Shown here: piece by piece, positions 1 through 24,000 of the stretch
How positions within the stretch are numbered: position 1 is the first letter of the stretch
How the letters are laid out: each line of letters opens with the position of its first letter
DNA from: Candidatus Scalindua sp. SCAELEC01
GTDB taxonomy: Bacteria; Planctomycetota; Brocadiia; Brocadiales; Scalinduaceae
NCBI GenBank assembly: GCA_004282745.1
Contig: SHMT01000009.1
Coordinates: forward strand, 39,039 to 63,038
Reading direction: 5' to 3'
Length of the DNA stretch: 24,000 nucleotides
The notes under the pieces: generated by a model
The model's input: only the letters and a program-made list of their open reading frames with translations
Database searches by the model: none
Told to the model about the DNA's origin: nothing
Translations under genes and position numbers: made by a program

Positions 1-1400
1 TTGTCAATGCGATCTGGAAGCTGTTTGAGCACATCTCCCTTTTTTCTTCTTATCAATACGTTTTTAAGTGTGCCTCTAATTGATTGAAGACCTTTGTATC
101 CAATAACCTTTCCATCATTGTCCAGGATCCGGTGCATCTGGACAAACCGGTACAAGGGCCCTAGATGGTGCCGGTCGATAAATTCCATTATAGAATGCAG
201 CTCCTCTATCCTGTTTTCGATAGGAGTACCCGTAAGCACAATGGCAAAGGGAGAATCCAACTGCTTTACACATTTCGCAGTACGGGTCCTCCAATTCTTT
301 ATCCTCTGTGCCTCGTCAAGGATGATCAAGTCCGGAGACCAACTCCTTATATATTCACTATCCCGGTAAACAAGCTCATAGTTAACCAGTTTGTAGAAAG
401 ATTCTTCTCGGTATAACTGCTGTCTATTATCATTGAGACCTTCAATGACACAGGAAGACCTCCCACAAAATTTTTCGATCTCTGCCTTCCACTGATGCTT
501 TAATGATGTGGGAGAGACGATTAATACCTTCTTGATACGAAACAGCTTTACCATTAACTCTGCCGCAGTAAGGGCCTGAATGGTCTTCCCCAGTCCCATG
601 TCATCACCGATAAGAGATCTTCCCGCTTTAACTGCGAAAAGTGCTCCCTCTTTCTGGTAGGGGTATAACTTAGTTTTCAGGATGTTGTTAAAGAGAGGGC
701 TCTTGACCCCTCCCTTAAGCTGGCTCTTTACAATTTTTGCACGATGCACAGCATCTTGATGTTCGGCAATAAAGGACATAACATCATCATAGCAACGAAC
801 TTCATGTCCATTAGCTTGGGAGGTGTTGTTCAGGAACTGATGAAATTGGAGGATATGGGTATCCTTCAGTGTGTTATTCGCATCGAAAAACTTTTCCACC
901 AATGTCGACAGCCTCATTGGTAGCTCTTTTCCTGCACGAAATTTCACCTCTCGCTTGAGACCGTAATGCAGGTATACCTCGGAAAAGGGGACTCCATTCT
1001 TAGTCCCAAATGCCTTTTTTGCACCCCTCTTCTTCTTGAGCGTAAAAAGTGCAAACTCGATGTGCTTGCAGGTACCGAGGTTGTTTATACGAAAATCGGG
1101 ACATGAACAGAAATTATCTCCTGGAGTATCTCCACGGATAGCGAGCTTGTACGTTTTTTCCGTTTCGGGATTGGTAAGAGAAAATTCTGAGAAAAAGGGA
1201 TGGTCACCGCTATTGTTCAATCTAAAATTCTGCTGCTCTGCAAACTGCTTCCTCAGAATCCGTTGCCACTCTTCCAGACCAAGCTCCTCAGGTTTATGCG
1301 TCTTTGATACCCTCAATCTCGTACTCTTCTTTTTCTGCTTATTTGGAGTGCTGGTGTCTCGTCTCTTACGCTCCAGTTTTTTCTCCGTAGTACGTTTCAT
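1..1400 (-). CDS. SNF2-family helicase with N-terminal SWIM zinc finger, 5' portion (gene continues beyond the left edge)
   Basis: Absent from the ORF track because it is edge-truncated. Hand translation of the minus strand from ATG 1400..1398 stays open for 466 codons down to position 3 (MKRTTEKKLERKRRDTSTPNKQKKK...). It has a SWIM-type CxC...CxH motif (CSCPDFRINNLGTCKHIEF). SNF2 N-lobe motifs follow: LYPYQKEGALF, DDMGLGKTIQA (motif I), LIILDEAQRIKN (motif II), VLTGTPIENRIEEL (motif III). Confidence 0.85.
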   Translation of the reverse strand, partial: MKRTTEKKLERKRRDTSTPNKQKKKSTRLRVSKTHKPEELGLEEWQRILRKQFAEQQNFRLNNSGDHPFFSEFSLTNPETEKTYKLAIRGDTPGDNFCSCPDFRINNLGTCKHIEFALFTLKKKRGAKKAFGTKNGVPFSEVYLHYGLKREVKFRAGKELPMRLSTLVEKFFDANNTLKDTHILQFHQFLNNTSQANGHEVRCYDDVMSFIAEHQDAVHRAKIVKSQLKGGVKSPLFNNILKTKLYPYQKEGALFAVKAGRSLIGDDMGLGKTIQALTAAELMVKLFRIKKVLIVSPTSLKHQWKAEIEKFCGRSSCVIEGLNDNRQQLYREESFYKLVNYELVYRDSEYIRSWSPDLIILDEAQRIKNWRTRTAKCVKQLDSPFAIVLTGTPIENRIEELHSIMEFIDRHHLGPLYRFVQMHRILDNDGKVIGYKGLQSIRGTLKNVLIRRKKGDVLKQLPDRID

Positions 1401-1441
1401 TATGAAACAATTCCCCCTTCAAAACCGTAAATTGCTCGTTC

Positions 1442-1461
1442 TCACACAAAGTTTTGTGTGA
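1442..1461. other. Near-perfect 20-nt palindrome/hairpin between the dnaJ stop and the helicase start; possible attenuator or protein-binding site
   Basis: TCACACAAA (1442-1450), GT, TTTGTGTGA (1453-1461). On the + strand it is followed by TTATTTTTT, which lies inside the dnaJ 3' end. On the minus strand, the direction of the genes, no U-run follows. The sequence feature is certain; its function is unknown. Confidence 0.4.
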
Positions 1462-2550
1462 TTATTTTTTCCCGCTATCACTCTCTTCAAGTCTGACAAA
1501 GTCTTGCAAGAGTTTCTCTTGCTCCTCTGATAATTTCCTGGGAACGGTTACCACTACTCTGACAAGCTGGTCCCCACTTCTTCCCTCTTTCGTCTTGATC
1601 CCCTGCCCCGCCATCCTCAAAACCTGATGAGATTGTGTACACTTCGGTATCTTTAATACGGCCTTTCCACGTAAAGCGGGAACCTCAACCTCTCCGCCTA
1701 ATGCTGCCTTCGCAAAAGATACGGTTACATCATTTTTGATATCCAGTCCTTCTCTCTCAAAAAAAGGATGCGGCATGACGTTTACGCTGATGTAGAGGTC
1801 GCCAGCAGTACCCCCACGGATACCTGTCTCTCCCTGGGCAGCAAGCCGTAAAAGAGAACCCCCTTTCGTCCCGGCAGGGATCTTGACCGACAAGACTTTT
1901 GTCTTCATCAAACGTCCCTCTCCTCTGCAATTGAGACATGGATTTTCAACACTCTTCCCCGCACCATCACAACTGGGACATACGGTACTGAGGGTAAAAA
2001 AACCTCCATGCGATTTCTGCTGTGTACTTACATGACCGGTACCATTGCATTGAGTACATACCTTTATGTCTCCATTCTCGGCCCCACTACCTTTACATAT
2101 CTCACAAATATCCTGTTTCTGAAATTGGATCTGTTTCTCACATCCTAATGCGGCATCAAGAAATGAAACTTCCATGGTATATTTGAGGTCCAGCCCCCTT
2201 TGTGGACCGACTCTTTCTCGGTGGAACCTTTTTCCAAAAATATCCCCAAAAATATCTCCAAAGTTGCTATAAATGTCATCGCTATTTGCAAAACCCTGAA
2301 AACCTATATCATCTAGTCCAGCCTGACCCCGGGAATCGTAGACCTTCCTTTTTTCAGGATCGTGCAAGACCTCGTACGCATTTGCCGCCTCCTTGAACTT
2401 CTTCTCTGCGACTTTGTCACCTTTGTTTTTATCGGGGTGATATTTTAGTGCCAGCCTCCTATACGCCTTTTTTATTTCATCGCTTTTTGCATTTTTGCTG
2501 ACACCTAATACCTCGTAATAATCACGCTCATTTGTGCCTTGAGGACCCAT
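1462..2550 (-). CDS. dnaJ: Molecular chaperone DnaJ (type I, with zinc-finger domain)
   Basis: J-domain with HPD ([33 protein letters not shown]). Short G/F-like stretch ([10 protein letters not shown]). Four CxxCxGxG repeats ([32 protein letters not shown]). The ATG shares one base with the hsp20 stop (TGATG at 2552..2548). Confidence 0.93.
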
Positions 2551-2957
2551 CAGTATACCTTCTTTATTAATTGTACCGTGAGAATTCCTTCAGAATACTC
2601 CGCTTTTATATTTTCAGAAACACACTTTGACTGCAGTGGTATTTTCCGCTCAAAATATCCATATGGCAACTCTTCAATATGGCACAAACCATCAATTGAA
2701 TCATTTGGATTAAGCCTCTCACCCCTGATATACAACACATCTTCCTGCTCGAGAGAGATATCAATATCCTCTTGCAGAGTACCCGGTAGGGCAGCGTTGA
2801 TTATAATCTCTTTTTGTAACTCATAGATATTTATCTGAGGCGTAAAGGCAATCTCTTTTGTTGTGATAAATCGAGAGAAATATTCATTGAACAGCTCATT
2901 AACGCTTTGTTGCAAAGTCGCAAATTCTTGCCATGGATCCCATTTTTCAAGAGTCAT
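2550..2957 (-). CDS. Hsp20/alpha-crystallin family small heat-shock protein
   Basis: 135 aa with the typical sHSP layout: N-terminal WDPWQEF...L, an alpha-crystallin-like core ([44 protein letters not shown]...) and a GILTVQL C-terminal strand. AGGAG lies 9 nt upstream of the ATG. Confidence 0.85.
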
Positions 2958-2998
2958 TCGTCTTTCTCCTTTTTACAATTTCTTCGTTAGAGTACGCC

Positions 2999-3015
2999 GC
3001 CAATACTTGTGCCAA
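2999..3015 (-). promoter_or_regulatory. Sigma-54-like -24/-12 near-match upstream of hsp20 (weak candidate)
   Basis: The minus strand reads TTGGCACAAGTATTGGC. The consensus is YTGGCACGrNNNTTGCW. The -24 GG and TTG spacing are correct, but the conserved C of the -12 GC is G. The site is ~45 nt upstream of the hsp20 ATG. Confidence 0.2.
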
Positions 3016-3110
3016 TAACATCTGTAATCCAATCCATACCATCTGCACTTCTGTCTGCAACAAAACTCTGATGTTACTCATCGGATGCGGCGTAAAGGAT
3101 ACAAAAAATC

Positions 3111-3135
3111 AGGGTCCAGAAAAAACAGTATTGTC
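3111..3135 (+). repeat. Solo end resembling the MITE terminal repeat
   Basis: AGGGTCCAGAAAAAACAGTATTGTC compared with the copy-A end AGGGTCCAGAAAAAAAAATAACTTGTC. I found no partner end nearby. Confidence 0.5.
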
Positions 3136-3392
3136 TCCAGCGTCCTACCCCGTCCGCTCGTCTGAATGGTACTGCCTGGCAGGTCAGGCACGGACGAGAG
3201 ACAACGTCATTTAGACTGGAAAACTGGCCATGAATTGTAATGTTATTCTTGCCTGAATACTAAATAAAATAAACGTAACCTATAATTAAGTCAAGGGCTA
3301 TTTCACCAAACAACTTCCTATGCCTCTCTATTCACAACGAGAAAGAAAAGAGCTGAAGCTCTCTTCTGGGCAGAAGACTCAGGAAAGCCACT

Positions 3393-3443
3393 TTCACTGT
3401 TTAGGACTAAAAAAAGAATATTTACTGAATCCTAAACAGTGAA
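3393..3443. repeat. Perfect 14-bp inverted repeat with a 23-nt spacer (hairpin), function unknown
   Basis: TTCACTGTTTAGGA (3393-3406) and TCCTAAACAGTGAA (3430-3443) are exact reverse complements. The loop (CTAAAAAAAGAATATTTACTGAA) faintly resembles the MITE end. Confidence 0.6.
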
Positions 3444-3572
3444 AATAGATATTGATAATACGGTCAAGAAGGGTATCATGAATGAAAATAAATGCTCTCG
3501 CCGAATGGTAGACGTTACCTTGGATGCAATAACGGATCATACGAGAAGTCAGTTTTGTTCCGAGTCTGCTAA

Positions 3573-3785
3573 GGGTCCAGAAAAAAAAATAACTTGTCGT
3601 TCTTGCCTGTCCGAATTGCTGGTAGGCCGGGCGGGCATCTCATTTTCAGGCCACCTTCGGCCTCTCTTCACTCGCAGTATCCTCGCTGTAACTCAGGCTA
3701 CGGCTGCGGTCCTGCTCGATCAGATCAACCAAATCTGATCTAAAACTGAGCGCAATAAAATAACAAGTTATTTTTTCCTGGACCC
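3573..3785 (-). mobile_element. MITE-like non-autonomous element, copy A (213 bp, inverted relative to the copies at 16.3 kb)
   Basis: Ends are GGGTCCAGAAAAAAAAATAACTTGT and ACAAGTTATTTTTTCCTGGACCC, which are terminal inverted repeats. TAA flanks both sides (3570-3572 and 3786-3788). The reverse complement aligns end to end with 16363..16543 at roughly 85% identity by eye, apart from a ~32-nt extra segment. No credible coding capacity. Confidence 0.8.
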
Positions 3786-3831
3786 TAAGCGCAATGTTTT
3801 GGGGTCAAAAAACCGGAAGGAAAAAGAGACA

Positions 3832-6800
3832 ATGGATAGCAAGGAAAGATTAGAGTGGTATCCCTATGCCCACAAAATGCCTATACGCAACCTCCACAAA
3901 TCTGCCCTACAGGGAAAGAGGGTCTTTCTCAGAGTCAACTATGATATTGTGAGAGACGGAAAGATTATTGACGACAGGCGTATCAGAGCAACAGTCATGG
4001 ACATCCGTCATATCCTGAAGAGTGGTGCAGATACCGTTATTATCGTTTCCCACAACGGAAAACGGGAAAATTTTTTTAAAGAAAAGAAGACGTCGGTTGG
4101 TGTAGTATCCGATGGAGAGTGCCATTCCGCTTTCAGTCTCAGGCCGGTCGCAAAAAGACTTACAGAGGTCTTGAGAGTGAAACGTCTTTTGACCGAAGAC
4201 GATGAAGTCCCCATGACAGACGAATGCATTGGAGAAAAGGCAAAATCACTGATAGCTCAAAAGGGGATCTTTCTGTTAGAAAATGTGATGTTCTGGAGCG
4301 GTGAGACATCGGAAGATGACAATGAGGTTATGGAGTTTGCAAGACAACTCCACGATACTACCCATTGTGATTTCTATGTCAACGCCGATCCGGTCTCTGC
4401 TCACATGGGTCAGCATGCATCACTCGGGCAAATAACCAGACTCATCCCAGGCCCAAAGGTGGCAGGCTTTCTCCTCACTCAGGAGCTCACGGTACTCGAA
4501 AATTTTATGAGACACCCTCATAAACCGGTAACGGCCATTATTGGTGGCGCCAACGTATCAGCCAAGGTCGAGGCAATGAGAAACCTCATAGTCCACGGAA
4601 AGATTGACAGACTCATCATCATAGGAGGCATAGCATTTCCCTTCCTTAAGGCACAGGGTTATGATGTAGACAACTGTATGCTCGAAAAAGATTCAGATCT
4701 ACAAACTCAGGCGCTTCGCAATGCAATTGTAGTGCTTGAATTGGCGAGGGGATACGGAGTGGATATAACGCTTCCCGTTGACCACATGATGGCAAAGCTT
4801 ACGGGTCTTGATCCAATAAACGTTAAGGTAAACGAAATAAAGGGACGTTTCTTAAAGATGAGGGCCTATGACATTGGCAACGAGACGATCGCCCTTATCA
4901 AGAAAAAGATGCGGGGTTCCAAAACCATCGTTTTCAACGGAATTGCCGGCAAATATGAAGATGAACTGTTTTGTAACGGTACGAACCGGATCCTTGACCT
5001 TGTTTTTTCCTATGAAGTGGAATCCAAGATCATCCTTGGACTTCACTGTGTTAAAGCGGCACAGAAAAGGCTTGGCACAAAAATCCCTCCTGGAAAGACA
5101 TACCTTTCTACCATGGGAGAAACAGGTTTAAAGCTCCTTGCCGGTGAGGACCTGACCGCATTGGACCATCTCGACGATCTTCCGACAAAAGCCCTCCATC
5201 AAGCAAAGGAACCTTTACGGGAGAGGATCAACCTGAATGCCGCAAACGTTGAGGAGTTAGAGGGATTCCTCAACATTAAAGGCAATATTGCAGCAAATAT
5301 CGTTCGCTATAAAGAGGAGATAGGTGAGTTTGATAGGGTGAGTCAGCTATTTTCAGTACCTAATCTCACCCTTAATGACTATGCAAAAATACGGGAACAT
5401 ACCGTTGCCATGCCTAGCCCCCTTGAAGTGGCAGAGAGACAATTTGCCGTCGTTGCAGATATGCTTAAGCTTCCGAGTTTTCTCAAACGAAAGTTGCTCA
5501 CACCCGAAAGGATAGAGACAGTACGCCTCTTAGGTGGTGAAACAAATGCATATCGCGTCCACCATAACACCTCACGAGGCCCAGCAAAGGGAGGTTTCAG
5601 AGAACACCCGGAGGTAACGCTTGATGAGGCAAGGGCCCTTGCCATCTGGATGACGTGGAAGTGTGCTATCGCGGGTATCCCTTATGGAGGTTCAAAAGGG
5701 GGCATTATCATCAATCCAAGGGATATTCTGGAGAAAAAAGATGCATTAATAATCAGAGAGTATAGCCGTGAATTGAAGAACCGGGGTGCCTGCGGACCAC
5801 ACCTGGATATCCCTGCCCCTGATGTCAACACCAATGCCACCAAGATGGCGTGGTTTGTTGATGAATACATCAAGACATCGCTCGAAAATAAAGACTTTTC
5901 TGATTGGCAAGCAGACGAAACTATCTCTTTAGAGAAAATCGTCCATGAATTCAGCTCAATAAGCTCTCTGCCCACAACCCCTATCGATACGCCCTACCTT
6001 GATACCTGTTTAGAAATAATAAAAAAACATCCGGGAATACGGTGCAAGGCGATAGCGGTTGTTACCGGCAAACCGGACACAAAAGGCGGCTCTCTCGGCA
6101 GGGCAGAATCAACAGGACGTGGAGTATTTATCGCCTTAAAGAAGGCGGCAAAGCATAAGAACATAGAGCTGCAAGGCGCTACTGCTGCAATACAGGGCTT
6201 TGGTAACGTGGGACGTCCACCCGCAAGATTTTTACATGAAGCAGGGGCAAAAGTGATTGCCATTACGGATGCCAGTGGCGGGATCTACAACCCGAACGGC
6301 CTGGACATAGAAGCCGTATTTACCTATGTCGACTCAGAAGGATCTGGATTCCTGAAGGGATTTCCGGGAGGGAGAGACCTATCAAACGAGGGTATTTTCG
6401 GATTGGACGTCGACTTCCTCATCCTCGCCGCACTGGAAAACGCCATCGATCGGAATGCGTACAATGTTAAAGCCCGGATCATTGTGGAGGGAGCCAATGG
6501 ACCGGTTACGCCACAAGGAGATAAAATTGTAACCAGAAAAGGGACCTTTGTTACCCCAGACATAAGCACCAACCTGGGAGGTGTCTTTGTCTCTTACCTC
6601 GAATGGGTCCAAAATCTCAAGAATGAGCGTTGGGACTTAAACAAGATTAACGATCTGCTTGAGGATAACGTTTGCATGATCTTTGATGACATCATCAAGA
6701 TCGCTCAAGACCTCAAGATTGAGATGAGGACTGCAGCGTCAATTATGGCAATAGGTCGTGTGGCCGTCGCCGAACTTTCTAAGGAAATTGCCCGTTTAGT

Positions 6801-7104
6801 TATCTATGGAAGCAACGTAACCGAAGAGATACTCACTACCGTTCAAAACCATTTAGAATATTTAAGCAATGATTTGATGATGAAAATCCCGCTCGATTAC
6901 TGGACACTCGTATCCCTCCTATCGAACCTTGAAAAAGTGTTAGCCTCAAACAAGATTGCCGATGCAGACGTTGGAAGAATAGCAGAGGACATCTATGCCA
7001 AAGCCACCTGCCTCTTTGCCTCATTCGTTAAGGCAAAACCCGGAAATGACGACCTCTTGATGGCACTGGCCGCATTGCCGGAACGTGCGAGGAAGATGCT
7101 ATAA
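3832..7104 (+). CDS. Multidomain fusion: PGK-like domain (~3880-5180), ComEA-type helix-hairpin-helix (~5227-5400), Glu/Leu/Phe/Val dehydrogenase (~5415-6775), uncharacterised C-terminal tail
   Basis: One uninterrupted frame. The ORF track starts at TTG 3799; I prefer ATG 3832, preceded by GGAAGGAAAAAGAG. PGK-like motifs: LQGKRVFLRVNYDIV, DDRRIRA, VSHNGKR, LLENVMF, YVNADPVSAHMGQHAS, IIGGANVSAK, FNGIAGKYE, LSTMGETG. HhH segment: INLNAANVEELEGFLNIKGNIAANIVRYKEEIGEFDRVSQLFSVPNL. GDH motifs: GPAKGGFREHP, IPYGGSKGG, DIPAPDVNTN, MAWFVDEY, TGKPDTKGGSLGR, IQGFGNVG, EGANGPVTP, GGVFVSYLEWVQN. Confidence 0.85.
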   Translation: MDSKERLEWYPYAHKMPIRNLHKSALQGKRVFLRVNYDIVRDGKIIDDRRIRATVMDIRHILKSGADTVIIVSHNGKRENFFKEKKTSVGVVSDGECHSAFSLRPVAKRLTEVLRVKRLLTEDDEVPMTDECIGEKAKSLIAQKGIFLLENVMFWSGETSEDDNEVMEFARQLHDTTHCDFYVNADPVSAHMGQHASLGQITRLIPGPKVAGFLLTQELTVLENFMRHPHKPVTAIIGGANVSAKVEAMRNLIVHGKIDRLIIIGGIAFPFLKAQGYDVDNCMLEKDSDLQTQALRNAIVVLELARGYGVDITLPVDHMMAKLTGLDPINVKVNEIKGRFLKMRAYDIGNETIALIKKKMRGSKTIVFNGIAGKYEDELFCNGTNRILDLVFSYEVESKIILGLHCVKAAQKRLGTKIPPGKTYLSTMGETGLKLLAGEDLTALDHLDDLPTKALHQAKEPLRERINLNAANVEELEGFLNIKGNIAANIVRYKEEIGEFDRVSQLFSVPNLTLNDYAKIREHTVAMPSPLEVAERQFAVVADMLKLPSFLKRKLLTPERIETVRLLGGETNAYRVHHNTSRGPAKGGFREHPEVTLDEARALAIWMTWKCAIAGIPYGGSKGGIIINPRDILEKKDALIIREYSRELKNRGACGPHLDIPAPDVNTNATKMAWFVDEYIKTSLENKDFSDWQADETISLEKIVHEFSSISSLPTTPIDTPYLDTCLEIIKKHPGIRCKAIAVVTGKPDTKGGSLGRAESTGRGVFIALKKAAKHKNIELQGATAAIQGFGNVGRPPARFLHEAGAKVIAITDASGGIYNPNGLDIEAVFTYVDSEGSGFLKGFPGGRDLSNEGIFGLDVDFLILAALENAIDRNAYNVKARIIVEGANGPVTPQGDKIVTRKGTFVTPDISTNLGGVFVSYLEWVQNLKNERWDLNKINDLLEDNVCMIFDDIIKIAQDLKIEMRTAASIMAIGRVAVAELSKEIARLVIYGSNVTEEILTTVQNHLEYLSNDLMMKIPLDYWTLVSLLSNLEKVLASNKIADADVGRIAEDIYAKATCLFASFVKAKPGNDDLLMALAALPERARKML

Positions 7105-7158
7105 AGGGTTTATTAAAAAAAGTTGCAAACAGTGCTCACATATCAAAAATTGTATTAT

Positions 7159-7187
7159 ATGTAGTACATTTCCCACGCGTACTACAT
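7159..7187. promoter_or_regulatory. 9-bp perfect inverted repeat upstream of the RHH antitoxin gene; candidate autoregulatory operator
   Basis: ATGTAGTAC (7159-7167), 11 nt, GTACTACAT (7179-7187). It lies 32 nt upstream of the ATG at 7219, and TGTATTATA (-10-like) overlaps its left arm. RHH antitoxins typically bind palindromes in their own promoters. Confidence 0.4.
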
Positions 7188-7218
7188 TTGTGTTCGATTG
7201 TTTGGGGGGTAATCAATA

Positions 7219-7431
7219 ATGACTTCACTACGCCTTGATAAAGAAACTGAAAATAGACTGGCACATCTGGCAAAAGCGACAGGGAGAACCAAAACGTTCT
7301 ATATCCGCAAGCTCATCGAGGAGCATATTGACGACCTAGAGGACAGATACATTGCCGAAGAGCGGCTAGAAAACCCCGCTAAGCGCGTTACAAGTAAGGA
7401 AATGAGACAAAAACTTGGCCTGGAACATTGA
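7219..7431 (+). CDS. Ribbon-helix-helix antitoxin (RelB/ParD/CopG-like)
   Basis: 70 aa. The N-terminal beta-strand plus two helices are typical of RHH antitoxins (MTSLRLDKETENRLAHLAKATGRTKTFYIRKLIEEHIDDLED). An acidic, flexible C-terminal part follows. Confidence 0.75.
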   Translation: MTSLRLDKETENRLAHLAKATGRTKTFYIRKLIEEHIDDLEDRYIAEERLENPAKRVTSKEMRQKLGLEH

Positions 7432-7468
7432 ATATGACAGCAGAGTTTTATTTGAATCCTATCGCTGA
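7415..7468 (+). pseudogene. Truncated RelE/ParE-type toxin remnant (17 codons)
   Basis: A frame overlapping the antitoxin 3' end reads (TTG)AWNIEYDSRVLFESYR-stop. The M-A-W-x-I-E-Y opening resembles the N-termini of RelE/ParE-family toxins, which normally overlap their antitoxin stop. The frame ends after 17 codons and no toxin-length ORF follows before pqiB. Confidence 0.4.
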
Positions 7469-7562
7469 ATCACCAGACCCATCTTCATTTTCCACATCGT
7501 CAGAAATATAGCCAGCCATCAAAGCTTAGGCGAAGCTCAATACTGTTAAATATACCCATCGC

Positions 7563-9188
7563 TTATTGAGCTAATTTAATACTTGGCTTCCATTTCAGCC
7601 AGCGTTCACTCACCTTGGTATGAAAGGGAAAAACAGTGTTCTCACTGGCTTGCTCCTCCATATCTTCATTGTCCGGCGTGGCAAAGGCAACACCTCCACT
7701 CATAATGGATTCAAGCGATTCCGTCTGTATTTCAAGTCCACTGAACAGTCCAAAATCAACCCCGATCCCGCTGGTATTCCAGAAGACCGAATTTTTTCTT
7801 ACCAATGGTGTATAACGTTTTTGAATATTTACATATAACAGAACATGGTCGGCGGTGTCAGCAAGTTCATAGCTGGTGACTTCACCCACCACAATCTCAC
7901 GGTAATAAACCTTGTCACTTACCTTGATGGAACCCAGCCGACTGGCATTAAGGACAATATTCAATCCCGACCCGGTTGGTGTCTCAGTTGGTTTCTCAAC
8001 GGGAGATTTCCGCTGCCCCACAAACTCATATTTGTGTTTACCTTCTTTCTTCGCCGGCATGACAGCGATATAATTACCCGTAATCATTGTCCCCAGGTGT
8101 GAAACTTTGGAAAGGCCGAATTCGGGTTTTACTACCCAGAACCGAGTTCCCTCCTTTGCAAGGGCGACGGCATTGCTATCCAGATGTGCGGATAAAAACA
8201 CTTTTTCTAATGATTGGCCAAAAGTAACCTTATCCACTTTGCCAACGGTTATCCCATGGTACTTAATCTCAGTATTTTCACTCAGCCCCTCAGCGCTGTC
8301 AAACGTAATTTTTATCTTCACCCCCGTCTCATGGGCACTTTCGTAATCGTCATAAAGGGTAAATGTGTGGCCGTTTTGAACTACCGGTGCCTTGAATTCA
8401 TCTTCGGGTGTATAGAAAGCCAACCCTCCGCTAAGGATTGTTTCTAAGGATTCTGTTCGGATCTTCCACCCTGACAATCCGCCGCTGAAACTGATACCGC
8501 CAGCATTCCAGAAACGGGTTTTTTCATTCACCATATGACTGAATTGAGGGTATATAAATATTTTAGTTTGAACTTCCTTCTTATCCTCGGAAAGTTTGTA
8601 ACTCTGCACATCACCCACCTTTATTTTTTTATAGTGCACCGGGCTGCCACGTCCGACCGACATGTTTTTAGAAACCATGGTCAAATGCAACCCGGGCTCA
8701 TCTTCTGATAATGTTGGCGGTTCGGCGAGAGCCTTGAAACTCAGGGCCGGTTTCTCATCCCAATCATTAACGCGCATAGCGATATGGTTTCCCTTCAACA
8801 CGGTACCCAGCCCTGAAACCCCCTTCAGGGACATTCGGGGTTTAACAAGCCAGAATTCTGTATTACTCGAAAGTGCCGGTTCCGCCTGCCTATCAAAATC
8901 AACAGTAACATCAACGGTCTTGAGATCAGGATTCATGTGTAAGGATTTGACAACACCCGCATTGAGGCCTTTGTAGATCACTTTGGTTTTACCGGCTGTT
9001 ATTCCCTCTCCTGTATCAAAATTAATAACAACCTCTATCGGCGCCTCCGCGATACCTTTATATAAAAGCCAGCCTCCGATCAGGGCCGCAACAATGGGAA
9101 GTATCCAGACAGGAGAAATGCCCTTTTTACGCTTAACAACTGCTTGTTCTAAAGGTGCTGTTTCTTCTTTTGATTTTTCGTCAGTCAT
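7563..9188 (-). CDS. pqiB: PqiB-like MCE-domain intermembrane transport protein (four MCE-type repeats)
   Basis: N-terminal TM helix (ISPVWILPIVAALIGGWLLY). Four spaced MCE-type segments: AGKTKVIYKGLNAGVV, GRGSPVHYKKIKVGDV, ENTEIKYHGITVGKV, VSDKVYYREIVVGEV. Each is followed by an FW(L/V)VKP... or FWN..GI...TESLE.I.SGG.AF.TP block. Strong SD (AAGGAGG) 7 nt upstream of the ATG. Confidence 0.88.
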   Translation of the reverse strand: MTDEKSKEETAPLEQAVVKRKKGISPVWILPIVAALIGGWLLYKGIAEAPIEVVINFDTGEGITAGKTKVIYKGLNAGVVKSLHMNPDLKTVDVTVDFDRQAEPALSSNTEFWLVKPRMSLKGVSGLGTVLKGNHIAMRVNDWDEKPALSFKALAEPPTLSEDEPGLHLTMVSKNMSVGRGSPVHYKKIKVGDVQSYKLSEDKKEVQTKIFIYPQFSHMVNEKTRFWNAGGISFSGGLSGWKIRTESLETILSGGLAFYTPEDEFKAPVVQNGHTFTLYDDYESAHETGVKIKITFDSAEGLSENTEIKYHGITVGKVDKVTFGQSLEKVFLSAHLDSNAVALAKEGTRFWVVKPEFGLSKVSHLGTMITGNYIAVMPAKKEGKHKYEFVGQRKSPVEKPTETPTGSGLNIVLNASRLGSIKVSDKVYYREIVVGEVTSYELADTADHVLLYVNIQKRYTPLVRKNSVFWNTSGIGVDFGLFSGLEIQTESLESIMSGGVAFATPDNEDMEEQASENTVFPFHTKVSERWLKWKPSIKLAQ

Positions 9189-9334
9189 TTTTCCGCCTCC
9201 TTATATTTTGATGCTGATAGCAAACAAAGATGGCAAAACTTTTTTCTATTCTGTAATTGGACTTTTATCCGTAATCTTTTAATTAAAAATCCCAAATCGT
9301 AAATCATAATTCTTAATTTGTTGCCAAAATTGAT

Positions 9335-9361
9335 GATAATTTTTTTTCCTGATCCCTAAGC
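9335..9361 (-). repeat. Solo MITE terminal repeat in the pqiA-pqiB spacer
   Basis: GATAATTTTTTTTCCTGATCCC followed by TAA. Compare the copy-A right end AAGTTATTTTTTCCTGGACCC followed by TAA. Confidence 0.55.
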
Positions 9362-9402
9362 TTTATCGTCCGTATTTCGACTTTCAAATTCAGATTGGGC
9401 CT

Positions 9403-10641
9403 TCACTCGTCCCATATTAGCCGTGGATCAAAGCATACAGCCGCCAGCATGGTCATGACCACAGCCGCACAAAAAAATGTTCCTGCAAGCCCACCCGTAA
9501 TTTCCGCTAATGAACCCAGATTTACCAGGGTAACAAGAATAGAAATGACAAATATATCCAGCATGGACCAGCGTCCAATCGCCTCTATGGCCCTATACAT
9601 TATTGTACGTTGCCGACGACGTAAGTTCCACTTAAACTGCACCGACAACAACAGCCAGATCAGGCCTGCTATTTTGAGAAAAGGAACAGCTATACTGGCA
9701 ATAAAGACAACCAGCGCAATGGGTATCATGTGTTCTTTCACCAGCAGGAGCACACCAGCAATTATTGTGGATGGTTCACCCTGTCCCCTATAGACCAGAG
9801 TCATAATCGGATACATATTGGCCGGTATTAAGCAAATTAAGGCCGTTATGACCAACGCCCAGGTTTTAGTGAGACTGCCAGGTCGTCGTTTGTGTACATT
9901 TGCCCCGCAGCGTGGGCATATCAATTTCTGGTGTTCTTTAATTTCGGGGTATCTCAGCAACTTGTGGCAATCGTGACAGGATATCAGTCCGGCCGATTTG
10001 GAGGTAAGCTGCGCTTTTCTCCCGCTTATCTTTTCAATGTGCTTCCAGACCTGTTCTTTATCCAGCGTTAATGTCGCCAGTGTGTCAGTCAAAAGCAGAC
10101 CGACAAAGCAAAACAACCCGATCCCCATATGAAGATCTGCAAGATCGACGAGCTTGGTAACAGATATCAGGACCCCAATCATGTATACTTCCAGCATTCC
10201 CCAGGGACCCAGATACCCATAAAACCTGAAAAGTGACGGCAACCATTTCGTATAAATATTGAGTTTTACCTGAAGGAGCACTATCAGCAGAATAATTAAT
10301 TTAGCAACAGGCGCCAGTATGCTGGCGAAGAGAACCACAAAAGCTACCCAGTAAAAACCATCCTGGTACATACCGACAACCCCTCCAATCAACGTGTTAA
10401 ACGACGTATTCCCTAAAATGGTCATATTCAGGATTGGGAAAAAAATGGCCGGCCATAGCAGAATCAGACCGACGATCACCAGTGCCAGTGTCCTGTTAAG
10501 CGTGTTGACCCTTGGTTCATATATGGGAGTGCTGCACCGCGGGCACAGGGCCTTATTCCCGGGCAAGACATACGGTTTCTCAATAAGCAGGTCGCACGCG
10601 TGACAGGCTGTCAGACGTGATATATCAAAATGTGTTACCAT
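9403..10641 (-). CDS. pqiA: PqiA-like integral membrane protein (two PqiA repeats with zinc-ribbon motifs)
   Basis: Two CxxC...CxxC motifs (CHACDLLIEKPYVLPGNKALCPRC and CHDCHKLLRYPEIKEHQKLICPRC), each followed by multiple TM helices. The ORF track extends to 10854. I prefer ATG 10641 (MVTHFDISRLTACHAC...) because the extra 71 residues lack any PqiA-like character. The start remains uncertain. Confidence 0.85.
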   Translation of the reverse strand: MVTHFDISRLTACHACDLLIEKPYVLPGNKALCPRCSTPIYEPRVNTLNRTLALVIVGLILLWPAIFFPILNMTILGNTSFNTLIGGVVGMYQDGFYWVAFVVLFASILAPVAKLIILLIVLLQVKLNIYTKWLPSLFRFYGYLGPWGMLEVYMIGVLISVTKLVDLADLHMGIGLFCFVGLLLTDTLATLTLDKEQVWKHIEKISGRKAQLTSKSAGLISCHDCHKLLRYPEIKEHQKLICPRCGANVHKRRPGSLTKTWALVITALICLIPANMYPIMTLVYRGQGEPSTIIAGVLLLVKEHMIPIALVVFIASIAVPFLKIAGLIWLLLSVQFKWNLRRRQRTIMYRAIEAIGRWSMLDIFVISILVTLVNLGSLAEITGGLAGTFFCAAVVMTMLAAVCFDPRLIWDE

Positions 10642-10862
10642 TTTTGTTTTATTGAATAAAATCCTTTTATTTTTCAAAAAAGAGGTTCGGGAATTAATCC
10701 ACCTTATTTCAAAGTATGGAAGTGTGGCCAGCGCAAGCCAGAATCTGATCGATGAGATCGTGTGGCCACACTTCTGGTCTTCGCAAATTGTGCTCCTTGC
10801 AGCATTACTTCTTTTTAGTTCATCAGTAGAACTGATTCGTGAAATTGGCGCCATAAACCAGC

Positions 10863-11183
10863 TTATTCAATCCCGCATTCCCGCTTAATCTGAGCAATTT
10901 TTTCGTCTATCTTTTTATTGTAAACGCCACTACCTACTTCGAGTTTTTCTTTTTCCGTCAATGTGAGGATACCCAAGACAGCACCAATTGGCGTAATGGC
11001 AGTCACGCCACTTGCCGCTTGCTTTGCTACGCTGGCCTTTTCATGTTCTAAGACTCTTATATCTCTTTCTGCCGTAACACAATTAACAGGCTTCGCAAGA
11101 TCCTCCTCTGCCTGCCGAGTTATGGGGCCGGAACATGCTGCTACAAGAATGGTTATGCAAATTATTGGTATATATCTATACAT
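10863..11183 (-). CDS. Small putative lipoprotein, unknown function
   Basis: Signal peptide with lipobox (ICITILVAAC-SG). The SD AGGAGG is better spaced for the ATG at 11183 (MYRYIPI...) than for 11189. No family recognised. It is not PqiC-sized. Confidence 0.6.
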   Translation of the reverse strand: MYRYIPIICITILVAACSGPITRQAEEDLAKPVNCVTAERDIRVLEHEKASVAKQAASGVTAITPIGAVLGILTLTEKEKLEVGSGVYNKKIDEKIAQIKRECGIE

Positions 11184-11755
11184 TTCCATTTCCTCCTTAG
11201 TATGATAGTTTCAAAAATAATATTAGTTCCCGGGGTGGTCAACCGATACAACCCTATATTTCTCCTTTCTTTTCTTAAAAAAACAACATAGCGGAAAATT
11301 ATCAGACGTTAACAACTTTTTATAGCTAAATAATGACTTCATAATAGCTTTCCATTATTGCAAAGTAAATTAAAAATCCTCTTAATCTGAAATCGAGCCA
11401 ACCACTTTACATAATAAAATTCATTATGCATGTTTAAAGAAATAACAGACATGGTTTACCTGATTTTCATCAGAATAGATCTTGACTAATTCTGTTTTAA
11501 ACCAGCACTTTCTGTCGCCTTCCACCCAACCTGTTCGAGCCAAAACAATAAGGAAGACAAATTATATGGTATGCAATTCCTGCTTTAGGGACATAATCCC
11601 TAAAAGGCACAAACTTCAGCCTGGACTGTTACGCTTATCCGCTTCGCTTATTTCCCGGCCTCGGATTACGAGCTTGCGGTCCTCGGTTGACTTACCCATA
11701 AAGTTCTCCTATACTCTAACGGTAAGAGTTTAACCGAATGGATAAATCGGCGTAA

Positions 11756-11863
11756 GAAAAATATGTCGCTGTAGTGCTAATCGTATGTTCTTTGCTTGAT
11801 ACTGGATTAAGGGTTGCCGAGTTCTCCAATTTTAAAAGAGACAACATCGATTGGCAAGTGCTA
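11756..11863 (+). pseudogene. Tyrosine recombinase/integrase fragment (box I region only)
   Basis: EKYVAVVLIVCSLLDTGLRVAEFSNFKRDNIDWQ matches the integrase pattern around the first catalytic Arg (LL..TGLR..E...L...DID). A stop lies immediately upstream at 11753, and integrase similarity is lost downstream. Confidence 0.5.
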
Positions 11864-11935
11864 GCGAGGAATTTTGATGAAAACTCTAAAAGAGGCGCTT
11901 TTCTAGAGTCCTTTGGGAACATACCAATGAGTACT

Positions 11936-12085
11936 AATGGAAATCCGGCCTATTCATTTGATACTGGTCTTACTTATCAGCCTCGCAACAATCTTCAATT
12001 TGACACAAGTGCTGGAGTTGGATTTTCAGATAATGCTGATGATTGGTTTGTCGGTGCTGGGATTAACTTCACCTTCCCTTTTTAG
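11936..12085 (+). pseudogene. C-terminal fragment of an outer-membrane beta-barrel protein (MetA-pathway/transporter-like)
   Basis: NPAYSFDTGLTYQPRNNLQFDTSAGVGFSDNADDWFVGAGINFTFPF-stop shows alternating beta-strand periodicity and a terminal aromatic residue (F), typical of OMP C-termini. Only ~50 residues remain, fused in frame to the integrase fragment. Confidence 0.45.
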
Positions 12086-12090
12086 TCTAC

Positions 12091-12119
12091 TAAGGGCCCA
12101 GGAAAGAATAATGAGTTGT
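12091..12119 (+). repeat. Solo MITE terminal repeat
   Basis: TAA followed by GGGCCCAGGAAAGAATAATGAGTTGT. Compare TTA followed by GGGTCCAGGAAAGAATAACTTT at 16314. Confidence 0.5.
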
Positions 12120-12373
12120 CCATTACCTATCCAGACATTTTTTCTCAGGTAAATATAAATCTAGACCTTATTCGGCCAGGTGGAATAATTACCAAACGAG
12201 CCACTACCAATCTCTCACAACAACGCAAAATAAGACACAGGTATCAATCCAAATTGTTCCCACTACCAGAAAAAGAGTGGACATCTCTCAGAAAAGAGGG
12301 AAAATAGAGATTAAAAATTCTTTTTAACGGTTCACGAACCGTTAGAAACATTTATGAGAGAAAGGGGTTGTGT

Positions 12374-13156
12374 ATGAGTGCAGGTGATAACAAATCAGCA
12401 AAGAGTCAGGCCATCAAGGAAAGATTTGTAGAGAGGGAGGTCTTTGGATCTATCAGTTCCGTCATGGAGAGGATCTTTAAGGATGAAAAGAAAGAGCTCT
12501 CGATAGAACGTGATGTCCTGGGATTCATATCGTTGTTAATGGAAAACCTCATTAAAAGCGGCCGGAAGGATAGAGCTGCAGAGAGAGAAATCCTGGAACG
12601 CACCCGAGCATTAATAGAGTCAATTAAGAGTAACGAGAGCTGTGAGATTGTAGGGGAGGTTGAGAATCTCTATAAATACAAGATCAAAATTCCGGACCTA
12701 CACAACCTGAAGATTGATGAAAAGATCCGCTCTTCCAAAGAGGTTGTCTTAAAAACAGGACGCGAAAAGGCAATGAAAGAGATAAAGGAAAAAATAGGGG
12801 AATTAAAGGGTGAAGAGAATTTCAGCACACTCATGCTGGCAGATGAAGAGATCTCTGAGGAGACAAACAAGAAGAACCGGGATCATATCGATGAGAGGAT
12901 TGAGGAACTGCAAAATTATCTGAGCGATATTGAGAAGGGTAAAGGCAAACAACAAAAAATTTCAGAGTGGCTCCATGTCTCAAATCTGCTGCACGATAAC
13001 CTGCAGAAAAAGGGTGAACCGGTATGGAATGACGGCCAGGTATACGTCTGGGGTCGGTGCTCAACAGAAAAGGCAGTGACCTCGGAAGAGGTAATTTCTG
13101 ACATCTGCAGCGACATGAAAATCCTCGAAGGACAGGAGAACGAATGGAGGATATAA
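12374..13156 (+). CDS. Hypothetical charged protein with N-terminal ~24-aa repeats, probably coiled coil
   Basis: The ORF track starts at TTG 12368; ATG 12374 is preceded by AAAGGGG. Three related repeats: EREVFGSISSVMERIFK, ERDVLGFISLLMENLIK, EREILERTRALIESIK. A long K/E-rich middle follows. The C-terminal part is Cys/Trp-containing (WNDGQVYVWGRCSTEKA...). No family recognised. Confidence 0.6.
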   Translation: MSAGDNKSAKSQAIKERFVEREVFGSISSVMERIFKDEKKELSIERDVLGFISLLMENLIKSGRKDRAAEREILERTRALIESIKSNESCEIVGEVENLYKYKIKIPDLHNLKIDEKIRSSKEVVLKTGREKAMKEIKEKIGELKGEENFSTLMLADEEISEETNKKNRDHIDERIEELQNYLSDIEKGKGKQQKISEWLHVSNLLHDNLQKKGEPVWNDGQVYVWGRCSTEKAVTSEEVISDICSDMKILEGQENEWRI

Positions 13157-13338
13157 TCTAGGGGGGTGAATTTCCCTTGATTGTACAGGTTCGTCCCCCT
13201 GTTGCATAAATAGGAGTGACGATACTCTTTAATCGGATGGGAATTACCAACCACTCCGTTTTTGGTCGGCTACGGGCTTTCTGTAGGTACACCTCACTAC
13301 GCTCTTATAAAAAAAATCAACAACTAGCATTCAAGACA

Positions 13339-13926
13339 ATGGAAAAGAACACGATACCAAAATCAGCATTCAACACTTTCTTTGAACAGCATAATGCTTT
13401 TCAATCATGCGGTTTCAGTGAGTGGGTCTTCTCTCCCGGAATGTTGTACCGAGACCGTAATTCGTGGTGGAAATCGGGTGCTATCCGCCCTGTGCCCCAT
13501 GAAGGCATCGACCTCTATCTCTTTAGGGACAAAACCGGTCAAATTTGTCGCCTTAACGGGTATACAATGATCCCCGTCATGTATGACGGCCTACTAATGC
13601 ACATTCATGATGATTTCCTGGGTAAATCGCTATACGTAAAACACCATATCAGTATTAAAGGGCAGACACTTCATACCATATATGGGCATGTAGTTCCTGA
13701 AAAATCCAGTGAATTAGGAGACACTGCACGAGAGGGAGAAATTATCGCAACAGTAGCTTCCCCATCGAAAAAGAGTGCGGTACCTCCCCATGTACATATC
13801 ACCATGGCATGGCTTCCTGACACCCTTTCGTGTAAAGAGTTGAACTGGGAGACAATCGGTAATCATGACCACATTACGCTCTGTAATCCGCTGGATTTCA
13901 TAGACACCTACTCTTTTGCCTCTTAG
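13339..13926 (+). CDS. M23 (LytM/lysostaphin-type) metallopeptidase family protein, no recognisable signal peptide
   Basis: HxxxD motif (PHEGIDLY), conserved His in TIYGHV, and HxH motif (PPHVHITMAW). The ORF track starts at GTG 13216, directly abutting TAGGAG. I prefer ATG 13339 (MEKNTIPKSAF...). Neither start gives a hydrophobic leader. Confidence 0.75.
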   Translation: MEKNTIPKSAFNTFFEQHNAFQSCGFSEWVFSPGMLYRDRNSWWKSGAIRPVPHEGIDLYLFRDKTGQICRLNGYTMIPVMYDGLLMHIHDDFLGKSLYVKHHISIKGQTLHTIYGHVVPEKSSELGDTAREGEIIATVASPSKKSAVPPHVHITMAWLPDTLSCKELNWETIGNHDHITLCNPLDFIDTYSFAS

Positions 13927-14002
13927 GAAGGCAGGGAAATCAGGAAAAAACATTAAAAACAGATAATTTGCCTTTCCCATTCTTTCCTGTAATTCCTGAA
14001 TT

Positions 14003-14030
14003 CCTTAGAGGCCCTGTTTTACCTCTAAGG
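14003..14030. terminator. 9-bp perfect hairpin in the convergent intergenic region (candidate terminator)
   Basis: CCTTAGAGG (14003-14011), 10 nt, CCTCTAAGG (14022-14030). It lies between the convergent M23 and cooS genes. No clean U-run on either side. Confidence 0.35.
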
Positions 14031-14073
14031 AAAAAGATTTCATAACTATCTGGTTATTACTATACTCCAAAAT

Positions 14074-14091
14074 CCCCTCTAGAAAGAGGGG
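14074..14091 (-). terminator. Candidate rho-independent terminator downstream of cooS
   Basis: CCCCTCT, AGAA, AGAGGGG. Read on the minus strand, the GC-rich stem is followed by ATTTTGGAGT. Confidence 0.4.
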
Positions 14092-14213
14092 TGTCTACGA
14101 TAGCAGACGGGGTGTGTAATACAAGTTGCAAATTTCCAATGAAATGTAATCATAAAAATCGTATCTCCCAAATCGTAATTCGTAAATCTAAAATCTAAAA
14201 TCGGTTTGTCCGA

Positions 14214-16190
14214 TCATATCCCAAGCCCCTTCCTCTTTTTCTGGATATGGTTGATCATCGCCTTTGCCGATTCATCTGGATCTATCTCAATAAGGAGGGT
14301 ACTCCCCGTTATCTGCTCCAACTCCTTGGTAAGCATATTAATTACGTAGGGTGACCCGCTCAGCTTGGGCGTCACTCCAATGTGTGTGGTAATACCGAGG
14401 GCGATCACGCCCATGTAAATGGCAGCCGCCTTTTCCACAACGTGTTCAGCGGCACTTGCAACCAACGGAAGTTTATCGATGGAGGTCTCCAGGTAATCGG
14501 CAATTGAGGCCGCTAATACCGCACACCGTGAATTGTCAACGCATGAGCCAAAATGGAGGATAGGCGGCATTGAGCCATTTAGGCCCGCTGCCTTGCCAAT
14601 CGTATCTAAAGCACCACGTAATGATCCCCCAACGATGCTCTTCGCTTCACCCTTTAACAGGCCGTGTCTCGCACAAGCGGTAGCTGCACACCCTGTAGCA
14701 AGGACAAGAATATTATTCCTGAGAAGTTCCTTAGCGATGGTTACGAAACTCATATCTGTCTGGATCTTTGAAGACAAGCATCCTGCAATGACGGCTACCC
14801 CCTGGATAGATCCATCAATAATTAAATCTACCAACGGTTTCAGCGGTTTTTCCGGATTGAGGGTTTCAAGCACACCCATCAGTGCTTCTACAGAAAATCC
14901 TCCCAACAGGTCATGGCCTTTTGCCTTCGGCAAAAATGTTCGTTCCGGAACACGCTCTCTATACGCAGCAATTGCCTCTTCAACGATCCTCCCTGCCGCT
15001 TCCTGGGCATTATCTGGTGTAAATTCTATATAGATATCGTTGTCCATTCTGAGTTCTGGCATGGTCGTAATTAAGCGGGTATGAAGAGATTGCGTAATCG
15101 TTGAGAGTGATGGATAGACACACTGGACATCTACACACACGGCATCAACCAAACCAGTACCGACAACAAGTTCCTGCATAATCGTGCTACCGGCCATCGG
15201 GATCCCAAGCCTAACCAATACCTCAGTACCCGTACAACAGGTACCGACCACATTGATACCTTTGGCACCTACTCCCAAAGCCTTTTTCGTCAATTTGTTT
15301 GCCTGCGCAATAACCATCTCTGATAGTACGGGCACATGACCATGAACGAGGATATTCACTTTGTCCTTGTCTAAGGCATCCATCCCGATCCTACTCGGTT
15401 TTGGTGTTGGGACTCCAAGCAGGATATCTTGTAGCTGTGTTGAAATGTAGAGGGCCATCATATCGACCACACCAAATTTCAAACAGGAGAGGAGCAGATG
15501 TTTCGTACTGCTCATCATCCCCTGTGCAGTGCTATGCACACCCTGGACAATTGTCTCCGCTGCCCCTTTCTGAGGGATAAGGCCCGTTTCGACAAGTTTC
15601 TCTATCTTTTTTGGTGCCAGGGCTAGTGCAAAACTCATTGGACCCTCACCCGGTCCGACAAGATCTTCCATGGCCTTTTGTCCTATCTCTCTTGCGATTT
15701 CAAGGTTCTGTTTTTGCGCAATATTGATACCCAAATCTTTTGCAACCGCAAACAGTTTTTGCTCATCTTTTATGGGAAAATGGTCAGAACCTTCCGCCGC
15801 CTTAACAAATGTCCTCGCCACATGCAATGCGTGGCCAATATGAGAACTTGTCCCCCGCAATACCGTCTGCAAGAACATGCCGGCCACCATGCTATCCGCT
15901 GTCTTACCGCAAGAGCTCCGATTCACTTTCGGCACGGAAAACTTCAGGTGCAGAGGCAACTCTTCGCTTCCTAACCTGCATGGTCCAAGATTGCAGTTCC
16001 GACAACAGAGGCCGTGACTTCCAAATGAACATCTATCTCCCAAACCAAAAAGAGTCGAATCATACGCAGCTTGAACATCCCAAACGGTTTCAACACCCTC
16101 TGTTCGCAAAAATGCAACGGTCTCTTCAATTTGCTTATCGGCAACTCCTTTTCTACGTAATTCCTTCTCCTTTTCCAACCATTTTTGCAT
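14214..16190 (-). CDS. cooS: Anaerobic Ni-Fe carbon monoxide dehydrogenase catalytic subunit (CooS family)
   Basis: N-terminal cluster motif CSFGSHGLCCRNCNLGPCR...C. Candidate C-cluster ligand contexts: VHGHVPVLSE, VGTCCTGTE, VDVQCVYPS, IAGCLSS, LATGCAATA, HFGSCVDNSR. The ORF track starts at TTG 16223. ATG 16190 (MQKWLEKE...) has AAGGAGGAG 5 nt upstream. Confidence 0.88.
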   Translation of the reverse strand: MQKWLEKEKELRRKGVADKQIEETVAFLRTEGVETVWDVQAAYDSTLFGLGDRCSFGSHGLCCRNCNLGPCRLGSEELPLHLKFSVPKVNRSSCGKTADSMVAGMFLQTVLRGTSSHIGHALHVARTFVKAAEGSDHFPIKDEQKLFAVAKDLGINIAQKQNLEIAREIGQKAMEDLVGPGEGPMSFALALAPKKIEKLVETGLIPQKGAAETIVQGVHSTAQGMMSSTKHLLLSCLKFGVVDMMALYISTQLQDILLGVPTPKPSRIGMDALDKDKVNILVHGHVPVLSEMVIAQANKLTKKALGVGAKGINVVGTCCTGTEVLVRLGIPMAGSTIMQELVVGTGLVDAVCVDVQCVYPSLSTITQSLHTRLITTMPELRMDNDIYIEFTPDNAQEAAGRIVEEAIAAYRERVPERTFLPKAKGHDLLGGFSVEALMGVLETLNPEKPLKPLVDLIIDGSIQGVAVIAGCLSSKIQTDMSFVTIAKELLRNNILVLATGCAATACARHGLLKGEAKSIVGGSLRGALDTIGKAAGLNGSMPPILHFGSCVDNSRCAVLAASIADYLETSIDKLPLVASAAEHVVEKAAAIYMGVIALGITTHIGVTPKLSGSPYVINMLTKELEQITGSTLLIEIDPDESAKAMINHIQKKRKGLGI

Positions 16191-16316
16191 TTTCTCCTCC
16201 TTTTTTACAATTCGTTGTCCCAACGATACTTCAGTCTCTTTATCAATAACGACTTCCTAATAACCTCCGTTTTGATAGTAACAAAACAGGTTTTAAATGT
16301 CAAATTGTGAACTTTA

Positions 16317-16682
16317 GGGTCCAGGAAAGAATAACTTTACCATTTTATGGCGCTCCGGTTTAGGGTGCAGGAAAAAATAACTTGTTGTTTTATCGTGCTC
16401 AGTTTTATGTCAAATTTGGCCGATCTGACCGATCAGGATCGCAGGTGTAGCCTAAGCTGCAGCGAGGATGCTGCGAGTGAAGAGCGGCCGAAGGTGACCT
16501 GAAAATGAGATGCGAGAACAACAAGTTATTCTTTCCTGGGCCCTTAGGTCAGATTTGGTCGAGCTAATTGAGTTGAACCGCAAGCGTAGCCTGAGATACG
16601 TTGAGGATTCGGCGAATGAAGATCGGACAAAGATGGCCTGAAAATGAGATGCAAGAATGCAAAGTTATTCTTTCCTGAACCC
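16317..16682 (+). mobile_element. MITE-like element, older copy (182 bp of its own sequence), interrupted by insertion of a second copy
   Basis: Left part is 16317..16359 and right part is 16547..16682. Ends are GGGTCCAGGAAAGAATAACTTT and AAAGTTATTCTTTCCTGAACCC. TTA flanks both sides (16314-16316 and 16683-16685). Confidence 0.8.
16363..16543 (+). mobile_element. MITE-like element, copy B (181 bp), nested inside the older copy
   Basis: Ends are GGGTGCAGGAAAAAATAACTTGTTG and CAACAAGTTATTCTTTCCTGGGCCC, a ~25-bp TIR with 3 mismatches. TTA flanks both sides (16360-16362 and 16544-16546). Confidence 0.85.
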
Positions 16683-16715
16683 TTAACTGCTTCTACCCCT
16701 AAAAGGTAAATTTAT

Positions 16716-16744
16716 TTTACAATACACATAATGTTTGGTATAAA
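16716..16744 (+). promoter_or_regulatory. Sigma-70-like promoter candidate for the radical SAM gene
   Basis: TTTACA (16716-16721), 17 nt, TATAAA (16739-16744). It lies ~75 nt upstream of ATG 16819 and just downstream of the MITE cluster. Confidence 0.35.
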
Positions 16745-16818
16745 TAAGAACGAGTCTGAAAACCGTTGGTTTCCATTTTACAATTTGGTACTGCCAGGTT
16801 GAGCGTACAGAATAAGCT

Positions 16819-18291
16819 ATGAGGATAGTACTGTTTTCCATGCCGGATATGGTGCCGGCATTTAAGGGGTGGCGACCTCCCAATCTAGCCATATCTTCCA
16901 TTGCCGGGAATCTCAGGAACCACGATGTTTACCTGGCAGACCTGATCCTCGTGCGACAGAAACTTACCTCCGCTATCAAAAACACCCTCCTTACCTACAA
17001 ACCTGAACTTGTCGGTATCAGCTCGATGAGCTTCCAGTTCTACACTGCCAGACGTATCGCCTCCTTCATTAAAGAGCTTGATAGCAATATCAAGATTGTA
17101 TTGGGCGGATACCATGCGACTCTCATGTACAAAGAGATTGGGGAAGAAGAGGAGTCAGGCCCCTTTGACTTTATCCTTCGGGGTGAAAGCGATCTCAGCT
17201 TCGGAGAGCTCGTCAATTCCTTTGAAAAAAAAACCAGTTACAGAGATGTGAGGGGATTATCATTCCGGCAAGATGGAGTTTTTGTACATAATCAACCAAG
17301 ACCCATTGAAGATCTGACAAAAATAGCCTTGCCACAGAGGACAAATCGAATCTGGAAAGGATATACCTTTGGAGTTAAACAACTTGATATTGTAGAGACC
17401 TCCCGTGGCTGCACAATGCCATGCAATTTTTGCAGCATGAATCATATGTACGGAAGAAAATTCAGGACCTATGCGATCGAACGCGTTATCAAAGACATCT
17501 CCAATGCAAAAGAGCAGGGAGCTAAGTATCTGGCAATTGCAGATGATAATATCACCTTGAACACGAAAAGATTTGAGGAGCTCTGTGATGCTATCACTCA
17601 AGCTGGTCATAACGATATCCGTTACATCGTGCAAACATCCTGCTCGGGTATCGCATCCTCAAAAACCCTATCAGCAAAGATGGCACGTGCAGGTTTCGAA
17701 TTTGTTTTTCTCGGTATTGAAAATGTGTCTACACGAAATCTCAAGATGATGAAAAAGGGTAATATTTTAGAGAGTATAAAGCGAGCGGTGGACCTTCTCC
17801 ATAAGCACCATATGCTTATTATTGGAGGTATGATTATCGGAAACCAAGAAGACAGGGAAGAGGACATTGCCCAGAATTATGAATTCTTCGACAGACACAA
17901 TATTGATTTTATCAGTGACCAAATAATGACCCCATATCCTAAGACCATTATCAGAGAGGAGCTGATCAAGGCTGGCCTCGTCTCAAATCTAGAGGACTAT
18001 CGTAAGTACAACGGTTTTTGGGCAAATGTGAGATCACAGCATCTGAGTTCCGAAGATTTACAGTTCTTAAAATGGAAGTACAAACGGAAATACTCCACAT
18101 TTTTCAAAACAACCCCCTCTTTTAAGGCGAGGTTTCCGCTCGTTAATCTCCTGAGAGTTTTACTCCTCAGGCCATATTTTCGGATAAAGGATGGAACTCG
18201 TTCCTTGCTCAGGACTGAAAGGGAGATATTCCAGGAAGATATGGATAAGTTTAATCATTTGAATGATTTTAGAGAATTAGATAGTGTTTGA
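16819..18291 (+). CDS. B12-binding-domain radical SAM protein (class B)
   Basis: N-terminal cobalamin-binding-like Rossmann region (MRIVLFSMPD...VGISSMSFQFYTARRIASFIKE...IVLGGYHAT). Radical SAM CxxxCxxC motif (SRGCTMPCNFCSM). TIM-barrel elements follow (IADDNITLN, VFLGIENVS). Confidence 0.88.
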   Translation: MRIVLFSMPDMVPAFKGWRPPNLAISSIAGNLRNHDVYLADLILVRQKLTSAIKNTLLTYKPELVGISSMSFQFYTARRIASFIKELDSNIKIVLGGYHATLMYKEIGEEEESGPFDFILRGESDLSFGELVNSFEKKTSYRDVRGLSFRQDGVFVHNQPRPIEDLTKIALPQRTNRIWKGYTFGVKQLDIVETSRGCTMPCNFCSMNHMYGRKFRTYAIERVIKDISNAKEQGAKYLAIADDNITLNTKRFEELCDAITQAGHNDIRYIVQTSCSGIASSKTLSAKMARAGFEFVFLGIENVSTRNLKMMKKGNILESIKRAVDLLHKHHMLIIGGMIIGNQEDREEDIAQNYEFFDRHNIDFISDQIMTPYPKTIIREELIKAGLVSNLEDYRKYNGFWANVRSQHLSSEDLQFLKWKYKRKYSTFFKTTPSFKARFPLVNLLRVLLLRPYFRIKDGTRSLLRTEREIFQEDMDKFNHLNDFRELDSV

Positions 18292-18358
18292 AAACACTGG
18301 GTTTCCGTTCAAATATTAGGTAGTAAGACCCTTTAGTTCGTAATCATTAAAACAGAAA

Positions 18359-20980
18359 ATGGAAAATAATTTCTCATTTATTAAGGACGAAAAATTTGAT
18401 TCCAAGATGCTATACGATCCCTATATAACGGAGGCTTTTATTCCAAAAGAGTATAATTTAAAAACTTCCGGCAATACCCTTCAACTAGAAAACAAGAATG
18501 AATTACGACACGCTGTAGGGGTTGTTGCCGCTCGATCCCTAAAATATTTCAGCACCAATGGAGAAGATTTTAACATATTTCGCACCCGAAATATGGCCGT
18601 CTGGTGGCTGAGGCACATATACAATAGCTTTAACTGGTGGAAGGCTTATGTCGTAAATGCTGAGGGAGAACGAAAAGATATGCCTATGTTGTACATAGGA
18701 GAAAAATTTGGCTCTGCAACAGGTCATAAGGAAAGGGAGGCGGACATTGCACTCAGTGCCTTTGAGAACGCTCGCTGTATCGTTAATCCCGAATTTAAAG
18801 GGGGCTCAATTTTTGCCGTTGGGTACAGCAATAGGGGTGAATTGTTCAATTCACCTGATATGTACGGAACAAAGACCATTGTCGGAAACAAATATAGTGG
18901 AGCAGGCGTACGCGCAGATCTACCAGTTACACAAAATCTCACATTGATGGCTAAACATACACTGAAAAAGAGAAACGAAAAACCAACACCAGATAACATC
19001 CGAGCAGAAATCAAAAAGATGAGGATTCTGACTCTGGAGAGATCAAGACATAAAAAGCTTGCAGAAACCATATCAAAAATCGGAGCTACGGCAATTCTGG
19101 TTAAAGACGACGACCTCACGCCAACGTTCGCGGCAGCAAGAAACGAAATAGACCTTATTCTTGGAGTAGGGGGTGTTCCTGAAGCAGTGCTGAGCGGAAT
19201 AATAGTTGAACATTTTCGCGGTGAAATGACGTTGCGGATATTACCTGCCGAAGTTGCCCTGGAAGAAAAACTGCTCTGCAGACATGAGAATTGGGAAGAT
19301 TTTAGAAAAAATGAGATAGACACTTTGAAAAATTTCAAAATTGTGCGGCCCGGTAAACAAAAAGCGGGAGAAATGCCCTGGAATCGACTCCTTACTTCAA
19401 AAGAACTGGTAAAAGGGAAGAGCGCTGTTTTTACTGCCGGCATAATAAAAAAAAACCCCTGGATACAATTCCCTAATGGTAGCGAAGTCCCAGGGGTGAC
19501 CATTAATCCTGAAACGGGTGACGTTAAAGTACATGTCGTTCGTATTACCTGGAAGACTATTGAAATTATTCCCATTATCTACAAAACAACGATTGGTAAA
19601 TATAGGAGTGATTATGAGCGTGGCCAGCATTCAGACGGAGAAACGGGCGCACGCTTACTACTTGAATTAGGAAAGGCATATGCTGAGTTCGGTCTCTTCG
19701 AAGAGGCGCGGGATTGTGTGCAAAAAGCGAGAAAACAGTTTCCGGCAAAAAACGACTTAACTTTGAAATGTAATTCCGTTTACGAATACATTTCAGGAAT
19801 TGAGTTCCTTACAAAAGCGTCACTGCAAACTCCAAAAGAGATAATAGAACACTTTGCTAAGTCTGACTGCTTAGAAAAGGAGGAGAAGGATGCCCTGAGA
19901 GACAGGAAAATGTTTAAAAGGTTTTATGAATTTATGGGAGATAAAAACAGTCATGCAAAAAAATATAATGATGCGCTCTGTTGCTACAGAGAAGCCTTAC
20001 GATATAGACCCCATGAGTTGAAATTGCACCGAAAGGTTAACTCGATAGAGATGAGAGACATAATAACAGAGTACTTTCATCGAATTGACAAAATATACCG
20101 GGAATCAAACTATGAAGAGCCCGATGATTGGAATTGCCATAAACTTATCACGGCCCTTGAAGTTTTTTACGGTAGACCAAAATCGGTAATATTTTCATGC
20201 AGAAAACCCTGGCTAATATTTTTCAGGAGAACCGTATTGCATGGAGAAACACCTTCTCAAAAATTGGCAATTTTAATTACGCTCCTTAGATTATACAAGA
20301 CACTCTGCAGGGCAAACGACAATGATCTCTCCGCTTTATTGAATAATGAATTTCGAATAAATCCAGAAGAGACAATGATTATTTTAGCGTATAGAAAAAA
20401 CCGTACAATATTCGATTCTATAGAAAAACTCTATTTTGCACAGGGGTTGAATCGCAATTGCCTGACTAAGCTTCTTTTTCCTCGAGTAAAAGTGGCAAGC
20501 CGTAATGAGATAGAAGATTCCGAGATTCCACTGAGTATTAGCCTAGTAGAGGCTATGGAACAGAGGTGCAAAAATATCTTGGAAGAGCTTAAGGAGGGAT
20601 ACAAAGACGAAGCCCAAGAGCATTCATATGCTGTAGCAGAGGCCTACCATTATGTTGGCTTGGCACTTTATGATTCGGGGGACTGGAAAGGTTCAAAAAT
20701 TTATTATAACCAGGCAATAGATCGATTTCAGGAAATAATAGAAAAATTTGAAGGGATCACACCGGTAAATGCACAATATCGGATCGGTAATCTATATGAA
20801 GAGTTGGCCTTATTGTTTGAGACGGAACAAAAAGCCTATTACCGTAGAGCAAAAGCGGCATATTGGTGCATTATAGACGAAAAGAAGTCTATCGAACTGT
20901 TTGGTTCCATACGGGACCTCACCTATATAAGAACCGAACAAGCAAAAGACAAAGTAAAAAATATTGATAAAGATTTGTAA
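18359..20980 (+). CDS. Fusion of a GlpX-like (class II fructose-1,6-bisphosphatase) fold (~aa 50-420) with a ~440-aa TPR-like/helical-repeat C-terminal region
   Basis: It is collinear with GlpX: AEGERKDMPMLYIGEKFG, EADIALSAFENAR, SPDMYGTKTIVG, ILTLERSRHKKL, ILVKDDDL, LGVGGVPEAVLSGII..GEMTLRIL. The C-terminal half has TPR-like helix pairs (ARLLLELGKAYAEFGLFEEARDCVQKA, YNDALCCYREALRY, AEAYHYVGLALYDSGDWKGSKIYYNQAIDRF, YRIGNLYEE). Confidence 0.8.
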   Translation: MENNFSFIKDEKFDSKMLYDPYITEAFIPKEYNLKTSGNTLQLENKNELRHAVGVVAARSLKYFSTNGEDFNIFRTRNMAVWWLRHIYNSFNWWKAYVVNAEGERKDMPMLYIGEKFGSATGHKEREADIALSAFENARCIVNPEFKGGSIFAVGYSNRGELFNSPDMYGTKTIVGNKYSGAGVRADLPVTQNLTLMAKHTLKKRNEKPTPDNIRAEIKKMRILTLERSRHKKLAETISKIGATAILVKDDDLTPTFAAARNEIDLILGVGGVPEAVLSGIIVEHFRGEMTLRILPAEVALEEKLLCRHENWEDFRKNEIDTLKNFKIVRPGKQKAGEMPWNRLLTSKELVKGKSAVFTAGIIKKNPWIQFPNGSEVPGVTINPETGDVKVHVVRITWKTIEIIPIIYKTTIGKYRSDYERGQHSDGETGARLLLELGKAYAEFGLFEEARDCVQKARKQFPAKNDLTLKCNSVYEYISGIEFLTKASLQTPKEIIEHFAKSDCLEKEEKDALRDRKMFKRFYEFMGDKNSHAKKYNDALCCYREALRYRPHELKLHRKVNSIEMRDIITEYFHRIDKIYRESNYEEPDDWNCHKLITALEVFYGRPKSVIFSCRKPWLIFFRRTVLHGETPSQKLAILITLLRLYKTLCRANDNDLSALLNNEFRINPEETMIILAYRKNRTIFDSIEKLYFAQGLNRNCLTKLLFPRVKVASRNEIEDSEIPLSISLVEAMEQRCKNILEELKEGYKDEAQEHSYAVAEAYHYVGLALYDSGDWKGSKIYYNQAIDRFQEIIEKFEGITPVNAQYRIGNLYEELALLFETEQKAYYRRAKAAYWCIIDEKKSIELFGSIRDLTYIRTEQAKDKVKNIDKDL

Positions 20981-21114
20981 TGGCGGGCCGTTTTGTCATT
21001 GAAGAACTTAATCGTATCGCAAATACCCGAGAGAAATCCTTACCGATAGCTTGCCTCTTATACGAAGGGGAATGCACACAAAATTTGTGATAGTAAAAAC
21101 CAAATAACCGTAAA

Positions 21115-21169
21115 CTCTTTTCATGGAGAGACAGGCATTAACACCGAACCTATTCCGCTATGAAAAGAG
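21115..21169. terminator. 10-bp inverted repeat in the convergent intergenic region (candidate bidirectional terminator/hairpin)
   Basis: CTCTTTTCAT (21115-21124) and ATGAAAAGAG (21160-21169) are exact reverse complements with a 35-nt spacer. The site lies between the 3' ends of the GlpX-TPR gene and nifS. Confidence 0.3.
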
Positions 21170-21178
21170 GGATATTTT

Positions 21179-22357
21179 CTATCCACCGCTTCCCAGGGAA
21201 TCATCAAAAATCGGTGAAAGATCTTGTAATTTCTTAATAAGAGCCGGCAATCTTTCTAAGATATAATTAATTTCATCATCGGTACTATACCTGCTAAGAC
21301 TAAATCTAATCGCTCCCCTGCTTTGAGAGACCGGAGTTCCCATTGCTTGCAAAACATGCGAGGGTTCCGTTGAGCCCGTAGTACATGCTGAGCCAGATGA
21401 TGCAGCAATTCCTGCCATATCAAGCAACAACAAGATCGCTTCCCCTTCAACATATTCAAATGCAATATTGCTCGTATTGGGCAAGCGGCAACTCTTCTCT
21501 CCAATAATTTTCACCTTGGCAATACTCTCTTTCACACCTTTCTCCAGCTTATCCCTGAGATCCTTTACCCGGTTTGAATATTCTCCTATCGATGCCTTGG
21601 CTAATTCGCATGCCTTCCCCAAACCGATGATGGATGGTACGTTTTCTGTCCCACTGCGCCGATTGCTTTCTTGATGCCCACCAATAATTAAAGGGTTAAC
21701 CCGTACCCCTTTTCGGATGTAGAGGACGCCAATACCTTTTGGCGCATGCAGTTTGTGCCCCGAAAGTGATAAGAGATCAATATGACTGTTTCTTAAATTT
21801 ATCGGTATTTTGCCTATCGCCTGGACAGCATCACAGTGAAAGAGCACCCCTTTTTCTTTCACTATTCTACCAATCTCTTCAATAGGGAGAATAATACCCG
21901 TCTCATTATTTGCATGCATTATGGAAACGATTGCCGTGTTTTCTCGTATTGCCTCCCGTAACTCATCCAGATCAAGCATTCCATCTTTACCAACAGACAG
22001 TTCAGTAACTTCATAACCGTTTTTCCCAAAATATCTGCACAAATTTAAGACTGCCGGATGTTCAACCTTTGTAGTCACAACATGTCTTTTCTGAGGGTTT
22101 GCCTCTAAGGAAGAGTGTATGGCGTTGTTATTGCTTTCGGTCCCACAGCTTGTGAATACAATTTCAGAGGAATTAGCACCTAAGAGATCGGCGACCCTTT
22201 CCCTGGCAATATCAATTTTACCAGCAACTTGCCTCCCGAATGTATGCAAACTTGAAGGATTCCCATAAAATTCCTTAAAATATGGTAACATCTCTTCAAG
22301 GACACTACCATCAACTTGTGTTGTAGCGTTATTATCCACGTATACTAATCTCATCAT
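21179..22357 (-). CDS. nifS: Cysteine desulfurase (NifS/IscS class, PLP-dependent)
   Basis: VYVDNNATTQV, FTSCGTESNN, PLP-lysine context SLSGHKLHAPKGIGVLY, and active-site Cys loop SSGSACTTGSTEPSHVL. The ORF track starts at TTG 22366; ATGs at 22357 and 22354 follow GGAG. The start lies 11-14 nt from the upstream C-N hydrolase stop. Confidence 0.9.
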   Translation of the reverse strand: MMRLVYVDNNATTQVDGSVLEEMLPYFKEFYGNPSSLHTFGRQVAGKIDIARERVADLLGANSSEIVFTSCGTESNNNAIHSSLEANPQKRHVVTTKVEHPAVLNLCRYFGKNGYEVTELSVGKDGMLDLDELREAIRENTAIVSIMHANNETGIILPIEEIGRIVKEKGVLFHCDAVQAIGKIPINLRNSHIDLLSLSGHKLHAPKGIGVLYIRKGVRVNPLIIGGHQESNRRSGTENVPSIIGLGKACELAKASIGEYSNRVKDLRDKLEKGVKESIAKVKIIGEKSCRLPNTSNIAFEYVEGEAILLLLDMAGIAASSGSACTTGSTEPSHVLQAMGTPVSQSRGAIRFSLSRYSTDDEINYILERLPALIKKLQDLSPIFDDSLGSGG

Positions 22358-22368
22358 AATCTCCAAAT

Positions 22369-23193
22369 TCAGTATAAATCAATGCGTCTATGGCTAAACG
22401 ATGGAATATCAGCCCTAACGGTATCCAATACATTAAGATCTATCTCAGCAGAGATGATATTGTCATCATCTTCGGCCTCTGCTAGTACCCTACCCCAGGG
22501 ATCAACTATCATGCTCTTACCATAACAGGTAATATTGTTTGGGCTTGTTCCTATCTGGTTTACGGCTACGATAAATACCTGGTTCTCAATAGCGCGCGCC
22601 TTAATCAACGGTTCCCAGTGGTACTTTCCCGTAGCTAACGTAAATGCCGAAGGAAGAAAGATTATCTTCGCTCCCCTCAAGGCTAATATCCGAAAAAGTT
22701 CGCAGAAACGTAAGTCGTAACAGATAACCAAACCGACATCAAAATTATCCATGCTTACAGTAACAATTTCGTTGCCTGCCGTTACATAATCGGATTCTTT
22801 ATATCTTACCCTGCCTGAAATATCAACATCAAAAAGGTGGATTTTTCTATATTTTGCCAAAATTTCCCCATCCCTACCAACTAGTACCGATGTGTTAAAG
22901 ACCTTATTCTTTTCAGCCTTTTCATAAATGGTTCCACATACGATAGAAATCCCACCCCTTTGTGCTATATCAGAAAGAAAGCTTGTCGTGTAACCGGGTA
23001 TCTGCTCGGCATTTTTTACCATGACTTCTGTACGTCCACAGCAGTTAAAGACTTCTGGCAACACAACGGTATCAACACCTTTTTCGATTGCAGTATGGAT
23101 ATACCGACTGATTCGTGTTAAATTCTCTTTTTTATCTTCATTTGCGCAAAATTGAACTGCCGCAATCTTCAACTTGTCCTTTCCTTTATCCAT
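22369..23193 (-). CDS. Carbon-nitrogen hydrolase (nitrilase superfamily; Nit/omega-amidase-like)
   Basis: Glu-Lys-Cys triad contexts: VVLPEVFN, YRKIHLFDV, VICYDLRFCELFR. The ORF track starts at GTG 23226; ATG 23193 (MDKGKDKLKIAAVQF...) gives a typical family N-terminus. Confidence 0.88.
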   Translation of the reverse strand: MDKGKDKLKIAAVQFCANEDKKENLTRISRYIHTAIEKGVDTVVLPEVFNCCGRTEVMVKNAEQIPGYTTSFLSDIAQRGGISIVCGTIYEKAEKNKVFNTSVLVGRDGEILAKYRKIHLFDVDISGRVRYKESDYVTAGNEIVTVSMDNFDVGLVICYDLRFCELFRILALRGAKIIFLPSAFTLATGKYHWEPLIKARAIENQVFIVAVNQIGTSPNNITCYGKSMIVDPWGRVLAEAEDDDNIISAEIDLNVLDTVRADIPSFSHRRIDLY

Positions 23194-23389
23194 ATTGAAC
23201 CATTCTCTTTCACTCTCTTTTAACACGGGTAAATTACTATTGATTACACCACACTACCTCGTTTGTCACTTCAGAAAAAAATTCATTCCTGTCTTCCCTA
23301 TCCATAAAAACTCACCTGTATGAAATATTAATAAAAAGAGAGAAGCGCTATTCGGCTAAAACATCTACTCCTCGTAATGAAATAAACGA

Positions 23390-23418
23390 TTGACACACAT
23401 CTCAGGCCACAGTACAAT
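23390..23418 (+). promoter_or_regulatory. Consensus-like sigma-70 promoter, ~280 nt upstream of proC
   Basis: TTGACA (23390-23395), 17 nt, TACAAT (23413-23418). Confidence 0.4.
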
Positions 23419-23536
23419 CCAAATCGCATATAGTTTTTGATGGGTATAAAATAAACGAATAACTCAAACAAATCAAGAGGAAACCCTTTCATAATTACTG
23501 GAATATGTATTGTAATTATCTTGTACTTCATAAATA

Positions 23537-23681
23537 GTGTTTGAACGAAAACTACCCATCTACTGCGTTGTTGCAATAATTTCGCAATCCTCAAGTACAA
23601 TTGTACGTTCCGGTTACGAAATTATTACGCGCCTTGTACCTAGGCACTTTTCATTCAAACACAGGGTTTTCGTTCAGACAC
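23537..23681. repeat. Long imperfect palindrome containing three copies of a 16-mer and a central perfect 12-bp palindrome
   Basis: GTGTTTGAACGAAAAC (23537-23552) has two inverted copies: CTTTTCATTCAAACAC (23647-23662) and GTTTTCGTTCAGACAC (23666-23681). An inner inverted pair is CAATAATTTCG / CGAAATTATTA. The centre is GTACAATTGTAC (23595-23606). The structure ends 20 nt before the proC ATG. Confidence 0.7.
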
Positions 23682-23700
23682 TAATTAAGAGTGAGGGAAC

Positions 23701-24000
23701 ATGCGCAAAGAGAGAATTGGCTTTATTGGTGGTGGAAAGATGGCAGAGGCCTTAATAAAAGGGCTTCTGAGTGCACAGATTTCTACCAATGATAAGATTG
23801 AGGCAAGTGATATAGACCGTGATCGCTGTCAGATACTGGAAAAAGCAACAGGAATAAAAACCTTCCTGGAAAACGATAAAGTAGTATCCAACTCTGATGT
23901 CCTTTTTTTGGCTATTAAACCCAATCTCATGGGAAACATCCTTGAAGAATTAAAGGAAGTGATCACCCCAAGACATCTTGTTGTCTCTATAGCCGCAGGA
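23701..24000 (+). CDS. proC: Pyrroline-5-carboxylate reductase, 5' portion (continues beyond the right edge)
   Basis: Absent from the ORF track because it is edge-truncated. Hand translation from ATG 23701, with GAGGGA upstream, gives MRKERIGFIGGGKMAEALIKGLLSAQ...SDVLFLAIKPNLMGNILEEL...HLVVSIAAG. This includes the ProC NADP-binding GxGxMxxA motif and the conserved AxKP and SxAAG blocks. Confidence 0.88.
   Translation, partial: MRKERIGFIGGGKMAEALIKGLLSAQISTNDKIEASDIDRDRCQILEKATGIKTFLENDKVVSNSDVLFLAIKPNLMGNILEELKEVITPRHLVVSIAAG

Follow-up and report, generated by a model that had tools for sequence, protein, structure and literature searches.

A predicted glutamate dehydrogenase of Scalinduaceae carries a conserved phosphoglycerate kinase-like module that has probably lost kinase chemistry

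Results

Organization of the locus

The window analyzed here is a 24,000-nucleotide stretch of contig SHMT01000009.1 from Candidatus Scalindua sp. SCAELEC01, and the gene under study is listed with its features in Table 1. Its product consists of a phosphoglycerate kinase (PGK)-like domain (residues 24-439), a helix-hairpin-helix (HhH) pair (464-522), a glutamate dehydrogenase (GDH; 531-982, including an insert at 680-739), and a tail (983-1090). A preliminary description of this DNA had placed three modules in one unbroken frame of ~1,090 codons. The translation agrees with this, as all modules are in frame and all eleven motifs that were quoted (RVNYDIV, SHNGKR, LENVMF, ADPVSAHM, GGANVSAK, STMGETG, KGGFR, GGSKGG, PAPDV, GFGNVG, and EGANGP) are present.

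An RBS-like GGAAGGA (3815-3821) lies 5' of the ATG at 3832, a start that agrees with the N termini of the closest orthologues; an in-frame TTG at 3799 is an alternative start that would give a product of 1101 rather than 1090 residues. The candidate promoter is kept in the two closest genomes and would imply a 5' UTR of ~350 nt. No Rfam family matched anywhere in the window, the predicted long 5' UTR included, so no known riboswitch is found there.

Table 1. Features of the fusion gene and its upstream region (positions in the window)
Feature	Position	Strand	Evidence or note
Promoter candidate, sigma-70-like, TTGATA-N16-TATCAT	3452..3479	+	Consensus match only
Complete ORF, 1090 codons + stop	3832..7104	+	No internal stop
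PGK-like N-domain (aa 24-205), former 3-phosphoglycerate site	3901..4446	+	Alignment with true PGKs
PGK-like C-domain (aa 206-439), former nucleotide site	4447..5148	+	Alignment with true PGKs
Linker (aa 440-463)	5149..5220	+	AF2 pLDDT <50 for residues 450-467
ComEA/TEFM-type HhH pair (aa 464-522), degenerate hairpins	5221..5397	+	Pfam HHH_3 and PDB matches
GDH substrate/oligomerization domain (aa 531-679)	5422..5868	+	K586, K610, K622 (catalytic), D664
Family-specific 60-aa insert (aa 680-739)	5869..6048	+	Two predicted helices; motif TPYLDxC...HPxxxC conserved
GDH NAD(P)-binding domain and closing helices (aa 740-982)	6049..6777	+	R757, GFGNVG 789-794, D813, N889, S921
C-terminal helical tail (aa 983-1090), core DDLMxxIPLDYWTL invariant	6778..7101	+	AF2 model

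The C-terminal two-thirds is a predicted small hexameric-type GDH

Pfam assigns residues 572-679 to ELFV_dehydrog_N (PF02812, 135 bits) and residues 752-981 to ELFV_dehydrog (PF00208, 221 bits). The GDH of Thermotoga maritima (PDB 2TMG, 1e-102) aligns to residues 531-679 and 740-982, with a Foldseek TM-score of 0.92. Across both ELFV domains the protein shares ~40-49% identity, and all catalytic and glutamate-specificity residues, with the small hexameric NAD(P)-GDHs of the Thermotoga/Pyrococcus/Thermus type (1B26/2TMG, 1GTM, and 3AOE). Residues K586, K610, K622, D664, R757, N889, and S921 and the GFGNVG motif are invariant among 27 family members and 25 ordinary GDHs; K622 is the catalytic Lys of GG(A/S)KGG, and K586, K610, D664, R757, and S921 are the equivalents of K89, K113, D165, R205, and S380 (C. 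symbiosum numbering). The Rossmann GxGxxG (GFGNVG) and the acidic residue after beta-2 (D813) are also present. At the level of residues and fold, we therefore treat this part of the protein as a predicted catalytically competent small hexameric-type NAD(P)-GDH, in keeping with its first description as intact-looking with its hallmark motifs kept.

The NCBIfam GdhA_Arch equivalog model scores 377 bits against a cut-off of 750, with the insert dividing the match into two segments; this is homology to GdhA_Arch below equivalog-level membership. No Pfam match to Bac_GDH (PF05088; the 115/180 kDa classes) was found at E up to 1.

Relative to the small hexameric GDHs, the fusion adds a 520-aa N-terminal extension, the insert, and the tail. 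The insert, previously put at ~55 aa, has 60 residues where T. maritima GDH has 7, a net gain of ~53 aa. The tail, previously put at ~115 aa, measures 108 aa in the alignment with the same enzyme. AF2 gives the tail a pLDDT of ~90 within the full-length protein and of 77.5 when it is modeled alone, and a Foldseek search of the PDB gave no match (best E = 0.43), so the tail, as modeled, appears to be an orphan fold. Even with the Pfam threshold relaxed to E = 10, neither the insert nor the tail gave a match.

The PGK-like domain keeps the PGK fold without its catalytic residues

The Pfam PGK profile (PF00162) matches residues 24-439 with 252 bits (E = 1e-74), and PGKs of the PDB match at E = 1e-46. 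The match extends over profile positions 4-379 of 379, in accord with the proposal that the N-terminal module is collinear with PGK along its whole length. Identity to true PGKs (EC 2.7.2.3; 1PHP, 1VPE, and human PGK1) is 28-38% over the collinear two-lobe fold, but true PGKs are monomeric with an intact site, whereas the Scalindua domain is fused and its site residues are replaced.

When aligned with true PGKs (human PGK numbering), the 3-phosphoglycerate (3-PG) site (D23, N25, R38, H62, R65, R122, and R170) is found to keep only R38 and H62 (R50 and H74 of the window protein), the other positions holding N, D, K/V, M, and M. These two are also what remains of the five residues of the PGK basic patch. 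In the window protein, N36/D38 stand in place of D23/N25, K77/R78 in place of R65/P66, and M153 and M192 in place of R122 and R170. Among 34 family members, D23N is found in 34, and N25D, R122M, and R170M are found in 31 each; position 65 is variable.

In the C-domain, where the nucleotide site used to be, K215 has given way to N241, and K245 (K219), N369 (N336), and E376 (E343) are retained. The family has N (30 of 34), R (2), or D (2) at the K215 position and keeps K219 and R38. The GGGDT sequence has become L402-G-L-H405-C406 in the window protein and LGLH(S/C/G) across the family (LGLH in 31/34 and FGLH in one more), and STGGG has become S426-T-M-G-E430 (STMGE), with G396E in 33/34. Neither of the two helix N termini that grip the Mg-nucleotide phosphates, GGGD(T/S) and STGGG(A), is retained. 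The adenosine/ribose pocket keeps 7 of 10 residues (G213, A214, G237, G238, N336, G340, and E343; changed are L313Y, P338I, and V341K), and T393 is also kept. This alignment with true PGKs bears out the earlier observations that both 3-PG-binding arginines are Met, that the DxN pair is rearranged (as a D23N/N25D swap), that the GGxK lysine is Asn, and that GGGD is missing, with LGLH in its place; the residues that serve catalysis and substrate binding in PGK are indeed not conserved.

This module would no longer be capable of 3-PG/ATP phosphotransfer, having lost K215, R122, and R170, the Asp that binds Mg, and the glycine-rich ends of both helices that grip the phosphates. The NCBI name for the protein, "phosphoglycerate kinase," and the strength of the Pfam match across the whole profile would fit a working PGK fused to a GDH, but K215N, R122M, R170M, D374H, the change of GGG to LGL, and G396E all fall on residues that are invariant in all true PGKs compared. 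A score of 241.6 bits against a cut-off of 883 for the NCBIfam PGK/TIM equivalog is a weak argument in the same direction, as this bifunctional model spans 645 positions and the protein can match no more than its PGK half. An active PGK is thus highly improbable, and we rejected this reading on the basis of the replaced catalytic residues and the separate canonical pgk that adjoins gap in S. profunda (see below).

The HhH pair has degenerate hairpins

The HhH segment matches HHH_3 (PF12836) at E = 1.5e-10, or 1.9e-12 when scanned alone (41-47 bits, cut-off 27), and scores 25.6 bits on TIGR00426, below the cut-off of 53.1. Its relatives in the PDB are EEPD1, TEFM, and ComEA. Where GhG would be expected to contact DNA phosphate, the window protein has IKG and NLT, and the second hairpin is P-G-V in most orthologues of the family alignment. 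Conservation is lower in the HhH than in the domains on either side of it, and AF2 confidence is low for both the HhH and the linker. Thus, the ComEA-type HhH of the preliminary description is present, but its nucleic-acid-binding character is doubtful because the hairpins are degenerate.

An HhH that bound DNA or RNA could make the protein a nucleic-acid-tethered "trigger enzyme," in which GDH occupancy would signal glutamate status to gene expression or the enzyme would be placed on the nucleoid. The HHH_3 score above the Pfam gathering threshold and the DNA-associated nearest solved relatives favor such a role, as does the example of Bacillus subtilis RocG, a GDH that moonlights in transcription control. 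We nevertheless regard it as improbable, considering the degenerate GhG motifs (IKG; NLT or PGV), the TIGR00426 score, the low AF2 confidence, and the lower conservation of the HhH.

The fusion recurs across Scalinduaceae

The window protein is 100% identical to P0001 of "Ca. Scalindua sp. AMX11," and an intact ORF of 1090-1097 aa with all modules is present in 17 of 22 species-level Scalinduaceae genomes. The four-domain architecture is common to ~39 protein clusters from NCBI, JGI, ENA, and Logan, and an exhaustive phmmer search returned a single 50%-identity cluster. A search of the literature on Scalindua PGK or GDH, PGK-GDH fusions, and pseudoenzymes found no paper on this architecture; the earlier remark that no characterized PGK-GDH fusion is known therefore holds. 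An artefact of assembly or gene calling that merged separate pgk and gdh genes might be suspected, as the window derives from a metagenome-assembled genome and a few orthologues are split or truncated (L024, L028, P0048, and P0053). These cases mostly run off contig ends, however, and the continuous ORF recurs not only in the 17 species genomes but also on dozens of independent contigs from the four data sources, with no frameshift, stop, or join at the module junctions. This recurrence excludes an assembly artefact and effectively refutes that reading.

DnaJ/HSP20 genes upstream of the fusion gene are confined to the three closest genomes; elsewhere the neighbors are different. No conserved operon partner was found among the compared loci, so synteny offers no operon clue to a pathway.

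In S. profunda, a canonical PGK gene (scal03192, ~390 aa) adjoins the GAPDH gene scal03191, and both products are in the proteome (PMC3655542). Given this separate gap-pgk cluster, we take the fusion for a paralogue rather than for the housekeeping enzyme. A second S. profunda gene annotated "PGK," scal01433, adjoins an acyltransferase gene, as the fusion does in L003; it is transcribed at 2.05x average (PMC3655542) and absent from the proteome table. The lengths of scal01433 and scal03192 were estimated from the reads/coverage ratio, calibrated on scal00747. By this estimate the scal01433 ORF is apparently only ~510 aa, and its orthology with the fusion thus rests on synteny.

The altered cleft is under purifying selection

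Per-domain identity is 0.81-0.82 for the PGK-like domain versus 0.87-0.88 for the GDH. The dN/dS values of the PGK-like N-domain (0.06-0.08) and C-domain (0.07-0.09) are the same as those of the GDH domains (0.05-0.09), and purifying selection on the remodeled cleft is as strong as on the GDH active site; the 60-aa insert has a dN/dS of 0.27-0.46. The former ligand positions have a mean major-residue frequency of 0.92, versus 0.88 for the domain average. The PGK site had been called eroded. Its catalytic loss is confirmed, but the replacement residues are themselves conserved, and the alignments point to a cleft that is remodeled and conserved, not randomly eroded. The earlier reading of the domain as a pseudoenzyme is strengthened by this purifying selection together with the separate S. 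profunda gap-pgk cluster.

One alternative is that the PGK-like domain, HhH, and tail merely decorate the GDH, without ligand binding, in a structural or scaffold role that would alter its oligomer stability, salt tolerance, localization, or protein-protein contacts. The absence of catalytic PGK residues, the degenerate hairpins, and the conserved motifs of the insert and tail as orphan helical elements would all fit. Such a role does not predict that conservation in the former active-site cleft should exceed that of the remaining domain, that K219, N336, E343, R38, and H62 should be retained, or that dN/dS should be as low as in a catalytic domain, and we consider it rather unlikely.

Another alternative is a bifunctional protein in which the remodeled cleft (N36, D38, R78, N241, K374, H405, E430, and Y for L313) catalyzes a new reaction coupled to glutamate/2-oxoglutarate chemistry. 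Among the conserved replacements, His405, Asp38, and Glu430 could serve in catalysis or as metal ligands, the domain is under strong purifying selection, and gene fusions often link steps of one pathway. On the other hand, a non-kinase PGK fold has no known precedent, pathway neighbors are not conserved, and the loss of both glycine-rich helix ends and the Mg-binding Asp speaks against any phosphotransfer, all of which leaves new chemistry a distinctly unlikely explanation.

Relatives of the PGK-like module

The nearest outgroup PGK-like proteins are P0163, P0169/P0170, and domains in the giant Ca. Omnitrophota proteins P0166/P0167, which score 283-169 bits versus ~160 bits for housekeeping PGKs. 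These paralogues, which we call the SHNG clade, share the SHNG, D163A, and NGTAG features (SHNG and NGTAG being derived) with the fusion's PGK-like domain but retain every catalytic residue, and none is fused to GDH. In a homologue search, P0163 stood alone as a singleton, with ordinary PGKs as its next relatives. Several members of the clade bear signal-peptide-like N termini or other fusions (TIM, giant proteins), and all are uncharacterized. Within the family, the deepest members (P0033 and P0034) still carry R65, R122, and R170, yet are without GGGD. These patterns indicate that the PGK catalytic residues were lost stepwise.

Discussion

Based on the residue, fold, and selection analyses, the PGK-like module appears to have lost kinase chemistry yet is strictly conserved, and it probably serves as a built-in regulator of the GDH. 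In our best explanation, to which we assign a probability of about one half, the protein of Scalinduaceae is an active GDH with a non-catalytic, PGK-derived ligand-binding module that modulates it. The GDH part would interconvert glutamate and 2-oxoglutarate plus NH4+. Ligand binding is suggested by the two-lobe hinge, the part of the adenosine/ribose pocket and the R38 and H62 that are kept, and the purifying selection on the cleft; the ligand would most plausibly be an adenine nucleotide or a small, less anionic metabolite, and closure of the hinge on it could modulate the attached GDH. The degenerate HhH, insert, and tail may be coupling or oligomer-decorating elements. Against ligand binding, the nucleotide pocket is only partly kept, and E430 (G396E) and H405 (D374H) might fully occlude phosphate binding. 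In a more tentative form of the proposal, the PGK-derived module would have evolved into a new domain for metabolite sensing or catalysis, and the closing of its hinge would control or feed the GDH.

Related designs are known. Bacterial L-GDH115/180 (Bac_GDH) and mammalian GDH (antenna, ADP/GTP allostery) join a GDH core to non-catalytic regulatory modules. The fusion differs from these in having no PF05088 match and no antenna; the module added to it is homologous to PGK, an addition not known to have been described in any other GDH. We use the nucleotide-responsive control of these large regulated GDHs as a working analogy for the fusion. The Thermotoga PGK-TIM fusion (fus gene; relatives P0040-45) likewise places PGK N-terminal to another metabolic enzyme; unlike in the Scalindua protein, both halves are catalytically intact and both are glycolytic. 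The kinetoplastid PGKL (PGK-CNB-HTH-TM) and PAS-PGK proteins combine a predicted inactive PGK fold with sensory or DNA-binding-like modules (PMC7729029). The concept is the same, but these proteins are eukaryotic and have other partner domains and no dehydrogenase; they are of independent origin and not homologous to the fusion architecture.

The "phosphoglycerate kinase" annotation of the fusion gene needs correcting, as it leads automated pathway reconstructions to count a PGK and miss a GDH. The family also gives a bacterial example of how the fold of a central glycolytic enzyme can become a conserved, apparently non-catalytic module, and intermediate stages can still be seen (outgroups with intact sites and deep members with the 3-PG basic patch). 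If the module proves to be a sensing or catalytic domain, this would be the first case in bacteria in which the fold of a glycolytic kinase has come to serve an amino-acid dehydrogenase as its allosteric domain.

Scalindua makes up most of marine anammox, and the ways in which it obtains ammonium and glutamate and distributes them are a standing question of its physiology. Anammox bacteria use glutamate as an osmolyte (PMC13597103), and for Scalindua it has been suggested that peptides could supply ammonium as an alternative (PMC3655542). The fusion may gate glutamate formation (for assimilation or as an osmolyte) or deamination (ammonium for anammox) by energy or carbon status, and a clade-specific, strictly conserved, and apparently transcribed GDH with a pseudo-kinase is a testable candidate regulator of this ammonium/glutamate node. 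If the sensing or catalytic role is true, Scalinduaceae would have a dedicated switch for the synthesis of glutamate or for the release of ammonium from it to feed anammox in ammonium-poor oceans.

A PGK-like domain, an HhH, and a GDH are encoded in one frame

Pfam and NCBIfam scans of the fusion protein found the same modules, a phosphoglycerate kinase (PGK)-like domain, a helix-hairpin-helix (HhH), and a glutamate dehydrogenase (GDH), and a sequence search of the PDB aligned T. maritima GDH with residues 531–679 and 740–982, leaving an extra 60-residue insert (∼53 residues net) and a 108-residue tail. The three-module frame claimed in the preliminary description is thus borne out; every motif quoted there was found in the translation, as were the insert and tail, which it had put at ∼55 and ∼115 residues. 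The ATG start gives the same N terminus as in the closest orthologues.

Features of the fusion gene and its surroundings (window positions)
Feature	Window (strand)	Protein residues	Details
Conserved segment upstream of the HSP20 start (2957)	2947–3100 (−)		∼135 nt, conserved in the two closest genomes
ORF in conserved segment	2947–3081 (−)		44 aa; no Pfam match
Candidate sigma-70-like promoter	3452–3479 (+)		TTGATA-N16-TATCAT; kept in the two closest genomes
Long leader	3452–3831		no Rfam family match
Inverted repeat in leader	about 3719–3741		GATCAGAT...ATCTGATC
GGAAGGA	3815–3821		5′ of the ATG
Fusion ORF	3832–7104 (+)	1–1090	1090 codons; 1101 if the in-frame upstream TTG at 3799 is used
PGK		24–439	Pfam, profile positions 4–379 of 379, E 1e-74
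HHH_3		464–522	Pfam, E 1.5e-10
ELFV_dehydrog_N		572–679	Pfam
ELFV_dehydrog		752–981	Pfam
Rossmann motif		789–794	GFGNVG
RHH/TraY/DUF6290-like ORF	7219–7431 (+)		70 aa, antitoxin type, immediately 3′ of the fusion gene, no evident toxin partner
FBPase_glpX-TPR protein	18359–20980 (+)		873 aa; partial FBPase_glpX (PF03320, E 2e-36, profile 33–271 of 307), then TPR repeats

The architecture is conserved in one clade

The protein is 100% identical to one from 'Candidatus Scalindua sp. AMX11', and its four-domain architecture is common to ∼39 protein clusters (67–100% identity; NCBI, JGI, ENA, and Logan), all of them from Scalindua, Scalinduaceae, or Brocadiales MAGs. When one genome per GTDB species was scanned with a family-specific N-terminal profile, 22 genomes matched: Scalindua species and unnamed Scalinduaceae, 'Ca. 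Subterrananammoxibius californiae', a groundwater 'Brocadiaceae' bin, and a short contig assigned, we suspect wrongly, to a Thermodesulfobacteriota bin. A phmmer search with residues 1–523 against 1.84 billion cluster representatives returned one full-length family cluster (at the 50%-identity level) and three short fragments, and with the GDH and tail as query only family members were recovered at 66–74% identity, followed by a jump to ordinary 420-residue GDHs (41–44%) that lack the tail. The PGK-HhH-GDH architecture is therefore confined to the Scalindua/Scalinduaceae/Brocadiales clade.

An unbroken ORF of 1090–1097 residues with the signature motifs of all modules was present in 17 of the 22 genomes, as judged by seven test patterns, to one of which a few of the 17 ORFs have no exact match. 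The remaining five orthologues either run off contig ends (three) or are broken or fragmentary (two). With the ORF intact in 17 genomes, an assembly join is excluded, and the chance that the fusion is an artefact is very small. In Ca. Scalindua sediminis (locus L024, 6001–7549), the orthologue stops in frame after 270 residues, although tblastn matches residues 5–523; the interruption stems from a frameshift, pseudogene formation, or a mistake in assembling this MAG.

The PGK-like domain has lost catalytic residues and is under selection

The alignment comprised 34 full-length orthologues, human PGK1, and seven true PGKs and was cross-checked by phmmer alignments to 1PHP, 1VPE, and 3Q3V; the human numbering was verified at D23, N25, and R38. 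D23 is replaced by Asn and P66 by Arg in all 34 orthologues, N25 by Asp and both R122 and R170 by Met in 31, and K215 by Asn in 30; R65 is variable. The PGK motif GGGDT is LGLH(S/C/G) in the fusion family, with an invariant His for the Mg-binding Asp, and STGGG is STMGE (G396E in 33/34). Positions still kept are R38, H62, H169, E192, G212-G213-A214, K219, G237-G238, N336, G337, G340, E343, and T393.

PGK catalysis, as generally understood, is ruled out once K215, two 3-PG arginines, the Mg-binding Asp, and the two glycine-rich helix ends that bind phosphate are gone. The domain is a PGK homologue by sequence but, on its residues, would not be classed as a functional PGK, and a still active PGK is highly improbable. 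The preliminary description had called the substrate and catalytic residues eroded; they are indeed lost, but 'eroded' misleads for the site as a whole. Former ligand positions have a mean major-residue frequency of 0.92 versus a domain average of 0.88, and the major residue reaches ≥0.9 at 74% of them versus 61% of positions domain-wide, so the site is not decaying.

The two PGK lobes have mean pairwise identities of 0.82 and 0.81, and the two GDH domains 0.87 and 0.88. Nei-Gojobori dN/dS values between the fusion and its two closest genomes were 0.06–0.09 for the PGK-like lobes, 0.05–0.09 for the GDH domains, 0.06–0.22 for the linker plus HhH, 0.27–0.46 for the insert, and 0.23–0.26 for the tail. 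That the domain is purely a scaffold seems rather unlikely, and that it is a neofunctionalised catalyst, quite unlikely. We favor, with a probability of about one in two, the reading in which the two PGK-derived lobes form a domain that binds a ligand without catalysis and so modulates the GDH. Its ligand may be an adenine nucleotide, since K219, N336, E343, and the pocket glycines are retained, or another small metabolite.

Origin of the PGK-like domain

The top non-family matches of the domain are a small, divergent group of PGK paralogues; housekeeping PGKs score only ∼160 bits. This set consists of the metagenomic proteins P0163 (283 bits, 42% identity), P0169, and P0170 (joined to TIM) and of domains embedded, with catalytic residues intact, in the giant Ca. 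Omnitrophota proteins P0166 (5805 aa) and P0167 (7327 aa). These paralogues share with the fusion the derived traits SHNG (for SHLGRP), D163A, and an NGTAG-type loop, are sister to the fusion family in a rough NJ tree, and, unlike the fusion, keep all catalytic PGK residues. P0163, P0169, and P0170 have hydrophobic, signal-peptide-like N termini; an exported PGK-like protein, if such they are, would be unusual. Another metagenomic protein, P0043 (727 aa), has Pfam GGDEF, PGK, and response-regulator receiver domains (in no stated order), with all PGK catalytic residues intact, and is a further unusual PGK fusion.

The two deepest members of the family, P0033 and the Ca. Subterrananammoxibius protein P0034, keep R65, R122, and R170 yet carry LGLH, which suggests that loss of the nucleotide-phosphate/Mg site preceded that of the 3-PG basic patch, which came later, in Scalindua proper.

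S. profunda gene data were taken from the supplementary tables of PMC3655542. There, the 'phosphoglycerate kinase' scal03192 sits between scal03191 (GAPDH) and scal03193 (ribulose-5-phosphate epimerase), and both scal03191 and scal03192 are present in the proteome (PMC3655542). With scal00747 (1584 nt) as calibrator, the ratio of reads to coverage puts scal03192 at ∼390 residues. Another gene named 'Phosphoglycerate kinase', scal01433, adjoins scal01434, a 1-acyl-sn-glycerol-3-phosphate acyltransferase, and is transcribed at 2.05 times average coverage (rank 288) (PMC3655542). The fusion also adjoins such an acyltransferase gene in an S. rubra-like genome (L003), and we infer that scal01433, whose ORF call appears cut short (∼510 residues), is the S. 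profunda orthologue. S. profunda has another, stand-alone GDH, scal00747 (58.7 kDa) (PMC3655542); since this species thus has separate genes for both housekeeping functions, the fusion is a paralogue of each.

GDH, HhH, insert, and tail

Residues known to be required in GDHs do not vary among 27 family members or 25 ordinary GDHs. C. symbiosum K89, K113, K125 (catalytic, in GGSKGG), D165, R205, and S380 correspond to fusion K586, K610, K622, D664, R757, and S921. The Rossmann motif and EGANGP are likewise invariant, so that the hallmark motifs noted earlier are indeed intact and the protein has the residues of a GDH family member. The full-length AF2 model (mean pLDDT 84.2, pTM 0.60) superposed on T. 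maritima GDH with a TM-score of 0.92. The GDH part very probably has activity and is specific for glutamate.

The HhH is homologous to the HhH pairs of ComEA, TEFM, and EEPD1. Its DNA binding is doubtful because the hairpins are degenerate relative to GhG (IKG, then NLT in the fusion or PGV in most orthologues), the score is under the TIGR00426 cut-off, and the AF2 model is of low confidence here; a trigger enzyme tethered to nucleic acid through this module is accordingly improbable. Two helices are predicted in the insert, which also carries the conserved motif TPYLDxC...HPxxxC. The tail is confidently predicted as a helical bundle with the invariant core DDLMxxIPLDYWTL, with no match in Pfam and no significant one by Foldseek against the PDB.

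Genomic surroundings

The fusion gene stands alone; HSP20-DnaJ is divergent and upstream in the three closest genomes only, and the neighbors differ in other genomes. The candidate promoter implies a 5′ UTR of ∼350 nt. The conserved segment upstream of HSP20 could be its leader, a regulatory region, or a small ORF. The FBPase_glpX-TPR protein, with a counterpart at L005 18223–20844, gives this genome a second domain resembling a gluconeogenic enzyme, set in an unusually long architecture.

Implications

GDHs enlarged by regulatory domains, such as Bac_GDH and the mammalian antenna, are known. Dead PGK domains joined to sensory modules have been described in kinetoplastids (PMC7729029). In Thermotoga PGK-TIM fusions, both halves are active, unlike this fusion, whose PGK-like domain lacks catalytic residues; no PGK-HhH-GDH protein was found in the literature searched.

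The above results show that the fusion is a conserved, selected, and clade-restricted joining of an intact GDH to a PGK homologue without the PGK catalytic apparatus, and its database name, 'phosphoglycerate kinase', is misleading. A physiological relevance is plausible: anammox bacteria use glutamate as an osmolyte (PMC13597103), and it has been proposed that Scalindua can draw ammonium from peptides and amino acids as an alternative source (PMC3655542).

Follow-up and report, generated by a model that had tools for sequence, protein, structure and literature searches.

The question raised by this locus is whether a gene named 'fructose-bisphosphatase class II' in every public annotation examined (NCBI, JGI, UniRef) encodes a working fructose-1,6-bisphosphatase (FBPase). 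The gene lies in a window of 24,000 nucleotides, the whole stretch analysed, from Candidatus Scalindua sp. SCAELEC01, where it occupies positions 18359..20980 of the forward strand as an uninterrupted open reading frame of 873 aa (stop codon 20978-20980); all features of the gene described below are on the same strand. Its product, a GlpX-like protein with helical repeats, is 100% identical to the protein of Ca. Scalindua sp. AMX11 that bears this name. Across the window, searches for promoters and terminators, Rfam families and tRNAs gave no signal above chance. Judging from sequence, we consider the product to be, with fair probability, a catalytically disabled class II FBPase joined to a TPR-like alpha-solenoid and acting as a sugar-phosphate-binding scaffold or regulator.

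A GlpX-like fold with a helical tail

The first-pass annotation had recognised a GlpX-like region, and this is borne out by both profile and structure comparisons. The domain extends over aa ~46-412 (18494..19594), and within it Pfam PF03320 (FBPase_glpX) matches aa 79-364 with an E-value of 2.3e-36 and a score of 125.7 bits (cut-off 27). Matches in the PDB are class II FBPases of E. coli, Mycobacterium tuberculosis, Francisella and cyanobacteria (E 1e-17 to 5e-30 by phmmer and family profile; the profile itself finds GlpX entries at E 1e-28 to 5e-30). The predicted structure superimposes on E. coli GlpX 2r8t with TM 0.85 and rmsd 3.7 Å over 366 columns (Foldseek), and the whole fold is shared with the solved GlpX proteins of E. 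coli (2r8t/3d1r), M. tuberculosis (6ayy/7txb) and Francisella (7js3), with target-normalised TM of 0.72-0.85 over ~370 columns. The best Foldseek E-value, 1e-16, is given by the cyanobacterial dual FBPase/SBPases (Synechocystis 3roj/3rpl, Thermosynechococcus 5a5l; target-normalised TM 0.78-0.80). Superfamily and pocket layout are common to both, but the cyanobacterial proteins are catalytically complete, single-domain Calvin-cycle tetramers, while the catalytic residues are missing from the anammox protein, which has a tail in addition. Identity to GlpX is only ~20-23%, and the score with TIGR00330, the NCBIfam glpX equivalog model, for which reaching the cut-off would mean functional equivalence, is 107.3 bits, far under the required 259.3.

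Three segments are added to the canonical GlpX plan. The N-terminal extension of 45 aa (aa 1-45, 18359..18493) is modelled as short beta strands; it is absent from canonical GlpX and present in an Omnitrophota-type relative (P0132). An insertion of ~49 aa within the GlpX fold (aa 297-345, 19247..19393) is lineage-specific and common to Omnitrophota-type relatives, as judged from the P0132 alignment; it reaches pLDDT 89-95 in the model built from the deeper alignment and falls within the profile region 248-570 that is matched by the giant relatives described below. The third addition is a tail of ~460 aa, predicted with high confidence as ~25 helices (aa 411-872). The pTM of the full-length model is 0.85, which argues for a single coherent two-domain protein; in the region of the catalytic loop the model is of moderate confidence (pLDDT 62-76).

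The tail as a whole is most aptly called TPR-like, its middle (aa 590-745) departing from the canonical pattern. Pfam TPR_14 and TPR_1 match weakly at aa 431-462, and TPR_2 and TPR_12 at aa 754-792; TPR_2 just passes its cut-off (27.2 bits, cut-off 27), whereas TPR_12 falls short (28.5, cut-off 30.1), as do the remaining TPR models. Foldseek matches of the tail to regular TPR superhelices are generic only (probability 1.0, TM ~0.2, rmsd >18 Å). The proximal part (aa 413-570, 19595..20068) is homologous to the post-GlpX segment of Omnitrophota proteins, which a tail-only HMM scores at 30-48 bits (E-values scaled to 1.8e9 sequences). The distal part (aa 571-873, 20069..20977), which holds the strongly conserved motif EAQEHSYAVAEAYHYVGLALYD, is seen only in the anammox family, in a second Scalindua paralog and in one further protein (P0129).

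The first-pass annotation had allowed for two genes joined by a sequencing error, and a decaying pseudogene would be another form of artefact. Conservation rules both out, and we regard them as having practically no chance of being true: the 113 aligned homologs are uninterrupted at ~870-930 aa (51-85% identity), the ~880-aa combination of GlpX and tail occurs in >110 protein clusters, a scan of species-representative genomes gives full-length orthologs at 69 loci, invariant residues are numerous in both halves, and the full-length model is coherent. The one observation in their favour is a distant relative, L008, which is split into ORFs of 97 aa and 739 aa. Mean column identity is 0.80 in the GlpX-like domain and 0.58-0.74 in the tail; as the best-conserved part of the protein, the GlpX-like domain has a pocket that appears to be maintained rather than decaying.

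Lost and retained active-site residues

Residue roles were taken from PMC5892879 and mapped over the 113 homologs. According to that work metal 2 is held by Asp33 and Glu57 and metal 1 by Asp85, Glu88 and Glu213, the 6-phosphate is bound by the triad Tyr119/Lys164/Arg166, and Asp186 and Asp188 contact the sugar hydroxyls. HMM alignments to solved structures (1ni9, 2r8t and 7js3 for the catalytic loop) proved the earlier hand alignment to be in register: DIAVDPIEGTR corresponds to the degenerate loop DIALSAFENAR (aa 129-139, 18743..18775). A profile alignment with all metal and catalytic residues in place had been named beforehand as one possible refutation; in the alignments obtained, Asp33, Asp85 and Thr90 are all replaced.

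Both catalytic metal sites have lost one Asp ligand to substitution. In the metal-2 set Asp33, in a region already described as altered, becomes Arg77 (18587..18589; Arg in 113/113 homologs), and Glu57 is retained as Glu102. In the metal-1 set Asp85 becomes Ser133, again throughout the 113, with Glu88 (Glu136) and Glu213 (Glu275) kept. Gly89 is likewise changed and fixed as Asn137 in all homologs. The catalytic Thr90 is Ala138 in our protein, and no homolog has Thr or Ser there (0/113). The claimed change of Thr90 to Ala therefore holds for the 873-aa protein and not for its family, in which Ala is the exception (D 109, A 2, G 1, N 1).

The residues that contact the ligand are kept; the first-pass annotation had already read the equivalents of E57/E59, DGD and E213 as retained. 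Glu102 and Glu104 of the AEGE motif (aa 101-104, 18659..18670), equivalents of Glu57 and Glu59, are invariant, as are Glu136, Arg228, Asp251 and Asp252 (each 113/113); Tyr169, Arg230 and Glu275 are kept in 112/113. The 6-phosphate triad is represented by Tyr169 (18863..18865) and by Arg228-Ser-Arg230 (19040..19048), corresponding to Lys164 and Arg166. The sugar-hydroxyl aspartates are preserved in Asp250-Asp251-Asp252 (19106..19114), which aligns with Asp186-Gly187-Asp188 and in which position 250 is D or E across the family. Glu275 lies in GVGGVPEA (aa 269-276, 19163..19186), and the PMLYIGEK and GxGGxPEG motifs are shared with GlpX. The Gly187 to Asp change always accompanies the Asp33 to Arg change: R/D is found in 131 proteins, D/G in 28 and mixed pairs in none.

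As a control, ~110 canonical GlpX representatives were read at the same positions. The set D/E/E/D/E(D)/T/Y/R(K)/R/D-G-D/E is almost universal among them, and replacement of D85 or T90 is almost never seen. The anammox family fits the sequence-based definition of a pseudoenzyme, with the enzyme fold kept, catalytic motif residues gone and purifying selection acting. Pseudoenzymes are catalytically deficient homologs of enzymes that serve as regulators or scaffolds, and the conserved fold, the missing catalytic motifs and the strong purifying selection acting on what is left of the pocket are features that our protein has in common with them in general. In our literature search no paper described a pseudoenzyme of the GlpX family or linked glpX to anammox.

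Relatives, distribution and gene neighbourhood

The orthologs, proteins of 870-890 residues, cover every anammox lineage sampled; Kuenenia is not named among the family-member matches listed. What is new here is that, by sequence comparison, the nearest relatives are multi-enzyme giants of Omnitrophota and Chlamydiota, which the family profile scores at 110-308 bits, against at most 121 bits for canonical GlpX. In common with the anammox protein, their modules have a GlpX domain that bears both the N-terminal extension and the insertion following the DxD motif, and that runs straight into a homologous helical repeat of ~150 residues. It was proposed earlier that the tail is helical, TPR-like and absent from canonical GlpX, and this stands; the combination of GlpX and TPR is, however, found also in these proteins. 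The giants (740-4950 aa) are fused to aldolase II, TIM, PGK, starch-synthase or transporter domains, and FBPase, aldolase, TIM and TPR domains were noted in the Omnitrophota 'Archaeovorins' (bioRxiv 10.1101/2023.11.21.568195). Their modules keep the full D33/E57/D85/E88/T90/D-G-D/E213 set, the same as canonical GlpX, whereas the anammox protein is degenerate and stands alone, with no further enzyme domain and with an extra distal tail of ~300 aa.

The second Scalindua paralog (~985 aa; S. brodae KHE91016.1, S. rubra MBZ0109157.1) is 23% identical and collinear over almost the full length. It also combines a GlpX-like domain with a helical tail and has Arg at the Asp33 position, but it is more degenerate (Asp85 to Asn, Thr90 to Glu, Asp186 to Tyr, Glu213 to Gly), with a Pfam GlpX score of only 21.7 bits. 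In S. brodae-like genomes it adjoins RimK-like, AstE/AspA-like and RimB-like genes.

Clustering of the flanking ORFs of 73 loci revealed no conserved gene neighbour that would indicate a partner or pathway; the commonest recurring one occurs at 15 of them, in the Scalindua lineage only. The B12-binding radical SAM gene immediately upstream (16819..18291) was rejected as a partner, the neighbourhood being wholly different in Brocadia sinica, in Loosdrechtia and in a 5.1-Mb metagenome contig.

Probable binding without catalysis, and the alternatives

A retained sugar pocket, the loss of three catalytic residues and a long scaffold together suggest that the protein probably binds a sugar phosphate without hydrolysing it. 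The pocket would accept a ligand of the fructose-phosphate type (F6P, FBP or a sedoheptulose analogue), and the lost metal-2 site may be filled by Arg77 paired with the co-occurring Asp251. The helical tail, with its anammox-specific distal half, would dock partner proteins. A pocket that binds without turnover and a tail that docks partners would then make a metabolite-responsive scaffold or regulator, presumably of gluconeogenic or glycogen-related enzymes; what suggests the scaffold role is solely the logic of domain fusion, carried over from a different phylum. The FBPase reaction itself would be left to a separate class I enzyme, documented in Kuenenia only. The repurposed sugar-phosphate-binding domain proposed by the first-pass annotation is supported by the kept ligand contacts, the constancy of D85 and T90 in canonical GlpX, and the inactivity of M. 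tuberculosis GlpX with its catalytic Thr changed to Ala (Thr84Ala; PMC5892879), as well as by the Kuenenia class I FBPase.

The annotated name implies a housekeeping gluconeogenic FBPase, and besides the name itself, repeated in the NCBI, JGI and UniRef entries, the Pfam GlpX score above the gathering threshold speaks for it. The three defining catalytic residues are gone, however, the TIGR00330 score falls short, and for Kuenenia the FBPase on record, also detected in the proteome, is of class I (KSMBR1_1273/Q1PYS0), with no 'glpX' or 'class II' entry in the portion of the proteome supplement covered (PMC8027424). Since Kuenenia expresses a class I FBPase, the GlpX-like protein need not fill the housekeeping role, and we hold such a role to be very improbable. 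A tblastn search of 622 kb of anammox DNA with an approximate E. coli Fbp query gave no match, a result uninformative for whole genomes.

A more serious competitor, though a rather unlikely one, is a sugar-bisphosphate phosphatase that is still active with a remodelled site and perhaps a changed substrate, the tail only localising or regulating it. In such a site a single metal would be coordinated by Glu102, Glu136 and Glu275 with help from the Asp that the family typically has in place of Thr90 (or from Ser133), the role of the second metal in stabilising the 1-phosphate passing to Arg77. In its favour, of the five acidic metal ligands three survive, and these and every contact to the sugar and the 6-phosphate are invariant or nearly so, in the best-conserved domain of the protein; catalytic residues can also migrate, a caution given in the pseudoenzyme literature (PMC10211241). 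The Asp found in 109 of the 113 homologs could be a relocated metal ligand, and with the three glutamates it could rebuild a one-metal site by such migration. The 873-aa protein itself, however, has Ala at this position, and with A, G or N in a further three lineages the Asp is dispensable. The exchange of Thr for Ala is by itself inactivating in M. tuberculosis GlpX (PMC5892879), canonical representatives almost never replace D85 or T90, and the equivalog score is under half of its cut-off. A separate class I FBPase is expressed in Kuenenia (PMC8027424). We therefore prefer the catalytically disabled, ligand-binding protein. Its boldest version is an anammox-wide pseudo-phosphatase sensing FBP/F6P, a stand-alone non-catalytic descendant of Omnitrophota-type mega-enzymes whose anammox-specific TPR platform assembles or gates a gluconeogenesis/glycogen complex; this we offer as a speculative extension, itself rather doubtful.

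Under its present name the gene can lead metabolic reconstructions of anammox bacteria to credit a gluconeogenic step to a protein very probably unable to catalyse it. The family is a conserved marker, present in every anammox lineage sampled. To our knowledge anammox bacteria, which are autotrophs, cannot yet be manipulated genetically. Descent from intact GlpX and TPR modules whose fusion partners are aldolase, TIM, PGK and starch synthase provides a concrete, testable hypothesis about partners, and would illustrate how a fused enzyme module turns into a stand-alone regulatory pseudoenzyme. If ligand binding is true, the protein would represent a new type of sugar-phosphate sensor and an entry to the control of carbon flux in organisms of the nitrogen cycle and of wastewater treatment. 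Should the sensing pseudo-phosphatase prove real, it would be the first pseudoenzyme of the GlpX family and a lineage-defining regulator of carbon flux.

The gene and its two-domain product

The plus-strand ORF at 18359..20980 runs without interruption through 873 residues, and its product is 100% identical to a protein of the anammox bacterium Candidatus Scalindua sp. AMX11 annotated as 'fructose-bisphosphatase class II'. Pfam assigned FBPase_glpX to residues 79-364 (E 2.3e-36, 125.7 bits), with only marginal TPR matches at residues 431-462 and 754-792. The NCBIfam glpX equivalog, TIGR00330, scored 107 bits where the curated cut-off is 259, which by the NCBI criterion classes the predicted protein as a clear GlpX homolog and not as a functional equivalent. 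A single-sequence phmmer search of all PDB chains aligned the protein to the class II fructose-1,6-bisphosphatases (FBPases) of E. coli, Francisella, M. tuberculosis and cyanobacteria at E 2e-17, and with a family profile built from 26 homologs the same enzymes were reached at E down to 5e-30.

An AlphaFold model based on the 26-sequence alignment was mediocre (pLDDT 75.9), while 113 sequences gave pLDDT 85.5 and pTM 0.85; the latter model points to a single coherent protein of two domains. Residues ~46-412 adopt the GlpX fold, superimposing on E. coli GlpX (2r8t) with TM 0.85 (target-normalised) and rmsd 3.7 Å over 366 columns, and cyanobacterial FBP/SBPases matched the model at E 1e-16; the catalytic-loop region is modelled with moderate confidence only (pLDDT 62-76). 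Residues 411-872 are predicted, at high confidence, to form ~25 helices. The first-pass annotation had described TPR-like repeats here, and the helical character holds, but likeness to OGT/SPY, LGN and designed TPR proteins is only generic (TM ~0.2, rmsd >18 Å), so that the modelled tail is most accurately described as a 'TPR-like alpha-solenoid' with a non-canonical middle section.

Active-site residues

For catalysis, class II FBPases depend on two metals and on the pairing of Thr90 with Asp33. The active-site set described with the M. tuberculosis GlpX structure comprises Asp33, Glu57, Asp85, Glu88, Thr90, Tyr119, Lys164, Arg166, Asp188 and Glu213 (PMC5892879). In that enzyme one metal is assigned to Asp85/Glu88/Glu213 and the other to Asp33/Glu57; a Tyr/Lys(Arg)/Arg triad is given the 6-phosphate of the substrate, and Asp186, Glu88 and Asp188 are given its sugar hydroxyls (PMC5892879). 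A Thr->Ala mutant of the M. tuberculosis protein is inactive (PMC5892879).

Residue states were read from an alignment of 113 full-length homologs, an earlier version of which held 26 sequences; reference numbers are those of E. coli GlpX. The register proposed in the first-pass annotation, DIAVDPIEGTR against DIALSAFENAR with Asp33 opposite Arg77, was reproduced by the phmmer and 26-homolog profile alignments to PDB chains. Asp33 is replaced by Arg77, Asp85 by Ser133, Gly89 by Asn137 and Gly187 by Asp251, each invariant in 113/113. At the Thr90 position the target has Ala138, as had been proposed, but this is no family rule, the column being D in 109, A in 2, G in 1 and N in 1 of the 113. Glu57, Glu59 and Glu213, rightly expected to be retained, correspond to Glu102 and Glu104 (both E in 113/113) and Glu275 (E in 112/113). 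Also kept are Glu88 (Glu136, 113/113), Asp188 (Asp252, 113/113), Tyr119 (Tyr169, Y in 112/113) and Arg166 (Arg230, R in 112/113); Lys164 is Arg228 (R in 113/113), and Asp186 is Asp250 (D 69, E 41, N 3; n=113). All residues that hold the fructose 6-phosphate portion of the substrate are retained, one aspartate is gone from each metal site, and the catalytic threonine is absent.

As controls, all proteins fetched were placed in one HMM-anchored alignment, including ~110 canonical GlpX representatives of 300-350 aa, taken from 1.84 billion cluster representatives that were searched exhaustively. The canonical proteins are near-uniform (E/E/D/E(D)/T/Y/R(K)/R/D-G-D/E, and Asp at position 33 in those sequences whose alignment covers it), and the target's substitutions therefore exceed ordinary family variation; the losses at Asp33, Asp85 and Thr90 stand in this profile comparison as well. 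Positions 33/187 are R/D in 131 proteins and D/G in 28, with no mixed pair. As these sequences are related to each other, the pairing reads as a clade signature of coordinated remodelling, not as independent covariation; Arg77 and Asp251 may form a charge pair occupying the lost metal-2 site.

On balance we favour, with some reserve, a pseudo-phosphatase or scaffold. That the protein is a remodelled yet active phosphatase seems to us rather unlikely; it keeps some weight because Glu102, Glu136 and Glu275 are still present and Asp is the usual residue of the homologs at the Thr90 position, although that Asp is missing in the target and in three other lineages.

Distribution, gene context and relatives

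The family marks every anammox lineage sampled; its >110 protein clusters of 867-931 aa share 51-85% identity along the full length. Scanning of GTDB species-representative genomes gave at least 69 distinct loci among the matches listed, titled Scalindua/Scalinduaceae, Brocadia, Jettenia, Loosdrechtia, Wunengus, Subterrananammoxibius, Anammoxibacter and unnamed Planctomycetota; Kuenenia is not named among them. Copies 61-63% identical lie in a Thermodesulfobacteriota bin (L014, 5.3 kb) and a Spirochaetales bin (L071, 2.1 kb), and such few short contigs in non-planctomycete bins probably reflect binning contamination, not true distribution. A fusion artefact, the joining of two genes by sequencing error, is ruled out by the same full-length architecture across >110 clusters and at least 69 loci; the halves are one gene. 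In some anammox genomes the family is present in two or three full-length copies with 49-60% identity to the target, namely Ca. Anammoxibacter sp. OFTM134 (L056, L057, L061; two share one contig) and Ca. Loosdrechtia aerotolerans YC1 (L051, L074). Invariant residues are numerous in both halves, and mean column identity in the 26-sequence alignment is highest in the GlpX-like domain (0.80; tail 0.58-0.74), a pattern opposite to that expected of a decaying domain.

A B12-binding radical SAM gene (16819..18291, +, 490 aa) lies 67 bp upstream on the same strand, and NifS-like and nitrilase-like genes follow downstream. These neighbours are not conserved: the loci of Brocadia sinica, Loosdrechtia and a 5.1-Mb metagenome contig are wholly different, and clustering of flanking ORFs found the commonest recurring neighbour at only 15 of 73 loci. 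The gene stands alone.

Elsewhere in the window, one 1101-aa ORF (3799..7104, +) joins phosphoglycerate kinase (aa 35-450) to glutamate dehydrogenase (GDH; aa 583-992), both complete, with a helix-hairpin-helix motif (aa 475-533) between them. This fusion occurs at 67-100% identity in 34 full-length and 4 partial clusters, all of the Scalindua lineage except one Brocadiia MAG, and is annotated just as 'phosphoglycerate kinase'; fused or scaffolded glycolytic enzymes may be a theme that it shares with the target. At E <= 1e-5, Pfam matches neither of the adjacent ORFs 12368..13156 and 13216..13926 (+; 262 and 236 aa), and the ~1.5 kb upstream of them (10.9-12.4 kb) holds short ORFs only, with the lowest G+C (0.387) in that part of the window. 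Rfam and tRNA scans of the window returned no hits.

In the exhaustive profile search full-length members formed just one 50%-identity cluster. Proteins of 740-4950 aa matched profile positions ~248-570 at 110-308 bits, the best canonical GlpX reaching <=121 bits. The sources named for these giants belong to Candidatus Omnitrophota (Ca. Orphnella occulta among them) and, once, to Chlamydiota. By Pfam, the giants combine the GlpX domain with TPRs and with class II FBP aldolase, triosephosphate isomerase, phosphoglycerate kinase, starch-synthase or EamA transporter domains. Ancestry is shared: with a tail-only HMM (E-values scaled to 1.8e9 sequences) the first ~150 tail residues (aa ~420-570) prove homologous to the stretch that comes immediately after the GlpX domain in the giants (30-48 bits), and pairwise alignment with the Omnitrophota-type relative P0132 revealed a common N-terminal extension and a common insertion (aa 297-345). 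Unlike the target, the giants retain the complete catalytic set. A preprint on Omnitrophota giant genes mentions that their products contain FBPase, aldolase, TIM and TPR domains; the anammox family and its degenerate site are absent from it (10.1101/2023.11.21.568195).

The distal tail (aa ~600-873) was found only in the anammox family, in a second Scalindua paralog and in the relative P0129. The paralog (L006 6001..8961, NSJQ01000005.1, Ca. Scalindua brodae-like; ~985 aa) is collinear at 23% identity and more degenerate (Asp85->Asn, Thr90->Glu, Glu213->Gly), with no precomputed Pfam match. Its immediate downstream neighbours are RimK-like ATP-grasp, AstE/AspA-like and RimB-like genes, and a pyruvate kinase gene is close by. 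The P0129 gene seems to be broken into two ORFs, of 97 aa and 739 aa (L008 1..14220, ENA ERZ1286166 contig_4070). It lies within a long run of large genes, all on the same strand and mostly lacking Pfam matches; one of them encodes a PEP-utilizer-domain protein, and another is GDH-like, with 35% identity to the GDH portion of the kinase-dehydrogenase fusion in the window.

Fructose-1,6-bisphosphatase in anammox bacteria and the role of the family

The central-metabolism table for Kuenenia stuttgartiensis (Lawson et al.) lists fbp as KSMBR1_1273, and the proteome detects Q1PYS0, a 37 kDa 'Fructose-1,6-bisphosphatase class 1' whose gene adjoins an aldolase gene (PMC8027424 supplements); the portion of the proteome supplement consulted holds no glpX or class II entry (PMC8027424). 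An ordinary FBPase is therefore expressed in at least one anammox bacterium.

Every named public entry of the family that we encountered is annotated as FBPase, and our literature search found no paper discussing it. Neither its fold nor its repeat class is unfamiliar, nor is the idea of a pseudoenzyme, so the protein is not categorically new. The family is conserved and is probably a non-catalytic GlpX derivative with an anammox-specific scaffold. In such a pseudo-phosphatase the pocket would bind a fructose-phosphate-type ligand without hydrolysis and the tail would recruit partner proteins, of which aldolase, triosephosphate isomerase, phosphoglycerate kinase and glycogen synthase are the best candidates by domain-fusion logic. 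Anammox metabolic models use an annotation that this finding corrects; for a function that we infer, it also gives a testable hypothesis on the protein's partners.
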